In this document: in pieces, positions 1-64,000 of the stretch
Layout of the letters: each line of letters opens with the position of its first letter
Numbering within the stretch: the first letter of the stretch is position 1
Assembly: GCA_027484085.1 (NCBI GenBank)
Contig: JAIXQF010000010.1
Span: 186,970 to 250,969 of the forward strand
Source: Actinomycetales bacterium
Lineage (GTDB): Bacteria; Actinomycetota; Actinomycetes; S36-B12; UBA5976
Length of the DNA: 64,000 nucleotides
Reading direction: 5' to 3'
Notes under the pieces: model-generated
What the model was told of the DNA's origin: nothing
Database searches by the model: none
What the model saw: the letters and a program-made list of their open reading frames with translations, nothing else
Program-made: the position numbers and the translations under genes

Positions 1-429
1 GTTGTAACAAACACTCACTTGCAAGACGAACCAGTTTCCACCACATCGAACTCGGCAACGATTGCTGTGGAAGCTGCTCCGGAACCTGAATCCCCAGAAG
101 ACGATTCCGATACGCCAACAGCTAGCAAAACTGCCAGTGCTGGAGACATTACCTTCAGCTCAGGAACTAGCGTGCTTTCTGCCGCGACAAAAAATAGCCT
201 GAAGGCAGCGGTAAAGAAAGCTGGAAAGTCCGCCTCCTTCACAGTAACGGGAGCAGCCGGTCAGATTTCTGGAGTTTCCGATAAGGCAGTTAAGGCCCTT
301 GCTCTAAAGCGAGCCAGCGTAATTAAGTCTTACTTAGTGTCACTTGGTGTTAAGTCATCCAAGGTTACGCTCAAGACCAAGGTCGTAAAGCAAGGCAAGA
401 AACCAAAAGTTTCGGTTGTAGCTAGCTAA
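1..429 (+). CDS. C-terminal part of a secreted/surface protein with a degenerate OmpA-C-like domain (5' end outside window)
   Basis: Frame 1 is open from base 1 with no upstream stop, so ORF 19..429 is probably a fragment. An acidic/Pro-rich linker (EAAPEPESPEDDSDTP) is followed by ITFSSGTSVLS...FTVTGAAG...ALKRASVIKSYLVSLGV, which resembles OmpA-like domains. A strong terminator follows. Confidence 0.35.
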   Translation, partial: VVTNTHLQDEPVSTTSNSATIAVEAAPEPESPEDDSDTPTASKTASAGDITFSSGTSVLSAATKNSLKAAVKKAGKSASFTVTGAAGQISGVSDKAVKALALKRASVIKSYLVSLGVKSSKVTLKTKVVKQGKKPKVSVVAS

Positions 430-454
430 TAGGAGACTGGATCTAACGTTATAC

Positions 455-498
455 AAGCAATAGCGCCACTTCGAGATTGAGAAGTGGCGCTATTGCTT
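455..498. terminator. Perfect 18-bp stem hairpin between convergent genes (likely bidirectional terminator)
   Basis: AAGCAATAGCGCCACTTC (455-472) pairs perfectly with GAAGTGGCGCTATTGCTT (481-498) around an 8-nt loop. It lies between the + gene ending at 429 and the - gene ending at 505. The U-tract is weak. Confidence 0.7.
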
Positions 499-504
499 TG
501 TCGT

Positions 505-1341
505 TTAACTTGAAGCCAAAAGTGCAACGGCTGCGCCAGCACTAATCAACCCGATTAACTGGTGGCGCTCCATGCGTTCATGCAAAACTAATCTGGCAAG
601 AAACACAGTGAAGGCTGGGTAAAGTGCAGCCACAACAGCAACTAGTACTAAGTCGCCAGCCCGAGTTGCCATCATGAAAGTTGCGCCACCAACAACGTCA
701 AGGGCACCAGATGCAATTGCTAACTTGTAATCAATGGCACCTTCGCGAATGGTTTTCCATTTTGCGATGGCGACAAAGATAAAGATTCCTCCAGTAACCA
801 ATCGCCCAACAATTACGGGTGCCAAACCACTATCGTCCGGTCCGCCGCTGATCCCGAGTAGGTAACCCGCGATACCAAGTCCAGCGATAATTGCAACGAT
901 TACTGCTTTAGCAGTCACTGGGTGAGTGGCATCTGCAGTTGAACGACTAACCAGAACGATTGAAACAAAAGCCAATCCCGCGCCAACAAACCCAATCGTC
1001 GAGAGCGTCTCACCGCGCAAAAATCCAACTGCAAACGGAATGATTGCTCCAATGACCGCAGAGATCGGAGCTACAACACTCATTGGGCCAAGTGCCAAGC
1101 CATACATAATGAAGATGTAGCCGATAGTTCCAGACAGACCGGCTGCTACACCTGCCAAGATGGCGCCTTGGCTAAAGGTTGCCCCAAAGAATGGAACTGC
1201 AAGGCCCAGTGTCACGATGCCAGTTGCAACAATAATGGGCAATACTTTCCAGATTGATCCGCGTCGAGTGGCAAGTCCACCCCAGAAATCAGCAACGCCA
1301 TAACTAATAGCGCACATCAGTGCCAGCACAATTGCAGTCAC
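505..1341 (-). CDS. EamA/DMT-family membrane transporter
   Basis: 278 aa, about 10 hydrophobic helices, Gly/Ala-rich, with the two-half repeat architecture typical of the drug/metabolite transporter family. It is the last gene of the minus-strand amine operon, 3 nt after the upstream gene. Confidence 0.7.
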   Translation of the reverse strand: MTAIVLALMCAISYGVADFWGGLATRRGSIWKVLPIIVATGIVTLGLAVPFFGATFSQGAILAGVAAGLSGTIGYIFIMYGLALGPMSVVAPISAVIGAIIPFAVGFLRGETLSTIGFVGAGLAFVSIVLVSRSTADATHPVTAKAVIVAIIAGLGIAGYLLGISGGPDDSGLAPVIVGRLVTGGIFIFVAIAKWKTIREGAIDYKLAIASGALDVVGGATFMMATRAGDLVLVAVVAALYPAFTVFLARLVLHERMERHQLIGLISAGAAVALLASS

Positions 1342-1344
1342 GGG

Positions 1345-2727
1345 CTATTGGCCTAACAGCTTAGAAACAACGCCAGCCAGCTTTGAAGGTTTACCGGTTT
1401 TATCTTCCGCATGATCCGCTCTAGTCATGATTTGAAGTCCAGCATTTGCGCCTATCCAGCGCAGCGGTTCAACTTCCCAATTCGGTGACTTGTGATTCAC
1501 CCAAGGAAGCTTGGTCAAACTTGTTTCCTGATTTGTTATCAGATCGGCAAGTGTTCTTCCGGAAAGGTTTGTAGTTCCAACACCATCACCAACGTAACCA
1601 CCGGCCCAAGCAATTCCAGTCTTGCGATCCAGTCCAGCCGAAGCCATCCAGTCCCGAGCAACTCCAAGTGGGCCACCCCAAGTGTGAGTAACTTTGGCAT
1701 CTGCAACAACTGGGAATAGTTCAGCCAAGACACCAAGTAACGAAGGATGCACTTTGCTGTGCTGGTCGTATTCATCCTTGATAGATGAACCGAAATGATA
1801 TGGAGCGCCCCGACCACCGAATGCAAAGCGGTCATCTGCAGTTCGCTGACCGTAGATGATCAGATTTCTAAAATCACCAAAAGTCTCACGATTGGCTAAT
1901 CCGATTTGATCCCACTTCTCAGCACTTAGCGGCTCGGTCGCCATCATTAAGGAATAGATCGGAACGATGTTTCGCTTTTGGCCTTCTAGCGTTTTTGTGT
2001 AACCCTCGGTGGCGCGAACAATGTAGCGAGCGCTGATTAATCCACCGCTAGTTGTTACTTTGCCGGATTCAATTTTGGTGGCCGCAGTGTGTTCGTAAAT
2101 TGTTGCGCCGCGCTTTTCTACGACATTGGCAAGTGAGCGAACAAGTTTCGCTGGATTAATTGCCGCAACATGAGGTGTAAAAGTAGCGCCAAGCAGGTTT
2201 GTCGCCTGGGCACGTTCCTTAGCTTCGTCAGCACTTAATAATGCGTAATGTTCAGACCCGTAGCCCCACTGCTCCCAGTGGTGAATGTATTCCTGGGCGC
2301 GTTGCCATTGCAGCGGGGTTCGGGCAAAAGAAATTGTGCCACCACGTTGCCATTCGCACTCAATACCTTCGGCTCTTACTACATTCTCAATTTCGGTAAC
2401 CGTGTCATGCATTGCGTCCTGCATTGCGCGAGCCGAATCCCGACCATGTATCCGCCCAAGTTTGTCGATCTCGGTAGGGAAGTAAGCCGAACACCAGCCG
2501 CCGTTACGTCCTGATGCGCCGTATCCGGCAACTTCGGAATCGATGATGGCGATGTTTAAGTTTGGGTCTCGTTGTTGTAAGTAATAAGCAGTCCAAAGTC
2601 CGGTGTAACCAGCGCCAACAATTGCAACATCAACATCAATGTCTTGCTGAAGTGCAGATCGTGTGGAAGTTGCCAAGTCTTCTGGCAAGGTATTCCACCA
2701 CAAAGACTTTGATCGGTAGTCAGTCAT
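1345..2727 (-). CDS. FAD-dependent oxidoreductase, DAO family (PuuB/OrdL-like amine oxidoreductase)
   Basis: 460 aa. N-terminal SLWW...DVAIVGAGYTGLWTAYYL dinucleotide-binding motif. Length and layout resemble gamma-glutamylputrescine oxidoreductase-type enzymes. Confidence 0.75.
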   Translation of the reverse strand: MTDYRSKSLWWNTLPEDLATSTRSALQQDIDVDVAIVGAGYTGLWTAYYLQQRDPNLNIAIIDSEVAGYGASGRNGGWCSAYFPTEIDKLGRIHGRDSARAMQDAMHDTVTEIENVVRAEGIECEWQRGGTISFARTPLQWQRAQEYIHHWEQWGYGSEHYALLSADEAKERAQATNLLGATFTPHVAAINPAKLVRSLANVVEKRGATIYEHTAATKIESGKVTTSGGLISARYIVRATEGYTKTLEGQKRNIVPIYSLMMATEPLSAEKWDQIGLANRETFGDFRNLIIYGQRTADDRFAFGGRGAPYHFGSSIKDEYDQHSKVHPSLLGVLAELFPVVADAKVTHTWGGPLGVARDWMASAGLDRKTGIAWAGGYVGDGVGTTNLSGRTLADLITNQETSLTKLPWVNHKSPNWEVEPLRWIGANAGLQIMTRADHAEDKTGKPSKLAGVVSKLLGQ

Positions 2728-2742
2728 TTTGAAACTTTCTGG

Positions 2743-3408
2743 TTAGCGCTTCCAGTTTTTAATGTATTCCGGAATCGGGATGTTCTTTTCAGTTGTCATT
2801 GGGTCGGAAACGGGTTCGCCAAAAACTTCTTTCAGGGGAACATAGCCTGCCCAAATATTTGAATAAATCGGATCGGTTAGATCACTTGGCACATCATCAG
2901 GGTCGCCTTGGCTTACTTTGCAAGAAACTTCATTGAGATCAAGTGCCAGCATCAGAGTGGCTTTAGATTCTTTTGGTGCCGCTTTGCGAGCTTCCTCAGT
3001 GCGACCAGGAAGCAAATGATCCGTGATGCGAATCAGTGCTGCTTCTTTAGCTTCGCCCTCAAGTACTTCACAAGATCCCAACGCAATTACGCAGCGGTAA
3101 TGCATGCTGGATTCAAAAGCGCTTCGAGCTAGCACCATGCCATCAAGCAAAGTGACAGTAAAGCAGCAGGGTTGTCCCGCAGCTAAATTCTTAAACAGTC
3201 TCGAGGCAGTTGAACCATGGAAAAGGACTCGATCGCCATCCCGGGCATAACCCACTGGCATAACGAAAGGTTGCCCATCTACTACACAAGAAACGTGAGC
3301 TACTAGGCCAGCATCTAGAATTGCATTTACTTCAGCACGATCTTTAACCGCTTTTTCAGGAAAGCGACGGACCGAAGTTCGGTCCGTCGCTCCAACTGGA
3401 TTAGTCAT
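2743..3408 (-). CDS. Pyridoxamine 5'-phosphate oxidase-family (PNPOx-like, FMN-binding split-barrel) protein
   Basis: 221 aa. Pattern RRFPEKA...DRAEVNAILDAGLVAHVS...GQPFVMPVGYARDGDRVLFHGS is typical of the PNPOx-like family. Its start overlaps the aminotransferase stop (TAATG at 3406-3410). Confidence 0.6.
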   Translation of the reverse strand: MTNPVGATDRTSVRRFPEKAVKDRAEVNAILDAGLVAHVSCVVDGQPFVMPVGYARDGDRVLFHGSTASRLFKNLAAGQPCCFTVTLLDGMVLARSAFESSMHYRCVIALGSCEVLEGEAKEAALIRITDHLLPGRTEEARKAAPKESKATLMLALDLNEVSCKVSQGDPDDVPSDLTDPIYSNIWAGYVPLKEVFGEPVSDPMTTEKNIPIPEYIKNWKR

Positions 3409-4796
3409 TAGAGAATCTTTTGTCCTTCAGTAAGAACGTGACGCAAGATTTGCTCCATTTCGTCGAACTGTTCCTGGCCACAAATAAGTGGTGGAGCTAG
3501 CTGAACTACTGGGTCGCCACGATCGTCGGCGCGGCAATACAAGCCATTTTCAAACAAGGCCTTCGATAGGTAGCCGCGAAGCAAGCGCTCGCTTTCATCT
3601 TCGTTGAAGGATTCCTTAGTGGCCTTGTCTTTTACAAGTTCAATACCGTAGAAGAATCCTTCACCGCGAACGTCACCAACAATGTCAAGATCTTTCAGTT
3701 TTTCAAGAGTCTGACGGAATTGGTTTTCATTGTCGCGAACATGCTGGTTGATGCCTTCTTTGTCGAAGATGTCAAGGTTTGCCAAAGCAACTGCAGCGGA
3801 AACTGGGTGACCACCAAATGTGTAACCATGCGCAAAGTAAGTATTGCCCTTCTTGAATGGTTCGAACACTTTGTCACCAACAAGCATTGCGCCGATTGGG
3901 GAGTAGCCCGAAGTCATGCCCTTTGCAGTTGTGATGATGTCAGGATCAACACCAAAGCGCTTCATTGCAAACATGTCACCAATGCGACCAAAGGCACAGA
4001 TGGTTTCATCTGCAACCATCAATACGTCGTACTGATCGCAGATTTCGCGAACCCGTTCTAGGTATCCCGGTGGTGGTGGGAAACAACCGCCAGAGTTTTG
4101 AACTGGTTCTAGGAAAACGGCGGCAACTGTGTCGGCACCTTCAAACAAGATCGCTTCTTCAATGCGATCTGCGGCCCAGCGACCGAATGCCTTGATGTCA
4201 TCCTGATGGTATTCAGCGCGGTAGAAGTTTGTGTTTGGCACTCGGAAACCACCTGGAGTCAGAGGTTCAAAGTACTTCTTGGCATCTGGAATACCAGTGA
4301 TCGCAAGCGCACCTTGTGGTGTGCCGTGATATGCGACCGCGCGACTGATGACTTTATGCTTCATCGGCCTGCCAGTTAGTTTGTAGTACATCTTTGCGGC
4401 TTTCCATGCTGACTCAACGGCCTCGCCACCACCAGTGGTGAAGAAGACGCGATTCAAAGAGGAAGGCGCGTAGCTGATTAGGCGCTCAGCAAGTTCAACT
4501 GCCTTTGGATGGGCATAGGACCAAAGTGGGAAGAAGGAGAGTTCCTGCATTTGCTTGGCTGCAGCTTCAGCAAGTTCGCGGCGACCGTGGCCGATTTGAA
4601 CTGTGAAAAGTCCGGCAAGACCATCAAGGTACTTACGACCTTGTTCGTCATAGATGTAGGCACCTTCACCACGAGTGATGATTGGAACTTCGCCACCGTT
4701 TTCGTATGTTGAGTGACGAGTGAAGTGCATCCATAGCCGATCGCGCGCCATGTCTGATGTTGCGGAGTTTGTTGTTCTTTCTTCTAGTGCTGTCAT
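3408..4796 (-). CDS. Class-III (omega-amine/putrescine-type) PLP aminotransferase
   Basis: 462 aa. LWMHFTRH...PIITRGEGAYIYDEQGRKYLDGLAGLFTVQIGHGR, DETICAFGRIG, and TTAKGMTSGY as the PLP-lysine region. Confidence 0.85.
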   Translation of the reverse strand: MTALEERTTNSATSDMARDRLWMHFTRHSTYENGGEVPIITRGEGAYIYDEQGRKYLDGLAGLFTVQIGHGRRELAEAAAKQMQELSFFPLWSYAHPKAVELAERLISYAPSSLNRVFFTTGGGEAVESAWKAAKMYYKLTGRPMKHKVISRAVAYHGTPQGALAITGIPDAKKYFEPLTPGGFRVPNTNFYRAEYHQDDIKAFGRWAADRIEEAILFEGADTVAAVFLEPVQNSGGCFPPPPGYLERVREICDQYDVLMVADETICAFGRIGDMFAMKRFGVDPDIITTAKGMTSGYSPIGAMLVGDKVFEPFKKGNTYFAHGYTFGGHPVSAAVALANLDIFDKEGINQHVRDNENQFRQTLEKLKDLDIVGDVRGEGFFYGIELVKDKATKESFNEDESERLLRGYLSKALFENGLYCRADDRGDPVVQLAPPLICGQEQFDEMEQILRHVLTEGQKIL

Positions 4797-4815
4797 TACG
4801 TATCCAATGTTTTGG

Positions 4816-5274
4816 TTAGCGGGTTCCCCATGTATAGCTCTGCTTGCGCAGTTTCAAATACATGAAAGTTTCCGTGCGTCGGACCCCAGGAATCGCACGG
4901 ATTTTACGATTGATCACTTCAAGAAGCGCTTCATCGTCTTCGCAAACAACTTCGAGGATTATGTCGAAGCTGCCTGCTGTCAGGATGATGTAGCTGATCT
5001 CATCCATCTGAGAAAGCACGTCGGCGACGGCTTCCATGTCTCCATCAACTTCAATGCCAATCATCGCTTCGCGATTAAAGCCAACTTGAAGTGGATCCGT
5101 TACTGCAACGATCTGCATGACTCCGGTTTCCAGGAGCTTGCTGACACGCTGACGAACTGCAGCTTCAGACAACCCAACTGCCTTACCGATAGTGGCGTAA
5201 GGACGTCGGCCATCTTGCTGGAGTTGCTCGATGATTGCTTTTGAAACTTCATCGAGTACGGCAACTTTGGACAT
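4816..5274 (-). CDS. Lrp/AsnC-family transcriptional regulator
   Basis: 152 aa. N-terminal HTH (LDEVSKAIIEQLQQDGRRPYATIGKAVGLSEAAVRQRVSKL) plus a C-terminal RAM/AsnC ligand-binding domain. Lies 19 nt upstream of the aminotransferase. Confidence 0.85.
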   Translation of the reverse strand: MSKVAVLDEVSKAIIEQLQQDGRRPYATIGKAVGLSEAAVRQRVSKLLETGVMQIVAVTDPLQVGFNREAMIGIEVDGDMEAVADVLSQMDEISYIILTAGSFDIILEVVCEDDEALLEVINRKIRAIPGVRRTETFMYLKLRKQSYTWGTR

Positions 5275-5290
5275 GCTTCCATTTTCATAG

Positions 5291-5351
5291 GATTTCGTAC
5301 AAAAAACAAGCGATTTCGTGGTGTTTACAAAAAATTAATACGAAATTCGTA
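5291..5351. promoter_or_regulatory. Repeated ATTTCGTA / TACGAAAT motifs in the divergent lrp / aldehyde dehydrogenase intergenic region (candidate Lrp operator)
   Basis: GATTTCGTAC (5291-5300), GATTTCGTGG (5312-5321) and the near-palindrome TACGAAATTCGTA (5339-5351), all within an AT-rich 190-bp divergent promoter region. Confidence 0.35.
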
Positions 5352-5464
5352 CCTAAATTCCAATTTTGGTTCAGAAATCGCAAAAAACCCCCTGACAGGG
5401 CCCATTCTTTTAGGTATTGTTTAGGAAATTGTGTAAACCCAACTGTCGTTAAAAGGAATATCGA

Positions 5465-6805
5465 ATGAGTCAATATCAGGTTCTCAACCCGGCAACAGGC
5501 GTAGTTGAGCAAGAGTTCGCCACGGCAACTGATGCAGAGTGCCGCGATGCCATTACTGCTGCAGATACCGCGCATAAGTCATGGAGCAAAGTTCCTTTGG
5601 CAGAACGTGCAGCAATCGTTCACCGAATTGGCCAGCTACATATCGATCGCCAAGATGAGCTTGCTGCGATTATCAATCGCGAAATGGGTAAGCCATTGGC
5701 TGACGCTGCTGGCGAAGTTGAATTTTCAGGCTTGATCTACCAGTACTACGCAGACAACGCAGCGACACTTCTTGCTGACATGCCAATTGAATTATCAGGT
5801 GGCGAAGGTTCTGCGGTTATGCGCAAGTCATCAGTTGGTGCACTTCTTGGAATCATGCCGTGGAACTTCCCGGCTTACCAGGTTGCACGCTTTGCTGGCC
5901 CTAACTTGGTGGCAGGTAACACAGTAATTTTGAAGCACGCGCCACAGTGCCCTGAGTCAGCTCTAGCAATCGAAAAGATTTTCAAAGATGCAGGCGTACC
6001 AGCCGGCGTTTACGTAAATCTTTTTGCATCGAACGAGCAGATCGCAGACATGATTCCACATCCAGGTATTCGTGGCGTATCACTTACTGGTTCAGAGCGC
6101 GCTGGCGCTGCAGTTGCCGAGATTGCAGGACGTCACCTAAAGAAGTGCGTACTAGAACTTGGTGGCTCAGATGCTTTCATTCTGTTAAGCACCAACGACT
6201 TGGATTCAGTTATTGAATCCGCAGTGTTTGCACGTATCGATAACACTGGTCAGGCATGCAATGCAGCAAAACGCATGGTGGTTGTTGATGGGCTATACGA
6301 CGAATTTGTCGAGAAATTCACTGCAGCAATGATGGCTGCGGAAATTTCTAGCCCACTCAGTTCCGTACGGGCTGCTGAAATTCTGGAAGAGCAAGTAAAT
6401 CGCGCAGTTAAGCAAGGTGCGAAGTTAACTAGCGCAGGCGACCGTAATGGCGCCTTCTTCCCAGCTGGAGTTCTAACCGATGTCTCTACTGACAACGAAA
6501 TTTTCCGTGAGGAACTATTCGGTCCAGTTGCTCAAATCCACCGCGCTAAAGATGAAGCTGATGCAATTCGAATTGCAAATGATTCACAGTTTGGTCTGGG
6601 TTCATACCTATTCACAACAGATGATGCTCAAGCCCTTCGGGTAGCAGACGCGCTGGACACTGGAATGGTTTACGTCAATGGCGTTGGTTTGGATGCTCCG
6701 GAACTTCCATTCGGTGGCACGAAGCGCTCCGGCTTTGGCCGCGAGCTTGGCCCACTTGGAATTGAAGAGTTCCTTAACAAGAAACTAATTCGCATCAACG
6801 GCTAA
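5465..6805 (+). CDS. NAD(P)-dependent aldehyde dehydrogenase (succinate-semialdehyde / aminoaldehyde dehydrogenase type)
   Basis: 446 aa. ALDH motifs VLELGGSDAF (catalytic Glu) and NTGQACNAAKR (catalytic Cys), plus the C-terminal PFGGTKRSGFGRE. Confidence 0.85.
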   Translation: MSQYQVLNPATGVVEQEFATATDAECRDAITAADTAHKSWSKVPLAERAAIVHRIGQLHIDRQDELAAIINREMGKPLADAAGEVEFSGLIYQYYADNAATLLADMPIELSGGEGSAVMRKSSVGALLGIMPWNFPAYQVARFAGPNLVAGNTVILKHAPQCPESALAIEKIFKDAGVPAGVYVNLFASNEQIADMIPHPGIRGVSLTGSERAGAAVAEIAGRHLKKCVLELGGSDAFILLSTNDLDSVIESAVFARIDNTGQACNAAKRMVVVDGLYDEFVEKFTAAMMAAEISSPLSSVRAAEILEEQVNRAVKQGAKLTSAGDRNGAFFPAGVLTDVSTDNEIFREELFGPVAQIHRAKDEADAIRIANDSQFGLGSYLFTTDDAQALRVADALDTGMVYVNGVGLDAPELPFGGTKRSGFGRELGPLGIEEFLNKKLIRING

Positions 6806-6815
6806 GCGATCTCTT

Positions 6816-6850
6816 AAAAATAGGCACCTCGAAATGGGGTGCCTATTTTT
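6816..6850 (+). terminator. Rho-independent terminator after the aldehyde dehydrogenase
   Basis: Stem TAGGCACC (6821-6828) pairs with GGTGCCTA (6838-6845), extended by A/T pairs, with a 9-nt loop. A T5 run follows at 6846-6850. Confidence 0.7.
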
Positions 6851-7089
6851 ATGCCCTGATGCCGACATACAAACAACTTTGTGTTTACAATGAAAGTGCA
6901 AGGGGATCACCTGTAGTGGTGGCCGATTGGCACTAGGAACTAAAGGCCTAGAGCGCATATGGAAAGGGACTGGTGGGATCCGGATTCGCGAATCTGCGAA
7001 TACCGACAGAAAAACATGCTGGCGATTTTTGCCAGACAAATCTGATCACCAGTGAGTCCTAACTCACCCAATCGTTTGGAACTTTTGCA

Positions 7090-8511
7090 ATGGTTTTTTC
7101 ACATATAGCTTCACCGCACGTTCTGCCATCCTTGGCTGATGTTTGGGAAGGTTCATATTGGCTCGATGACGAAGTTGAACCAGAACATGATTCATCTCGC
7201 GTTGTCGGCAATTTAACTGCTGACTTGTTGATTGTTGGCGGCGGATTTACCGGCCTATGGGCTGCAATCGAAGCTAAAGAACATAACCCCGATCTCGATG
7301 TGGTTTTGGTCGAAGGCAACGCGGTAGCGCGGGGTGCTTCTGGTCAAAACGGTGGCTTTGTTGCGGCATCACTTACTCATGGCTTTGCAAATGGTCTGGA
7401 TCGTTGGCCAAATGACATCGCGAAGCTAACTAAGTTTGGTCAGCAAAACCTAAATGAAATGGAACAGTTTGTTATTGATCGAAAGATCGATTGCGACTGG
7501 ATGCGCGTTGGCGAAATGGATGTCGCCACTGAGGATTATCAAGTCTCTGAGCTGCAAGAGTTTATTGAAGTTGCAAAACCATACGGAGAAGAACTTGTTT
7601 GGTTAGATCAAGCGGAAGCGCGCCGTCGCTTGAATTCACCAACCTATCTAGGCGCATTGTTTGATCCGGACAGCGTGGCTATCTGTGACCCAGCTCGGTT
7701 GGCTTGGGGACTACGTGACGTCGCACTTGAACTTGGCGTCAGAATTTATGAACACAGCAAAGTAGTTGACCTTGATGAACGTGACGATCGCGTTACTGCA
7801 AAGACTGAATTCGGTAGCGTGACAGCGCCTAAAGTCTTGCTGGCAACTAATGCCTTCCCGCCCCTTTTACGCCGACTCAAGTACTTGATTGTGCCGGTTT
7901 ATGATTCCGTCTTAGTTACTGAAAAACTCAGCGAACAACAGCGCCGCGACATTGGTTGGGCGGGCAATGAAGGTGTAAGTGACACTGGCAATCAATTCCA
8001 TTACTACCGACCAACGGAAGATGGTCGCATACTTTGGGGTGGGTACGACGCGACTTACCATTTCCGTAGTGGGTTTGGGGTTCAGCATGAGCATTCAACA
8101 AAGTCTTGGCCAAAGTTAGCTGACCACTTCTTCTCAACATTCCCTCAGCTTGAAGGTTTGCGTTTCGAGTATGCCTGGAGTGGTGCAATTGATACCTGCA
8201 CTCGGTTTAGCGCATTCTGGGGAACTGCGATGAATGACAAAGTTGTTTATGTCGCCGGTTACACCGGACTGGGAGTTGGAGCATCCCGGTTTGGTGCCCA
8301 AGTGTCTATAGACAAGCTGCTAAATCGCGATACCGATCGACGAACCTTAGAGATGGTTAACACTTTGCCAATCCCATTCCCGCCTGAACCGTTTAAGTCA
8401 GCAGGCATCAACTTCACGCGCTGGTCCCTAGATCAAGCTGATCGCAATAAGGGTAAACGTAATTTATGGCTTCGCACCTTAGACCGATTCGGTATGGGAT
8501 TCGACAGTTAA
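7090..8511 (+). CDS. FAD-dependent oxidoreductase, DAO family (second paralogue)
   Basis: 473 aa. SYWLDD...ADLLIVGGGFTGLWAAIEA motif, the same family as 1345..2727. No obvious RBS, so the start is uncertain. Confidence 0.7.
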   Translation: MVFSHIASPHVLPSLADVWEGSYWLDDEVEPEHDSSRVVGNLTADLLIVGGGFTGLWAAIEAKEHNPDLDVVLVEGNAVARGASGQNGGFVAASLTHGFANGLDRWPNDIAKLTKFGQQNLNEMEQFVIDRKIDCDWMRVGEMDVATEDYQVSELQEFIEVAKPYGEELVWLDQAEARRRLNSPTYLGALFDPDSVAICDPARLAWGLRDVALELGVRIYEHSKVVDLDERDDRVTAKTEFGSVTAPKVLLATNAFPPLLRRLKYLIVPVYDSVLVTEKLSEQQRRDIGWAGNEGVSDTGNQFHYYRPTEDGRILWGGYDATYHFRSGFGVQHEHSTKSWPKLADHFFSTFPQLEGLRFEYAWSGAIDTCTRFSAFWGTAMNDKVVYVAGYTGLGVGASRFGAQVSIDKLLNRDTDRRTLEMVNTLPIPFPPEPFKSAGINFTRWSLDQADRNKGKRNLWLRTLDRFGMGFDS

Positions 8512-8540
8512 TTCTTGGCCAAAGTTGTAAAGTCTGTGAC

Positions 8541-9641
8541 ATGACAACTGGTTATGTATGGAATGAACTTTATGGCTGGCACGATACGGGCACTTTTGCC
8601 GGACACGTATTTCCAAGTACAACTGTTCAGCCGTATCAACATTTTGAAAGTGCCGAAACAAAAGTTCGACTTGCTTCGTTGTTGGAAGTTTCTGGACTTA
8701 CTAAAGATCTTGTTCGAATTCCTGCCGTGCCAGCAACTGAAGAAGATATTCTGCGGGTTCACTCCGCTGAACATGTGGCACGAATTAAAGCCGAGAGCTT
8801 GAATCCAAAGGGCGGTGACGCTGGCGATACTGAATCACCATTTGGTTATGGCGGTTACGACATTGCGTTACTCGCTGCAGGTGGCGCAATCGAAGCCTTG
8901 CGCGCAGTCATGAACGGCACTGTGAATAATGCTTACGCTTTAGTTCGTCCGCCTGGGCATCATGCTCGGCCATCTACTGGCATGGGATTTTGTATCTTCG
9001 GTAATGCAGCAGTCGCGATTGAAAATGTGCGAGCAACAATGGGTGTTCAGCGAGTCGTAGTTGTGGACTGGGATGTGCATCACGGTAACGGCACACAAGA
9101 GATTTATTACTCGGACCCAAATGTCCTTTGCATTTCCGTGCATCAAGATAATTTGTATCCAACTGATAGCGGCTTCATTGATGACATTGGTGACGAGTCT
9201 GCAGCAGGTTCGGTAATTAACATTCCGTTGCCAGCTGGTTCTGGCAACGGTGCCTATGTCGAAACCTTAGACAAAGTTGTGTTGCCAGCGATTCGTCGAT
9301 TTAAGCCAGATGTGATTGTCGTTGCTTCAGGATTTGATGCCAGCGCTTCCGATCCACTGGGTCGCATGCTGGTTACCGCATCCGGCTATCGCCAGCTAAC
9401 TGAAATGTTGCTAGGTGTGGCCGATGAAGTTTGTGAAGGCCGAGTAATGATGACGCATGAAGGTGGCTATTCACCGACTTACGTTCCGTACTGCGGCTTG
9501 GCCGTGCTTGAGGCGATGTCGGGGGTTAAGACTGACATCAACGATCCATTTGGCCCAGGCTATGAACGCCTGCCAGATCAGGCTTTAACCGAAACTCAGG
9601 CCAGTCGGATTGCCCAAGCCGCTGGGATACATGGGCTTTAA
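8541..9641 (+). CDS. Histone-deacetylase-family Zn amidohydrolase (acetylpolyamine / acetoin-utilisation type)
   Basis: Motifs RPPGHHARPSTGMGFCIFGNAA, DWDVHHGNGTQEIYY and GFDAS. I chose the ATG at 8541 (MTTGYVWNE...) because the longer ORF from 8466 overlaps the preceding gene. Confidence 0.8.
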   Translation: MTTGYVWNELYGWHDTGTFAGHVFPSTTVQPYQHFESAETKVRLASLLEVSGLTKDLVRIPAVPATEEDILRVHSAEHVARIKAESLNPKGGDAGDTESPFGYGGYDIALLAAGGAIEALRAVMNGTVNNAYALVRPPGHHARPSTGMGFCIFGNAAVAIENVRATMGVQRVVVVDWDVHHGNGTQEIYYSDPNVLCISVHQDNLYPTDSGFIDDIGDESAAGSVINIPLPAGSGNGAYVETLDKVVLPAIRRFKPDVIVVASGFDASASDPLGRMLVTASGYRQLTEMLLGVADEVCEGRVMMTHEGGYSPTYVPYCGLAVLEAMSGVKTDINDPFGPGYERLPDQALTETQASRIAQAAGIHGL

Positions 9642-9713
9642 ATTGGGATAACGCTTGATTTGGGTGGATTTTCCTAAAGATTGGAAACTTGTCTGCCGCT
9701 AGCCTTATGCTGT

Positions 9714-9729
9714 TCGAACAAATGTTCGA
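9714..9729. promoter_or_regulatory. LexA (SOS) box of the actinobacterial type, TCGAAC-N4-GTTCGA
   Basis: The sequence TCGAACAAATGTTCGA matches the Mycobacterium/Gram-positive SOS box consensus exactly. It sits 10 nt upstream of the ATG at 9740 of the first gene of the dnaE2 operon. Confidence 0.7.
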
Positions 9730-9739
9730 AAGGCTTGTT

Positions 9740-10078
9740 ATGTCCCGCAACTACGGCGCCAGCTCCAAATCTCTGGCTTACGTAAGCACTAACGCTGATG
9801 GTGCTCCGAATTGGTTTAGTTGGCGTGGCCGCAGGTATGTAGTGCTGGCAATTTTATTCAGCTGGCTTGAAGTTGCTCCGTGGTGGCGTGCTCGCCAAGC
9901 CCGAGAGTGGCAGGTCTGGCGCATTGAAGCAGCCGATCAGGCCGCACAAAAAGACTCAGGCGCCCGTGACATGGACACGCCTAACTCAGGCGCCTGTTAC
10001 ATGGACACGCCTAACTCAGGCGTGTATGACATAGCAACTAGCGACCAGCGATGGTTCATCCGTCGCGTAATGGATTGA
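9740..10078 (+). CDS. Small uncharacterised protein (from memory resembles the actinobacterial DUF6504 family)
   Basis: Conserved-looking core WFSWRGRRYVVLAILFSWLEVAPWW...EWQVWRIEA...GVYDIATSDQRWFIRRVMD. The start at 9740 has an AAAGG RBS 6 nt upstream. The longer ORF from 9689 would contain the SOS box. The gene carries an in-frame 30-bp duplication. Confidence 0.5.
   Translation: MSRNYGASSKSLAYVSTNADGAPNWFSWRGRRYVVLAILFSWLEVAPWWRARQAREWQVWRIEAADQAAQKDSGARDMDTPNSGACYMDTPNSGVYDIATSDQRWFIRRVMD
9955..10034 (+). repeat. In-frame 30-bp tandem duplication (2 full copies plus a diverged partial copy) inside the small ORF
   Basis: CTCAGGCGCCCGTGACATGGACACGCCTAA (9955-9984) and CTCAGGCGCCTGTTACATGGACACGCCTAA (9985-10014) differ at 2 positions. 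A third, partial unit begins CTCAGGCGTGTATGACAT. Translation is DSGARDMDTPNSGACYMDTPNSGVYD. Confidence 0.9.
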
Positions 10079-10124
10079 TTTATTAATTAGCAGATTTATT
10101 AATTAGAAAATTACTGGAGGAAAC

Positions 10125-10631
10125 ATGACTGCTCAAATCACAGACGAAGTTCAAGTGACTGTAGCCAGTATTGATTTACTTGGTGGCGCCTTGCGTAGCC
10201 TGGACGCTGCGATTACATCATCACGTGCTGGTGAAAAATATGTGGCAGCGCATCTTGCTGCGTTACGCGCTGCTGCAGCTTTACTTGCGGCGTATGCCAA
10301 GCCAAATAGTAATTCGCGTAAGCCCAATAGGGGTCGGCCATCAAGTGCATGGACGTTAGTAATTAAAGTTGCGCCAGAGTTCACTGAGTGGGCACAGTAT
10401 TTCGCAGCCGGTGCAGGTAAGCGCGCTGCCGCCGAAGTTGGTTTAGGTGGCGCAGTCACGCCGCGCGAAGCAGATGACTTAGTGCGGGATGCCCACGAGT
10501 TTATTGATTTAGTTTCCGAAAAACTTGGCGTATCCAGACAACTGACTTTGCCAACTAACGTAGCTGCGCAAGCCGTTGTTCCAAATAATGTAATTCCACT
10601 AAAGCGCCGCGCTGTATCGACCGCTAAGTAG
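10125..10631 (+). CDS. Small Ala-rich helical protein (from memory resembles the SAV_6107-family HEPN-like proteins of Actinomycetota)
   Basis: 168 aa with a strong RBS (GGAGGAAAC-ATG). Pattern EKYVAAHLAALRAAAALLAAYAKP...RPSSAWTLVIKVAPEFTEWAQYFAAGAGKRAAAEVG...READDLVRDAHEFIDLV. I found no Rx4-6H motif. Confidence 0.5.
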   Translation: MTAQITDEVQVTVASIDLLGGALRSLDAAITSSRAGEKYVAAHLAALRAAAALLAAYAKPNSNSRKPNRGRPSSAWTLVIKVAPEFTEWAQYFAAGAGKRAAAEVGLGGAVTPREADDLVRDAHEFIDLVSEKLGVSRQLTLPTNVAAQAVVPNNVIPLKRRAVSTAK

Positions 10632-10646
10632 GTTGTTGCAAAAGTT

Positions 10647-13600
10647 ATGGATCAAGGCTTTATTCATCTGCATGTGGCATCCGCATTGTCTATGCGTTAT
10701 GGCACAAGCACGCCACAAGACTTAGTGCTTCGGGCGACTGAATATGGTCAAACTGCATTGGCTTTAACGGATCGCGATACCGTAGCGGGCGCAGTCAGTT
10801 TTATCCATGCTTGCGCGAGTGCAAACGTCTCACCAATTCTTGGCGTCGATATTGCATTAGAGACTCCACAGCCATACTTGCCAACTCCAGCACATGGCGG
10901 GAAGTGGGTTAAGCCAGAACGACCACGAGTTACCCTGTTGGCGCACGACAAACTTAGTTGGGCTGGTTTGTGCGCAGTTATTTCACAAGCTCATAAAGAT
11001 TCTCGCGAAGATCCAGAAATTAATCGGCAGGAGTTATTAAGGCTTGCTGGTGAGCATGGGTTAATTGCGTTACTGGGCCCACGGTCTGACATCGGTTACA
11101 ACATCCTCAATCGCAGGCCGGATCGAGCTTTGGATCATTTGAGAACTTGGCAAGACCACGGCGTTCGGACGTACTTAGAAATTGCTACCCATCACCAAAG
11201 TCCAGATGGTTCAAATCTTTCAGACACTTTTGCAGCCCGAATTTTGCAGTGGGCGATTGTGCATAAAACTCAAGCGGTTTTAACAAATTTGGTTAGGTAT
11301 CGGGATCCCAAAGATTCTCGAATTGCAGATGTGCTTGATGCCTCACGCCGACAGATTGCACTATCAAATCAACCCACAACCAGTCAGGCATTCTTGGCTT
11401 CAAGTCAGCACATGAGCGCTATTGCACAGCGAGTTTCTAGCTTGGTTGGTGATCCGCGCGATATTGGTAAGGCATTACTCAGGCAAACCGTAGTTCTTGG
11501 CCAAGAATGCATAATTGACCCACAGGCAGACCTAGGTATGAACCAGGTTTATGTGCCTGAGTTATCGAAGTTATTGCCGGGTGAAACTCGCAGCGCCGAC
11601 AGCATTCTGCAAGAACGTTGTGAAGTTAGCTTTTCGAATTACTTAACTGATAATTCGGTTACTCGTAGCGATGATCGTCGTATTACTAGAGAGCGATTAG
11701 ATTCCGAGTTGTCAGTAATCAAACAGATGGGTTTGGCTGGCTACGTTTTAACCGTTGCGCAAGTTGTGGACATGATTCGAGCTATGAAAGTTCGGGTTGC
11801 CGCTCGAGGGTCAGGCGCTGGAAGTTTTATTAACCATTTATTAGGAATTTCTGGTGTTGACCCAATCAAACACAATCTTTTAATGGAACGATTTGTTTCC
11901 ACACTTCGCCCTGGCTTGCCAGACATAGATATAGATGTTGAGTCAGATCGTCGAATTGAAATTTATCAAGCTATCTTTGATCGATTTGGAGACCAGCGAA
12001 CCACTTGTGTTTCGATGCGCGAAACTTATCGAGTTCGACATGCCATTCGTGATGTTGGCGCAGCCTTAGGGATGCCACCAGGAGAAATAAATACTTTTGC
12101 TAAGTCTTTCCCACACATTAGAGCTCGTTACATCAGAAGCGCGCTAGCTGAATTGCCAGAACTGCGTCGAAGTGGGATTGGTGTGCGAGCTGCGCGCGGA
12201 GATCTAGATCAATTCCTTGACTTAGTAGAAGGCTTAGACGGATTACCTAGGCATACTGCGCTGCACCCGTGCGGAATAGTGCTTTCAGATTTATCGCTGT
12301 TGCAGCGCACCCCAGTTCAACCAAGTGCTCAAGAATTTCCGATGTCACAATTTGATAAGGATGATGTAGAGCACATGGGGTTACTAAAGCTCGATGTGCT
12401 CGGAGTTCGCATGCAGTCAGCTTTGGCTTATGCCATCGATCAGGTTTACCAAGTTCAAGGACCTGGCGCTCACGGCGCAGATTCAACCGGAAAGATTAAT
12501 CTGGAAACGGTTCCTCGTGACGATCCAGAAACTTTTGCATTAATTCAAAGCACCAAAACTCTAGGCTGCTTCCAAATTGAATCGCCAGGCCAGCGAGAGT
12601 TAATTGGAAAGTTTGCTCCAGTTTCATTTGGTGACTTAATTACTGACATTTCACTATTTCGACCTGGACCAGTTAAAAGTGACATGATCACGCCGTTTCT
12701 GCGAGCCCGACAGGGCTGGGGCATGACTGACTATATGCACTCAGATTTAAAAGAAATATTGACTGAAACCAGTGGAGTTGTAGTTTTTCACGAACAAGTA
12801 ATGCGAATCGTCTCAGTTATGACTGGTTGTTCGCTGGAGGCAGCCGATCTAATTCGTCGGCGCATGGGGGATTACGAGCAACTAGATGAAATTCGCGAAT
12901 GGTTCTATAAATCTTTGATAAGTCGCAACTACGAACTTTCGGTAATCGAGCAAGTCTGGGATGTGTTGCGAGCTTTCGCATCGTTTGGATTTTGTAAGGC
13001 GCATGCAGCGGCCTTTGCGCTGCCTACATATCAATCCGCATGGTTTAAGGCACATCATCCAGCCGCATTCTTGGCTGGAGTGCTGACTCATGATCCAGGT
13101 ATGTACCCAAAGCGACTCATTGCTGATGACGCTCGCAGTTTTGGAGTAGAAATTTTAGGACTTGATGTAAATGTTTCAAAAGACACGTATCTAGTTGAAA
13201 TTACTAAATCAGGCAGTCAAGGAATTCGAATCCCGCTATCTGAAGTTAAAGGGATAAGCCAGCAAGAAGTTTCTGACATTATTTCCGGTCAACCGTATGC
13301 TTCACTGGCTGACTTTGTCATTCGCAGTAGAGCATCTCGCCCAATTGTGGAACGAATAATTTTGGCAGGCGGTTTCGATTCACTTCATGAATCGCTAGTT
13401 TCTAGGCGTGATCTACTGTTTCACGCCGCTGAATTGAGTGCTGAGTTTAAGTTGAAGCGAACTGCTAGCTCGCGAACAAGTAATCAGATCTCTCTTGGCA
13501 TGCAAGAGGTTACCTGGATTCCTGAACCAACTGGATTACCTGCGCTATCACTTGCAGATCGCGTTAAATATGAAATTGAAGTTTTAGGTATTGATGTCAG

Positions 13601-14138
13601 CGCCCATGTCATGAGCTTTTATCGCCAGATGCTAATTGAATTAAACGCAGTTCCAGCTGATCAGCTATTAACAGTGCGCTCACAATCCAGTGTGCTAATT
13701 GCTGGAGTGAAAGTCGCTACTCAAACTCCACCGATTCGTTCAGGCAAACGAGTTGCATTCATTACGTTAGAAGATTCAACCGGTCCAGTAGATGCCACAT
13801 TTTTCGAGGAAGCACAAGATCAATATGCCGCCACACTTTTTCATTCCTGGTTACTTCTAGTCAGTGGCACAGTGCGCCGAACTGGTCCGCGTGGCGTATC
13901 GATACTTGCTAATGGTTGCTGGGAGTTATCTGAGGTTTACCAACACTGGAAGCGCGGGGGAGTTAGCGCAGTTCACGAGTTAATTGGAAAGGTCCCAGTA
14001 CACCAGTTAGATCCAGTTGCCCCAACGCAGATTTGGGAGCACGCAAGCGGGTTTAGATCCTCGCCTTATGCCGACGTTCGACCCGCTGGGTCCGATATCG
14101 CGCGATCCATGCGATCAGCCGCAAAGATGGCACCATGA
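10647..14138 (+). CDS. dnaE2: Error-prone-type DNA polymerase III alpha paralogue (DnaE2/ImuC-like)
   Basis: 1163 aa. N-terminal PHP-like region FIHLHVASALSMRYG...LALTDRD, palm motif GLPDIDIDVES, FGFCKAHAAAFA, and a C-terminal OB region. It is distinct from the 1184-aa DnaE1 at 41811. It lies downstream of the SOS box. Confidence 0.8.
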   Translation: MDQGFIHLHVASALSMRYGTSTPQDLVLRATEYGQTALALTDRDTVAGAVSFIHACASANVSPILGVDIALETPQPYLPTPAHGGKWVKPERPRVTLLAHDKLSWAGLCAVISQAHKDSREDPEINRQELLRLAGEHGLIALLGPRSDIGYNILNRRPDRALDHLRTWQDHGVRTYLEIATHHQSPDGSNLSDTFAARILQWAIVHKTQAVLTNLVRYRDPKDSRIADVLDASRRQIALSNQPTTSQAFLASSQHMSAIAQRVSSLVGDPRDIGKALLRQTVVLGQECIIDPQADLGMNQVYVPELSKLLPGETRSADSILQERCEVSFSNYLTDNSVTRSDDRRITRERLDSELSVIKQMGLAGYVLTVAQVVDMIRAMKVRVAARGSGAGSFINHLLGISGVDPIKHNLLMERFVSTLRPGLPDIDIDVESDRRIEIYQAIFDRFGDQRTTCVSMRETYRVRHAIRDVGAALGMPPGEINTFAKSFPHIRARYIRSALAELPELRRSGIGVRAARGDLDQFLDLVEGLDGLPRHTALHPCGIVLSDLSLLQRTPVQPSAQEFPMSQFDKDDVEHMGLLKLDVLGVRMQSALAYAIDQVYQVQGPGAHGADSTGKINLETVPRDDPETFALIQSTKTLGCFQIESPGQRELIGKFAPVSFGDLITDISLFRPGPVKSDMITPFLRARQGWGMTDYMHSDLKEILTETSGVVVFHEQVMRIVSVMTGCSLEAADLIRRRMGDYEQLDEIREWFYKSLISRNYELSVIEQVWDVLRAFASFGFCKAHAAAFALPTYQSAWFKAHHPAAFLAGVLTHDPGMYPKRLIADDARSFGVEILGLDVNVSKDTYLVEITKSGSQGIRIPLSEVKGISQQEVSDIISGQPYASLADFVIRSRASRPIVERIILAGGFDSLHESLVSRRDLLFHAAELSAEFKLKRTASSRTSNQISLGMQEVTWIPEPTGLPALSLADRVKYEIEVLGIDVSAHVMSFYRQMLIELNAVPADQLLTVRSQSSVLIAGVKVATQTPPIRSGKRVAFITLEDSTGPVDATFFEEAQDQYAATLFHSWLLLVSGTVRRTGPRGVSILANGCWELSEVYQHWKRGGVSAVHELIGKVPVHQLDPVAPTQIWEHASGFRSSPYADVRPAGSDIARSMRSAAKMAP

Positions 14139-15361
14139 GCCGTTCCCAGTTGAACCGAGGAAACTCGGCGCCCAACCCGCAAGGGGATGACGCTGGCTGC
14201 AACATTCTGCACATCGACATGGATGCATTTTTTGCCCTAGTTGAAGTCCGAGAAAATCCAAGTCTTGTCGGTAAGCAAGTAATTGTGGGCTACGACGGAA
14301 ATCGCGGGGTTGTCCTGTCGGCAACTTATGAGGCTCGAAAGCTAGGAGTTCATTCGGCTATGCCAATGTCTCGAGCGCTTCGTCTGGCGCCTAACGCAAT
14401 TGTCGTAGAGCCAGATCATGAAAAGTATTCTGAAGTTTCTGAAAATGTGATGGCGATCTTTGAATCAGTAACACCTTTAGTGCAACCACTTTCGGTTGAT
14501 GAAGCATTTTTAGATATTTCTGGTGCGCAAAAACTAATGGGAACCCCAACCCAGATTGGTGAAGTAATTAGAGCGAGAGTGAGCGATGAACAAGGAATAA
14601 CTTGCTCAGTTGGAGTCGCACCAACCATGTTTGTTGCCAAACTTGCAACCAACTTTGCTAAACCAGATGGCTTGCATGTTGTACCTGCTGACAAAGTAAT
14701 TGAGTTTTTGCATCCACTACCAATCGGTGCACTTTGGGGCGTGGGTGAAAAAACTGGAGAACAACTTGCCCGCCTTGGATTGGTAAACGTTTCGGATATC
14801 GCAAACACCCCAGTTAAGACTTTGGCTAGGGTTATCGGCCAAGCTGCCGCTGAACATCTTTATGAACTTTCTTGGGGTCGCGACCCTCGAGTAGTTACGC
14901 CTAACCAAGCTGAAAAAAGTATTGGAGCGGAACGAACCTTTGAAGCTGACATTGATGACCCAGAAGAAATCTTGGCCCAGATCTTGGATTTAAGTAACAA
15001 AGTTGCAAAGCGACTGCGCGCTGCTAATTACTTTTCTCGAACCATAACGATCAAGGTCCGATTTGCTGACTTTACTTCCGTGACCAGAAGTAAATCCCTA
15101 CCTTCTTCAACCGATTTAGCAACCGATATCTATGCCACCAGCAAGAGCCTGTTTGAAGCTATGCACTTACAGCGAGCTCGGATTCGGTTAGTGGGTGTCC
15201 GCGCTACCGGACTTGTCCCAACCAGCGAGTCGTCAGTTCAGCTGGAGTTTTCTAATCGCGATTCTGGCTGGCGGGAAGCCGAAGCAGCAATGGACCAGGT
15301 TTCCCTGAAGTTCGGGAACTCAGCCGTTAAGCCCGCCCGACTTATCAAGCCAGAATCCTAG
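14135..15361 (+). CDS. dinB: DNA polymerase IV (Y-family, catalytic residues intact)
   Basis: 408 aa. ILHIDMDAFFALVEVRENPSL and SVDEAFLDISG retain the catalytic Asp/Glu residues. Its start overlaps the dnaE2 stop (ATGA at 14135-14138). Confidence 0.85.
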   Translation: MSRSQLNRGNSAPNPQGDDAGCNILHIDMDAFFALVEVRENPSLVGKQVIVGYDGNRGVVLSATYEARKLGVHSAMPMSRALRLAPNAIVVEPDHEKYSEVSENVMAIFESVTPLVQPLSVDEAFLDISGAQKLMGTPTQIGEVIRARVSDEQGITCSVGVAPTMFVAKLATNFAKPDGLHVVPADKVIEFLHPLPIGALWGVGEKTGEQLARLGLVNVSDIANTPVKTLARVIGQAAAEHLYELSWGRDPRVVTPNQAEKSIGAERTFEADIDDPEEILAQILDLSNKVAKRLRAANYFSRTITIKVRFADFTSVTRSKSLPSSTDLATDIYATSKSLFEAMHLQRARIRLVGVRATGLVPTSESSVQLEFSNRDSGWREAEAAMDQVSLKFGNSAVKPARLIKPES

Positions 15362-15479
15362 AAATTTGCATGATATTCCTAAGAAATTGCCAAGTTTGCC
15401 CAAATCGGGCATTAAAGTTTCGAAAAAATCAAACCAGACGTAGTCTTAGTAATAAGGAACAAGTTTTAAGGGGGCGCAC

Positions 15480-15848
15480 ATGGGACTAACAGATCGCGAA
15501 CAGCAATTGCTGGAGCAAATGGAGCGCGCCCTAGCTAGTGAAGATCCTAGATTTGCTTCCGCATTAGGCGGACCAATGACTAACCGAATTGCGACCAAGA
15601 GCATTGGTATTGCTGTAATCGGAGTAGTGATTGGAATCGCAAGCCTGCTTGCTGCCGTAACTCTTTCGATCCCGGTTCTTGGAGTTTTAGGCTTCTTGGC
15701 CATAGTCGCCGGTTTCTATTTTGCTAACCTGGGCGCAAAATCAAGCCCAAATACGGGAAAGCCTGCAAAGACCAACAAGTCGTCGACTTCGGGTGGATTC
15801 ATGCAAGGTCTAGAAGAACGCTGGGATCGTCGTCAAGACAACGGGTAA
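15480..15848 (+). CDS. DUF3040-type small membrane protein
   Basis: N-terminus MGLTDREQQLLEQMERALASEDPRFASAL followed by two TM helices. This family usually sits upstream of the actinobacterial dcw cluster. Confidence 0.65.
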   Translation: MGLTDREQQLLEQMERALASEDPRFASALGGPMTNRIATKSIGIAVIGVVIGIASLLAAVTLSIPVLGVLGFLAIVAGFYFANLGAKSSPNTGKPAKTNKSSTSGGFMQGLEERWDRRQDNG

Positions 15849-15885
15849 GTAAGCGCCTAAGTATTGTTTAGGGCATTATTTAGGT

Positions 15886-16407
15886 ATGACTATTCACAAA
15901 GCTGACATTGGAAATTTTGCCGAAGACTTTATTGTCGGAGATGTTTACCAGCATCCACTAGGTCGCACTATCACCGAAGCAGATTCCACTTGGTTCACAT
16001 TGCTAACGGTTAACACAAACCAGAATCACTTCAACGAGCACTATGCCCAGATGAATCCGATTGCCGAAGGTCGCATCATCGTTAACTCGGGCTTCACAGT
16101 AGCTCTAGTACTTGGTATGTCAGTTCTAGATATGAGTCAGCATGCAGTAGCAAATCTAGGTTGGACCGACATCAAGTTAACCGCGCCAGTTTATGTCGGC
16201 GATACTTTGTACGCAGAAAGTAAAGTACTTGAAATGCGAAGCTCATCTTCGCGCCCGGATTTTGGAATTTTGACCATGCGAACTCGAGGCATCAACCAGG
16301 ACGGCGTCGAAGTAATGTCATGGGTTCGCTCCGTAATGATCCCAAAGCGCTCATCTGGTATCGGTCAAAACTATTTCCCAGAAGCCAATACTGGTCCGAT
16401 CGAATAA
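15886..16407 (+). CDS. MaoC-family (hot-dog fold) dehydratase
   Basis: 173 aa. VGDVYQHPLGRTITEADSTWFTLLTVNTNQNHFNEHYA is typical of MaoC-like enoyl/itaconyl-CoA hydratases. Confidence 0.7.
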   Translation: MTIHKADIGNFAEDFIVGDVYQHPLGRTITEADSTWFTLLTVNTNQNHFNEHYAQMNPIAEGRIIVNSGFTVALVLGMSVLDMSQHAVANLGWTDIKLTAPVYVGDTLYAESKVLEMRSSSSRPDFGILTMRTRGINQDGVEVMSWVRSVMIPKRSSGIGQNYFPEANTGPIE

Positions 16408-16410
16408 AGT

Positions 16411-17223
16411 TTGCGTAGATTTTTTGGGTTTGTTGTAACCGTTGGAGCTGTGGCTCTTGCTGGTTTAGTTGGCTTTTCCTTAGTTAATTCCTGGCTGAAT
16501 CCAGCGCCATTAACGATTGAGAACATAGACGGCCGGCCGGTAATCACGGCAACACAGCCTGCGTTGAAACCGTTTTCATTCGAGCTAGACAACAGCGGCT
16601 ACGACGTTAGCTATCCGCAATGCGGTAAGTCTCTTCCCACTAAATTTGTTGGCTACACAATCATTGGACTCAATGGCGGCAAACCATTCACTGAGAATAA
16701 GTGTTTCCAAAAGCAATGGGACTGGGCTTTAACTCACGATGCTGTTGCGGTTTACATAAACACGGCTGATCCAGGAGATGAGTCTCCGGTTCGCTACGGA
16801 AAGAAAATTGCTAAAGATACTTTGAAGCGCCTTGATAAATACAGCATCGAAGCCGGTACCCCAATCTGGTTAGACGTCGAGACCTACAACACTTGGACCA
16901 GCGCGGATAGAGCAGTTCAAGTACTAACCGAACTGGCAATTGATTTAACTGCAGCTGGATATCCAGTTGGAATCTATGCACCACCGGTTCATTGGTATGA
17001 AATCACCGGAAATGCCAACGTGGGGTTGCCACTATGGCTTGCAATTGGTCCTTATCCTGACGTGGAAAGTGGAGTAGTGGCTGCCAAGGAAGCTTGCAAT
17101 GAAAATGCCTTTGGCGGAAAAGCCCCAGACATGGTTCAGTTTGTCGCAACCGTTGATGGCGTTGCCTTAGATCGAAACATTATTTGCACCAACCCAGTCG
17201 GGCTTGTTGCGCCAACTCGCTAA
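16411..17223 (+). CDS. Secreted protein with a glycoside-hydrolase-like (DUF1906 / Rv2525c-like) domain
   Basis: TTG start and an N-terminal signal/TM segment (FFGFVVTVGAVALAGLVGF). GYDVSYPQCG and WLDVE motifs resemble the GH25-like TIM-barrel family. Confidence 0.45.
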   Translation: MRRFFGFVVTVGAVALAGLVGFSLVNSWLNPAPLTIENIDGRPVITATQPALKPFSFELDNSGYDVSYPQCGKSLPTKFVGYTIIGLNGGKPFTENKCFQKQWDWALTHDAVAVYINTADPGDESPVRYGKKIAKDTLKRLDKYSIEAGTPIWLDVETYNTWTSADRAVQVLTELAIDLTAAGYPVGIYAPPVHWYEITGNANVGLPLWLAIGPYPDVESGVVAAKEACNENAFGGKAPDMVQFVATVDGVALDRNIICTNPVGLVAPTR

Positions 17224-17377
17224 ATCCCGCTAAATCTCCCGGAAATTCCTTAATTTGCTGGACTCTGGCCAAAATGCAAGCTAATGTGCAAAATTTACTC
17301 CCTTTTACTCCACCTATAAAACACTGAATAAATTGTCGATATTTGTTAACAATGGGAAAATTGGTGTCTAAATAGGG

Positions 17378-17429
17378 TTGACAGTGGAGCAAAAGGGAGT
17401 AATCTGGGACTACGAGGTGACCTGGGGAA
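17378..17429 (+). promoter_or_regulatory. Candidate mraZ/dcw promoter (TTGACA-16-TAATCT) overlapped by phased G-rich pentamers (candidate MraZ operator)
   Basis: TTGACA at 17378-17383 and TAATCT at 17400-17405. Pentamers TGGAG (17385), GGGAG (17395), TGGGA (17405), AGGTG (17415) and GGGAA (17425) recur at an exact 10-bp period. Confidence 0.4.
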
Positions 17430-17459
17430 GGGTTGCCATTGGTTTAGGCGGTGTTTCAG

Positions 17460-17882
17460 GTGTTCTTAGGTACCCACACCCCAAAACTGGACGAAAAAGG
17501 CCGCCTGATTTTGCCGGCCAAATTCCGCGAACCACTAGGCGATGGCCTGGTTATGACCAAGGGTCAAGAGCGCTGCGTAGTCATCTGGCCAAACGATCAG
17601 TTCAATGAATTTGCCGAGAGCTTGCGCCGTCGCTCCCAAAATAATGAAAAGGTTCGCGCCTATACCCGAGTCTTTTTCTCCTCAGCTTTTGATGACTCAG
17701 CCGACAAGCAAGGTCGCGTCACTATTCCTGCTCCACTTCGCGAGTGGGCCGGCCTTGACCGCGAATTAGTTGTAGTCGGTGCTGACACACGAATTGAAGT
17801 CTGGGCAACTGTGGCTTGGAACCAGTACTTAGAGGCACAAGAACCTGGCTTTGCCGCACTTGATGAAGACGTAATGCCATGA
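17460..17882 (+). CDS. mraZ: Transcriptional regulator MraZ
   Basis: (M)FLGTHTPKLDEKGRLILPAKFR plus a second DKQGRVTIPAPLR repeat, i.e. the duplicated SpoVT/AbrB-like halves. I preferred the GTG at 17460 over 17451 because of spacing from AGGCGG. Confidence 0.9.
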   Translation: MFLGTHTPKLDEKGRLILPAKFREPLGDGLVMTKGQERCVVIWPNDQFNEFAESLRRRSQNNEKVRAYTRVFFSSAFDDSADKQGRVTIPAPLREWAGLDRELVVVGADTRIEVWATVAWNQYLEAQEPGFAALDEDVMP

Positions 17883-17926
17883 GTTCCAACCAATTGATCG
17901 CAATCACAACATCAGCTAAAGAAAAT

Positions 17927-18018
17927 GATGCTGCCTTTGGCCTCTGGCTGTTGGCACGATCCTGGCGCACCTTCCCCGGTGCCAGGCTCACCAACGGCCA
18001 GGGACTAAAGGCAGCATC
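17927..18018 (+). ncRNA. 92-nt extended hairpin in the mraZ-rsmH spacer (probably the actinobacterial 'mraW' RNA motif)
   Basis: Three stacked helices. Helix 1 is 12 bp: GAUGCUGCCUUU (17927-38) with AAAGGCAGCAUC (18007-18). Helix 2 is 13 bp: 17942-54 with 17991-18003. Helix 3 is about 8 bp: CCUGGCGC (17961-68) with GUGCCAGG (17979-86). Confidence 0.55.
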
Positions 18019-18036
18019 AAGATTTGAAATTGCGCA

Positions 18037-18990
18037 ATGAATACGTTCACTCATGAGCCGGTATTGCGCCAACGTTGCTTGGATCTATTAGCACCAGCAA
18101 TTAGTGCGAACAACGCAGTATTAGTTGATGCAACTCTTGGGCTTGGCGGACATACTGAATCCGCACTAATTGAGTTTCCTAATCTTCGTGTAATTGGAAT
18201 TGACCGGGATCCAGAGGCCTTGGCGATGTCGCAAGAGCGTCTTGCCAAATTCGCACCGCGAGTTGATTTCGCGCTAGCCGTTTACGACGAGATTCCAGAA
18301 GTTTTAGCAAGCTTGAATATCGAGCACGTGCAAGGCATCTTGTTTGACCTTGGTGTTTCTTCGATGCAACTAGACAAAGATCAGCGTGGATTCACCTACT
18401 CGCGCAATGCGCCACTAGACATGCGCATGGATGGCACAACCGGTCAAACCGCAGCCGACATTGTTAACAATTATGACTTTGCAAACTTGGCTCGAATCCT
18501 TCGGGAATATGGCGAAGAACGATTTGCCGGCCGAGTTGCAAATGCAATCATTCGCGAACGTGAGGTAAAGCCATTCACTAACAGCGACCATTTGGTAACT
18601 GTGGTTCGTGACGCCATCCCGGCAGCAACCCGTCGCACTGGTGGCAATCCTGCCAAGCGAACTTTCCAAGCGCTTCGAATTGAAGTTAATGATGAGCTAG
18701 CAGTACTAGAGCGTGCAATTCCTGCCGCGCTTGGTTGCTTGGACCTTGATGGTCGCATTGTAGTTCTTTCGTATCACTCACTTGAAGATCGCATCGTGAA
18801 GAACGCATTGCGCGTTGGAACTGAATCAACAACACCAATTGAAATGCCGATCATTCCTGAGTCCGACAAGCCATGGCTGCAGTTATTGACTCGTGGGTCT
18901 GAAGCAGCAAGTGAAGAAGAGATTACTGAAAACTCACGCGCTACCTCCGTACGTTTGCGTGCGGCACAGCGAATCGGGGTGGCTGCATGA
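18037..18990 (+). CDS. rsmH: 16S rRNA (cytosine1402-N4)-methyltransferase RsmH (MraW)
   Basis: 317 aa with HEPVL, DATLGLGGH, FDLGVSSMQLD and SYHSLEDR motifs. Confidence 0.92.
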   Translation: MNTFTHEPVLRQRCLDLLAPAISANNAVLVDATLGLGGHTESALIEFPNLRVIGIDRDPEALAMSQERLAKFAPRVDFALAVYDEIPEVLASLNIEHVQGILFDLGVSSMQLDKDQRGFTYSRNAPLDMRMDGTTGQTAADIVNNYDFANLARILREYGEERFAGRVANAIIREREVKPFTNSDHLVTVVRDAIPAATRRTGGNPAKRTFQALRIEVNDELAVLERAIPAALGCLDLDGRIVVLSYHSLEDRIVKNALRVGTESTTPIEMPIIPESDKPWLQLLTRGSEAASEEEITENSRATSVRLRAAQRIGVAA

Positions 18991-19445
18991 GCGCAGTTCC
19001 AGCTCGCACTCCAGCTCTTGCACCAATTCCACGCAAATCTAAAACTATGCGGAGGCTTTCATTAGTAAAGCCAATAGTTAAGCCGATCGTTTCTCCGATT
19101 GCCCAAGCCATCCCAGTCGGAGTTCCACAGGGTCGAGCTAGCAGTCGGACATTCCTATTTGTAATTATCGGAATGATTATTACCGGCATGATGCTGTTGC
19201 TCTATGTAAACACTTTGGCTGCGCAAGCGTCATTCCAAAAGCATGCTTTGCAGATTGAACTAAGCCAAATGACGGCTGAAGAACAAACTATTGCAAGTGC
19301 CGTGGCAGCTGGTGAGTCACCAGGAAACCTATTGATCACCGCACAAAAGATGGGCATGGTTCCAGCCGAGACTCCAGTTTTTCTCCGGCTTTCAGATCGA
19401 GAGATTCTAGGTAAACCAGTTGTGGCTTCAGCGGCGGGCCGATGA
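18987..19445 (+). CDS. FtsL-like septation membrane protein
   Basis: 152 aa with a single TM helix (TFLFVIIGMIITGMMLLLYV) followed by a coiled-coil-like segment. The position between rsmH and ftsI fits FtsL, and both ends overlap the neighbouring genes. It contains a small VKPIVKPIVSPIA repeat. Confidence 0.6.
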   Translation: MSAVPARTPALAPIPRKSKTMRRLSLVKPIVKPIVSPIAQAIPVGVPQGRASSRTFLFVIIGMIITGMMLLLYVNTLAAQASFQKHALQIELSQMTAEEQTIASAVAAGESPGNLLITAQKMGMVPAETPVFLRLSDREILGKPVVASAAGR

Positions 19446-21256
19446 ATACCCCGATGACAGAGCAGCATCAAAATCCACAAGGTCCACAGCGACCTCAGAG
19501 TTCCAACCAAAGATATGTCCAAGCCGGACCAGTTATGATCCCGCTTGAGAGTCCAAAGAAGCGCATTCGATTCATAACTATTGTGTTTCTCGTCGTTATG
19601 TCGCTTTACATGGCACGTTTAGTAGAACTTCAAGTTGTACGCGGTCCAGAACTTGCGGCCAACGCCCAAAACTCCAGATTGCAAACATTAGTGCTGCCTG
19701 CGTTACGAGGAAATTTCACCGATAGCAATGGAATCCCAATTGCAACGACAGTGATGGCAAGAAATGTCACTGTTGATCCAACGTTGATTAAAGACCCAGC
19801 TGGAACTGCTGCAGCATTGTCACCAATTCTAGGAATCCCAGTCGACACGATCATTGAATCCTTAACTGTTGATTCTCGATTCTCATATGTCGCTAAACGA
19901 ATCACGCCAGAGACTTGGAAAGCAGTCGCAGCGCTTGGAATCCCTGGGGTATTCAGCGAACCAACAACAAATCGGGTTTATCCAAACGGATCCCTAGCAG
20001 CCAGTGTTATTGGTTATGTAGGCGCTGAAGGCACTGGTCTTGGTGGACTTGAATATGGACTGAACGAACAGTTAATGGGCCAGGATGGAAAGCTCACGGT
20101 TGAGCGAGTAAACGGTCGTGAAATTCCAACGAGCGAGCGCCAGAGCATTGATCCAGTAAACGGTCTTTCAGTTCGATTAACCATTGACTCAAATCTGCAA
20201 GCGATGTTGGAAAAGTCTTTGGGTGAACAAGTTAAAGCTACGGGCGCTGAAGGTGGCGTAGCAGTAATCATGGAACCAGGAACCGGAAACGTTCTGGCGA
20301 TGGCAACTTTCCCAACCTTTGATCCAAACAAACCATTTGACACTGATGACAAGGCAAAACGAAATACAACAGTGACTGATGTTTTCGAACCTGGCTCGAC
20401 AAGCAAAGTTATGACCATGGCTTCAGTAATTGAAGAAGGCGGAGCTAACCCATCATCGCAGTACACAGTTGAGAATCGTCTAAGTCGTGGTGGTACTTCA
20501 TTCAAGGATTACCAGGATCACAAAACTTTGAAACTTACATTGGCTGGCGTACTTGCTAAGTCAAGTAACATCGGAACAATTTTGGCCGCCGAATCAATTG
20601 GTGAAAAGAAGTTATACGAGTACTTAAAGAAATTTGGAATTGGTAAGTCAACTGGCATGAACTTTCCAGGTGAAAGTGGCGGCAAGTTACCGGACATCAA
20701 TAATGAGAGTGAATGGTCAGATACAACATTCCCAACATTGGCATTCGGCCAAGGCTTGTCGGTCAACGCAGTTCAAGCGACCAGCGTGTTCGCCACAATT
20801 GCAAATGATGGCGTGCGAATGCTGCCCAGACTTATCGCCGGATACTCAAATAGCGAGGGTGTCTATGAACCGAGCCGAGTTGACGAGGGCGTTCGAGTTG
20901 TAAGTGCAGAGACCGCAAAAACCGTGAGGGAAATGCTCGAAGTGGTTGTTTCTGCTGACGGAACCGCAAAAAATCTGCAGATCCCTGGCTACCGCGTTGG
21001 TGGAAAGACTGGAACTGCAAACCGTTACAGCGAAACAACGGGTGGATACAGCGGGTACACATCTTCGTTCATTGGAATGGCTCCAGCCGAAAAGCCTGCA
21101 CTTGTAATGAGCGTCAGTATTCATAATCCAAAGACCAGTACTTACGGCAGTGTTGTCGCTGGACCTGTGTTTAAAGAAGTTATGACTTACGCGCTTGCCT
21201 ACAAAAAGATTCCACCTTCAACCACAAACCCTCCCAAGCTTCCCGTTACGTGGTAA
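19442..21256 (+). CDS. ftsI: Class B penicillin-binding protein / septal transpeptidase (FtsI/PbpB)
   Basis: 604 aa with an N-terminal TM helix and the motifs STSK, KSSN and KTGTA. Confidence 0.88.
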   Translation: MNTPMTEQHQNPQGPQRPQSSNQRYVQAGPVMIPLESPKKRIRFITIVFLVVMSLYMARLVELQVVRGPELAANAQNSRLQTLVLPALRGNFTDSNGIPIATTVMARNVTVDPTLIKDPAGTAAALSPILGIPVDTIIESLTVDSRFSYVAKRITPETWKAVAALGIPGVFSEPTTNRVYPNGSLAASVIGYVGAEGTGLGGLEYGLNEQLMGQDGKLTVERVNGREIPTSERQSIDPVNGLSVRLTIDSNLQAMLEKSLGEQVKATGAEGGVAVIMEPGTGNVLAMATFPTFDPNKPFDTDDKAKRNTTVTDVFEPGSTSKVMTMASVIEEGGANPSSQYTVENRLSRGGTSFKDYQDHKTLKLTLAGVLAKSSNIGTILAAESIGEKKLYEYLKKFGIGKSTGMNFPGESGGKLPDINNESEWSDTTFPTLAFGQGLSVNAVQATSVFATIANDGVRMLPRLIAGYSNSEGVYEPSRVDEGVRVVSAETAKTVREMLEVVVSADGTAKNLQIPGYRVGGKTGTANRYSETTGGYSGYTSSFIGMAPAEKPALVMSVSIHNPKTSTYGSVVAGPVFKEVMTYALAYKKIPPSTTNPPKLPVTW

Positions 21257-22737
21257 CTCCAGTGACTCGTCCAAAGACCAATGGTTCTGAACTGTCACAA
21301 CTCGCCGCGTTAGTTTCGGCAACAATTTCCGATGAGGCAACCGTTTATGGCATCACTCATGACTCAAAATCCGTGCAACCTGGTGATCTATACGTTGCGC
21401 TGCAGGGTGCAAATCGACACGGCATTGAATTTATCGACGAAGCAATTGCAAATGGCGCAGTAGCTATTGCCTCTGATTCGCACGGCGCCACAATTTCTAA
21501 ACAAAAGGGTCTTCCCGCAATCCAATTGGTAAATGCCAGACAAGACATGGCGTTTATTGCTGCGAAGATTTACGGCAACCCAGAATCAAAATTGATTTTT
21601 GCTGGCGTCACCGGCACGAATGGAAAAACTACAACCACCCACATGCTCCGATCCATTTTCTTGGATGCTGGTAAGCGGGTCGGAGTAATTGGAACCCTGG
21701 GTACCTACTTAGACGAAGAGCACTTGCCAGGTGCTCGGACTACCCCTGAGTCCACAGACCTATTTGCAACTCTGGCCCTGATGGTTGAGCGCGGAATTAC
21801 TCATGTGTTTATGGAGGTTTCAAGCCATGCACTCACTTTGCACCGCGTAGCAGGAATCAAATTTGATGTAGCGGTGTTTACAAACCTGACTCAAGATCAT
21901 TTAGATTTCCATGGTTCCATGGAGAACTATTTTGAAGCTAAATCTCTGTTGTTTACAGCTGATTATGCAAAGGCTGCAGTCATATGTGTAGATGATGACT
22001 GGGGAATGAAACTTGCGTCAACTACGTCAGTTCCTGCATTAACCATTGGTCGTGAGGGCAACTGGAAAACCTCTGAAGTAGTTTCAGCAGCCACTGGAGT
22101 CACGACTCAAACCATCGAAATTGCGGACACTGATTCCATTTCCTTGTCAGTCAACATGCTTGGTTCTTACAACGCCATGAATGCCGCTTGTGCACTTGCG
22201 GCTTGTCAGTTACTGGGAATGTCAATTGCAAGCAGCCTGGAATCTTTAAAGAAGGTTAGGTCAATCCCAGGCAGACTCGAACAAGTTTCAATCGCGAGTC
22301 CTGGAACGGCCATAGTGGATTACGCACACACGCCTGATGCTGTCGCTACAGTTCTTACGGTCATTAAGGACGCAAATCCAAATCGCATAATTACAGTCAT
22401 TGGCTGTGGCGGGGATCGCGATTCTGCAAAACGACCTTTGATGGGCAAGGTAGCTGCCCAACTTTCAAACATAGTCATCGTTACTGATGACAACCCGAGA
22501 TCTGAAGATCCATCTGCAATTCGTAGCGCCATAATTGCCGGGACTAAGGGTTGCCCAGCCGAGATTCTTGAAGTGGCAGATCGAAGAGCTGCAATAGCGA
22601 AAGCACTAAGTCTTGCCAGCTCAGACGATGTAATCGCAGTACTCGGTAAAGGTCATGAGTCAGGTCAAGAAGTTGCTGGCGAACTAATTCCGTTTGATGA
22701 TCGAGATGTAGTCAGGCAGGAGTCTGAAAATGTTTGA
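21250..22737 (+). CDS. murE: UDP-N-acetylmuramoyl-L-alanyl-D-glutamate--2,6-diaminopimelate ligase
   Basis: GVTGTNGKTTTTHM P-loop and the DNPRSEDP motif. The start could be the GTG at 21250 or at 21262. Confidence 0.9.
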   Translation: MVTPVTRPKTNGSELSQLAALVSATISDEATVYGITHDSKSVQPGDLYVALQGANRHGIEFIDEAIANGAVAIASDSHGATISKQKGLPAIQLVNARQDMAFIAAKIYGNPESKLIFAGVTGTNGKTTTTHMLRSIFLDAGKRVGVIGTLGTYLDEEHLPGARTTPESTDLFATLALMVERGITHVFMEVSSHALTLHRVAGIKFDVAVFTNLTQDHLDFHGSMENYFEAKSLLFTADYAKAAVICVDDDWGMKLASTTSVPALTIGREGNWKTSEVVSAATGVTTQTIEIADTDSISLSVNMLGSYNAMNAACALAACQLLGMSIASSLESLKKVRSIPGRLEQVSIASPGTAIVDYAHTPDAVATVLTVIKDANPNRIITVIGCGGDRDSAKRPLMGKVAAQLSNIVIVTDDNPRSEDPSAIRSAIIAGTKGCPAEILEVADRRAAIAKALSLASSDDVIAVLGKGHESGQEVAGELIPFDDRDVVRQESENV

Positions 22738-24169
22738 TCTAACTCTTGGGCAAGTTTGTGAAATTGTAGGTGGCAAGTTAATTGGCGATGCCACAATTCG
22801 GGTTTCTGGTGTATCGATCGATTCTCGGCATACGAAACCAGGTGACCTGTTTGCGGCAATTGCAGGTGAGCGCGTAGATGGCCACGCCTTTACTGATCAG
22901 GCAATCAAACTCGGTGCAAGTGCCCTACTAACTTCAAGGGAAGTTGCTGGGGATCAAGTAATTGTTCCGGCTTCTCCTGATGCACTTGACCCTGCGATCC
23001 ACGCAATCGCAAAACTATCCGCGCACGTAAGAGCAGGAATGCATGGAGTCGAAGTAGTAGGCGTAACTGGATCATCTGGCAAAACTTCAACAAAAGACAT
23101 GATTGGTCAGATCTTGTCGCATGCTGGTGTGACACATGCGCCAGCTGGATCACAAAACAACGAATTGGGTTTACCGCTGACCTTGCTTTCCGCTCCGTTT
23201 GATGTCAAGTATCTAGTTGCTGAAATGGGCATGCGCGGTCTAGGGCACATTTCGCACTTGTGCGATTTAGCGAAACCAACAATTGGCGTAGTCACCAACG
23301 TTGGCAGAGCGCACATAGGTGAAGTGGGAAGCATAGAAGCAATCGCCAAAGCAAAATCTGAATTGGTAAGTGCAATTCCGTCATCAGGGGTTGTTGTTCT
23401 TAACGCAGACGATGAACGCGTGATTGCCATGCGGACATTAACTGAAGCAACGGTATTTTCTTACGGACTATCTGAATCTGCAGATGTTAGGGCCGAAAAC
23501 TTGCATTTGACTTCATACGGAAGCTACAACTTTGATTTGGTTTATCGGGGCGATCGAATTCCAGCCTCAATTCCGATGTTAGGTGAACACAACGTATTGA
23601 ACGCCCTGGCCGCTGCTGCAGTAGGTATCGCAGTAGGTATGGAAATCGAAGATATCGCACGAGCTCTGACAACGCTTAAGCAAATGAGCAAGTGGCGAAT
23701 GGAAGTTCATCAGATTCCTGGAAATGTGACCATCATCAATGATGCCTACAACGCAAACCCAGAATCGATGTCTGCCGCACTGCATACTCTGACAGCAATC
23801 CCGGCAACTGGTAGGTCCTTCGCGATCCTAGGCAAGATGCATGAGCTGGGCACCACTAGTGATGAAATTCATTCGCAGGTTGCCAAGCTTGCAATTGAAC
23901 TAGGTGTGGCACGAGTCGTTGCAGTTGGCGAACTCGCCACATCTTATGGACTACCAGCGATGTCTAGTGAAGTTTCAGGCGACGAGTCATCAGGTGTTAA
24001 TGGCCAAGATTCGGTGTGGTTGCCCGATTTTGTTCAGGCTTGCGACTACATTGTTAATCAAGTTAACTCAGGCGACATTTTGTTGTTCAAAGCTTCTCGT
24101 GCTGAACAATTTGAAGTGCTAGCCGAGCAAATTGAAACTGCATTACGCGCGAAGTGGGGCCAACAGTGA
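22730..24169 (+). CDS. murF: UDP-N-acetylmuramoyl-tripeptide--D-alanyl-D-alanine ligase
   Basis: GVTGSSGKTSTKDM P-loop and NDAYNANPESM. Its start overlaps the murE stop. Confidence 0.9.
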   Translation: MFDLTLGQVCEIVGGKLIGDATIRVSGVSIDSRHTKPGDLFAAIAGERVDGHAFTDQAIKLGASALLTSREVAGDQVIVPASPDALDPAIHAIAKLSAHVRAGMHGVEVVGVTGSSGKTSTKDMIGQILSHAGVTHAPAGSQNNELGLPLTLLSAPFDVKYLVAEMGMRGLGHISHLCDLAKPTIGVVTNVGRAHIGEVGSIEAIAKAKSELVSAIPSSGVVVLNADDERVIAMRTLTEATVFSYGLSESADVRAENLHLTSYGSYNFDLVYRGDRIPASIPMLGEHNVLNALAAAAVGIAVGMEIEDIARALTTLKQMSKWRMEVHQIPGNVTIINDAYNANPESMSAALHTLTAIPATGRSFAILGKMHELGTTSDEIHSQVAKLAIELGVARVVAVGELATSYGLPAMSSEVSGDESSGVNGQDSVWLPDFVQACDYIVNQVNSGDILLFKASRAEQFEVLAEQIETALRAKWGQQ

Positions 24170-25233
24170 AGCTTGTAGTCCTCGCTGGTGCGCTTGCGAC
24201 GATGTTTTCTCTAATTGGAACACCAGTACTGATTAACTTGCTTCGCAAACGGGGAATCGCTCAGGCTATCCGCGAATCTACCCAAGACGTTAACTACCCA
24301 GAACATGGCAGCAAGCGGGGCACTCCTTCCATGGGAGGAGTAGCAATTGTCGGTTCTGTTGTTCTCGCTTATTTCTTGGCGCATTTGATCTTGGGACAAC
24401 CAGTAACAGCATCAGGCTTACTGGCTATCTATTTGATGTTTGCGCTTAGCTTGGTAGGCCTAGCCGATGACTACTTAAAGATTTTTAAACAACGCAGCAC
24501 AGGCATTAGAGCCAGAACTAAGCTTCTCGGTCAAGCGGTTGCAGCACTTTCCTTCGGTTATTTGGCAATGCAGTTTCCGGACGAAGGTGGAAACTTGCCG
24601 ATCAGCAATGCCATCTCGTGGGTAAGAGACACCAGCTGGATTCTTCCTTCGGCTTTGGTTTTGATTTGGATTTGGTTCCTAGTCACTGGAATTACCAACG
24701 GCGTGAATTTAACTGACGGCTTGGATGGGCTAGCAATTGGCGCCGCCTTGTTATCGTTCGTTGCCTATACCGTGATGTCGATTTGGCAATACGGTCAAAG
24801 TTGCTTCTGGGGTGAGATTCCTCGCTGTTATACAGTTCGAGATCCATTAGATTTGGCAGTCTTTGCAGCAGCTACCGCGGGTGCTTGCTTTGGATTCTTA
24901 TGGTGGAACTCCAGCCCGGCAAGAATCTTTATGGGTGACACCGGCTCTCTTGCGCTTGGCGGCGGACTTGCTGCTCTAGCACTAATGACCCGAACCGAAT
25001 TACTCCTAGGTTTAATCGGTGGATTGTTCGTCTTGATAACAATTTCTGTTATCGCACAGGTTGGTTCCTACAAACTGACTGGTCGACGAGTATTGCGTAT
25101 GGCGCCACTACATCATCATTTTGAGATGAGTGGTTGGCCGGAAGTTCTAATTGTGGTTCGGTTCTGGATCATCCAAGGACTCTGTGTCGGTGCCGGTATG
25201 GCTTTGTTTTATGCGGAATGGGTTAGGCAGTAA
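24166..25233 (+). CDS. mraY: Phospho-N-acetylmuramoyl-pentapeptide transferase
   Basis: Polytopic membrane protein with NGVNLTDGLDGLA, GDTGSLALGG and APLHHHFE. The GTG at 24166 forms a GTGA overlap with the murF stop; the alternative start is the GTG at 24154. Confidence 0.9.
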   Translation: MKLVVLAGALATMFSLIGTPVLINLLRKRGIAQAIRESTQDVNYPEHGSKRGTPSMGGVAIVGSVVLAYFLAHLILGQPVTASGLLAIYLMFALSLVGLADDYLKIFKQRSTGIRARTKLLGQAVAALSFGYLAMQFPDEGGNLPISNAISWVRDTSWILPSALVLIWIWFLVTGITNGVNLTDGLDGLAIGAALLSFVAYTVMSIWQYGQSCFWGEIPRCYTVRDPLDLAVFAAATAGACFGFLWWNSSPARIFMGDTGSLALGGGLAALALMTRTELLLGLIGGLFVLITISVIAQVGSYKLTGRRVLRMAPLHHHFEMSGWPEVLIVVRFWIIQGLCVGAGMALFYAEWVRQ

Positions 25234-25238
25234 ACAGC

Positions 25239-26678
25239 ATGGCTTCCCCAAATCTTGATGAGTTGAATCGAACTAGCGACTGGTCGCAGGTTCGCGTATG
25301 TGTAGTTGGGCTTGGCGTTGCTGGATTTGCAGCCGCAGATGCACTGATTAACTTAAATGCAAAAGTGATTGTTATTGATGCTGCATCAGGTGAGCGCCAA
25401 AAAGAGCGGGCAACAATCCTGGAAATCTTGGGTGCAGAAATCCGAATGGGTGATGACGCCACACTTCCTGATGAGATTGATTTGCTGGTGCTATCCCCAG
25501 GAGTTTCGCCACTTGCTCCAATTGTTGCGGCCGCACAAGCTGCAGGCGTGCAGATTTGGGGAGAGTTAGAACTTGCTTGGCGACTTCGAGATCCAGCCCA
25601 TCCAGCTCCTTGGCTTCTCGTAACTGGAACTAATGGAAAAACAACAACAACATTAATGCTGGAATCGATTTTGCTGGCAGCAGGCAAGCGAACTGTGGCA
25701 GCTGGAAACATTGGTCGGTCGCTGGTTGAAGTTGTTATGGATCCCACACCTTGGGATGTATTAGCAATCGAAGTAGGTGCACCGCAACTACCGTTTGTTT
25801 ACTCGATGTCTCCGCAGGCTGCTGTTTGCCTAAACCTTGCGCAGGATCACATAGATCTATTTGGATCATATGAGGCCTATCGCGATGCAAAGGCAAAGGT
25901 TTACGAAAGATGCCAGATTGCTGCCATCTTTAACGTTGCCGATGAAGAAACAATTCACATGGTCGAGCAAGCCGAAGTTATCGAAGGCTGTCGGGCTATT
26001 GGCTTTTCAACAGGAATCCCGGACATCTCAATGGTTGGTGTCGTCGAAGAGTTTCTAGTTGATCGAGCCTTCCTAGAAAATCGTCGAGAAGCAGCGCTAG
26101 AGCTTGCAGAAATAACAGACTTAGTGACACCAGCCATCCATAACATTTCGAATGCTCTCGCTGCCAGTGCATTAGCTCGAGCTCATGGCGTAGATGCCAG
26201 AGCAATTCGTGACGGGTTGAGAGCATGGCAACCTGCTCCGCACCGAATCGCTCATGTTGGCACAGTGGCTGGCGTTGACTACATAGATGATTCCAAGGCG
26301 ACAAACACTCACGCAGCTGCCACATCGTTGACTGCATATGAATCAGTTGTCTGGATTGCTGGCGGTATGGCAAAAGGCCAGGATTTCGACGAATTAGTTC
26401 TTGATAATGCGCATCGAATGCGCGCTGCTGTTCTTTTGGGGGTAGATCAGGATCAGATTGCTGCCGCACTGGAGCGACACGCTCCGAATGTCCCAATCCA
26501 TCGCGTAACTAGCAAGGAAACTAATGCAATGGAGTTAGTTGTTGCCCTCGCTGCCGAGTCGGCACAACCCGGAGACACCGTACTTTTGGCGCCCGGCTGC
26601 GCATCTTGGGACATGTTTACTGACTACTCAGCGCGCGGCGATGCCTTTGCAGCTGCGGTCAAAAGGCTTACCGCATGA
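25239..26678 (+). CDS. murD: UDP-N-acetylmuramoylalanine--D-glutamate ligase
   Basis: VGLGVAGFAAADAL Rossmann motif, VTGTNGKTTTTLM P-loop, and the expected position in the dcw cluster. Confidence 0.9.
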   Translation: MASPNLDELNRTSDWSQVRVCVVGLGVAGFAAADALINLNAKVIVIDAASGERQKERATILEILGAEIRMGDDATLPDEIDLLVLSPGVSPLAPIVAAAQAAGVQIWGELELAWRLRDPAHPAPWLLVTGTNGKTTTTLMLESILLAAGKRTVAAGNIGRSLVEVVMDPTPWDVLAIEVGAPQLPFVYSMSPQAAVCLNLAQDHIDLFGSYEAYRDAKAKVYERCQIAAIFNVADEETIHMVEQAEVIEGCRAIGFSTGIPDISMVGVVEEFLVDRAFLENRREAALELAEITDLVTPAIHNISNALAASALARAHGVDARAIRDGLRAWQPAPHRIAHVGTVAGVDYIDDSKATNTHAAATSLTAYESVVWIAGGMAKGQDFDELVLDNAHRMRAAVLLGVDQDQIAAALERHAPNVPIHRVTSKETNAMELVVALAAESAQPGDTVLLAPGCASWDMFTDYSARGDAFAAAVKRLTA

Positions 26679-27847
26679 CTGCCACTAAACCCGTAAAGCA
26701 AAAGAATTCTGGTGGTGGCTTAGCTGCTCGCCTCGATCACCCGATGCTTAACTTCCACATCTTGCTCGGAGCGACTGGGTTTTTGCTTTCGCTTGGAATC
26801 GTTATGGTTGCGTCTGCTTCAAGTGTTTTTTCTTATCAACAAAACAATGGCAACTCATGGGCACTAGCGACTAGGCAATTGATTTTTGCAATCATCGGAG
26901 TTGTTTTGATGATCGCTGTTTCCAAAATGCATGTTGATGCCATTCGTCGCTGGGCGCCGCTCTTCATGGTGGTTGTTGGCATCTTGCTAGTAGTTGTGCT
27001 TTTGGTTGGCACCGCGGTACACGGGCAAAAGAACTGGATTGATTTTGGCGGACCGTTTCGAATTCAGCCATCTGAATTTGCCAAACTTGCGATTGTCATG
27101 TGGGGCGCAGACATGTTGGATCGCAAGTATCACTTACTTGAACAGCGAAATCACTTATTGATGCCTGTGCTTCCGGTTTCCGCAGCTGTGCTCGGTCTAG
27201 TTATCTTGCAGGGTGACCTCGGAACCGCAATGGTCATGATGCCGATTATGGCTTCGCTACTTTATTTCGTAGGCGCTCCGAGAAAATGGTTTTTGTTAAT
27301 GGGGGGAGCTGGCCTTGCTGCCATTGCTGCGTTATCAATTGCCGCGCCGTACCGAATGGCTAGATTCACTTCATGGTTAGACCCATATGCTGATGCCCAA
27401 GGAACTGGATTCCAAGTTATTCATGGGCAGCAAGCCCTTGGTTCCGGCGGTTGGCTGGGATTAGGTCTTGGTGGTTCACGTGAAAAGTGGGGAACCCTTC
27501 CGGAAGCTCATACGGACTTCATCTATGCAGTCATGGGTGAAGAACTTGGAATCTTCGGAACGGTTTCAGTGCTAGTGCTTTTCACAGCGATTGCAATTAT
27601 TGGTCTGCAAATAGCACGAAAAACAAATGAGGCATTTATCCAGATCGCAACCCTGGGAATTGTTGCCTGGATTGTTACGCAGGCGCTAGTAAACATTGGG
27701 GCAGTGCTGGGCATTCTTCCAATTACAGGTGTTCCACTGCCGTTGGTTTCTTACGGCGGCTCGTCACTGATTCCAACTCTGCTAGCCATGGGAATTTTGA
27801 TGGCTTTTGCCAAACATGAGGCGTACCTTCAGGTATCGAAAAAGTAA
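26675..27847 (+). CDS. ftsW: SEDS-family peptidoglycan glycosyltransferase FtsW
   Basis: 390 aa with about 10 TM helices and the motifs RIQPSEFAKLA, TDFIYAV and PLPLVSYGGSS. Confidence 0.9.
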   Translation: MTATKPVKQKNSGGGLAARLDHPMLNFHILLGATGFLLSLGIVMVASASSVFSYQQNNGNSWALATRQLIFAIIGVVLMIAVSKMHVDAIRRWAPLFMVVVGILLVVVLLVGTAVHGQKNWIDFGGPFRIQPSEFAKLAIVMWGADMLDRKYHLLEQRNHLLMPVLPVSAAVLGLVILQGDLGTAMVMMPIMASLLYFVGAPRKWFLLMGGAGLAAIAALSIAAPYRMARFTSWLDPYADAQGTGFQVIHGQQALGSGGWLGLGLGGSREKWGTLPEAHTDFIYAVMGEELGIFGTVSVLVLFTAIAIIGLQIARKTNEAFIQIATLGIVAWIVTQALVNIGAVLGILPITGVPLPLVSYGGSSLIPTLLAMGILMAFAKHEAYLQVSKK

Positions 27848-27848
27848 C

Positions 27849-28934
27849 TTGAAAAAAAGCCTGAACGTAGTTCTAGCTGGCGGCGGAACTGCCGGCCATA
27901 TCGAACCTGCACTGAATCTGGCAGATCACTTAAAGCTAATTGATCCAACAATTAACATCACAGTTCTTGGCACCGCACGTGGGCTTGAAGTTGATTTAGT
28001 GCCAGCCCGAGGATACAAACTTGAACTTATCCCAGCAGTTCCGCTACCTCGAAAGTTCAATGGCGACTTAGTTACGCTCCCTACCAGACTTCGTTCAGCT
28101 ATTAAGCAAACCCGGGATCTACTTACTGAATTAGAAGCCGATGTCGTCGTCGGGTTTGGTGGCTACGTTTCGATTCCGGCCTATCTTGCTGCGCGTGGTG
28201 AAGTGCCAATTGTTGTGCACGAAGCAAATGCTAGAGCGGGTCTGGCCAATCGGGTAGGTGCTCGATTTGCTGCAGCTGTTGCCGAAACCGTTCCTGACAG
28301 TTTGCCGCGGGCGCAACTTATTGGCATTCCGCTACGCAAGACAATCGAGTCTCTGGATCGTGCAGCACTTCGCAGTAAAGCCAGAGAACATTTCGGAATA
28401 AACGACTCGTCTACCTGCGTCTTGGTATTTGGCGGCTCGCAAGGCTCAGTCAAACTCAACTCCGTCGTTGCTGACTGTCTCAATTCAAAAATTTTTGGTG
28501 ACATTTCGATTCTTCATTCAGTTGGATTAAAGAATGAATTTCCAAAATCAGAAACTTCCAACTATCGACCATTGAAATACATTGATCGAATGGATCTTGC
28601 TTATGCAGCGACAGATTTTGTCATCGGTCGCGCGGGTGCGATGACCGTGGCCGAACTAACTGCAGTTGGGTTACCAGCATGTTTTGTCCCGCTTCCAATT
28701 GGAAATGGCGAACAAAGTCTCAATGCAACACCTGTGGTGGAAGCCGGTGGAGCCATCATGATTTCAGATTTGGAATTTAATGCTGATTTTGTACTTAACC
28801 AGGTAATGCCGATACTTTCCGATGCAAAGAAACTAAGTGAAATGTCGAAGATCAGCGCATCATTTGGTCACAAAGATTCAGCAGATGATCTTGCTAAATT
28901 GGTTTTGTCCATTGCGAGAGAGGGTAAATCTTGA
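27849..28934 (+). CDS. murG: Undecaprenyldiphospho-muramoylpentapeptide beta-N-acetylglucosaminyltransferase
   Basis: VVLAGGGTAGHIEPAL and RAGAMTVAEL. I chose the TTG at 27849, immediately after the ftsW stop; the longer in-frame ORF from 27807 overlaps ftsW by 41 nt. Confidence 0.88.
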   Translation: MKKSLNVVLAGGGTAGHIEPALNLADHLKLIDPTINITVLGTARGLEVDLVPARGYKLELIPAVPLPRKFNGDLVTLPTRLRSAIKQTRDLLTELEADVVVGFGGYVSIPAYLAARGEVPIVVHEANARAGLANRVGARFAAAVAETVPDSLPRAQLIGIPLRKTIESLDRAALRSKAREHFGINDSSTCVLVFGGSQGSVKLNSVVADCLNSKIFGDISILHSVGLKNEFPKSETSNYRPLKYIDRMDLAYAATDFVIGRAGAMTVAELTAVGLPACFVPLPIGNGEQSLNATPVVEAGGAIMISDLEFNADFVLNQVMPILSDAKKLSEMSKISASFGHKDSADDLAKLVLSIAREGKS

Positions 28935-30328
28935 GTTACCTAACTGGGCGAGTTCATGTAGTTGGTATCGGCGGTGCCGGAATGAGTGGCATCGCAAGAG
29001 TTTTGCTAGCAAGAGGTATTGCAGTTTCTGGCAGTGATGCCAAAGATTCTCGTCGACTGCAGGCGTTAAAGCCGTTGGGCGCAGATGTGTATGTTGGGCA
29101 TGACGCTGACAACCTCTTTATTGCTGGCGCACAACCTTCGTGCGTCGTTGTCTCGACCGCTATAGGTAAAGATAACGCCGAAGTTGTTAAGGCCACAGAA
29201 CTTGGCATTCCTGTTGTAAGCCGGGCGATTGCCCTAGCTGAACTACTTGAGAATTCAATTGCAATTTCAGTTGCGGGAACTCATGGGAAAACTACAACTA
29301 CATCAATGCTCACAGTAATTTTGCAAAATGCTGGAAAAGATCCGTCATTTGTAATTGGTTCCGAAATGAATGAGTCTGGAAGTAACGCGCATCAAGGTTC
29401 CAGTGAACTATTTGTTGTTGAAGCAGATGAAAGCGATGGAACTTTCTTAGTTCTACCGACAACTCTTGGAATCGTAACCAACGTAGAAGCTGACCACCTT
29501 AATTACTGGGGTAGTTACGAAGCTGTTGAGCAAGCGTTTATTGACTTCATTGTGGGAACAGGCAAGCGCGATGGCTGTGCGGTTGTGTGCGGTGATGATC
29601 CAGGCGCGAAAGTGGTTACCCAACGAGCGCGTGAACTGGGTGCAAAAGTTATCACTTATGGCCAGGGAGCCGAAAACGATGCCGTTCTGAATCTGCTGCC
29701 TTCTGGTTCTGTTGGATCTGAGTTCACTGTTACTTATCAAGGTCAGACGCACGGGCCAATCAAGCTGTTGGTTCCTGGCGTGCATAATGCTCTTAACGCG
29801 ACGGCTGCATTCATTGCTGCGCTGACTCAAGGATGCGCGCCACAACAGTGTGTTGCTGGATTACAAAGCTTTACCGGAACTCATCGTCGATTTGAGTTCC
29901 GCGGTGAAGTTGCGGGCATTCGAGTTTTTGATGACTACGCACATCACCCAACAGAAATTGACGCCGTTTTGCGAGCTGCTCGGACCGTTGTTGGCCAAGG
30001 CCGAGTACTCGCTGCTTTCCAGGCGCACCACTATTACCGAACCGCATTGTTTTCAAAAGAATTTGGGCAAGCACTTGGGCTAGCTGACTTCGTCGTTGTC
30101 TTGGAAGTTTTTGCACCAGGCGAAGAACCAATTCCTGGTGCCTCAGGTAGCACTATGGCGAACAATGTTCCGTTGTCAAAAGAGCAGGTTGTTTTTGAGC
30201 CATCTTGGTCGAAGGTACCTGGCCATTTAGTGGATCACGCTAAAGAAGGGGACATAATTTTGACGCTTGGTGCCGGCGACATTGGCATGATGTGTCCTGA
30301 AATTCTTACTCTCTTGGAAGCCAAGTAA
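28931..30328 (+). CDS. murC: UDP-N-acetylmuramate--L-alanine ligase
   Basis: VHVVGIGGAGMSGIA, VAGTHGKTTTTSM and DDYAHHPTEI. Confidence 0.92.
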   Translation: MSYLTGRVHVVGIGGAGMSGIARVLLARGIAVSGSDAKDSRRLQALKPLGADVYVGHDADNLFIAGAQPSCVVVSTAIGKDNAEVVKATELGIPVVSRAIALAELLENSIAISVAGTHGKTTTTSMLTVILQNAGKDPSFVIGSEMNESGSNAHQGSSELFVVEADESDGTFLVLPTTLGIVTNVEADHLNYWGSYEAVEQAFIDFIVGTGKRDGCAVVCGDDPGAKVVTQRARELGAKVITYGQGAENDAVLNLLPSGSVGSEFTVTYQGQTHGPIKLLVPGVHNALNATAAFIAALTQGCAPQQCVAGLQSFTGTHRRFEFRGEVAGIRVFDDYAHHPTEIDAVLRAARTVVGQGRVLAAFQAHHYYRTALFSKEFGQALGLADFVVVLEVFAPGEEPIPGASGSTMANNVPLSKEQVVFEPSWSKVPGHLVDHAKEGDIILTLGAGDIGMMCPEILTLLEAK

Positions 30329-31017
30329 TGTCTCAAACCGTTCGCTCGGCAAAGCCTAAGAAGAAACGCAAATCCAAAGGCCCTTGGTTGTTATGGCTGC
30401 TAGTTATTCTGTCCGCCGTTACTTGGTGGAGCTTGTACCAATCGCAATGGTTCGTTGCCCAGGAAGTGACTATAGCTGGCAACTCAAGACTTTCGGTTGA
30501 GCAAATTTCGGCAGTAGCGGCAGTTCCAATTGGAAACTCGCTGATGTCGATTAATCCAGGTCAAGTTTCAGAACAACTACAAGCTCTTCCAGAAATCAAA
30601 GTTGCAACTGTGGAGCGGGGCTGGCCACATTCGATTTTGATTACAGTAATCGAGCGGACTCCGATTGCCGTTGCGGCAACTGCAAGTGGGTACAACTTAA
30701 TTGATTCAGATGGTGTCAATGCGGGCTTAGTTGCTGCGCCGCCAAAAGGTTTGTTAGTTATCTCGGCACAACCTGACAGCCCAGCTATGACGAATGCGAT
30801 CCAAATACTAACTGCGATCCCAACCGAGTGGGCCCTGAAGGGGTTAAGCGCGCCAACACAAGACAGCGTGGTTGCAACTTTGGGCAATGGCGTCCGTGTC
30901 ACATTTGGCTCGGGTGAACGCGCCACTGACAAAGTGGAAGTTGCCCAAGCGTTTATCGAAAAAGGATACGAAGTTATTAACGTAAGCGCCCCGGACGCTC
31001 CGACAGTTAAAGAGTAA
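30328..31017 (+). CDS. ftsQ: Cell division protein FtsQ (POTRA domain)
   Basis: 229 aa with a basic N-terminus, one TM helix and a POTRA-like segment (VTIAGNSRLSVEQI). It sits in the expected position between murC and ftsZ. Confidence 0.75.
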   Translation: MSQTVRSAKPKKKRKSKGPWLLWLLVILSAVTWWSLYQSQWFVAQEVTIAGNSRLSVEQISAVAAVPIGNSLMSINPGQVSEQLQALPEIKVATVERGWPHSILITVIERTPIAVAATASGYNLIDSDGVNAGLVAAPPKGLLVISAQPDSPAMTNAIQILTAIPTEWALKGLSAPTQDSVVATLGNGVRVTFGSGERATDKVEVAQAFIEKGYEVINVSAPDAPTVKE

Positions 31018-31204
31018 GAAATCTAGATTTCACTGCGCTAAACCTTTGGCATTCTGAACCGACACGCCAACAGTCAATCCCTGTATATATGCGCGGTTAG
31101 CCGTAACTTATACCCACCCAAAGATGAAGAATCTTTAACGCTCAAGATGAGGTTTAGAGTTCGCAACTTTGGCAGCACAAAGCTTGTCTAGAAAGGCAAA
31201 CACC

Positions 31205-32437
31205 ATGGCCGCTCCACAGAATTACTTAGCAGTTATCAAAGTTGTCGGTATTGGCGGCGGTGGCGTTAACGCAATCAACCGCATGATTGAAGCCGGCCTT
31301 AAGGGTGTCGAGTTTGTTGCCATTAATACTGATGCGCAAGCGCTTTTGATGAGCGATGCTGACGTCAAGTTGGACATCGGTCGAGACTTAACTCGCGGCC
31401 TTGGTGCTGGCGCTGATCCAGAAGTTGGCCGACAAGCCGCTGAAGATCATCGCGAAGAGATTGAAGAAGTTCTCCGCGGAGCCGACATGGTTTTCGTTAC
31501 TGCTGGTGAAGGTGGCGGAACTGGAACAGGCGGCGCACCAATTGTTGCCAAGATTTCTCGCGACATGGGCGCCCTAACCATCGGCGTCGTAACCCGCCCA
31601 TTTAGTTTCGAAGGAAAGCGCCGTTCGGCCCAAGCCGATGAAGGCGTAGATTCACTTCGCACTCAGGTCGATACCTTAATCGTTATTCCAAATGACCGAC
31701 TACTCGAACTTGCTGACAATGGCATCAGCGTTATCGATGCCTTCCGTCACGCTGACTCCGTATTGCTTCAGGGTGTTAGCGGTATCACTGACTTGATTAC
31801 GACTCCAGGATTAATCAACCTTGATTACGCAGATGTTCGCAGCGTTATGAAGGATGCCGGTAGCGCATTGATGGGAATCGGTTCGGCACGTGGCGCTGAT
31901 CGTGCAATCGAAGCAGCTCGCCAGGCCATTTCAAGTCCACTTCTTGAGGCCAGCATTGAGGGCGCTCGTGGCGTACTTATGTCTATTGCCGGTGGTAGCG
32001 ACTTAGGTTTGTTTGAAATCAACGAAGCAGCTCGGATGGTGCAAAGTGCAGTCCATCCAGAGGCCAACATCATTTTCGGCGCTGTAATCGATGACACCCA
32101 AGGAGATCAGGTTAAGGTCACCGTAATTGCGGCTGGTTTTGACGGTGGCTCACCTCCTTCAAATCGATCAACTTCACCTATGTCAAAGCGAGTACTTGAC
32201 GAAACTCCACTAGCTGCAGCCGTTGCCGTTGATTTGGCGCGTGATGGGGAAACACCTTCTATTCCACTAACTCCTGAATCATTCTCTGACGGTGCTTTTT
32301 CTTCGCCAGCAATTGAAGATGAAGATGACAACTTTGACAATCTGTTTGGTGAGGCCCAAGTTTCGCCAAATCACACAGACGTCGATGCTGGTGTTGAAGA
32401 TGACGGCGACTTAGACGTTCCAGATTTCCTTCGCTAA
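31205..32437 (+). CDS. ftsZ: Cell division GTPase FtsZ
   Basis: [33 protein letters not shown] and the C-terminal peptide DLDVPDFLR. The ATG at 31205 is preceded by GAAAGG; the TTG at 31169 looks like a spurious extension. Confidence 0.95.
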
Positions 32438-32455
32438 AGCCTGAACTTTTTGGGA

Positions 32456-33190
32456 ATGGATGCGCAGGTCTTCGGCCGCGTTTCGATTGAAGGTATCCAC
32501 GCGGTTGCAGTAACCCGAATCGGCGGGGTAAGTAGCGCGCCATTTGATTCACTAAACCTGGCTACCTATGTGGGTGATGATCCTGCTTGCGTTACCGCAA
32601 ACTTAGGAATTGCCAAGGATCTAGTTTCGGCGCAAGAGGTTTCAGTAATGAATGCCGAGCACGGAAAAACAGTTCATGTAGTTAGCGAACCAGGCATTGC
32701 CCCACTTGGCGACGGCCTAGTGACTAGCCAAGCCCAACTTGCTATTGCTGCTTTGGCCGCGGATTGCGTACCGTTTGGATTGATTGATCCAGTGAATCGG
32801 GTTATCGCTGTCGGGCATGCTGGTTGGCGTGGGGTTTTGGCCAACCTAATGCAATCACTCTTGGATGAGTTCTCGGCGCAAGGTGGGCAACCCGATCACA
32901 CCCAGGCGGTAATTGGTCCAGCCATTTGTGGGAATTGTTACGTTGTGCCCGCAGAAAGAGTTGAGCTGTTTCAAGATATTCGCCCAGAAGCTATTAACTC
33001 TTCAACAACTCTTGATTTAACTTCAGGAGTCCGGTCCGTACTCGCCACACAAGTTTCCAAGGTGTATGAATTCACAGGATGCACCTTTGAGAATTTCGAC
33101 CTGTTTTCCTACCGTCGGGCAGCAGGGGAGCCAACTGGTCGCGGTGGACTAGTTATTGCAATGAGTAACTCACCAGTACTTAACTCATAG
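32456..33190 (+). CDS. pgeF: Purine nucleoside phosphorylase/laccase-domain protein PgeF (YfiH)
   Basis: ADCVP...HAGWRG...CGNCY motifs. Conserved position after ftsZ. Confidence 0.8.
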   Translation: MDAQVFGRVSIEGIHAVAVTRIGGVSSAPFDSLNLATYVGDDPACVTANLGIAKDLVSAQEVSVMNAEHGKTVHVVSEPGIAPLGDGLVTSQAQLAIAALAADCVPFGLIDPVNRVIAVGHAGWRGVLANLMQSLLDEFSAQGGQPDHTQAVIGPAICGNCYVVPAERVELFQDIRPEAINSSTTLDLTSGVRSVLATQVSKVYEFTGCTFENFDLFSYRRAAGEPTGRGGLVIAMSNSPVLNS

Positions 33191-33194
33191 AGTT

Positions 33195-33899
33195 GTGGGC
33201 ATGGAGCGAAAACTAGAGTTGCAAGCCAACTTGCGGGATGTAGAACAAGAGATTTCTGCTGCCTGTGTTGCTGCTAACCGAAATCGTTCCGACGTCACGT
33301 TAATTGCCGTTACTAAAACTTGGCCGGCTAGCGATGTGGACCTGCTTGCAGAATTAGGTGTCACGGACGTTGGCGAGAACCGCGATCAAGAAGCAAAGCC
33401 AAAACATGACGAAGTGCAAGCCACCAATTTGAAGTGGCATGCGATAGGCCAATTGCAAACCAATAAAGCCAAGAGTGTTGCAGCCTGGGCCGACGTAGTT
33501 CACAGCGTGGATCGCAGTGATTTAGTGAACGCACTAACTAAGGCCGTATCGGGCAGAGCAACTCCGCTTGGGGTCTTGATCCAAGCCAACCTCGATCCAG
33601 AACCAACTGAAAATCGAGGTGGGGCACTGCCGAGTGAATTACTAAAACTAGCCGAGTTGATTTCCAACTGTGACGGATTGCGACTACAAGGAGTTATGGG
33701 CGTTGCTCCGCTTGCCGGCGACGATGAACTGGCCTTTGCAAAGCTGCAAGAGCTCGCTGACCAAATCCAGAACTCATATCCTGAGGCTAATTGGATCTCG
33801 GCAGGAATGAGTGGCGACTTTGCAACTGCCTTGAAATTTGGTGCGACACACCTACGAATTGGCTCATCGATCCTCGGAAATCGAGGTTTTCAAGGGTAA
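33195..33899 (+). CDS. yggS: YggS-family pyridoxal-phosphate homeostasis protein
   Basis: LIAVTKTWP (PLP lysine), WHAIGQLQTNK and LRIGSSILG. The alternative start is the ATG at 33201. Confidence 0.85.
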   Translation: MGMERKLELQANLRDVEQEISAACVAANRNRSDVTLIAVTKTWPASDVDLLAELGVTDVGENRDQEAKPKHDEVQATNLKWHAIGQLQTNKAKSVAAWADVVHSVDRSDLVNALTKAVSGRATPLGVLIQANLDPEPTENRGGALPSELLKLAELISNCDGLRLQGVMGVAPLAGDDELAFAKLQELADQIQNSYPEANWISAGMSGDFATALKFGATHLRIGSSILGNRGFQG

Positions 33900-33934
33900 G
33901 TTCGTATTACTTACCCCTGCAAGGAGCGAACCAC

Positions 33935-34432
33935 ATGGCTAACGCAATGCGAAAAATGGCTGAATACCTTGGCCTTGTCGATGGCGGCGAATACGTCGAT
34001 GAATTTGGTAACTACGCTGAAACCGACCTTCAGGACTACGAAGAGCAGGCGCCTCTACGTCAGGTGAACCAAAGCGCTTCTTACGGACAGGTAAGCGCAC
34101 CTGCACAAGCGGCTTATGTAGCTCCAGTTCGCACCGCAGCTCCAGTTGCTGATGTGTACCGAATCACAACTTTGCACCCAATTACTTACAACGACGCCAG
34201 ACGCATCGGTGAAGAATTCCGCACAGGCACACCAGTAATCATGAACTTAAGCGACATGGACGAAGCAGATGCCCGTCGAATCGTTGATTTCTCTGCCGGT
34301 CTTGCCTTTGGATTACACGGCAGCATTGAAAAGGTGACAAAGGGAGTATTCCTTTTGTCCCCAGCAAATGTTGACATTGGCGCTGCTGCACGTGCGCAGC
34401 TGCGCGAAGATCCATTCTTTAACCAGAGCTAA
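33935..34432 (+). CDS. sepF: Cell division protein SepF
   Basis: MANAMRKMAEYLGLVD N-terminus and the C-terminal domain PVIMNLSDMDEADARRIVDFSAGLAFGLHGSIEKV. AAGGAG RBS upstream. The longer ORF from 33791 overlaps yggS. Confidence 0.88.
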   Translation: MANAMRKMAEYLGLVDGGEYVDEFGNYAETDLQDYEEQAPLRQVNQSASYGQVSAPAQAAYVAPVRTAAPVADVYRITTLHPITYNDARRIGEEFRTGTPVIMNLSDMDEADARRIVDFSAGLAFGLHGSIEKVTKGVFLLSPANVDIGAAARAQLREDPFFNQS

Positions 34433-34444
34433 TTAGTTCTCGTC

Positions 34445-34729
34445 GTGTCATCCGTTGCGGGAATAATCTCGTCACTACTTAATCTCTATGTCTTGGTGCT
34501 AATTGCCAGGTTAGTTCTAGAGTATGTTTCCGTTTTCGCCAGAGATTGGCGCCCAAAAGGCCCGGTACTGCTGCTTTCTGAAGCAGTATTCACCTTGACC
34601 GATCCACCGCTGAAAGCAATTCGCCGAGTAGTGCCAAGTCTGCGCATTGGAAATGTCGCGATAGACCTTTCCTTCATTATTTTGCTGTTTGCGATTTCGA
34701 TCACCAGGGGAGTGCTAGCCAGTTTCTAG
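34445..34729 (+). CDS. yggT: YggT-family membrane protein
   Basis: 94 aa with two TM helices and the TDPPLKAIRRVVP motif. Confidence 0.75.
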   Translation: MSSVAGIISSLLNLYVLVLIARLVLEYVSVFARDWRPKGPVLLLSEAVFTLTDPPLKAIRRVVPSLRIGNVAIDLSFIILLFAISITRGVLASF

Positions 34730-34887
34730 CCCTAACTGGCCAAATCCAGGATTGGTTAATACCCCCTAAAACCCAACAACCAATGGCTTGGGTTTCACTT
34801 TCTGGTGGTTTATCTCTAATCTAGAACCCACGGGGTTTTGGATCTATCCCTGATCTCGTAATTTATTAAAGACGGAAGGTTTTCAAC

Positions 34888-35694
34888 ATGGCTCTTACGC
34901 CTGAAGATGTGCGAAACAAGCAATTCACCACAGTTCGATTCAAAGAAGGCTATGACCTAGATGAAGTTGATAACTTCCTAGATGAAATCGAAGTAGCTCT
35001 GACTGCAGCAACTCGTGAAGCAGATGACTTGCGCGCTACTGCAAAGGGTGAAGTTCCGGAATCAATTCGCGAAGAAATCCGTGCACTTGGTGATGAGAAT
35101 GCTCGTTTGAAGAGCGAACTAGATCAGGCTGCTAAGGCACTCGCTGATGCAAATGCTCGTGGCGTTATTTCAGATGACAGTGCTGCAAGCAACGAAGCGC
35201 TTAAGTCTGCACATGAGCAGATCAATGAACTTGAACAGCAAGTTAAGTCAGGCAAAGAAGAGCTTGATAGTAGCTTGGCTGTTATCTCCGAACTTAAATC
35301 TCAACTTGATGCAGCACTAGCCGAAGGCGCAGCCTCAGCAGCGTCCGCAGCAGTTTCCGCATCACCAGCCGAACAGGGTATCGCATCAGTTCGCATTCTT
35401 GAACTGGCGCAGCGCACCGCAGATGAGGCAGTAGCTGCCGCTCGCATCGAATCAGAGCAAATGCTAAGTTCTGCAAAGTCCACATCTGAGGAACTAGTTT
35501 CTGAGGCAAAGACAAACGTTGCTAACATCACTCGTGAGTTTGAGTCCCAGCGAGTAGCGATGGAACGTCGCGTTGAGGAATTACGTGCCTATGAGCGCGA
35601 ATACCGTGGACGTCTCCGTAGCTACCTAGAGGGTCAGTTGCGTGAACTTGAATCCAAGAACATCAACGGTGACCGTCAGGTAACTGAAGACTAA
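34888..35694 (+). CDS. divIVA: DivIVA/Wag31 polar-growth coiled-coil protein
   Basis: MALTPEDVRNKQFTTVRFKEGYDLDEVDNFLDEIE N-terminal domain followed by a long coiled coil. Confidence 0.88.
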   Translation: MALTPEDVRNKQFTTVRFKEGYDLDEVDNFLDEIEVALTAATREADDLRATAKGEVPESIREEIRALGDENARLKSELDQAAKALADANARGVISDDSAASNEALKSAHEQINELEQQVKSGKEELDSSLAVISELKSQLDAALAEGAASAASAAVSASPAEQGIASVRILELAQRTADEAVAAARIESEQMLSSAKSTSEELVSEAKTNVANITREFESQRVAMERRVEELRAYEREYRGRLRSYLEGQLRELESKNINGDRQVTED

Positions 35695-35707
35695 TTCTTA
35701 AAACAAA

Positions 35708-35743
35708 AAACAAGGCCCGGGATTATCCCAGGCCTTGTTTTTT
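35708..35743. terminator. Bidirectional rho-independent terminator between divIVA (+) and ileS (-)
   Basis: 14 bp paired with one C/A mismatch: AAACAAGGCCCGGGA / TCCCAGGCCTTGTTT, loop TTA. It is flanked by an A-run (35705-10) and a T-run (35738-43). Confidence 0.8.
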
Positions 35744-35750
35744 GCTTTAG

Positions 35751-38700
35751 CTACGCCTTGCTGATCAATACCTTTAAGCCAAGTTCTTCATCACTTGCTG
35801 TCGGATCAGTAACTTTGCCTTGAACCCAAGTGGTAGCCAATACTTCACTGGCTACTAACTCAGCATGCGAAGTTAGGGCTGAAGTTGTGGCATCGACATC
35901 AGATTCCCAAGTCACGGTAATTCGATCGCTAATGTCTAGCCCCGATGACTTTCGAGCGTCTTGAATCAAGCGTGTTACATCTCTTGCGATGCCTTGGCCA
36001 ATAAGTTCTGGTGTGAGAGCTAGATCCAGTGCTAATGATTCTCCGGAATCGCTTGCAACAGTCCAGCCTTCACGTGGGACTTCGGTCACCACCACATCAT
36101 CTGGACCAATCTGCTGTTCAACTCCAGATACCAGTACCGTTGCCGATCCAGTCCGCAATGCCTCAACTAAAGCTTTGGCATCCGCGGCGGCGATGGCTGC
36201 GGCAATTTCAGGCGTGCTCTTGCCAAACCTTGCGCCAAGTGTTTTGAAGTTTGCCTTCAGACTTACATCCACTAACTCACCAGTGCCAGACAGGCTTTCC
36301 AAACTCAAAACATTTACTTCATCTCGAATTTGGGCCTGTAGGCCTTCTGGCAGTGAATCCCAACCTGGCGCGGCAACTAGGGCACGCTGCAGTGGCTGAC
36401 GAGTCTTTACTCCGGATGCGGCGCGAGCCGAACGTCCCAATTCAACTAGGCGTCGAGTTAGATCAACTTGATCCCGCAAGGTGTCACTGATCTGGTCATC
36501 TGACCACTGTGGCCATGAACTCAAGTGCACCGATTCAGTTTCTGAAGTTGTGTACAAGTCCTGCCACACTCTCTCAGTGATGAACGGAGTAAATGGCGCC
36601 ATAACTTGAGTCACAACTTTCAGGCAATGGTGCAACGTGCTCAACGCAGCGTGATCGGCATCCCAGAAGCGACGACGAGAGCGACGGACGTACCAGTTAC
36701 TCAAGTCATCCACGTATTCCGCAATGAATCTTCCAGCCCGCTGAGTATCGAACTGCTCAAGGGCTTGATCGACATCACGCGCCAGGCGAGTGGCCTGTGA
36801 GACTGCCCATTGATCTAAGTCCGTTAATCCTTCGAGAGTTGCGGTGGAGCTATCCCAATCTCCAGCACGGGCATAAAGACTTTGGAAGGCAACGGTGTTC
36901 CAGTAGGTGAGTAGCGTTTTGCGAACTACTTCGGCAATTGTGCCGTGACCTACTCTTCGGGCCTGCCATGGTGAACCACTGACCAGCATGAACCAGCGAA
37001 GTGCATCTGCGCCATGTTCGTCCATTAAGCCAATCGGCTCAAGAACGTTGCCAAGGTGCTTACTCATCTTTCGGCCATCTTCATCAAGAATGTGACCTAG
37101 GCAGAGCACATTTTCGTAAGAAGACTCTTCGAAAACTAGAGTTCCAATGGCCATGAGGGTGTAGAACCAACCACGCGTTTGATCGATTGCTTCGCAGATG
37201 AAGTCCGCAGGGTAACTCGCCTCAAACGTTTCTTTATTGTTTTCTGGGTAGCCCCATTGTGCGAATGGCATTGCACCTGAGTCGTACCAACAGTCGATAA
37301 CTTCTGGAACGCGAGTTGCTAACCCATTGCAATCTGGGCATGCGAACGTGACATCATCAACGAACGGACGATGCGGATCAATAGTTAAGGTTTCATCTCC
37401 AGCAAGTTTTGCAAGTTCCGTTCGCCCACCAACACAGGTCAGGTGGCCTTCTTCGCAGCGCCAGATTGGAAGCGGAGTGCCCCAATATCGATTACGCGAA
37501 AGCGCCCAATCAACATTGTTGTTCAACCAGTCACCAAAACGACCAGCCTTGATGGTGTCCGGGAACCAATTTGTCTTTTCATTCTGTTCGAGCAACTGAC
37601 TCTTAATCTCAGTGGTCTTGATGTACCAAGATGGTTGCGCGTAATAGATCAGTGCAGTGTGGCATCTCCAGCAATGCGGGTAGGAGTGCTCGTAAGGCTG
37701 ATGCCGGAAAAGCAAACCTTTTTCTTCAAGCAATTCAACTAGGCGTGGATCGGCGGCCTTGAAGAAAACTCCCGCCACCTCAGGGACATCGGCTTCAAAA
37801 GTTCCATTTGGGAGTACTGGATTCACAACTGGTAGTCCGTAAGAGCGGCACAGCGCTAGATCCTCGGCACCAAATGCGGGAGCTTCGTGCACAACTCCAG
37901 TTCCATCTTCGGTAGTCACAAAGTCAGCTAGTAAGACGGTGTGAACTGGCGCGTCTGTTTCTGGAAAAGCAACCCAGTCAAATGGACGCTGGTAGCCGGT
38001 TCCTTCAAGATCTTGACCCTTTATGGTTTCTAGAACCTTTGAGTCTTCACCAAGTACTTTTTCGCGTAATGCCTCGGCCAATACCAGATATTCACCGTCT
38101 GCAGTCTGCGCAACTACGTAGTCAACTTCGGCATTTACTGCAGCGGCAGTATTGGAAATCAATGTCCACGGTGTAGTTGTCCAAATTAGTAGTGAAATGC
38201 CCAAGTATTTCTCAGGTAGGTGACCAGTTGTAACTGGGAAGCGCACGTAAACCGATGCATCGACCACATCTTCATACCCTTGAGCGAGTTCGTGATCCGA
38301 AAGTCCCGTGCCACAACGAGGGCAATATGGCGACACTCGGTGATCTTGAACTAACAGGCCTTTATCAAAAATCCGCTTCAGGCTCCACCAAACACTGTCG
38401 ATGTATTTCTCATCCATCGTCCAGTAAGCTTGGTCCATATCAACCCAGTAGCCCATGCGAGCCGTCATGCTCTCAAATTCATCAACGTGACGAAGCACTG
38501 ATTCTTTGCATCGGGCGTTGAACTCTGCAATGCCATATTTCTCAATGTCTTGCTTGCCGGTGAAACCTAATTCTTTTTCAACTGCAAGTTCAACTGGCAA
38601 CCCATGACAATCCCATCCCGCCTTACGCGGAACGTTGTATCCCTTCATGGTGCGATAGCGCGGAAAGATGTCCTTAAAGACTCGAGCTTCAACGTGATGC

Positions 38701-38870
38701 GTACCAGGCATACCGTTTGCTGTTGGAGGGCCTTCATAAAAAACCCAACGAGGCCCATCGCTGGTTCGGCTAAGTGATTTGTGAAAGATGTCATTGTCTT
38801 TCCAAAACGAGAGCACGTCATGCTCCATCGCTGGGAGATCAATTTTCGCGGGGACATCGCGGTATGTCAT
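35751..38870 (-). CDS. ileS: Isoleucine--tRNA ligase
   Basis: 1039 aa with PTANGMPGTHHV (HIGH-type motif), KMSKHLGN (KMSKS), and editing-domain and Zn-finger-like CPRCG/CWRC pairs. Confidence 0.95.
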   Translation of the reverse strand: MTYRDVPAKIDLPAMEHDVLSFWKDNDIFHKSLSRTSDGPRWVFYEGPPTANGMPGTHHVEARVFKDIFPRYRTMKGYNVPRKAGWDCHGLPVELAVEKELGFTGKQDIEKYGIAEFNARCKESVLRHVDEFESMTARMGYWVDMDQAYWTMDEKYIDSVWWSLKRIFDKGLLVQDHRVSPYCPRCGTGLSDHELAQGYEDVVDASVYVRFPVTTGHLPEKYLGISLLIWTTTPWTLISNTAAAVNAEVDYVVAQTADGEYLVLAEALREKVLGEDSKVLETIKGQDLEGTGYQRPFDWVAFPETDAPVHTVLLADFVTTEDGTGVVHEAPAFGAEDLALCRSYGLPVVNPVLPNGTFEADVPEVAGVFFKAADPRLVELLEEKGLLFRHQPYEHSYPHCWRCHTALIYYAQPSWYIKTTEIKSQLLEQNEKTNWFPDTIKAGRFGDWLNNNVDWALSRNRYWGTPLPIWRCEEGHLTCVGGRTELAKLAGDETLTIDPHRPFVDDVTFACPDCNGLATRVPEVIDCWYDSGAMPFAQWGYPENNKETFEASYPADFICEAIDQTRGWFYTLMAIGTLVFEESSYENVLCLGHILDEDGRKMSKHLGNVLEPIGLMDEHGADALRWFMLVSGSPWQARRVGHGTIAEVVRKTLLTYWNTVAFQSLYARAGDWDSSTATLEGLTDLDQWAVSQATRLARDVDQALEQFDTQRAGRFIAEYVDDLSNWYVRRSRRRFWDADHAALSTLHHCLKVVTQVMAPFTPFITERVWQDLYTTSETESVHLSSWPQWSDDQISDTLRDQVDLTRRLVELGRSARAASGVKTRQPLQRALVAAPGWDSLPEGLQAQIRDEVNVLSLESLSGTGELVDVSLKANFKTLGARFGKSTPEIAAAIAAADAKALVEALRTGSATVLVSGVEQQIGPDDVVVTEVPREGWTVASDSGESLALDLALTPELIGQGIARDVTRLIQDARKSSGLDISDRITVTWESDVDATTSALTSHAELVASEVLATTWVQGKVTDPTASDEELGLKVLISKA

Positions 38871-39100
38871 CAGTTTTCCTAATCGCTAGCAGTCAATAAT
38901 CAATCCCGCCGTTTGGCGGATTTGATTTCAAGGGACGAGATGGCTGTTAACCCATTCCCGCGGTACCACCCTTGTTGACTTTGCTTTAGCGCCGCAAAAT
39001 CCACTTAAGTTCTAATCGACCGTCTCGTTCTACTAAGCGCTACTTTCGGAATTAGATCCGCGGTAACGCTTTTCTTCGAGGCAACTCAGAAGTGATATTG
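38871..39100 (-). promoter_or_regulatory. T-box riboswitch leader of ileS
   Basis: The minus strand reads CAAGGGUGGUACCGCGGG (plus-strand coordinates 38974-38957), the conserved T-box sequence. It can form an antiterminator-like helix CAAGGG[UGGUACC]GCGGGAAUGG...CCAUCUCGUCCCUUG. AGUA/GAA S-turn-like elements and candidate Ile codons lie upstream. The 5' boundary is approximate. Confidence 0.75.
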
Positions 39101-39444
39101 CGCAATACGACACCAGTTTTGGGCTTACACCGTCCCCAATTCGCTGATTTGGTGCTGTTGGCTGCGCAATGTGTCTTCATCATCGTTTTGCCGACTAACA
39201 ACAAAGATTACTTGGAATCGCTGATTATTCCCATTTTGCTAGGGATTCAGGTGCTCTCAGGCGAGGCCAGAACCTGGCAATGGGCACTTTGGTCGACCCA
39301 AATCCTGAGTAAAGTTCGCAAAACCCGCACCAAATTGCACAATATGGCGTTTTGACGTACCTTACAGCGGGCATTATGTAACGGACTCGGTAGAGTCTAG
39401 TGACTTAGTCGATAACACTTAAGGCTTAACTAAAGGGGAACATC

Positions 39445-40281
39445 ATGGCTGCGAAACCAGCTAAGAAAGCGCCGGCAAAGGCAAGTGCTGCTAAAAAGGC
39501 TCCTGCTAAAAAGGCTCCCGCCAAAAAAGCCCCAGTTGCTAAGAAGGTTGCTGCCAAGAAGGCTCCGACTAAAGCCACTCCTGCCAAGGCAGCTAAGAAA
39601 TCAGCGCCGGTAAAAGCGGCGAAGAAGCCTGCGGTTAAGAAGGCAGCGCCAGCAAAACCAGTGAAAAAGGTCGCTCCAGTTAAGCCTGTTAAGAAAGCTG
39701 CTGAGCCAAAGCCAGTTGTAGTTAAAGAGCCAAAAGTTACGAAAGCCCAGCTTGCTGCTATCGCAAAAGCGGAAGCCGCTGCAGCCGCCGCACTAGCCGG
39801 TCCACCTGTTCAGGTTATTAACCCGATTGGTTCTGTTGGTCTGCCGTCTGTTCGTAAAGCTGTACCAGGTAAAAAAGCCGCTCCAAAACATCCGGTGGTT
39901 CAGGAAGACGAATCTAACTGGAGTAAGACGGAATTGAATGCTGTGCGCAAGGCGCTTACTGCGGAAGCCGAAGAACTTGCCCTGGAAATCACACTTGCTG
40001 AAGAAAAGTTCCACGCCTTGATTATGGAAAGTGGCGAAGGCGCCGGTGACGATCAAGCTGATGCCGGAACCAAGACTTTTGAGCGGGAACATGAGATTTC
40101 AATTCTTTCTAACAAGAAGGACTTACTAGACCAAACCAATCGCGCATTAGATCGCATCGAAGCGGGCACTTACGGCGCTTGTGAGAACTGTGGCAAGCAA
40201 ATTGGAAAACTTCGTCTGCAGGAAGCAAATCCTCGCGCAACCATGTGCATGCCTTGCCGCCAGCGCGAAGACCGTTCCTAG
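39445..40281 (+). CDS. Bifunctional histone-H1-like / DksA-TraR zinc-finger protein (DdbA-like)
   Basis: The N-terminal ~95 aa are Lys/Ala/Pro repeats (AKKAPAKKAPAKKAPVAKK...). The C-terminus is a coiled coil plus a C4 zinc finger, CENCGKQIGKLRLQEANPRATMCMPC. The position between ileS and lspA matches Streptomyces ddbA as I recall it. Confidence 0.7.
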   Translation: MAAKPAKKAPAKASAAKKAPAKKAPAKKAPVAKKVAAKKAPTKATPAKAAKKSAPVKAAKKPAVKKAAPAKPVKKVAPVKPVKKAAEPKPVVVKEPKVTKAQLAAIAKAEAAAAAALAGPPVQVINPIGSVGLPSVRKAVPGKKAAPKHPVVQEDESNWSKTELNAVRKALTAEAEELALEITLAEEKFHALIMESGEGAGDDQADAGTKTFEREHEISILSNKKDLLDQTNRALDRIEAGTYGACENCGKQIGKLRLQEANPRATMCMPCRQREDRS

Positions 40282-40285
40282 CGTC

Positions 40286-40789
40286 GTGTATCGTCGACAA
40301 CTTCTCGCAACTGCACTACTCGTCATAATCGTCGATTTGGCGACGAAAGTCTGGGCTGTTGCAAGACTAGAAAATCAATCGGACATCAAATTGATTGGTG
40401 ATTTCCTAAAATTCTCATTCGTGCGAAATCCAGGTGCCGCATTTTCCTTTGGAACAAACGTAACTTGGGTGTTTACGTTAATTGCGATTGCCGTTAGCGT
40501 CGCGATTTTGATTATTTCTCGGACAGTAACGAATAAGCCATGGGCTATTGCCCTTGGTGGCCTACTTGGTGGCGCAGCTGGAAACTTGATTGATCGAATC
40601 TTTAGAAGTCCAGAAGTTTTTCAGGGACACGTAGTGGACTTTATTTCAATCCCGAACTATCCAATGTTCAACATCAGCGATAGCGCTGTTGTGTTATCTG
40701 CAATCGCAATGGTTTTGCTCTCTTTTCGTGGTGTCGAATACCAAACTCCAAATGCAATTCCTAAATCTACGGATGCTGATAAACAATGA
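40286..40789 (+). CDS. lspA: Lipoprotein signal peptidase II
   Basis: DLATKVWA, RNPGAAFS and FNISDSAV motifs. I chose the GTG at 40286; the longer ORF from 40181 overlaps the upstream gene. Confidence 0.85.
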   Translation: MYRRQLLATALLVIIVDLATKVWAVARLENQSDIKLIGDFLKFSFVRNPGAAFSFGTNVTWVFTLIAIAVSVAILIISRTVTNKPWAIALGGLLGGAAGNLIDRIFRSPEVFQGHVVDFISIPNYPMFNISDSAVVLSAIAMVLLSFRGVEYQTPNAIPKSTDADKQ

Positions 40790-41697
40790 TTCGAATGTGG
40801 CCAATAGACGAATCACTTGAAGGCGAGCGTTGCGATGTGGCGTTATCGCGATTGACTGGCGAATCCAGAGCTACTTGTGTGACGTTGCTAGAAAATAAGC
40901 GTGTCAATCTAAACGGTAAAGTCGCGCAAAAAAGTGCCCGGCTGGCATTTGGCGATGTGATTGAAGTTGATCTTCCCGACCCAGACCTTCATGAAGCTGA
41001 ACCTACGGTTGAACTTCCAATTGTTTTTGAAGATGATTCTTTTGTTGTGATTGATAAACCAGCGGGCGTGGCCGCTCATCCAAGCCAAGGCTGGTCTGGC
41101 CCAACCGTTACCGGGTCGCTAACTGCAATGGGAACGGTTCTAACTACCTTCGGTCCATCGGAACGCAAAGGTATTGTGCATCGATTAGATGTTGGCACCA
41201 GCGGTCTAATGGTGGTTACTAAATCCGAACGCGCTTACGTAAGCATTAAGGACCAATTCCGCGATCGAACAGTGGACAAGATTTACCACACGTTAATCCA
41301 GGGCAGATTAGATCCCATCAATGGAACGATTGATGCTCCAATTGATCGTCATCCATCATCTTCATATCGGTTTGCAATCATGAGTGGCGGCCGGCCTAGC
41401 ATTACGCACTACGACACTTTGGAATCTTTTGCCTACGCTTCATTATTAGAAGTTCATCTTGAAACTGGGCGCACGCATCAGATCAGAGTTCACATGTCAG
41501 GCTTACGTCACCCTTGTTGTGGTGACCTGACTTACGGCGCAGACCCAACTTTGGCTGCCAAGTTAAAGCTAGACCGGCAATGGTTGCATGCAGTTCGGTT
41601 AGGTTTCGAACATCCAGTTTCCGGAGAGCGGGTCAGCTTCCAGTCGGAATACGCTCCTGATTTAGCCAAGTCCTTGGATCTGGCCCGAAACCTTTAA
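40786..41697 (+). CDS. rluD: RluA-family 23S rRNA pseudouridine synthase (RluD-like)
   Basis: N-terminal S4-like domain, HRLDVGTSGLMV catalytic motif and GRTHQIRVH. Confidence 0.85.
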   Translation: MIRMWPIDESLEGERCDVALSRLTGESRATCVTLLENKRVNLNGKVAQKSARLAFGDVIEVDLPDPDLHEAEPTVELPIVFEDDSFVVIDKPAGVAAHPSQGWSGPTVTGSLTAMGTVLTTFGPSERKGIVHRLDVGTSGLMVVTKSERAYVSIKDQFRDRTVDKIYHTLIQGRLDPINGTIDAPIDRHPSSSYRFAIMSGGRPSITHYDTLESFAYASLLEVHLETGRTHQIRVHMSGLRHPCCGDLTYGADPTLAAKLKLDRQWLHAVRLGFEHPVSGERVSFQSEYAPDLAKSLDLARNL

Positions 41698-41810
41698 ACC
41701 GCCTGAAATTGCTTCCACCCACTGCACTTTCTTGTCACCGGTCGCAGGTAACCTAGGGGAGCGTCCTTCCTCTCGCGTACGTACCCTCTGATCCAAAAGG
41801 AACAACTCCA

Positions 41811-44800
41811 GTGAGCAATGACTCGTTCGTGCATCTTCATGTGCACACTGAGTATTCAATGCTGGATGGTGCTGCGCGCTTAACGGATCTATTTTCAAAA
41901 GCCGATGAGCTTGGCATGCCAGCAATCGCAATGACGGATCATGGCAATCTATATGGCGCTTTTGAGTTCTGGAAAAAAGCACAAGCTACCAACGTAAAGC
42001 CCATCATTGGCATTGAAGGTTATTACGCACCACAAGGCCGCACACTTCGCGCGCCATTTGATTTTGGCACTCCAGCTGTAGATGACACTTCATTAGATGG
42101 CGCTGGGCGCGGTAGATACAACTACACCCACATGACGCTTTGGGCCGAAAACAATGTCGGACTTCACAATTTGTTCAGGCTTTCCAGTAAAGCGAGCCTT
42201 GAAGGCTACTACTACCAACCTCGCTTTGATGCTGAGTTACTTTCTCAATATGGTTCTGGACTAATCGGAACAACGGGTTGTCCTTCAGGTGAAGTAAACC
42301 GCTGGCTTCAGGCTGGAAACTATGACAAAGCGTTAAGTACTGCCGCAACTATGCGCGAAATTATGGGGCAGGACAATTACTTCGTCGAATTAATGGATCA
42401 TGGCATTGGGATTGAACGCCGACATCGCGAAGACTTGCTAAAGATTGCCAAGAATTTGAACTTGAAGTTAGTCGCAACAAATGATTTACATTACGTTTAT
42501 CCCGAAGATGCTCAAATGCACGAAGTTTTACTATGCATTGGTACGCGCGCCACGATGGATGATCCAAAACGATTTAAGTTTGATGCTCAAGATTTTTACT
42601 TAAAGACTGCTGCCGAAATGCGCGAAGTGTGGCGCGAACTTCCCGATGCCTGCGACAACACTTTGCTAATTGCTGAACGTTGCAACATTAACTTTGTTGA
42701 AGGCCAAGATTTGTTGCCCTCGTTCCCAGTCCCTGCTGGCGAGACTGAGAACACTTGGTTGGTAAAAGAAGTTGAAATTGGATTAAAGCGTCGATTCAAT
42801 AGCGACAAAATTCCAAAAGAGCATTTGGAGCGCGCAAAGTTTGAACTAGCTGTTGTTGAGCAAATGGGATTCCCGGGTTACTTCTTGGTGGTTGCTGACC
42901 TTTGTCGACATGCGCGCGAAGAGGGAATTCGCGTTGGGCCAGGCCGAGGTTCTGCAGCTGGAGCATTGATCGCATGGGCACTTGGCATCACCGAACTTGA
43001 TCCAATTAAGCACGGTTTGCTTTTTGAGCGCTTCCTAAATCCAGAGCGAATTTCTATGCCTGACATTGACATTGACTTTGATGAACGCCGACGTAGCGAA
43101 ATGATTCGGTATGCAACGCATAAGTATGGCGAAGAGCGCGTAGCCCAGATCATTACCTATGCCTCGATTAAGGCCAAAGCTGCGGTCAAGGATTCAACTC
43201 GAGCGCTTGGCTTCCCTTATGCGCTGGGGGACAAGATTACGAAAGCAATGCCTCCGGGCGTGATGGGCAAGGACATCCCGCTGTCTGGAATTTTTGATCC
43301 AAATCACGATCGTTATGGTGAGGCTGGCGAGTTCCGAGATTTATACGACGAAGACGCTGATGTTCGTGCCGTAGTTGATACTGCACGAGGTATCGAAGGC
43401 CTAAAGCGTCAGCCTGGCGTGCACGCAGCCGGCGTAATTTTGTGTAAAGAAGAACTGATCGACGTCTTGCCGGTGTGGCGACGAGACCAAGATGGCGCTG
43501 TTATCACGCAGTTCGATATGGGAGCCTGCGAATCCCTGGGACTTCTCAAGATGGACTTTTTGGGGCTGCGTAACTTAACGGTTCTCGATGACACTTTGCT
43601 AAACATTAAGTCGAATCGAAATGAGACTGTCGTTCTCGAAGATCTTGGCTTGGACGATCCAAAAACATATGAGTTGCTGGCCCGAGGCGACACCCTTGGA
43701 GTTTTCCAATTGGATAGTGGTCCAATCAGGTCCTTGTTGCGTTCTATGAACCCTGATTCATTCGAAGATATTTCCGCTGTCTTGGCTTTGTATCGACCTG
43801 GACCTATGGGTGTAAATGCCCATACCGATTACGCAGATTACAAAAACAAGCGCAAGGCCCAAGTTCCAATTCACCCAGATCTTGAAAAGCCGTTAGCTGG
43901 CATTTTGGGCGATACCTATGGCCTGATCGTTTATCAAGAGCAAGTTATGGCGATTGCCCAAGAAGTTGCTGGCTACACACTTGGTCAAGCAGATCTTTTG
44001 CGACGCGCTATGGGTAAGAAGAAAAAGGAAATCCTGGACAAGGAATACCTTCCATTCGAAGCCGGCATGAAGGAACGTGGCTTTGCGCAAGATGCAATCA
44101 ACAAGTTATGGGAAACGCTTGTTCCGTTCTCGGACTATGCATTCAATAAAGCGCACAGTGCTGGTTACGGCCTGGTTTCCTACTGGACCGCTTACTTAAA
44201 GGCCAACTATCCAGCTGAATACATGGCTGCTTTGCTTACCAGTGTGAAAGACGACAAAGACAAATCGGCAGTTTATCTAAATGAATGCCGTCGCATGGGA
44301 ATCAAAGTATTGCCTCCTGACGTTAATGAATCGGATGTCGACTTCACTGCAATTGGAACTGATATCCGCTTTGGACTAGCCGCAGTTCGAAATGTTGGCG
44401 TAAATGTTGTGGAGTCATTGAAAGTAAGTCGCGCTGAAAAAGGAAGATTCAATTCCTTTGGTGACTTCCTGGCAAAAGTTGACGTACAGGTATGCAATAA
44501 GCGAGTGATTGAATCGCTAATCAAAGCTGGTGCCTTTGATTCCTTAGGTCATACTCGCCGCGGGTTGTTTGCAGTTCACGTGGAATCTGTCGATTCGGTT
44601 TTGGACACCAAGAAAGCCGAAGCTATCGGGCAGTTTGATCTCTTTGGCACCTCAGATGATTTCTCGGACGATGCAATTGGCGGAATCGAGGTCAATATAT
44701 CTCTTGATGAATGGGATAAGAAAACTTTGCTGGCCCAAGAGCGAGACATGCTTGGTCTTTACGTAAGCGATCATCCGCTATTTGGGGTTGAACATGTTTT

Positions 44801-45365
44801 GGCAATGAGTACCTCAATGTCTATATCTGGTGTCGCGGATGCCTCAGACGGCGCAGTTGTAACACTTGGTGGACTTGTCAGCAGCGTTCAGCTGAAAACC
44901 ACAAAGCGATCTGGTGATCGGTGGGCCATCGTTGCACTCGAAGATCTTGAAGGCGTCGTAGAAGTAATGGTTTGGCCAAATACATTTACAAAGTTTGCCA
45001 CGCTACTCAACGACGATGCGATTTTGCTTATGAAAGTTCGCATTGATAAGCGCGATGATGAAGGACCACGAGTCGCCGCGCTTGAAATTTCTGTTCCAGA
45101 CATCAGTGCCGCCCATTCCGGACCGGTAAATGTCTACATCCCTGAAACTCGAGTCAATGCAGCGGTTATGGATTCATTGCGACAGATCCTAACCGCGCAT
45201 CCAGGCACGACTGAAGTTCATTTAACCGTCGTACAGGCAGAAAAGTTTGTATCAGTTAAAACGGATGACAAGTTACGAGTGGCTCCGTCACCTTCACTCT
45301 TCGCAGACCTAAAGGCACTGCTTGGTGCTGCTTGTTTAGAAGCACCAGTACTGCAAACCAATTAG
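41811..45365 (+). CDS. dnaE: Replicative DNA polymerase III alpha subunit (DnaE1)
   Basis: 1184 aa with an intact PHP domain (FVHLHVHTEYSMLDGA...MTDHGNLYG), MPDIDIDFD and FNKAHSAGYG. Confidence 0.95.
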   Translation: MSNDSFVHLHVHTEYSMLDGAARLTDLFSKADELGMPAIAMTDHGNLYGAFEFWKKAQATNVKPIIGIEGYYAPQGRTLRAPFDFGTPAVDDTSLDGAGRGRYNYTHMTLWAENNVGLHNLFRLSSKASLEGYYYQPRFDAELLSQYGSGLIGTTGCPSGEVNRWLQAGNYDKALSTAATMREIMGQDNYFVELMDHGIGIERRHREDLLKIAKNLNLKLVATNDLHYVYPEDAQMHEVLLCIGTRATMDDPKRFKFDAQDFYLKTAAEMREVWRELPDACDNTLLIAERCNINFVEGQDLLPSFPVPAGETENTWLVKEVEIGLKRRFNSDKIPKEHLERAKFELAVVEQMGFPGYFLVVADLCRHAREEGIRVGPGRGSAAGALIAWALGITELDPIKHGLLFERFLNPERISMPDIDIDFDERRRSEMIRYATHKYGEERVAQIITYASIKAKAAVKDSTRALGFPYALGDKITKAMPPGVMGKDIPLSGIFDPNHDRYGEAGEFRDLYDEDADVRAVVDTARGIEGLKRQPGVHAAGVILCKEELIDVLPVWRRDQDGAVITQFDMGACESLGLLKMDFLGLRNLTVLDDTLLNIKSNRNETVVLEDLGLDDPKTYELLARGDTLGVFQLDSGPIRSLLRSMNPDSFEDISAVLALYRPGPMGVNAHTDYADYKNKRKAQVPIHPDLEKPLAGILGDTYGLIVYQEQVMAIAQEVAGYTLGQADLLRRAMGKKKKEILDKEYLPFEAGMKERGFAQDAINKLWETLVPFSDYAFNKAHSAGYGLVSYWTAYLKANYPAEYMAALLTSVKDDKDKSAVYLNECRRMGIKVLPPDVNESDVDFTAIGTDIRFGLAAVRNVGVNVVESLKVSRAEKGRFNSFGDFLAKVDVQVCNKRVIESLIKAGAFDSLGHTRRGLFAVHVESVDSVLDTKKAEAIGQFDLFGTSDDFSDDAIGGIEVNISLDEWDKKTLLAQERDMLGLYVSDHPLFGVEHVLAMSTSMSISGVADASDGAVVTLGGLVSSVQLKTTKRSGDRWAIVALEDLEGVVEVMVWPNTFTKFATLLNDDAILLMKVRIDKRDDEGPRVAALEISVPDISAAHSGPVNVYIPETRVNAAVMDSLRQILTAHPGTTEVHLTVVQAEKFVSVKTDDKLRVAPSPSLFADLKALLGAACLEAPVLQTN

Positions 45366-45835
45366 CTGGCAATTTCTGAGAAAACTGCAGACAGTAGATT
45401 TGCTAAATCTTTCGGCGACAATTCGATATCAAAACCCCGCCTACCGCCACTAACCAAAATTGTTTCAAAGTCATTGGCGGTTGCGTCAATGACGGTAGGC
45501 AGCAATCGCTTTTGCCCAAGTGGGCTGATCCCGCCAACAACGTATCCCGTTAGGCGAGCTGCCTGTGCTGGATCGGCCATCGTTGCTCGCTTAGCGCCCA
45601 AGGTGCGGGATAGTGATTTCAGACTCACTTGTTTGTTAACTGGAACAATTGCAACGGCGTAGGTCTCATCCAGATTCGCTATCAAAGTCTTGAATACTCG
45701 GCTTGGGTCAACACCAAGTTTTTCCGCGGCCTCCAGCCCAAACGATGCTGACTTTGGATCGTGGTCATACTCATGCTCAACGAAGTCCACTCCTGCTGAA
45801 TTAAGTAACTTAGTCGCTGGAGTACCCGTAGCCAT
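45362..45835 (-). CDS. ybaK: Cys-tRNA(Pro)/Cys-tRNA(Cys) deacylase YbaK
   Basis: 157 aa with VFKTLI...AVAIVPV and GYVVGGISPLGQKR motifs. Its 3' end overlaps the dnaE1 3' end by 4 nt (convergent). Confidence 0.8.
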   Translation of the reverse strand: MATGTPATKLLNSAGVDFVEHEYDHDPKSASFGLEAAEKLGVDPSRVFKTLIANLDETYAVAIVPVNKQVSLKSLSRTLGAKRATMADPAQAARLTGYVVGGISPLGQKRLLPTVIDATANDFETILVSGGRRGFDIELSPKDLANLLSAVFSEIAS

Positions 45836-45879
45836 AGCAACAAATCCTATGCCACCAAAATCAAGTTAAACTTAGGTAT

Positions 45880-47187
45880 ATGTTGTCGACACTTGATTTA
45901 CGTGGTGGATCCAGACGAGCCTCTGATCTGCGAAATCTTGTGCCTCGAGCAAAGTTTGACCTTGATTCAGTAGTTGAACAGGTCCGCCCAATCATTGATG
46001 ATGTTCGTGATCGTGGCGTCGATGCAGTCCAAGATTGGTCCGAAAAGTTTGATGGGGTTAGGGCGCCTCAGATTCGGGTGCCACAGGAAATCATTGACAA
46101 GTCGATTGCGGAGCTAGATCCAAAGATTAAAGCAGCGCTTATCGACGCAATCGCACGCGTTCGAATCGTGCATGAGCACCAGCGCCGGAGTGAATCAACA
46201 GTTACGGTTGCCCCCGGTGGCACAGTAACTGAACGTTGGTTACCAGTTCAACGAGTTGGGCTTTATGTCCCAGGTGGTGTCTACGTTTATCCAAGTAGCG
46301 TGATTATGAATGTGGTACCCGCGCAAATTGCAGGCGTTGCATCACTCGTTGTTTGTTCACCACCACAAAGAGACTTTGGTGGCTGGCCACATCCAACCAT
46401 CTTGGCTGCGTGCGCATTGCTAGGAGTAACAGAGGTTTATGCCGCAGGTGGATCGCAGGCGATTGCACTAATGGCATACGGCGCTACTGGCGTTGATGAA
46501 ATTGAGCCGGTTTATTTAGTAACCGGCCCAGGCAATATGTACGTGACCGCCGCGAAGCGAATGCTTAAAGGATTAATTGGAATTGACTCCGAAGCTGGTC
46601 CAACTGAAATTGCAATTTTGGCTGACGATTCTGCTAATCCAGATTTTGTTGCAGCCGACTTAATCAGCCAAGCAGAGCACGACGAAGTAGCCGCCTCGGT
46701 GCTCGTTACTGATAGCGAAGAATTGATCGCTAAGGTACGAGCAAGCTTGGAACGCCTTGTTCCGTTAGCCATGAACAAAGATCGGATTAGAGCTGCGTTA
46801 ACCGGTCAGCAAAGTGCATTTGTGTTGGTTGATGATTTGGACCACGGCCTCAATGTTGTTGATGCTTATGCAGCTGAACACCTTGAGATCCACACTCGAA
46901 ATGCTGCGGAAGTCGCTCGCCGAGTAAACAATGCCGGGGCAATATTTGTTGGTGATTGGTCACCAGTTTCGCTAGGGGATTACGCTGCTGGTTCAAATCA
47001 CGTACTGCCAACCGGTGGTTGCGCTTGCCATTCTTCCGGGCTTTCGGTCCAGTCATTCCTACGCGGTGTTCATTACGTTGAATACAACGAAGCTGCTCTT
47101 TCCGAAATTGCTCAAACGGTAATTACGTTGGCGAATTCAGAAGGTTTACCCGGTCATGCAGCCGCCATTGAAATTCGTGCAAAATGA
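45880..47187 (+). CDS. hisD: Histidinol dehydrogenase
   Basis: 435 aa with [18 protein letters not shown] and SNHVLPTGG motifs. Confidence 0.92.
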
Positions 47188-48275
47188 CAGAGTTACCAAT
47201 TCGCAATGATCTAATTGGTCGCTCGCCATACGGTGCACCGCAAATTGAAGTTCCGATACGGCTGAACACTAATGAAAATCCGTTTGGTCCATCTCCTGAT
47301 CTTGTAGCTGAATTAGCAAAAGTTGTTTCTGACCTTGGCTCTCGGTTAAACCGATATCCAGATCGCGATGCAGTTGAACTTCGTGCTGATTTAGCTAACT
47401 ACTTGAATTCCGAGAGCCAAGTTAACCTGACTGCAGAAAACATTTGGCCAGCAAATGGATCAAATGAGGTAATGCAACAGCTACTTCAACTTTTTGGTGG
47501 TCCGGACAAATCTTTACTTGTGTTTGATCCGACCTATTCGATGTACGAGGACTATTGCCGAAATACCTTCACAAAGTACTTGAGGGTATCCCGTAATGCC
47601 GACTTCACGATTGATCGGACCGTAATCGATAGTGCCTTGGCTTTAAGCCCTGACATCATCGTTATCACTTCACCTAATAATCCAACTGGAACTGTCATCG
47701 AGTTATCAGACATTGATTACTTGCTTGAGAAGTTCAACGGAATGTTAATCGTTGACGAAGCTTATGCAGAATTTAGAGCAACAGGAACGCCATCGGCGTT
47801 AACCAAGTTAGATTCAAATCCACATTTAGTTGTAGTCCGCACGATGAGTAAGGCATTTTCATATGCAGGTGCTCGAGTCGGCTATGTTGCCGCTAATCCA
47901 AAAGTGATTGCTGCAATTCAGCTAGTGCGGTTGCCGTATCATTTATCAACAATTACTCAGGCAATTGCTAGGGTGGCACTTCGGTTTAGTGATCAGCTCC
48001 AGAGGCAGGTCTCGCTATTGCGTCGAGAGCGAGACGAATTAGCAATTTGGCTAAGTGAGCATGGTTTTGAGGTGGCTCCAAGCGGCGCAAACTTCCTACT
48101 CTTTGGAACATTTGGCGATCGCACATCGATTTGGGAACAATTAGTTGAGCAAGGTGTCTTGATCCGCGAAACTGGACCTGAAGGTTGGCTCCGAGTAAGC
48201 ATTGGAACGCCAGAAGAAAACCAAGCTTTTAAAACTGCACTATTACATGTAACTAATCGAACAAACGGAAAGTAA
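47184..48275 (+). CDS. hisC: Histidinol-phosphate aminotransferase
   Basis: [12 protein letters not shown] and [15 protein letters not shown] (PLP lysine). ATGA overlap with hisD. Confidence 0.9.
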
Positions 48276-48279
48276 TCAA

Positions 48280-48867
48280 ATGGCCCGCACCGCACGCATC
48301 GAGCGAAGCACGAAAGAAAGTTCTGTTCTTGTTGAATTGAACCTAGATGGCACTGGACAAATTGACATAGAAACTGGTGTGCCGTTTTTTGATCACATGC
48401 TTTCGCAGTTAGGTCGCCATGGTGGATTTGATCTAAAGGTAGTCACTAAAGGTGATGTTGATGTGGACTCGCATCACACCGTTGAAGATACTTCGCTTGC
48501 AGTCGGTGAAGCGATTAGAGCAGCACTTGGAGACAAAGTTGGTATCCGTCGCTTTGGCGATGCATATGTACCGCTTGATGAAACTGCCTGCCACGCGGCC
48601 GTTGATCTTTCCGGACGTCCTTACCTAGTTCACGAACAGCCAGAGATCGTTGAGTTGATTGGAACTTTTGACACCACGCTGATCCGTCACATTTGGGAGT
48701 CAATAATTGCCACTGCCCAGATCTGTATTCATATTCGAATTCTTAGCGGCAGAAATGCTCACCATGTCAGTGAAGCTCAATTCAAGGCAGTAGCACGTGC
48801 GCTTAGAGATGCGGTAGCAATTGACCCACGAGTGTTGGACGTGCCTTCAACAAAGGGAAGTCTCTAA
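48280..48867 (+). CDS. hisB: Imidazoleglycerol-phosphate dehydratase
   Basis: ERSTKES, FFDHML and DSHHTVEDT motifs. Confidence 0.92.
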   Translation: MARTARIERSTKESSVLVELNLDGTGQIDIETGVPFFDHMLSQLGRHGGFDLKVVTKGDVDVDSHHTVEDTSLAVGEAIRAALGDKVGIRRFGDAYVPLDETACHAAVDLSGRPYLVHEQPEIVELIGTFDTTLIRHIWESIIATAQICIHIRILSGRNAHHVSEAQFKAVARALRDAVAIDPRVLDVPSTKGSL

Positions 48868-48870
48868 CTC

Positions 48871-49506
48871 GTGACTTCGGTTGTCATTCTTGACTACGGA
48901 TCAGGAAATGTAAGGTCAGCTCAACGTGCTCTGGAAACCACTGGCGCTACAGTTTCCATCTCGGCTGACTTTGATGAGGCGCTGGAAGCGGATGCCTTAT
49001 TGGTTCCAGGCGTTGGTGCCTTCGATGCCTGCATCCAAGGAATAAAGAATGTTCGAGGCGACCAGATTATTGGCCGTCGACTTGCAGGCGGTCGAGCAGT
49101 AATGGGAATTTGTGTTGGTATGCAAGTGCTTTTCGAACAAAGCACTGAGCATGCAGGCGAGGGTTTTTTCGACGGTCTCAATGAATGGCCAGGCACGGTT
49201 GAAAAACTAGAAGCTCCGGTACTCCCACACATGGGATGGAATGTCGTGGCGACTGCACCTAATTCTCAAATGTTTAACGGTATTGAGGATGAACGGTTCT
49301 ATTTCGTTCACTCTTACGCGACTCGCACTTGGGAACTTGATCCGCACGAGATGCTTGCGGCACCAAAGGTGAGTTGGGCAAACCATGGTGAGGATTTTGT
49401 TGCTGCGGTTGAGAATGGCCCACTCTGGGCAACTCAGTTTCATCCCGAAAAATCAGGCGATGCAGGTCTGACATTATTGGCAAATTGGATAGCGACCATT
49501 AAATGA
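48871..49506 (+). CDS. hisH: Imidazole glycerol phosphate synthase, glutamine amidotransferase subunit
   Basis: [18 protein letters not shown] (nucleophile Cys) and QFHPEKS. Confidence 0.9.
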
Positions 49507-49534
49507 ATCTATTTACTTACTTTCGGAGCGATAA

Positions 49535-50266
49535 ATGACATCCCTGATCTTGTTACCTGCCGTTGATGTTGCGGATGGACTCGCTGTGCGCTTGGTGCAA
49601 GGTGAAGCGGATAGTGCGACTTCTTTTGGCGACCCACTTGCAGCAGCCTTGGATTGGCAAGCTAGCGGCGCACAATGGATTCACTTAGTAGACCTTGATG
49701 CTGCATTTGGTCGCGGTGAAAACCGAAAGCTGTTGGCAGAAGTTGTCGGCAAACTTGATGTGAATGTGGAGCTCTCTGGTGGCATTCGCGACGATGAATC
49801 ACTTCGCGCTGCACTTGCCACAGGTTGTCGCCGAGTTAATTTAGGAACTGCAGCCCTAGAAGATCCCGAGTGGACTGCGCGCGTCATTGGTGAATTTGGC
49901 GATCGGATAGCCGTTGGTCTAGATGTTCGTGGCACCGTACTAGCTGCTCGTGGCTGGACAAAAGAAGGCGGCGACATTTGGGAGACGCTTGAGCGGTTGG
50001 AGCGCGATGGCTGCCAGCGTTATGTAGTCACCGATGTAACCAAAGACGGTACCTTGCGGGGACCAAACGTTGATTTACTAAAGCAGATGTGTGAACGAAC
50101 TAACCAGCCAGTAATTGCCAGCGGTGGGATCGCAACACTTGATGATTTGGTTGAACTTAGAGCGCTAACTGGCATGGGAGTTGAAGGCGCGATTGTTGGC
50201 AAGGCGCTTTATGCCCAAGCATTTACGTTAGAAGAAGCCATTGCAGTCTCAGGCCCGCAGGTTTAA
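49535..50266 (+). CDS. priA: ProFAR isomerase; probably the bifunctional HisA/TrpF enzyme (PriA) of Actinomycetota
   Basis: [10 protein letters not shown] and SGGIRD motifs. No separate trpF is present in the adjacent trp genes. Confidence 0.8.
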
Positions 50267-50269
50267 GCA

Positions 50270-51031
50270 ATGACCGTTGCAATTCGCGTTATTCCTTGCC
50301 TTGATGTCGATGCAGGGCGCGTTGTTAAAGGCGTCAACTTTGAAAATCTAAATGATGCTGGCGATCCAGTTGAGTTAGCTCGCCGGTACGGCAACTCTGG
50401 CGCAGACGAACTGGTATTTCTTGATATCACGGCATCAAGTTCTAATCGCGAAACCACTTACGAAATGATTCGAAAAACAGCAGATGAACTTTTTATCCCA
50501 CTGACTGTTGGTGGAGGAGTGCGTAGCGTTGCAGATGTTGATCAGTTACTTCGTGCCGGCGCAGACAAGGTAGGCATCAACACAGCAGGAATTGCAAACC
50601 CGGAACTGATATCCGATTCGGCGAAACGTTTCGGTGATCAGTGCATTGTTATCTCAGTTGATGTCCGTCGGAATCAAGATTCACCAAGCGGCTTTGAAGC
50701 AACTACGCATGGTGGCCGAAATAGCAGTGGGCGAGATGCTTTGGAATGGATTATTGAGGCAGCGCAGCGCGGTGCTGGAGAAGTTCTCCTCAATTCCATG
50801 GATGCTGATGGAACTAAAAATGGATATGACCTTGAATTGATTTCTGCGGTTCGAAGTGCAGTAGAGATTCCAGTAATAGCAAGTGGTGGCGCCGGTAAAC
50901 TTTCAGATTTTGCCCCAGCTGTTAAAGCAGGTGCCAATGCCGTGCTGGCCGCAAGCGTTTTTCACTTTAATGAAATTTCGATCAAAGAAGTAAAGGAAGA
51001 ACTAGCGCGTAGCGGTGAAGTTGTTCGCTAG
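50270..51031 (+). CDS. hisF: Imidazole glycerol phosphate synthase, cyclase subunit
   Basis: [15 protein letters not shown] and ASGGAG motifs. Confidence 0.92.
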
Positions 51032-51081
51032 CCCAAGTACCTGATTTCGCCTACTTTGTTTCATCAAGGCACAATAGAGTC

Positions 51082-51429
51082 ATGGAGAGTTCGCCGTTTG
51101 TTGATTCCTTGGTATTCAACGATCAAGGCTTGATCCCAGTTGTGGTTCAGCAGGTTGATACCAAAGAAGTTCTGATGGTTGCCTGGATGAATTCCGAAAC
51201 CGTAAATCAAACATTGCAAACAGGGCAGGCAACTTACTGGAGTCGTAGCCGTTCCGAAGTTTGGATTAAGGGAGCAACGTCAGGCAATCACCAGCGGGTT
51301 GTTTCGTTGGCAAAAGATTGTGACAGCGACACCTTGCTTTTAACGGTCGATCAATCTGGGGCTGCTTGCCACACGGGTAGTCGGACTTGCTTTGATGATG
51401 CGGTAACTCACCCAGAGGTGAGTTCATGA
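51082..51429 (+). CDS. hisI: Phosphoribosyl-AMP cyclohydrolase
   Basis: 115 aa with YWSRSRSEVWIKGATSGNHQ and ACHTGSRTCF. Confidence 0.9.
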   Translation: MESSPFVDSLVFNDQGLIPVVVQQVDTKEVLMVAWMNSETVNQTLQTGQATYWSRSRSEVWIKGATSGNHQRVVSLAKDCDSDTLLLTVDQSGAACHTGSRTCFDDAVTHPEVSS

Positions 51430-52979
51430 CAACTCCTAACCTGGAGAGCTTCCGGGTCTTGGCGCAAAATCGTCGGGTTATTCCAGTCTTTAGAAAAGTA
51501 CTGGCAGACGGCGAAACTGCACTTGGCCTATATCGAAAACTTGCTGATGAACGAGCTGGAACATTCCTGCTTGAATCTGCAGAGCACGGCAGGTCTTGGT
51601 CGCGGTACTCGTTTGTAGGCGTCGCAAGTTCTGCGATGCTTTCAGAGCGTGATGGACAGGCGCTCTGGTCTGGAAAAGTTCCGCAAGGAGTCCCATCAAC
51701 AGGCGATCCGATTGCTGCATTGCGCGAGACTCTCGACGTACTTTTCACTGCTGGAGTTAACGAAGGCATCACTAACGAAGAACTCCCACCATTGACTGGT
51801 GGTGTAGTTGGCTATTTGGGTTATGACATAGTTCGACGTCTTGAAAAATTACCAAATGACACCCTAGACGTACTTGAGTTACCTGAACTCGCCATGTTGG
51901 TAGCAACCGACTTGGCAGTTCTGGATCACAAAGACGGAACTGTCACACTCATCGCTAACGCAATCAACTATGACAACTCTGATGAACGCGTGGATGAAGC
52001 GTGGTTAGATGCCGAGCAACGACTGAATGCAATGGAAGCTGCCTTAGGTGACCCAGCCCCTTCAAGTGCATCCAGTTTTGATCGCACCGCAAAGGCAGAT
52101 TTCACTAGAGAAACTACAAGTCTTGAATATCAAGAATCAGTGAGAGTTGCACAAGAGCGCATTAAGGCCGGCGATGCATTTCAAATTGTTCTGAGCCAAA
52201 GATTCGCTACCCAGTGCCAAGCATCAGCCCTCGATGTCTACCGAGTTTTGCGTGCCACAAATCCAAGTCCATACATGTTTTTGTTTAGAATCCCGGAGCT
52301 AACTGGACCTGGGCAAGATCTTGGCACAAAGGTTGCCTTTGACATTGTGGGCTCCAGTCCAGAAGCACTTGTAACGCTTCGTGATGGCGAGGCCATGCTG
52401 CATCCGATCGCAGGAACCAGGCCTCGCGGCGAGACGCCCCAAATCGACGATACTAATGCAGCAGATCTAATGGCCGACACAAAAGAGCGCGCGGAGCACC
52501 TGATGTTGGTTGATCTAGGCAGAAACGATTTAGGTCGAGTCTGTTTGCCAGGCTCAGTTGAAGTGACAGATTTTATGAGCATCGAAAAATATAGCCATGT
52601 CATGCACATCGTCTCAACTGTGATTGGAAAAATCGACCCTGAAGTTAGCGCCTTTGATTTAGTTGCCGCAACGTTTCCAGCGGGAACTCTTTCCGGAGCA
52701 CCAAAGCCAATGGCAATGACGATCATCGAAGAGCTTGAAAAATCCAAGCGCGGAGTTTATGGCGGCTGTGTTGGCTACTTTGATTTCGCCGGGAACATTG
52801 ACACTGCGATCGCTATCCGTTCGACAGTAATTAAGAACTCAATCGCTTATGTTCAAGCTGGAGCAGGGGTGGTTGCAGATTCGCTTCCAGAAAGTGAAGA
52901 TGCAGAATGTCAGGCAAAGGCGATGGCAGTTTTGAATGCCGTGGCTGTAGCAAACTCATTAGTTAGCAACCAAGCGTGA
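51426..52979 (+). CDS. trpE: Anthranilate synthase component I
   Basis: 517 aa with PSPYMF, LMLVDLGRNDLGRV and GAPKPMAM motifs. ATGA overlap with hisI. Confidence 0.92.
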   Translation: MTTPNLESFRVLAQNRRVIPVFRKVLADGETALGLYRKLADERAGTFLLESAEHGRSWSRYSFVGVASSAMLSERDGQALWSGKVPQGVPSTGDPIAALRETLDVLFTAGVNEGITNEELPPLTGGVVGYLGYDIVRRLEKLPNDTLDVLELPELAMLVATDLAVLDHKDGTVTLIANAINYDNSDERVDEAWLDAEQRLNAMEAALGDPAPSSASSFDRTAKADFTRETTSLEYQESVRVAQERIKAGDAFQIVLSQRFATQCQASALDVYRVLRATNPSPYMFLFRIPELTGPGQDLGTKVAFDIVGSSPEALVTLRDGEAMLHPIAGTRPRGETPQIDDTNAADLMADTKERAEHLMLVDLGRNDLGRVCLPGSVEVTDFMSIEKYSHVMHIVSTVIGKIDPEVSAFDLVAATFPAGTLSGAPKPMAMTIIEELEKSKRGVYGGCVGYFDFAGNIDTAIAIRSTVIKNSIAYVQAGAGVVADSLPESEDAECQAKAMAVLNAVAVANSLVSNQA

Positions 52980-53548
52980 AACTTTCACTGCGAAATTTGA
53001 TCGCACTTGAACTTATTTCTTCGGCTTTAATACTGATCGCATTAGGTAGAACTTGGGTTACTGCCACTTACAGCGAATCAGGATTTCCTTCGGTCAGCTT
53101 AAGCTTGAGCGCTAATCAGTTGGATTCCTCAGTAAATGGAATTGCGTTAGCTGCAATTGCTTCAGCACTTGGTGCAATTGCAACGCGCGGTGTCTTTCGT
53201 CGAATGGTTGGCGTAGTCATTGCGCTACTTGGATGTGGAGTTGTTTTCACCACGGTTAGATTGATCAACAACCTAGATCAATTGGTGGGATTGCAATTCG
53301 AGCAAGCAATCGGTCGTGAAGTTTCAGGATGGGTTGCCGAAACCTCAATTCTGACCTGGCCGGTTGCAGTATCTGGATTAGTAGTTGCAATGTGTGGTTT
53401 GGTGATAGCAATCAAGTCATTTGATGGCGGAATGTCCAAACGTTATGAGCGAAATACTGATCGCAAGAGCGAGCTAACTCCATGGCAGGCCATGGACCAA
53501 GGAATTGACCCAACAATCCAGGGTCCAAGTAACGAACAGTTAGACTAA
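52976..53548 (+). CDS. Trp-operon-associated membrane protein (Rv1610-like)
   Basis: 190 aa with 4 TM helices. GTGA overlap with the trpE stop. It occupies the conserved position downstream of trpE in actinobacteria. Confidence 0.65.
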   Translation: MKLSLRNLIALELISSALILIALGRTWVTATYSESGFPSVSLSLSANQLDSSVNGIALAAIASALGAIATRGVFRRMVGVVIALLGCGVVFTTVRLINNLDQLVGLQFEQAIGREVSGWVAETSILTWPVAVSGLVVAMCGLVIAIKSFDGGMSKRYERNTDRKSELTPWQAMDQGIDPTIQGPSNEQLD

Positions 53549-53573
53549 AGAAACCACGCCAAAAGGAGAACCA

Positions 53574-53774
53574 ATGTCAGACTCACACGCCGATCACGGT
53601 CATACAGTTGCAGCCTGGACTGCAGTGAGTATCGCAATGCTAGCTTTTTTGGTTGGCTGCATCGGCGTTGTGATTGCCTCTCCAATGGTGTTCTGGATTG
53701 GCGTAGCGCTACTTCCGGTTGCAGGTATCGCTGGCAAAGTCCTTGCCCTAATGGGTTTTGGTAAAAAGCACTAG
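53574..53774 (+). CDS. Small two-TM membrane protein (HGxxPAAW-like family, from memory)
   Basis: 66 aa. MSDSHADHGHTVAAWTAVSIAMLAF... followed by a second TM helix. GGAGAA RBS 6 nt upstream. Confidence 0.5.
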   Translation: MSDSHADHGHTVAAWTAVSIAMLAFLVGCIGVVIASPMVFWIGVALLPVAGIAGKVLALMGFGKKH

Positions 53775-53844
53775 CCACTTTTTCTTGACACATTCTTAAC
53801 AAAGTCTTAGCCATTCTCTGGTTGAGCCCTGAAAGACTTGGATT

Positions 53845-54528
53845 ATGAAAGATTCAAAAGGCCTGGTCTTAGTTGTTGAAGATGAAAAACCAATCGCCGA
53901 CATCCTGCGTATGTATTTAACCCGCGAAGGGTTTGGGGTTCAGGTCGAATCTGATGGAAACGCTGGGCTGGCCGCCGCCAAAAATTCACACCCAGTCGCG
54001 ATCATTCTGGACGTTGGGTTACCTGGTCTCGATGGCGTTGAAGTTTGTAAAGAGTTGCGAAGCTCTGGCTTCCAGATGCCCATTCTCTTTTGCACCGCCC
54101 GAGATGATGAAGTTGATCGCATTCTAGGTTTGGAAATGGGTGGCGACGATTACATTACAAAACCGTTTAGCCCTCGCGAGGTTGTAGCAAGAGTTAAATC
54201 TGTTTTGCGTCGTACCAACATGACTCCAACCGATAGTGGGCCAGTTGTGGTTGGCGAAGTTTCACTGGACTCAAACTCTCGTCGAGTCACCGTAGCTGGC
54301 GGAGAAGTTTCACTTACTGCAACGGAATTCGACCTATTGGAATATTTGATGTCACAACCTGGTCGAGTATTCAGTCGGGATCAATTGCTAAGTCAGGTGT
54401 GGGGATACTCATCGGTAGTTGGATCTAGAACAGTTGACGTCCATATCGCCCAATTACGTTCTAAGTTTGGAGTGCATGATCCAATTCGAACGGTACGTGG
54501 CGTTGGGTATTCCGTGGAGATTGCCTGA
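53845..54528 (+). CDS. OmpR/PhoB-family response regulator
   Basis: Receiver domain (VLVVEDE...ILDVGLPGLDG...TKPF) plus a winged-helix domain (LTATEFDLLEYL...RTVDVHIAQLR...TVRGVGY). Confidence 0.9.
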   Translation: MKDSKGLVLVVEDEKPIADILRMYLTREGFGVQVESDGNAGLAAAKNSHPVAIILDVGLPGLDGVEVCKELRSSGFQMPILFCTARDDEVDRILGLEMGGDDYITKPFSPREVVARVKSVLRRTNMTPTDSGPVVVGEVSLDSNSRRVTVAGGEVSLTATEFDLLEYLMSQPGRVFSRDQLLSQVWGYSSVVGSRTVDVHIAQLRSKFGVHDPIRTVRGVGYSVEIA

Positions 54529-55925
54529 TGAGTCAAAAAACGTTTAGGTCTCTTTCTGCTCGGGCAGCTCTGTTAACTGGATCGATTGCCGCTGTCGCAG
54601 TTCTGATTGCAGGCCTAGTTGCCTTGCCATTAATTAGTGGGGCAGCAGAAACGCAGGCAAGAGTTAACTTGTCTGATCAAGCCGATTTGATTCGCAACAT
54701 CGCGGCAGCACCTGAAGATTTTGATTTAACGGGAAAAGGCAATCGCCCGGGTGTTGATGAACGAGCACTTTCTGGAATCGTTTCCTACTTGCGGGCACAA
54801 GGCGTAGAAGTTTTGGCATTAGTCCCAGGGACGTCTGATCCAAAGATTCTTACGGAAAACCAAAAGAATATTATTGTGAATGGCCGAAATGTTTCAGCCA
54901 AAAACTGCTCAGGCAAAGAATGCTTTTTTGTAGAGGGAAGACCACTCGGAGTTGGAACTGGAATGGTCTTGGTGCAATCCACGCAAGTGGTTTCAGAAGT
55001 CGCCACAAGTGCAATTCGTAGATTTGCCATCGCATTGGTAGTAGGCCTCAGCATCGCAACTTTGATTGGATTTATTGCCGCTCGAAAACTAGCAAATCCG
55101 CTAAGACAGGCCGCAACTGGTGCCCGGGAATTAGCTCAAGGCAAGCGAGACTTGCGACTAACGCCGGAAGGACCAACCGAGATCTCCGAAATAGCTTTGG
55201 CGCTTAATTTGCTTGCTGAGGAATTGTCGCGCAGTGAAGGTAGACAGCGGGAGTTCTTGCTTTCGGTATCCCATGAGTTAAGAACGCCATTAACAGCGAT
55301 TCGCGGTTATGCCGAAGCCATGGCTGATGATTTGGTTGCTGAATCTGACCGGGCACGAGTGGGAGCTGTAATCAGCCTTGAGACTCAGCGCTTAGATCGG
55401 CTCGTCAGTGATCTTTTGGATCTTGCCCGAACTGGTGCGGTAGATTTCCCGCTCAACATGCAAAGTGTGAATTTAGTCGACATAGTTTCAGATGCCTGTG
55501 ACGTTTGGGCAGATCGGTCAATCCGGGAACAAGTCGAATTCCGCCGTGAGATTTATCCCGATGACCTATTGGTATTCACTGATCCGATCCGAGTCCGACA
55601 AATCATAGATAACTTAGCTGAGAACGCTTTGCGAGTTACCCCAGCAGGGCAAGTGATTGTTATTTCACTCAGTGAAACTGGAGTGATCCAAGTTCGCGAT
55701 AGTGGGCCAGGGCTGCAGCCAGAAGATGTATCGGTTGCATTCCAGCCAGGGGAGTTATTTGAAAAATATAAAGGTGTGCGTCGCGTAGGAACTGGATTTG
55801 GACTTGCGCTCGTTGGCAGACTGGCACAACGTTTAGGTGCGCAAGCCACAGCCGGTGCCGCAGCTGAAGGTGGTGCTGCATTCACGATTGATTTTTCGTC
55901 TTGTAGTTCTGCCCTAAACTTGTGA
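54528..55925 (+). CDS. Sensor histidine kinase (two TM helices, periplasmic-type loop, HAMP, HisKA, HATPase)
   Basis: H-box SHELRTPLTAIRGY, N-box IIDNLAENALR, G1 box RDSGPGL and G2 box GTGFGLALV. ATGA-type overlap with the response regulator. Confidence 0.9.
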   Translation: MSQKTFRSLSARAALLTGSIAAVAVLIAGLVALPLISGAAETQARVNLSDQADLIRNIAAAPEDFDLTGKGNRPGVDERALSGIVSYLRAQGVEVLALVPGTSDPKILTENQKNIIVNGRNVSAKNCSGKECFFVEGRPLGVGTGMVLVQSTQVVSEVATSAIRRFAIALVVGLSIATLIGFIAARKLANPLRQAATGARELAQGKRDLRLTPEGPTEISEIALALNLLAEELSRSEGRQREFLLSVSHELRTPLTAIRGYAEAMADDLVAESDRARVGAVISLETQRLDRLVSDLLDLARTGAVDFPLNMQSVNLVDIVSDACDVWADRSIREQVEFRREIYPDDLLVFTDPIRVRQIIDNLAENALRVTPAGQVIVISLSETGVIQVRDSGPGLQPEDVSVAFQPGELFEKYKGVRRVGTGFGLALVGRLAQRLGAQATAGAAAEGGAAFTIDFSSCSSALNL

Positions 55926-55950
55926 CTTACGCTAGCGAAAGGATCGCCCC

Positions 55951-56769
55951 ATGACTTCTGTGCTGGATTCAATCATCCAGGGAGTTAAAGAAGATCTTGA
56001 GGGACGGAGAGCATCAGTCTCGCTAACTGATTTACAAGGTCTGGTAAATGACGTGCCTCGCGCCTTGCCAGCGGCTGATTTACTTCTCAAGAGTCCGTTC
56101 AGTGTTATCTCCGAGGTAAAGCGGGCAAGCCCAAGCAAGGGCCATTTGTCCGACATCCCAGATCCGGCATCACTTGCATTTGAATATCAAAGTGGTGGTG
56201 CGCGCGTAATCAGCGTCCTTACCGAAGAACGCAAATTTAGTGGCAGCCTTGCGGATCTTGATGCAGTGCGGCGAAAAGTTTCAATTCCAATTTTGCGTAA
56301 AGATTTCATGGTTGATGAATATCAAGTTTGGGAAGCGCGAGCTCATGGCGCTGATGTGATCTTGTTAATTGTGGCTGGGCTATCTGATAACCAGCTCGCC
56401 GAACTAAACGCGCTCGCAATTGAACTTGGCATGTCAGTGCTAGTTGAGATTCACGACGAATCTGAACTGGATCGAGCGCTTGCAATCAATCCAAAACTTT
56501 TGGGTGTTAATGCGCGAAATCTCAAGACTCTGGAAGTCAGTCTGGATGTTTGTCACAAGTTGATACCTCGGATTCCTAACGATGTTTTGGCAATTGCCGA
56601 GTCTGGAATTTCAAGCACAGACCAAGTGGAAGCCTTGGTTTTGAGTGGCGCAAGGGCCGTTTTGGTCGGTGAAGCTTTGGTCACGGGTGGTACTCCAGCC
56701 GAAACTGTCGCAGAATGGACTAAGGCGGGACTTCGGGCTCGCGAAGAATTCTTATTGAATCGTTCTTAG
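55951..56769 (+). CDS. trpC: Indole-3-glycerol phosphate synthase
   Basis: VISEVKRASPSKG, LRKDF and ESGI motifs. Confidence 0.92.
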   Translation: MTSVLDSIIQGVKEDLEGRRASVSLTDLQGLVNDVPRALPAADLLLKSPFSVISEVKRASPSKGHLSDIPDPASLAFEYQSGGARVISVLTEERKFSGSLADLDAVRRKVSIPILRKDFMVDEYQVWEARAHGADVILLIVAGLSDNQLAELNALAIELGMSVLVEIHDESELDRALAINPKLLGVNARNLKTLEVSLDVCHKLIPRIPNDVLAIAESGISSTDQVEALVLSGARAVLVGEALVTGGTPAETVAEWTKAGLRAREEFLLNRS

Positions 56770-56780
56770 GACTGGCATAA

Positions 56781-57989
56781 ATGACTGTAGATGAAGTTGT
56801 TTCGGTGCCAGATCTGCGCGGACACTTTGGAAAATTTGGCGGAAGGTTTGTTCCTGAGGCCTTAATGGCAGCTCTTGATGAACTTGATGAGGCTTTTCGG
56901 AAAGCATCAGTTGATCCAGGTTTTATAAAGCAACTTCGTGAACTTCAGGTTAATTACACCGGTCGCCCAAGTCCGATCACTGAAGCCAAGAGATTTTCGC
57001 AGCACGCAGGTGGGGCCACCATTCTGTTGAAGCGCGAAGACTTAAATCACACTGGTTCGCACAAAATTAACAACGTACTTGGCCAAGGATTGCTGACTCA
57101 GCGCATGGGTAAGACGCGAGTGATTGCCGAGACCGGAGCCGGGCAACACGGTGTTGCTACTGCAACAGTCGCAGCGCTACTTGGTCTTGAATGTGTCGTT
57201 TACATGGGTGAAGAAGACACCAAGCGACAAGCACTCAACGTAGCTCGAATGAAGCTGCTTGGCGCAACAGTTGTGCCAGTCACTATTGGTAGCCGAACTC
57301 TTAAAGATGCAATCAATGAAGCTATGCGTGACTGGGTAGCAAATGTCGAGACCACGCATTACATGCTTGGCACAGTTGCCGGTCCCGCTCCATTCCCAGA
57401 AATGGTTCGAGACTTCCATCGCATTATTGGTGATGAATCACGAGAGCAAATGCTTAGTCGATATGGACGGTTACCTGATGTGGTTGCGGCCTGTGTTGGT
57501 GGTGGCTCAAATGCAATCGGAATCTTTACGGCCTTCATTCCTGATGCAAGCGTTCGCTTACTAGGGCTAGAGGCCGGTGGCGAAGGCATTGAAACGGGTC
57601 GTCATGCTTCAACAATTGTTGGTGGGGCAGTTGGTGTATTGCATGGCGCTCGTTCGTACATCATGCAAGACGATGATGGACAAACTATTGAAAGTCATTC
57701 AATTTCGGCCGGGCTTGATTACCCAAGTGTTGGTCCAGAGCATGCGTACCTAGCCGATATCGGACGCGCTGAGTACCGTTCCGTAACCGATGTTGAAGCT
57801 ATGAACGCATTCAAGTTACTTTGCGAAACCGAAGGAATCATTCCTGCGATTGAAACCGCGCATGCGCTAGCCGGTGCCATTGAGATTGGTAAAGAGCTTG
57901 GCGAAGGCGCCATCATTCTGATTAATCTTTCGGGCCGTGGTGACAAAGACGTTGAAACGGCTGCGAAGTACTTCGGAATGAACCTATGA
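56781..57989 (+). CDS. trpB: Tryptophan synthase beta chain
   Basis: [16 protein letters not shown] (PLP lysine), GAGQHG and GGGSNA. Confidence 0.95.
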
Positions 57990-58765
57990 GTTCACTTCAC
58001 GATGCCTTTGCTCGCGCTAAGTCGGAGAATCGCGCAGCGCTCATTGCATATCTGCCAGCTGGTTACCCTTCGGAAGACGGAGCCGTTGAATGCATTGCTG
58101 CAATGGTCGAGGGTGGCGTGGATATTGTCGAAATCGGTTTCCCCTACAGCGACCCTGTTATGGATGGTCCGACAATTCAGGATGCAGTGAACATTTCACT
58201 TGAAGGTGGAACAAAGTCGGCAACGGTAATCAATACCGTCAAGCGAGTTTCTGAGCTTGGTGTTCCAGCCTTAGTTATGTCTTACTGGAATCCAATTGAG
58301 CGTTATGGCGTAGATGCCTTTGCGGCAGATTTTCATGCTGCAGGTGGGGTTGGAGTTATCACGCCAGATTTAACTCCAGAAGAGGCCGAGGATTGGATTA
58401 CTTCGACCAATTCAAACGATGTCGATCGAGTCTTTTTAGTTGCACTGTCCAGTTCCGATGAACGTATTGCAAAAGTGGCAAATGCAACTACTGGATTCAT
58501 TTATGCCGGAGCCGTTATGGGAGTAACTGGCGCTCGCACCTCGGTTTCTGATGCGATTGAAGGCTTGGTCGCCAAAGTCCGACGTCACAGCGATCTTCCG
58601 GTGGCGGTAGGACTTGGGGTTTCAACGCCAGAACAGGCTCATGAAATTGCTCAGTATGCCGATGGCGTGATTGTGGGTAGCGCATTTGTAACGGCAATCA
58701 AGAATGACGGTCCGGCTGGCGCAAAGGCGCTGGCTCAGGCGTTATCTCAAGGCCTATCTCGATAA
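57986..58765 (+). CDS. trpA: Tryptophan synthase alpha chain
   Basis: [17 protein letters not shown] and [17 protein letters not shown] overlap with trpB. Confidence 0.92.
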
Positions 58766-58869
58766 ATCCGCTCGCATTTGGTTCGTTTCTGCGCTGGTGA
58801 AAGTGCGACATAATTGAAGCACTGTAAGTTATTTATTAACAAACAACCTTGATCATTAATGGAGTTTTC

Positions 58870-59679
58870 ATGTCACAAGAAAACATGAGTGCCAAGGCCG
58901 CGAAAGCCGCTGCAGCCGCTGCCCGTCAAGAAGCCGCCGCAATTGAACAAAAGCGTCAGCGCAAGATTCGGATCATTGGCGGACTTGTAGTTGTTGCCGT
59001 GATGGCAGCCTTGATCGCAATTCCACTGCTATCCAATAAGGATGCAGTTATTCCTTCAGATTCTGCGTTACCAAAGGGCGTAACTTCAGATACTTATGGC
59101 GTCAAGGTTGGCTCTGCCTGGACTGCAACAGATGCAGACAAGATTCCAGTACTTCAACTCTGGGAAGATTTTCAATGTCCAGCTTGCGCCCGATTCGAAG
59201 CCGCTTCTGGGTCTGCAATCCAAAGCTTGATCGATGCTGGGAAAGTTCGCGTTGAATACCGGCCAACAATTTTCCTAGATAAAAATCTAGTTTCCTCAAA
59301 TACTGCTGCCGGAAACCCGGACTCCTCAAAGCGCGCGACTATGGCTTTCGGATGTGCAGTTGATGCAGATGCCGCAGATAAATTTCATGCCGGTGTGTTC
59401 GCAAATCAACCAGCCGAAGAAGGCACGGGATTTTCCACCGATACTTTGATTACGATTGCCGAATCCTCTGGTATCTCGGGGGATGCGTTAGCAACATTTA
59501 AAGACTGCCTCTCGTCCGAAAAGTACGCAGGTTGGGTTGCTAACTCATACGCAGCATTCGATTCAGAAGGCGTTTCATCAACACCAACTGGAGTGCTAAA
59601 CGGTGAAGAACTAGCTGGCGAAGTATTGTTTGATCCAGCTCAATTGACCGCGGCAATTGAAGCTGCAACAAAGAGCTAA
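58870..59679 (+). CDS. Membrane-anchored DsbA-like thiol:disulfide oxidoreductase
   Basis: N-terminal TM anchor (IIGGLVVVAVMAALIAIPLL) and the thioredoxin-fold active site WEDFQCPACARFE. The ATG at 58870 follows a GGAG RBS. Confidence 0.75.
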   Translation: MSQENMSAKAAKAAAAAARQEAAAIEQKRQRKIRIIGGLVVVAVMAALIAIPLLSNKDAVIPSDSALPKGVTSDTYGVKVGSAWTATDADKIPVLQLWEDFQCPACARFEAASGSAIQSLIDAGKVRVEYRPTIFLDKNLVSSNTAAGNPDSSKRATMAFGCAVDADAADKFHAGVFANQPAEEGTGFSTDTLITIAESSGISGDALATFKDCLSSEKYAGWVANSYAAFDSEGVSSTPTGVLNGEELAGEVLFDPAQLTAAIEAATKS

Positions 59680-59695
59680 GTGATTTAGCAACTTC

Positions 59696-60685
59696 ATGAA
59701 CTTGATTCCAGCTTTCATTCCAAGTCCGTCGCAAAGCGTCTGGCAACTTGGTCCGATTCCGCTTCGGGCATATGCCTTTTTTATTCTCGTTGGCATTTTC
59801 TTGGCGGTTTGGCTTGGAAATCGACGTTGGGTGGCCCGCGGTGGCTTAAACGGACAAGTTGCTGATATCGCAATGTGGGCTGTCCCATTTGGAATAATCG
59901 GCGGCCGTCTGTATCACGTGATTACTGACTGGGAACTCTATTTCAGTGAAGGCGGAAAAGGCTTCCTCGGAGCGTTTCGAATTTGGGAAGGCGGCCTTGG
60001 AATTTGGGGTGCGCTTGCCTTAGGTGGCGTTGGAGCTTGGATCGGAGCCAAGAGACTTGGCGTATCGTTTGCACCGTTTGCAGATTCGATTGCGCCAGGA
60101 GTTGCGTTTGCACAAGCGATCGGACGATTAGGAAACTGGTTTAACCAAGAACTATTTGGTCGGCCAACGACATTGCCGTGGGGACTTGAAATTGCAACCG
60201 AGAATCGTCCAACTGAATTCACACAGTTTGAAACCTTTCATCCAACTTTCCTCTACGAAGCACTTGCCTGTGTCGCAATCGGATTCTTGATTATTTGGGC
60301 AGACAAGCGATATGTAATGGGACACGGTCGTGTGTTTGCTTTGTATGCAGCTCTGTATTGCTCAGCTCGAGGATTGATTGAAACCATGCGGATCGATGAT
60401 GCGCGACACATCCTCGGGATTCGCTTCAATGTGTTTACAGCGCTTGTGATTGGAGCTTTGGCCCTTATTTATCTGACCAGGTCGAGCGAGAAGAATCCAG
60501 GACGTGAGCTCATGTCTGGCGGCAAATTGGTAATTGAAGGTCAAGAGCCTGCGGCGTTAATCTCCACAAATGGTGAGCCTGAAGGCGAAGTTTCTAAGAA
60601 TTCAGATTCGAGAGCAAATAGTTTGTCTGCCGTTAATTCATCCGAAACCCCGAAGCGTGGTCGAAGAGCAAAACCTAAGGGCTAG
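59696..60685 (+). CDS. lgt: Prolipoprotein diacylglyceryl transferase
   Basis: GGRLYHV, GGLGIWGA and GRLGNWFNQELFGRPT motifs, with a Lys/Arg-rich C-terminal tail. Confidence 0.9.
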   Translation: MNLIPAFIPSPSQSVWQLGPIPLRAYAFFILVGIFLAVWLGNRRWVARGGLNGQVADIAMWAVPFGIIGGRLYHVITDWELYFSEGGKGFLGAFRIWEGGLGIWGALALGGVGAWIGAKRLGVSFAPFADSIAPGVAFAQAIGRLGNWFNQELFGRPTTLPWGLEIATENRPTEFTQFETFHPTFLYEALACVAIGFLIIWADKRYVMGHGRVFALYAALYCSARGLIETMRIDDARHILGIRFNVFTALVIGALALIYLTRSSEKNPGRELMSGGKLVIEGQEPAALISTNGEPEGEVSKNSDSRANSLSAVNSSETPKRGRRAKPKG

Positions 60686-60757
60686 CCACATTCAAAGACC
60701 AAGGCTTTCCTAGATTCAAGCGGTAAACTAAGAATTAATCTCTTGATAGGAATTCCT

Positions 60758-62185
60758 GTGCGCCGCGCGAAAATTGTTTGCACCCTAGGCCCTGCTACTG
60801 CCACCTCGGAAATCATTAATGGTCTAGTCGAAGCCGGTATGAACGTTGCTCGATTAAACCTTTCCCACGGCGATCAATCGGTTCACGCTAATTCTTATGA
60901 CTTGGTGCGTGCTGCTTCAGCCGCCTCTGGCAAAGGTGTTGGAATCCTTGCAGATTTACAAGGTCCAAAGATTAGACTCGCACGATTTCAATCAGGCCCG
61001 GTCGCACTTAACTTAGGTGATTTGTTCACCATTACTACCCGTGATGTTCCAGGTGATGCAACGATTTGTGGGACAACTTATTCGGGTCTTCCAGGTGATT
61101 GTAAAGTTGGCGATCGCATTCTGATTGATGACGGCAAGGTCGGCTTAGAGGTCTTAGAAGTTACTTCAGATTCAGTTGTCACCAAAGTTACCGAAGCTGG
61201 AACGGTAAGTGACAACAAGGGAATTAACTTGCCAGGCGTTGCGGTAAGCGTCCCGGCGCTTTCAGAGAAAGATATATCTGATTTACGTTGGGCTCTAAAG
61301 CAAGGTGTCGACATGATCGCACTTTCTTTTGTAAGAAGCGCTGCTGACATTAATGACGTTCACCAGATCATGGATGAAGAAGGACGCCGTATCCCGGTTA
61401 TCGCCAAAATCGAAAAACCACAGGCGGTAGAAAATCTGCAAGAAATCATTGACGCCTTTGATGGCATTATGGTTGCGCGTGGAGATCTTGGCGTAGAGCT
61501 TCCGCTTGAACAGGTACCAATGGTTCAAAAGCGTGCAATTGAACTTGCTCGAGCAGCTACAAAGCCAGTAATTGTCGCTACCCAAATGCTTGATTCAATG
61601 ATTAATTCAAATCGCCCAACACGTGCTGAAGCTAGTGACGTGGCAAACGCAGTACTTGATGGTGCGGATGCATTAATGCTTTCAGGTGAAACCAGCATTG
61701 GAATCGATCCAATACATGTGGTTGACACTATGAGTCGGATTATTTCTCACATTGAAGCCGAAGCTCTTGAGAAACTTCCCAAACTTGCTGATGATGCGCA
61801 GGGCCAAACTGCTAAGGCGATGTGTCTGGCGGCAGTCGATGTTGCAACCCACGTAGAAGCAGTTAGCTTGGTTGCGTTTACCGAAACTGGTAGTTCGGCC
61901 AGATTGGTTGCGCGCCACCGCAGTCGAACTCGCTTAATGGCTTTCACGCCAGACGTAGCGGTACGTAACCAGTTGTCATTGGTCTGGGGGACTGAAACCT
62001 TTTTGGTTGATCGGGTAACCCACACTGACCAAATGGTTGCGCAACTCGACAAGATTCTCTTGGAGTTCGGAATTTTCAAAATGCATGACCCAATCGTGGT
62101 TATTGCAGGGGTTCCGCCAGGCGTACCGGGCTCAACAAATGGCATGAGAGTACACAAATTGGGGCATGGCGCAGATAACGCTTAA
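60758..62185 (+). CDS. pyk: Pyruvate kinase
   Basis: (M)RRAKIVCTLGPAT, NLSHG, MVARGDLGVE and MLSGETS. I preferred the GTG at 60758 over the TTG at 60743. The last 13 nt of the CDS, including the stop codon, lie inside the first unit of the 47-bp repeat. Confidence 0.92.
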   Translation: MRRAKIVCTLGPATATSEIINGLVEAGMNVARLNLSHGDQSVHANSYDLVRAASAASGKGVGILADLQGPKIRLARFQSGPVALNLGDLFTITTRDVPGDATICGTTYSGLPGDCKVGDRILIDDGKVGLEVLEVTSDSVVTKVTEAGTVSDNKGINLPGVAVSVPALSEKDISDLRWALKQGVDMIALSFVRSAADINDVHQIMDEEGRRIPVIAKIEKPQAVENLQEIIDAFDGIMVARGDLGVELPLEQVPMVQKRAIELARAATKPVIVATQMLDSMINSNRPTRAEASDVANAVLDGADALMLSGETSIGIDPIHVVDTMSRIISHIEAEALEKLPKLADDAQGQTAKAMCLAAVDVATHVEAVSLVAFTETGSSARLVARHRSRTRLMAFTPDVAVRNQLSLVWGTETFLVDRVTHTDQMVAQLDKILLEFGIFKMHDPIVVIAGVPPGVPGSTNGMRVHKLGHGADNA

Positions 62186-62379
62186 GCGTGATCTGCGCCC
62201 AATAAGCACTGCGCAACCCAGATAACGCTTAAGCGTGATCTGCGCCCAATAAGCACTGCGCAACCCAGATAACGCGTAAGCGTGATCTGCGCCCAATAAG
62301 CACTGCGCAACCCAGATAACGCGTAAGCGTGATCTGCGCCCAATAAGCACTGTGCAACCCAGATAACGCTTAAGCGTGA
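62173..62379. repeat. 47-bp tandem repeat, 4 full units plus a 19-bp partial unit (MIRU/VNTR-like)
   Basis: Unit AGATAACGC(T/G)TAAGCGTGATCTGCGCCCAATAAGCACTG(C/T)GCAACCC starts at 62173, 62220, 62267, 62314 and 62361 (partial). Units 1, 2 and 5 carry the perfect 12-bp palindrome ACGCTTAAGCGT. Units 3 and 4 have T->G. Confidence 0.95.
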
Positions 62380-62440
62380 AGTCGATGTGCCGAATTTCCA
62401 ACCAGCCTGCTACAGTAAGGAAAGCTTGAAAGCACGCCAT

Positions 62441-62472
62441 CCTTTAACACCTGTCCCGTGAGGCAGGAAAGG
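62441..62472 (+). promoter_or_regulatory. PyrR-binding RNA hairpin overlapping the pyrR Shine-Dalgarno
   Basis: CCUUUAACACCUGUCCCGUGAGGCAGGAAAGG. Lower stem CCUUU/AAAGG, upper stem CCUG/CAGG, loop UCCCGUGAGG (compare the PyrR consensus loop UCCAGAGAGG). The stem includes the first bases of GGAGG (62471-75), with the ATG at 62483. Confidence 0.7.
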
Positions 62473-62482
62473 AGGTAAGAAG

Positions 62483-63040
62483 ATGACGCACGACTTTGAG
62501 CCACAAGGACACGTAGTCCTTGATTCCAGCGATATCTCTCGCGCCCTAACCCGTTTAGCTCATGAAATTGTTGAGCGCACTCAAGGCGCCACAAATTTAA
62601 CTTTGATGGGTATCCCAACTCGAGGGGCCTTCCTGGCAACTCGTCTCAGTGAGAAGATTTCCGAAATCCAAGGCAGCCCAGTTTCTGTCGGCGCAATTGA
62701 CATCACCATGTATCGAGATGACCTGAGGTCACGTCCGGCGCGCGCACTGCTACCTACAACTATCCCGCCCGAAGGCATCGAAGGTCGCCTGGTGATCTTG
62801 GTAGACGACGTGCTTTTCTCGGGACGCACTATTCGTGCAGCTCTTGATGCAATCTCTGAGCATGGACGTCCAGAACTGGTTCAACTCGCTGTCCTAGTGG
62901 ATCGCGGACATCGCGAACTTCCGATTCGTGCTGACTACGTAGGTAAGAATCTTCCAACTTCTCGAACTGAAAAAATTCAAGTCAATTTGATTGAACATGA
63001 TGGCATTGACGAAGTGCGAATCGAGCGTGAATCTTCATGA
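62483..63040 (+). CDS. pyrR: Bifunctional pyrimidine operon regulator / uracil phosphoribosyltransferase PyrR
   Basis: 185 aa with LMGIPTRG and the [21 protein letters not shown]-binding motif. Confidence 0.92.
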
Positions 63041-63972
63041 AGCACCTACTGAGCGCCGCTGACTTAGGTTACGACGATGCAATCTTGATTTTGGACACCG
63101 CCAAGCAACTTGCAGCTGCCACCGAGCAAGGCGTTGGCAAGTTACCACCGTTGCGTGGACGTACGGTTGTCAACCTGTTTTATGAAGATTCAACCCGAAC
63201 CCGAATATCTTTTGAAGCTGCCGCAAAGCGATTAAGTGCAGATGTCATTAACTTCTCGGCAAAGGGTTCCAGTGTTTCAAAAGGTGAAAGCCTTAAGGAC
63301 ACCGCGCTCACGCTTGAAGCCATGGGCGCAGATGCGGTCGTAATTAGACACAACAGCAGTGGCGCGCCACATCGTCTTGCAAATGCCGGGTGGATTTCTG
63401 GGGGAGTTGTTAATGCAGGCGACGGAACTCATGAGCACCCAACCCAAGCATTGCTAGATGCCTTCACACTCCGAAATCATCTAAGAAATGGTGACGGTGA
63501 CTTAAAGGGCGTAAATGTGACCATCGTTGGTGACGTGTTGCATAGTCGAGTGGCTCGTTCCAACGTTCTGCTACTAAACACTTTGGGCGCCAAAGTTCGG
63601 TTAGTAGCGCCGCCAACATTACTTCCGTACGGCATTGAAGATTGGGACTGCGAAGTTTCTTATGACCTTGACGCATCGCTTGAAGGTTCCGACGCAGTAA
63701 TGATGTTGCGCGTACAGCGAGAGCGAATGAATGCCGCATACTTCCCAAATGCACATGAATACAGCAGTCGGTATGGATTGAATGTGACTCGCATGAATCG
63801 TTTGGCAGAATCGGCGATCGTCATGCACCCAGGCCCAATGAACCGAGGTATGGAAATTTCCGCCGATGTGGCTGATTCAGACCGCTCTGTCATTGTCGAG
63901 CAGGTTGCAAATGGCGTAAGCGTGCGTATGGCAGTCCTGTACTTAATTCTCGGCGGATCGGAGTCAAAGTAA
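63037..63972 (+). CDS. pyrB: Aspartate carbamoyltransferase catalytic subunit
   Basis: [19 protein letters not shown] and HPGPMNRG motifs. ATGA overlap with pyrR. Confidence 0.93.
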
Positions 63973-64000
63973 TGACGAGCTACGTAATTAAAGATGTCGC
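63972..64000 (+). CDS. pyrC: Start of dihydroorotase (3' end outside window)
   Basis: The ATG at 63972 overlaps the pyrB TAA (TAATG). MTSYVIKDV... fits a dihydroorotase N-terminus and the conserved pyrR-pyrB-pyrC order. Only 9 codons are visible. Confidence 0.5.

Follow-up and report, generated by a model that had tools for sequence, protein, structure and literature searches.

An mraW-motif RNA hairpin at the 3' end of mraZ in a freshwater actinobacterium, with a candidate partner for its conserved loop in the mraZ leader

Within the 64-kb stretch of DNA analysed here (the window), a long hairpin occupies the spacer between mraZ and rsmH (mraW), which raises the questions of what this structure is, which of the two genes it accompanies and what its loop might contact. 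A preliminary description, made from the DNA letters, had suggested that this is a copy of the mraW RNA motif, placed upstream of rsmH in an actinobacterial genome. The mraW motif was first described in 2010 (Weinberg et al. [quoted passage not shown] Its function was still stated to be unknown in a 2017 paper, and a literature search for a post-2017 paper assigning it a function found none.

The host was a Nanopelagicales (acI) actinobacterium, a freshwater lineage, with a G+C content of 48–49%. The nearest MraZ proteins and loci were from Candidatus Nanopelagicales metagenome-assembled genomes (94% identity), an order in the class Actinomycetes, and many of the related metagenome-assembled genomes derive from Lake Mendota series. 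The features of the locus are listed in Table 1. The longest open reading frame (ORF) at mraZ begins at 17451, and the 140-aa homologues begin with MFLGTH, which places the start at the GTG nine nucleotides further on. GTGG, AGGG and CTGG boxes with 6-nt spacing overlap the predicted mraZ promoter in the layout of an MraZ operator; MraZ boxes are GTG(G/T) repeats six nucleotides apart (PMC12957436). A TTGAC(A/G)-GTGGAG-N4-GTGGAG-TAnnnT block was present in nearly all of the 80 genome loci surveyed, and both promoter and MraZ-box function are predicted for 17378–17407 on these patterns. Direct reading of 18020–18036 in this genome revealed no Shine-Dalgarno (SD) sequence, and relatives bear GAUGUGGCGUA ahead of the rsmH ATG. 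Downstream of rsmH follow an FtsL-like ORF, ftsI and mur genes, the stop of one gene overlapping the start of the next; the ORF at 19442–21256 has the domains of a class B penicillin-binding protein. The ftsQ–ftsZ spacer contained no notable structure.

Table 1. Features of the mraZ–rsmH locus (positions are those of the window)
Feature	Position	Strand	Details
mraZ/dcw promoter (predicted)	17378..17407	+	TTGACA 17378-83, 16-nt spacer, TAATCT 17400-05
5'-leader hairpin, mraZ mRNA	17416..17437	+	8-bp stem GGUGACCU/GGGUUGCC, loop GGGGAA, U-G closed
mraZ CDS	17460..17882	+	GTG start 17460; Pfam PF02381, E = 6e-35
Linker, mraZ stop to hairpin	17883..17925	+	non-conserved
mraW-motif hairpin	17926..18019	+	Rfam match 17922-18027, MFE, covariation, G-U pairs
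Terminal loop ACCUUCCCCG	17969..17978	+	heptamer CUUCCCC 17971-17977 conserved across loci
Hairpin base to rsmH start	18020..18036	+	17 nt
rsmH (mraW) CDS	18037..18990	+	Pfam PF01795 (Methyltransf_5), E = 2e-106

Minimum free energy (MFE) folding of the + strand gave a single extended rod of 38 bp (15 + 13 + 2 + 8). The preliminary description had placed an extended hairpin at 17927–18018; the fold confirmed it and widened it by one nucleotide on each side. The three helices given there were essentially correct, with a pair count (about 33) that was slightly low, and the spacer length of 154 nt was exact (stop at 17882 to ATG at 18037). The energy of the hairpin was −67.2 kcal/mol, compared with −34.2 ± 3.5 kcal/mol for 200 dinucleotide-preserving shuffles (z = −9.6), of which none matched it. 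The minus strand of the same region folded more poorly (−61.3 kcal/mol, z = −7.0), consistent with G-U pairs on the + strand. The stem was broken by one C/A mismatch (C17941/A18004), adjoined by a conserved CUCUG/CAGGG segment, and by small internal loops. The hairpin was capped by the 10-nt loop, in which CUUCCCC is presumed to be the recognition site.

An intrinsic terminator consists of a GC-rich hairpin with a U-tract immediately after it, and the tail of the window hairpin was of another kind, as the preliminary description had noted. The 12 nt past the stem read AGAUUUGAAAUU, the 8-nt windows starting 0–2 nt past the stem never held more than three U and thus no canonical U-tract, and a terminator scan made no call at the hairpin. 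A T-rich tail (five or more T among the following 12 nt) came after only three of 70 homologous hairpins.

The hairpin does belong to the mraW RNA motif family. The Rfam covariance-model search that the preliminary description had called for matched RF01746 (mraW) on the + strand with 69.5 bits (E = 8e-13) over model positions 1–107 of 107, above the gathering score of 50 bits (Rfam release 15), whereas the minus strand scored 34 bits. RF01746 was the sole Rfam family found in the window; other families yielded only sub-threshold microRNA-precursor matches, as any long hairpin does. The hairpin shares with the published motif the three-part covarying structure, the CUUCCCC loop, the mraZ–rsmH location, the actinobacterial host and the downstream mraW–membrane protein–ftsI–mur operon, and differs in nothing essential, having one extra C in the loop of the window clade. 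As an object it is therefore already known, and routine Rfam annotation would label it.

Covariation, also proposed earlier as a check, was assessed in an alignment of 15 close relatives over the hairpin. Across the 30 consensus pairs, 97% of cells were paired and nine pairs had changed on both sides, a covariation score reached by none of 500 shuffles; sliding the partner by 1–3 columns lowered pairing to 21–49%. G-U was the commonest pair at five stem positions. Since a G-U pair would be an A-C mismatch on the other strand, the selected object is the + strand RNA. Two overlapping ORFs, the small one at 17925–18008 (27 codons) and the minus-strand one at 17722–18072 (116 aa), were rejected: the start codon was not conserved, and the substitutions preserved the structure. 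The helix is unbranched, with conservation limited to the terminal loop and one helical segment, and no alternative structure that could act as a riboswitch expression platform, by termination or by SD sequestration, was found. Of the RNase III site, protein-binding site and riboswitch-like element put forward in the preliminary description, the riboswitch is the least compatible with this anatomy. The hairpin apex was also rejected as an MraZ operator, as it holds at most one box-like sequence, in which the GTG part is not conserved and the heptamer is.

Two samples were used for a wider survey: 80 genome loci, with one genome per species, chosen by MraZ similarity, and 80 metagenome loci chosen by similarity to a distant MraZ, to which six Mycobacteriales loci were added. 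In all but two loci of the genome survey the loop lay 27–111 nt past the mraZ stop (the second loop of L056 lay at 142 nt and the loop of L060 at 276 nt), compared with 41–443 nt ahead of the rsmH start; the stem was 1–431 nt away from rsmH. Stems beginning −2 to +8 nt from the mraZ stop were found in many lineages. Judged by these comparative positions, the hairpin goes with the 3' end of mraZ rather than with the start of rsmH, so that 'upstream of rsmH' in the preliminary description was correct but incomplete. Published Corynebacterium RNA-seq ends fit an mraZ-linked hairpin: in C. glutamicum the motif spans 2,267,021–2,266,916 and its 3' end contains the mapped mraW 5' end (2,266,932), and in C. 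diphtheriae mraW transcripts start downstream of the motif.

The linker between the mraZ stop and the hairpin was 8–50 nt long and variable in sequence among close relatives, and no conserved promoter-like block was found among them in the linker or the 3' arm. A consensus promoter scan also found nothing at the linker, a result of little weight since the same scan missed the mraZ promoter. From the rarity of T-rich tails, the unconserved linker and the mere 17 nt to rsmH in the window clade, we infer that transcription from the mraZ promoter passes through the hairpin into rsmH and the essential genes downstream. That the hairpin has been retained in a streamlined freshwater genome whose neighbouring genes overlap argues that it is needed.

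The loop was far better conserved than the stem that carries it. Exact CUUCCCC followed mraZ in 76 of the 80 genome loci, 78 of the 80 metagenome loci and all Mycobacteriales loci examined. The exceptions were four Glycomyces genomes, in which the mraZ–rsmH spacer is just 13–23 nt, a truncated contig and a locus that lacks a hairpin. Stem length ranged from 17 to >45 bp. Two short variants (L027 and L028, 17–19 bp) had no second conserved patch (CUCUG/CAGGG), the Micromonospora hairpin carried an inserted branch, and seven genome loci had a Y-shaped form, a basal stem with two arms that each end in ACUUCCCC. Retention of the heptamer while stems vary, together with the existence of two-loop forms, marks the loop as the conserved working part. 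In 20 sampled loci, RF01746 detected ten at E < 0.01 (eight of them above the gathering score), and a CUUCCCC-capped hairpin was present in 19. Many loci thus hold short or two-loop versions missed by the Rfam model, and the mraW family is broader than that model.

A sequence complementary to the loop was found at the other end of the mraZ cistron. The leader hairpin (Table 1) begins about 10 nt downstream of the −10 box, and GGGGAAGG (17424–17431) is perfectly complementary to CCUUCCCC of the 3' loop, with 8 contiguous Watson-Crick pairs. This complementarity, noticed post hoc, corresponded to a predicted duplex of −17.3 kcal/mol that no shuffled leader equalled. GGGGAAG occurs once on the + strand of the window, in the loop of the leader hairpin. 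Over both strands, heptamer matches numbered three against 5.8 expected; the other two were the reverse complement of the CTTCCCC of the 3' loop itself and one inside a coding ORF. The latter, a second CTTCCCC at 25243, was set aside because it lies on codons 2–4 of that ORF. Folding of the whole predicted transcript kept both hairpins (the leader hairpin in the MFE and the centroid structure alike) with both loops free. Folded alone, the leader hairpin had an energy like that of shuffled sequence (z = −0.56), so it is covariation that supports it.

That covariation was evident in 20 distinct leader sequences, with 96% pairing, six of the eight stem pairs changed on both sides, a score reached by none of 500 shuffles, and one position at which six pair types occur. 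These sequences had been chosen for the heptamer, which makes the invariance of the leader loop partly a product of selection but does not affect the stem covariation. In the window clade, all 15 genomes had 8–9 complementary nucleotides at the same offset. A second clade (clade B: L021, L023, L024, L042, L045 and L075) had a wholly different stem (GAGGG/CCCUC) with the same loop, and in both clades the leader hairpin loop lies 28–32 nt before the start codon. In the window itself, the end of the complement is 29 nt upstream of the GTG, and the complement is distinct from the SD sequence. The complement sits at the SD only in L029, L060 and L158, and one sub-clade has a second GGGGAAG beside the mraZ ribosome-binding site. 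In the metagenome sample, which was drawn on MraZ similarity only, 25 of 69 distinct leaders had at least 7 complementary nucleotides, compared with 3.6 expected. In the window clade and in two others, the mraZ leader thus bears a covarying 8-bp hairpin with the loop complement.

The distribution of the complement sets limits to this pairing. On the MraZ tree it was limited to some three clades, with none found in the leaders of Micromonospora, Actinoplanes, Mycobacterium, Corynebacterium and many Nanopelagicales-type clades, and Rhodococcus had only GGGAAGG, in a leader hairpin. Ten of 47 representative leaders had p ≤ 0.05, by shuffle statistics that ignore relatedness and with positive loci coming from about three clades; the remainder looked random. 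A universal leader partner was rejected, as none was present in Mycobacterium koreense, Mycolicibacterium confluentis, Corynebacterium diphtheriae or two other Corynebacterium loci. Since the complement is absent from most lineages, the pairing cannot be the universal function of the invariant loop. The leader contact is at best an additional or lineage-specific use of the loop, and a loop invariant across the phylum needs another partner, perhaps a protein.

Three metagenome loci keep the 5' hairpin but with the loops GGGCAAAG or GGGAAAAG; the same loci keep GGGAAGUG beside the SD, complementary to CACUUCCC. The G-run of the window clade is in 10-nt phase with the MraZ boxes, and its conservation there could reflect DNA binding. 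A reading of the G-rich leader loop as simply a fifth MraZ box, possible for the window clade, fails in clade B, where the loop lies 27 nt past the last box, out of phase. Pairing of the hairpin loop with the rsmH ribosome-binding site was likewise rejected: complementarity exceeded that of shuffled sequence in none of 45 representative loci, and GGGAAG was present at that site only in the clade of L019, L020 and L022. A resemblance of the loop complement to helix 45 of 16S rRNA was considered and dropped, as the window contains no rRNA.

From the observed family membership, RNA structure, loop invariance, position next to mraZ and conserved complementary leader loop, we tentatively propose that the hairpin is an RNA element acting in cis at the end of mraZ, where its loop pairs with the leader loop and so tunes MraZ output separately from the downstream genes. 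Transcribed from the MraZ-box promoter (about 17378–17405) within what would be a common mraZ–rsmH–dcw mRNA, the hairpin would work as RNA on its own transcript, where the mraZ cistron ends. Its long stable helix would serve as a rigid stalk presenting CUUCCCC, an anti-Shine-Dalgarno-like base-pairing site, and the partner in this lineage would be the GGGGAAG(G) loop of the leader hairpin (17416–17437). An 8-bp loop-loop ('kissing') contact would then tie both ends of the mraZ cistron together, and MraZ output, through mRNA decay and/or translation, would be set apart from that of the downstream division genes. This might happen through a double-stranded RNase III target that is created or hidden, or alternatively through blocked entry of a 3'-exonuclease. 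The more specific version, in which Nanopelagicales-type members form a CUUCCCC–GGGGAAG kissing complex of 7–9 bp and some clades use a GGGAAG-type site at the mraZ ribosome-binding site, is possible, though we hold it to be less likely than not.

The icaR mRNA of Staphylococcus aureus, in which a UCCCC motif of the 3'-UTR pairs with the 5' UTR of the same message and RNase III cuts the duplex (PMC3868564), is the closest working analogy for the proposed contact. Both have a 3' C-rich motif complementary to a 5'-UTR site in the mRNA of the same regulator (here by prediction). They differ in that the icaR target is the SD itself, whereas the complement in the window lies in a separate loop upstream of the start; the mraZ contact is a predicted one, and the two systems are not homologous. 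RNA processed from the leader of a dcw cluster is exemplified by UpsM of Rhodobacter sphaeroides (PMC5089854), which differs from the mraW motif in lying upstream of mraZ, in an alphaproteobacterium, and is unrelated in sequence and structure.

A protein could take the place of an RNA partner. On this account, which we consider doubtful, the loop, the CUCUG/CAGGG segment and the C/A mismatch would be bound by a conserved actinobacterial RNA-binding protein, the candidates being RsmH itself (autoregulation), proteins with a KH or S1 domain and RNases; once bound, the protein would govern processing or translation where mraZ and rsmH meet. It would explain how a 7-nt loop can be invariant phylum-wide while no RNA partner is universal, and it suits the two separated conserved patches on a rod-like helix, the duplicated loops of the Y-shaped variants, which would allow multivalent binding, and the adjacent gene (rsmH), which encodes an RNA-binding enzyme. 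RsmH, however, works on assembled 30S subunits and not on free hairpins. Nothing in the sequence points to a protein, the short variants L027 and L028 have no second patch for it to bind, and the exact leader complement of the window clade is left unexplained.

Without any long-range partner, the hairpin might be a stability or processing element, blocking 3'-to-5' exonucleases and/or serving as an RNase III substrate, so that the mraZ message is split from the rsmH–dcw message and their relative half-lives are set. A very stable helix of about 38 bp, which exceeds the two helical turns needed by RNase III, placed directly after the mraZ stop, would be well suited to this. In C. glutamicum, an RNA 5' end has been placed at the motif's 3' base, and RNase III and PNPase control the decay of mraZ mRNA, which is stabilised in mutants of either enzyme, according to the account of Maeda 2016 given in PMC5014011. 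The title of Maeda 2016, however, places the RNase III cut in that species within the mraZ coding region, not in the spacer. Furthermore, neither a barrier nor an RNase III site needs an invariant loop, and stem length is variable (17 to >45 bp). We regard this explanation as unlikely.

It is quite improbable that the hairpin is excised from the mraZ 3' region as a trans-acting small RNA (sRNA) whose loop pairs with G-rich ribosome-binding sites. The model for such a role is the actinobacterial 6C sRNA, whose C-rich hairpin loops are its known seed and need no chaperone to pair with G-rich sites in mRNAs (PMC6486639); over-expressed 6C disturbs cell division (PMC6486639; PMC5014011). A small-RNA library of C. 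glutamicum contained the mraW motif, the two-loop variants of the motif resemble the 6C architecture, and its loop, like those of 6C, is C-rich. Staphylococcus RNAIII and RsaE are further RNAs that pair through C-rich loops. These RNAs, however, are independently transcribed and act in trans, whereas the mraW motif forms part of the dcw mRNA. The window gave no match to the 6C Rfam family, its hairpin has one loop, and no separate promoter or terminator was found at the hairpin; the 64 kb held no GGGGAAG target apart from the mraZ leader. The strict mraZ–rsmH linkage suggests a cis role.

If anything less probable is a factor-dependent attenuator or terminator lacking a U-tract that restricts how much transcription continues from mraZ into rsmH and the division genes. 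It would account for a strong hairpin at a gene end and for operon calls in C. glutamicum that begin the dcw operon at mraW and not at mraZ. Like intrinsic terminators and 3' stabiliser hairpins, the window hairpin is strong and lies just past a stop codon; it differs from intrinsic terminators in its tail, in its invariant loop and in its place inside an operon with essential downstream genes. The scarcity of T-rich tails (3/70) speaks against attenuation, as does the combination of 17 nt to rsmH with no conserved linker promoter, which means that essential genes must be read through, and the invariance of the loop would go unexplained.

A riboswitch, as might be thought from the listing of the motif as an 'orphan' among riboswitch-like candidates, or a DNA-level element (MraZ operator or cruciform), as might be thought from the resemblance of the loop complement GGGGAAGTGG to the MraZ spacer plus GTGG box in many lineages, is most improbable of all, given that the hairpin has neither a multi-helix junction nor a conserved internal pocket, its internal loops being poorly conserved, that the stem changes keep G-U pairs which are A-C mismatches on the other strand, and that, of the MraZ-like sequence in the loop, the spacer-like part is invariant but the GTGG part contacted by MraZ is unconserved.

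The mraW motif stands at the head of the wall and division cluster of Actinobacteria, including Mycobacterium and Corynebacterium. To its published description the present analysis adds the linkage to the mraZ 3' end, the loop as the working part and, in some lineages, a complement in the leader. The leader complement makes the function of the motif accessible to a simple mutate-and-compensate experiment. If the proposal is true, the kissing complex would open the first mechanistic approach to a motif described in 2010 and still lacking an assigned function, and if the contact is real, it would be a second bacterial case of communication between 5' and 3' UTRs, acting on a cell-division regulator.

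The predicted mraZ promoter was overlapped by GTGG, AGGG and CTGG boxes with six-nucleotide spacing, an arrangement that, judged from the sequence, is the layout of a putative MraZ auto-repression operator. This block of promoter and boxes was kept in almost all of the 160 related loci. Six loci sharing the promoter and hairpin of the window (L009, L011, L018, L026, L041 and L056) had genome record titles of Bifidobacterium, Bifidobacteriaceae or Acidobacteria. Their MraZ proteins were 64–86% identical to that of the Nanopelagicales window, and these record names look wrong. In the Mycobacteriales loci (L081–L087), a DUF3040 gene was located upstream of mraZ, with a HEPN_SAV_6107 gene ahead of it in three of them. 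The Mycobacterium and Rhodococcus loci inspected contained C-rich CCCCAC repeats upstream of the mraZ promoter; CCCCAC is the reverse complement of the GTGGGG boxes.

Features of the mraZ–rsmH region and the dcw division gene cluster
Feature	Window position	Details
Predicted mraZ promoter	17378-17407	TTGACA, 16 nt, TAATCT
Small 5'-leader hairpin of the mraZ mRNA	17416-17437	GGGGAA(G) loop; covariation
Stretch before the rsmH start codon	18020-18036	GAAAUUGCGCA followed by AUG
ftsQ–ftsZ spacer	31018-31168	151 nt

The mraW-motif hairpin (RF01746) of the mraZ–rsmH spacer also occurred with two CUUCCCC loops (L025, L031, L033, L035, L041, L043, L056, L109, L122, L129, L131, L133, L135, L152 and L156). 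Where folded (L025, L031, L033, L041, L043 and L056), these forms had two CUUCCCC-capped arms on one basal stem. In the three two-loop loci included in the Rfam scan (L025, L033 and L041), RF01746 had no match at E < 0.01. The hairpin was absent altogether from four Glycomyces loci (L047, L050, L052 and L077), in which the spacer measured 13–23 nt, and from L165.

The rsmH start codon of this genome was not preceded by a Shine–Dalgarno sequence, and close relatives carried GAUGUGGCGUA directly before the AUG. A conserved GGGTCGA box was found 3–8 nt upstream of the rsmH start in many lineages (L014, L024, L027, L042, L049, L054, L060, L063, L066, L069, L072, L075, L078, L092 and L094); it was not present in the window clade. 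The genes of the dcw cluster otherwise overlap, the only other large gap being the ftsQ–ftsZ spacer, whose fold was ordinary (z = -1.0).

The leader hairpin was well supported by covariation and matched no Rfam family. A 5' hairpin was kept in three of the four Glycomyces leaders, with a CUGGUG loop rather than a G-run. The leader hairpin was also kept approximately 30 nt upstream of mraZ in L092, L093 and L094, with the loop altered to GGGCAAAG or GGGAAAAG. In these last three leaders, the Shine–Dalgarno sequence was adjoined by GGGAAGUG, which is complementary to CACUUCCC in the 3' loop (the motif's terminal loop) of the same locus. In mraZ leaders of the Nanopelagicales type, the hairpin with the GGGGAA(G) loop is apparently an element that has not been described before.

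Follow-up and report, generated by a model that had tools for sequence, protein, structure and literature searches.

In a clade of Candidatus Nanopelagicales, the pyruvate kinase gene (pyk) ends within a strong hairpin that carries the stop codon in its loop. This hairpin, together with ~15-23 nt of downstream spacer, was duplicated head-to-tail repeatedly in many lineages, yielding units that are closer to the other units of their own array than to those of other lineages and that are gained and lost within populations. The 47-bp tandem array between pyk and pyrR in the window analyzed here (the whole 64-kb stretch of DNA) is one such case. Recent tandem amplification of the pyk 3'-terminal stem-loop is very probable as the structural and evolutionary account of this array, and the fuller reading, in which the amplified stem-loop also functions in transcript ends and insulation, is modestly favored. 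The array is a real and fairly ordinary variable-number repeat of a terminator-like hairpin and does not represent a new kind of system.

Anatomy of the pyk-pyrR junction

Tandem Repeats Finder delineates the array with 98% matches and a score of 395 (Table 1), and identity among the units is 98-100%. An earlier note on this DNA had described the array with a start at 62173, one base off, and with only two variable positions, one of them T->G in units 3 and 4; the T->G changes are found at 62276 and 62323, respectively, along with a C->T change in unit 4 (62353), and the near-identity of the units supports the recent expansion proposed there. The array lies upstream of pyrR as described, at 104-311 nt from the ATG (62483) rather than at 60-300. 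It is non-coding, as also claimed, with no open reading frame of 30 or more aa on the forward strand; a reverse-strand frame of 102 aa (62132-62440) runs through the array merely because the unit lacks stops there (back-of-the-envelope chance of ~0.1) and cannot be conserved, as the loops of relatives read CTAG and their periods differ.

Table 1. Features of the pyk-pyrR junction (positions in the window)
Feature	Position	Strand	Basis or remark
pyk (pyruvate kinase) CDS	60758..62185	+	NCBIfam TIGR01064, 530.9 bits; ORF list
Hairpin 1, GGCGCAGATAACGC-TTAA-GCGTGATCTGCGCC, 32 nt	62168..62199	+	Inverted repeat I8; fold; covariation; covariance model
47-bp tandem array, 4.4 copies	62172..62379	+	Tandem Repeats Finder; direct-repeat family D1; sequence
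Array units 1-4	62172-62218, 62219-62265, 62266-62312, 62313-62359	+	
Hairpins 2-4, CAGATAACGC-NTAA-GCGTGATCTG then spacer CGCCCAATAAGCACTGCGCAACC	62219-62242, 62266-62289, 62313-62336 (span 62219..62336)	+	Folds; covariance model
Truncated fifth unit	62360-62379 (stem region 62360..62383)	+	Apical 4-bp stem ACGC-TTAA-GCGT is all that remains
Putative pyrR promoter	62385..62416	+	Conservation and TGnTANNNT form
-35-like element, ATGTGCCG	62385-62392	+	Followed by 18-nt spacer
Extended -10 element, TGCTACAGT	62408-62416	+	
pyrR leader, predicted PyrR-binding stem-loop CCUUUAACACCUGUCCCGUGAGGCAGGAAAGG	62437..62482	+	Rfam RF00515; fold; conservation
pyrR CDS	62483..63040	+	NCBIfam NF003547 PyrR, 281 bits
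pyrB CDS, next after pyrR	63037-63972		Aspartate carbamoyltransferase NF002032, 399 bits

The longest pyk frame opens at TTG 60743, and the start at 60758 follows the homologues, which are called with 475 aa; the homologue in contig L001 contains the Pfam domains PK and PK_C, and a look-up of the exact 475-aa protein of the window returned no record. The gene terminates with GGC GCA GAT AAC GCT TAA (stop at 62183-62185). The proposal that the array arose when the pyk 3' end and the sequence behind it were duplicated in tandem is supported, and the first unit indeed provides the stop, along with three full codons and two bases of a fourth, not the last four codons. The 12-bp palindrome noted previously (ACGCTTAAGCGT) is present as well, but the true inverted repeat extends over 24 nt, and over 32 nt in unit 1. 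Overlooked before was the actual structural element, a hairpin of 24-32 nt whose loop carries the pyk stop codon.

The 5' arm of hairpin 1 consists of the pyk codons for Gly-Ala-Asp-Asn-Ala, the loop contains the stop TAA, and the 3' arm includes an in-frame TGA two codons further on. The RNA folds at -21.7 kcal/mol (z -6.9; covariance-model match of 50.7 bits) and, in a 71-nt frame, at -27.2 kcal/mol, below the 1st percentile of the background. Among the 3'-end structures of 58 crudely delimited genes in the window, hairpin 1 ranks with the strongest, and no other overlaps a stop codon. Every full unit contains the 24-nt core CAGATAACGC-TTAA-GCGTGATCTG, with one A.G mismatch. Loss of the outer GGCG/CGCC pairs makes hairpins 2-4 (-9.2 to -10.5 kcal/mol, z ~-4.5; 28.8-29.2 bits) weaker than hairpin 1, and the fold of the truncated unit at the end is weaker still (-4.0 kcal/mol, z -1.3; 15.1 bits). 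Altogether, four to five hairpins follow one another from the pyk stop codon onward, with inter-stem gaps of 19-23 nt. The 23-nt segments between the hairpins are identical across units and part of the repeat, not unique spacers, which rules out a CRISPR array.

With respect to a canonical intrinsic terminator, the hairpin is present and the U-tract is missing: none of the array hairpins is followed by a T run, the following bases being CCCAATAAG, and a terminator scan of positions 61500-63100 found no terminator-like site, whereas other genes of the window end in canonical hairpin-plus-T terminators. The CCCAATAAG motif is conserved behind each hairpin. In L114 and L117, which are more distant, pyk takes its stop (ACC CAA TAA) from this motif, which may therefore be a remnant of the ancestral sequence. 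A Rho-loading (rut) role of the spacer was considered, given that the spacer in the window is C-rich and G-poor, and was rejected because this composition is not conserved, the homologous spacer of L008 being G-rich (GGGTGGGG). An integron attC site (AAC...GTT), judged from the sequence alone, amounts to a trinucleotide resemblance with no cassettes. The only Rfam matches on the array were sub-threshold ones to miRNA-precursor models, that is, to generic long hairpins.

Downstream of the array, an alignment of 16 loci shows the elements AATGTG(A/C)C and CCTG(C/A)TACAGT to be conserved in every lineage but L011; we infer that they form the pyrR promoter, although a consensus promoter scanner made no call there. 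The pyrR leader reported in the earlier note is real: the Rfam PyrR site RF00515 matches 62437-62499 with 31.9 bits (E 0.017), below the gathering score of 54, the leader folds at -17 kcal/mol, its sequence is invariant across relatives, and the Shine-Dalgarno sequence GGAGG (62471-62475) is located in and beside the 3' arm of the stem-loop. The array units themselves are not PyrR-binding attenuators, given that the UCCNGNGAGGC loop motif is absent from them and that the RF00515 match lies downstream of the array.

Covariation and turnover among relatives

For the analysis of covariation, 14 distinct first hairpins from 14 lineages of Ca. Nanopelagicales relatives were compared over a 14-bp stem. 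In this set, 95.9% of the cells pair, compared to 30-44% with slid partners, and 5 of the 14 pairs show double changes (20 cells); one stem position is occupied by three different Watson-Crick pairs (A-U in seven hairpins, U-A in four and C-G in three). The covariation score of 0.316 (0.122 in shuffles) was reached by none of 500 shuffles. Comparison of these sequences thus shows the stop-in-loop hairpin to be preserved, with substitutions at synonymous codon positions and in the non-coding 3' arm compensating each other, and because the arms change together and keep pairing, the conserved entity appears to be a base-paired hairpin rather than a sequence-specific operator. Pairing across lineages is lower in the downstream copies (79.9%) than in the first hairpins (94.8%). 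A census of G.U versus A.C pairs (10 versus 2 in first hairpins, 7 versus 10 in downstream hairpins) gave no clear signal as to the transcribed strand.

The relatives carry 0-4 copies of the hairpin at the pyk-pyrR locus, and their arrays consist of 2-4 copies with periods of ~22, 39, 41, 43, 46 or 47 nt. Counts vary even between contigs encoding identical PyrR proteins (1, 3 or 4 hairpins with PyrR P0008; 2 or 3 with P0019), in agreement with the variable-number behavior claimed earlier. In L001, which belongs to the same species (98.3% identity), the whole array is absent (the contig lacks the counterpart of window positions 62185-62404) and no hairpin is left at all, hence the array is dispensable. 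For 23 of 27 units, the best match is found within their own array.

Within the DNA searched, the unit is confined to this locus. Neither the 24-mer core of the hairpin nor the 23-mer spacer recurs outside the array in the 64-kb window at up to three mismatches (with none expected from shuffles), and the covariance model detects no further copy there; in 114 kb of relatives' loci, all matches are at the pyk 3' end, and the same is the case for the metagenome loci, all eight of which are pyk-pyrR junctions. An exact search of GTDB representative genomes with the unit core AGATAACGCNTAAGCGTGATCT produced no matches, so the array of the source lineage is not in the representative set. Comparison of the filled (window) and empty (L001) alleles revealed neither a target-site duplication nor terminal inverted repeats beyond the hairpin, and a MITE insertion was rejected on both grounds.

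Proposed role and alternative explanations

Under the modestly favored reading, the array hairpins on the pyk transcript would form or protect its 3' end, acting as a non-canonical terminator or pause barrier that operates without a U-tract, as a block to 3'->5' exonucleases, or both. This would keep the pyk transcript apart from the pyr operon, for which a putative extended -10 promoter lies immediately downstream and PyrR control is predicted at the leader. Any ribosome that terminates on the stop codon of the loop would have to melt hairpin 1, in which case extra copies located outside the ribosome footprint could restore the barrier. Units would be gained or lost when replication slips or when they recombine unequally, and the palindromes probably favor this. 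The missing T run and the hairpin-free allele L001 count against this reading. In vitro, mycobacterial RNA polymerase reportedly needs a U-tract for intrinsic termination, so the activity of hairpins that lack one is uncertain. Stem-loops at 3' ends mark transcript ends whether termination is Rho-independent or Rho-dependent (PMC13613805), hairpin clusters lacking U-tails were proposed as termination units (PMC8355165), and REP stem-loops after stop codons influence mRNA stability (PMC3184786).

It is possible, if rather doubtful, that only the first hairpin is functional, or nothing at all, and that the extra copies are a neutral by-product, a birth-and-death minisatellite generated where slippage or unequal recombination acts on a site with a palindrome. 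The copy number varies freely, down to 0-1 in L001 and the L088 group, and lineages differ in unit period; moreover, L006, L007, L098 and L105 have degenerate terminal units, and such frequent decay of terminal copies is expected if extra copies are weakly selected or neutral. The energies of the downstream copies, -9 to -10.5 kcal/mol compared to -21.7 kcal/mol for hairpin 1, also speak against a functional role of these copies. Weighing against neutrality, most of the sampled lineages keep at least two intact hairpins despite a streamlined, spacer-poor genome; at least five sequence-distinct versions of the duplication have recurred at the pyk-pyrR junction, and the 64-kb window contains no duplicate of any other 3'-end hairpin; and compensatory or wobble changes are seen in some downstream hairpins, which are non-coding (for example, unit 4 of L090 compared to units 2 and 3). 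Selective maintenance of the array as a lineage-specific Nanopelagicales RNA element (a 3'-UTR platform, a processed small RNA or an array for an RNA-binding protein) appears improbable. If true, the number of copies would set how stable pyk mRNA is or how far transcription reads through into the pyr operon. The array would then work as a contingency-type dial linking glycolytic flux and pyrimidine synthesis, with concerted evolution keeping it homogeneous.

A DNA operator or iteron array, in which the palindromes bind a dimeric regulator of the pyrR promoter or of pyk, is very unlikely, even though the palindromes recur at regular intervals shortly before the conserved putative promoter and the inner ATAAC...GTTAT is fairly conserved. 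Conservation of the 5'-arm bases is explained by the pyk codons, the arms covary instead of staying conserved, the inner stem is wholly replaced in some lineages (GCCAATAAC-GGTTA-GTTATTGGC in L090, CTGCAGTAGCAG in L113), and anywhere from 0 to 4 sites accompany the same PyrR and promoter; the earlier suggestion of iteron-like protein-binding sites accordingly finds no support.

We consider it scarcely plausible that the array is an assembly artefact and that the true genome has one or two units. Two contigs built from short reads of the same population (L002, L003) break within the array, and runs of 100 N interrupt the arrays of two relatives (L008, L112). Nevertheless, the units are ordered unambiguously by unit-specific variants, which, with the unique left flank, make the copy number resolvable with reads of ~110 nt or longer, and multi-copy arrays were assembled through in many independent relatives. 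Contig L003, from an independent sequencing run, is 100% identical to positions 62323-63568, including the unit 4 variants, the unit 4/5 junction and the truncated last unit, so the array end is not an artefact of one assembly; this independent support covers the array end, and the figure of 4.4 copies rests on the present assembly. Finally, the array resembles MIRU and REP in its 47-bp unit, stem-loop, overlap with a gene end and copy-number variation (PMC3184786), but that it is a member of a dispersed mobile or repeat family (MIRU-, REP/BIME- or MITE-like) located here by chance is barely credible given the confinement of all copies in the sequences searched to the pyk end, the absence of a target-site duplication and the derivation of the 5' arm from pyk coding sequence.

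Relation to known repeats and significance

The MIRU-VNTR loci of Mycobacterium are similar in that they occur in an actinobacterium as tandem units of 40-100 bp between co-oriented genes, with a first unit that overlaps the upstream gene end, internal inverted repeats and copy-number polymorphism between close strains (PMC3184786). Likewise, the 47-bp units are located between pyk and pyrR, both on the forward strand, and the copy number changes from 0 in L001 to 4.4 here at 98.3% identity. However, MIRU are a single family present at ~40-50 loci per genome, with signs of insertion and with small ORFs that overlap both neighboring genes, whereas the pyk array is confined to the pyk 3' end, derives from the terminal pyk codons and lacks a target duplication. 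The parallel with MIRU-VNTR loci drawn in the earlier note is thus not upheld as family membership, and the array does not overlap both flanking genes: it includes the pyk stop only and ends 104 nt before the pyrR ATG.

The REP/BIME elements of enterobacteria and pseudomonads share with the array imperfect palindromes at or after stop codons that are sometimes clustered; the 24-32-nt hairpins, at -9 to -21.7 kcal/mol, fall within the REP range of 21-65 nt near a 3' end. The array hairpins can be likened to REP stem-loops in mRNA, which can stabilize the upstream message and attenuate read-through (PMC3184786). In contrast to REP, which are present in hundreds of dispersed copies, often in alternating orientation in BIMEs, and are linked to RAYT transposases, the copies in the pyk array are all direct, in the same register and at a single locus. 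Tandem or clustered terminator hairpins, and the U-tract-less ('I-shaped') terminators of actinobacteria, also involve several hairpins shortly downstream of a stop codon without a poly-U tail, for which a joint action in termination was proposed (PMC8355165). Described clusters, defined as at least two hairpins <15 nt apart within ~80 nt of the stop codon (Gupta and Pal 2021), comprise unrelated hairpins, whereas here exact duplicates are 19-23 nt apart and the first hairpin contains the stop codon.

The pyk terminus provides an example of a structural RNA or DNA constraint on synonymous codon positions, with a coding 5' arm and the stop in the loop, and of a terminator-like hairpin turned minisatellite through self-duplication. 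It also illustrates the turnover of such arrays through concerted evolution, in a group that ranks among the most abundant and the most streamlined of freshwater bacteria. The locus repeatedly causes contig breaks and N-gaps in Nanopelagicales metagenome-assembled genomes and can be used as a strain marker (VNTR) for Nanopelagicales populations. Recombination inside the array also alters the final residue of pyruvate kinase, which is Ala, Asn, Thr or Gly across the alleles.

Self-duplication of the pyk 3' stem-loop

The sole strong array in the window (period 47, 4.4 copies, 98% matches by Tandem Repeats Finder, in a register identical to that found by a second, independent repeat finder) is a self-duplicated stem-loop of the pyk 3' end. 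Each full unit contains a 24-nt hairpin with one A.G mismatch, and in unit 1 this inverted repeat is lengthened to 32 nt by upstream pyk sequence, such that its 5' arm consists of the pyk codons GGC GCA GAT AAC GCT and the stop TAA (62183-62185) lies in the loop. The proposal of the earlier note that the array originated by duplication of the pyk 3' end accordingly holds, as does its recency, given that the units differ at two positions only (T->G at 62276 and 62323, C->T at 62353); the 12-bp palindrome described there is present but is just the tip of the larger inverted repeat. An in-frame TGA is located two codons past the stop (62183-62191: TAA GCG TGA), and its G accounts for the single mismatch of hairpin 1. 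Both features are common to the lineages with GAT (Asp) (relatives' contigs L102, L106 and L109), whereas the AAT (Asn) lineages lack the extra TGA and have perfect stems.

Features of the pyk-pyrR region (pyk, the array and pyrR on the + strand) and additional elements of the window
Feature	Position	Details
lgt	59696-60685	
pyk	60743/60758-62185	TIGR01064, 531 bits
Hairpin 1	62168-62199	GGCGCAGATAACGC-TTAA-GCGTGATCTGCGCC
Array	62172-62379	
Hairpin in each full unit		CAGATAACGC-NTAA-GCGTGATCTG
-35-like element	62385-62392	AATGTG(A/C)C
Extended -10	62408-62416	CCTG(C/A)TACAGT, TGnTANNNT form
Match of leader stem-loop to PyrR binding site	62437-62499	RF00515 (Rfam), 31.9 bits, below gathering score 54, E 0.017
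pyrR	62483-63040	NF003547, 281 bits
pyrB	63037-63972	
102-aa ORF	62132-62440	- strand
mraW RNA	17922-18027	RF01746 (Rfam), 69.5 bits
129-aa ORF	9689-10078	
30-bp tandem repeat	9954-10022	2.3 copies, 94%
1163-aa ORF	10647-14138	
278-aa ORF	39445-40281	
15-bp repeat	39445-39650 (TRF 39488-39566)	5.1 copies
Canonical terminators	470-505, 3370-3405, 6830-6850, 35700-35745	

The predicted RNA fold of hairpin 1 has an energy of -21.7 kcal/mol (z -6.9), compared with -9.2 to -10.5 kcal/mol for hairpins 2-4 and -4 kcal/mol for the truncated fifth unit. In a crude scan of 58 gene ends, pyk falls outside the 1st percentile of background folding energy, and only at pyk does a strong 3' hairpin overlap the stop codon; the remaining strong hairpins are positioned past the stop, several with T-runs.

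Among 14 distinct first hairpins with a 14-bp stem, standard pairs make up 95.9% of the stem cells; sliding the 3' partners by 1-3 columns lowers this to 30-44%. In five stem pairs both partners have changed (20 cells); in column 3, the third position of the Gly codon, the pairs are A-U in 7, U-A in 4 and C-G in 3 hairpins. The covariation score of 0.316 (0.122 +/- 0.019 after shuffling) was reached by none of 500 shuffles. The stem is thus conserved by covariation, the signature of a base-paired structure, which argues against the iteron-like, sequence-read protein operators previously suggested. As to the strand or molecule that folds, an unbiased census of G.U vs A.C mismatches gave mixed counts, 10 vs 2 in first and 7 vs 10 in downstream hairpins.

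Recurrent expansion across Nanopelagicales

The window has a G+C content of 48.7%. Its mraW RNA, upstream of a cell-division (dcw) gene run, fits an actinobacterial origin; the closest PyrR loci among GTDB genomes belong to Candidatus Nanopelagicales MAGs (93-97% protein identity). Junctions of pyk and pyrR gathered from approximately 45 contigs show that both the stop-in-loop hairpin and its tandem duplication are recurrent in the sampled clade. There are about 3.5 copies in L007 (period 46), at least 3 identical copies in L008 (period 47), 2.7 in L108, 2 each in L010, L102, L104, L107 and L109, 2.4-3 in L099 (period 41), 4 hairpins in L090 and L093 (period 39), 3 in L094, and 2 and 3 copies in L110 and L111 (period 43). 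In a more distant lineage (L113, 1075-1315; PyrR identity 77%), the stop-in-loop hairpin is a different one (GCGCTAGTAATTTGC-AGTA-GCAAATTTACTAGCGC), followed by a second, unrelated hairpin (AGCGCC-GTCA-GGCGCT) and then by about four repeats of 22 nt (CCAGCGCCTGCAGTAGCAGATT), which are copies of the first hairpin's tip; this is an independent instance of the hairpin-duplication process. The more distant L011, L114 and L117 have no hairpin array.

Copy number varies over short distances. Among contigs with one identical PyrR (P0008), the distance from pyk to pyrR is 146, 229 or 268 nt (1, 3 or 4 hairpins); among those with another (P0019), it is 163 or 206 nt (2 or 3 units). Within the species of the window, the last units of L003 are 100% identical to those of the window, L002 (98%) carries variant units, and L001 (98.3% identity over 4.5 kb) wholly lacks window 62185-62404, with the extended -10 and a TAG stop retained. 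The array is therefore a VNTR with recurrent, lineage-specific expansions, as the earlier note had surmised by analogy. The best match of 23 of 27 units is within their own array, and mean identity is 0.84 between adjacent units vs 0.72 between first units of different lineages, a pattern that indicates that each lineage has recently duplicated or homogenised its units. The single chimeric hairpin of the L088 group resembles a recombination product that joins the first unit of an L090-type array to a later one; it alters the last Pyk residue.

In the sequences searched, the array is locus-specific and does not belong to a dispersed family. Run without filters, a covariance model built on the hairpin matched only the array in the window (next best match E 1.7) and only pyk 3' ends in 114 kb of relatives' loci; a degenerate pattern recovered 8 loci in JGI metagenomes, 8/8 of them pyk-pyrR. 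At up to 3 mismatches, the 64-kb window holds no further copy of the 24-mer hairpin core or of the 23-mer spacer (shuffles expect 0), and an exact search for the unit core gave no match among GTDB representative genomes. The array is like MIRU-VNTR loci in the size of its units, the phylum of its host, its overlap with the end of the upstream gene and its polymorphism, but the kinship proposed earlier fails, since MIRUs are interspersed and their ORFs overlap both neighbours (PMC3184786). It shares with REP/BIME a palindrome past the stop but is neither dispersed nor of alternating orientation.

Several further observations concern the junctions. The motif CCCA(A/G)TAAG follows almost every hairpin in all array-bearing lineages and supplies the pyk stop (ACC CAA TAA) in the hairpin-less L114 (1890-1910) and L117; it may represent the ancestral pyk end. 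In L087 (843-2001), from the relative GCA_038906315.1, pyk is separated from the pyrR promoter by an insertion of about 1.1 kb and a short-chain dehydrogenase gene, and only a hairpin remnant and CCCAATAAAC are left past pyk. Assemblies of Nanopelagicales MAGs break systematically at this locus: the short-read contigs L002, L003 and L106 end inside the array, and 100-N runs lie inside that of L008 (about 2260-2360) and exactly at the expected place in L112 (about 1795-1895).

Possible role of the hairpins

In an alignment of 16 junction loci, the -35-like element directly past the last unit and the extended -10 are conserved, and the pyrR leader 3' of the latter is invariant; the ribosome-binding site of pyrR is in and adjoining the 3' arm of the leader stem-loop. 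Because this conserved putative promoter and the PyrR site follow the last unit, the array lies between the pyk end and the pyr operon's own promoter, outside the pyrR leader. This position fits a role in insulating the pyr operon, in which the hairpins on the pyk transcript would form or protect its 3' end. The terminating ribosome would have to open hairpin 1, so that additional copies lying outside the ribosome footprint would make sense. In published surveys, transcript ends of the Rho-dependent as well as the Rho-independent type are associated with 3' stem-loops (PMC13613805). In another study, hairpin clusters without U-tails have been proposed to terminate transcription (PMC8355165), and REP stem-loops affect mRNA stability (PMC3184786).

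The main rival, in which slippage produced the extra units almost neutrally, has a lower but appreciable probability. Against a strong functional claim count the lack of a U-tract, the hairpin-less same-species allele (L001), and the weakness and decay of the downstream copies: pairing drops from 94.8% to 79.9%, and terminal copies are frequently decayed. The array is best described as a locus-specific minisatellite whose units are terminator-like hairpins; that the stop-in-loop hairpin covaries, and that this recurs across Nanopelagicales, is of modest added interest. A canonical intrinsic terminator is ruled out by the missing U-tract, a CRISPR by the identical 'spacers', and a part of the PyrR attenuator is likewise excluded.

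Terminators and other repeats in the window

The pyk hairpins lack a T-run on their 3' side, and a terminator scanner calls no site at the pyk end; the organism uses U-tract terminators elsewhere in the window. The canonical terminators are G+C-rich hairpins past the stop, in several cases flanked by A/T runs on either side, and one is common to two convergent genes (ends at 35694 and 35751).

All minus-strand frames of the unit are free of stop codons, which accounts for the minus-strand ORF spanning the whole array. Relatives do not conserve this ORF, and it was judged spurious. The 30-bp repeat encodes ...DSGARDMDTPNSGACYMDTPNSGVYD... within the 129-aa ORF, which has no NCBIfam match and lies just upstream of the 1163-aa ORF. 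The 15-bp repeat encodes the Lys/Ala/Pro-rich, AKKAP-type N-terminal tail of the 278-aa ORF; this tail looks like a histone-like low-complexity domain.
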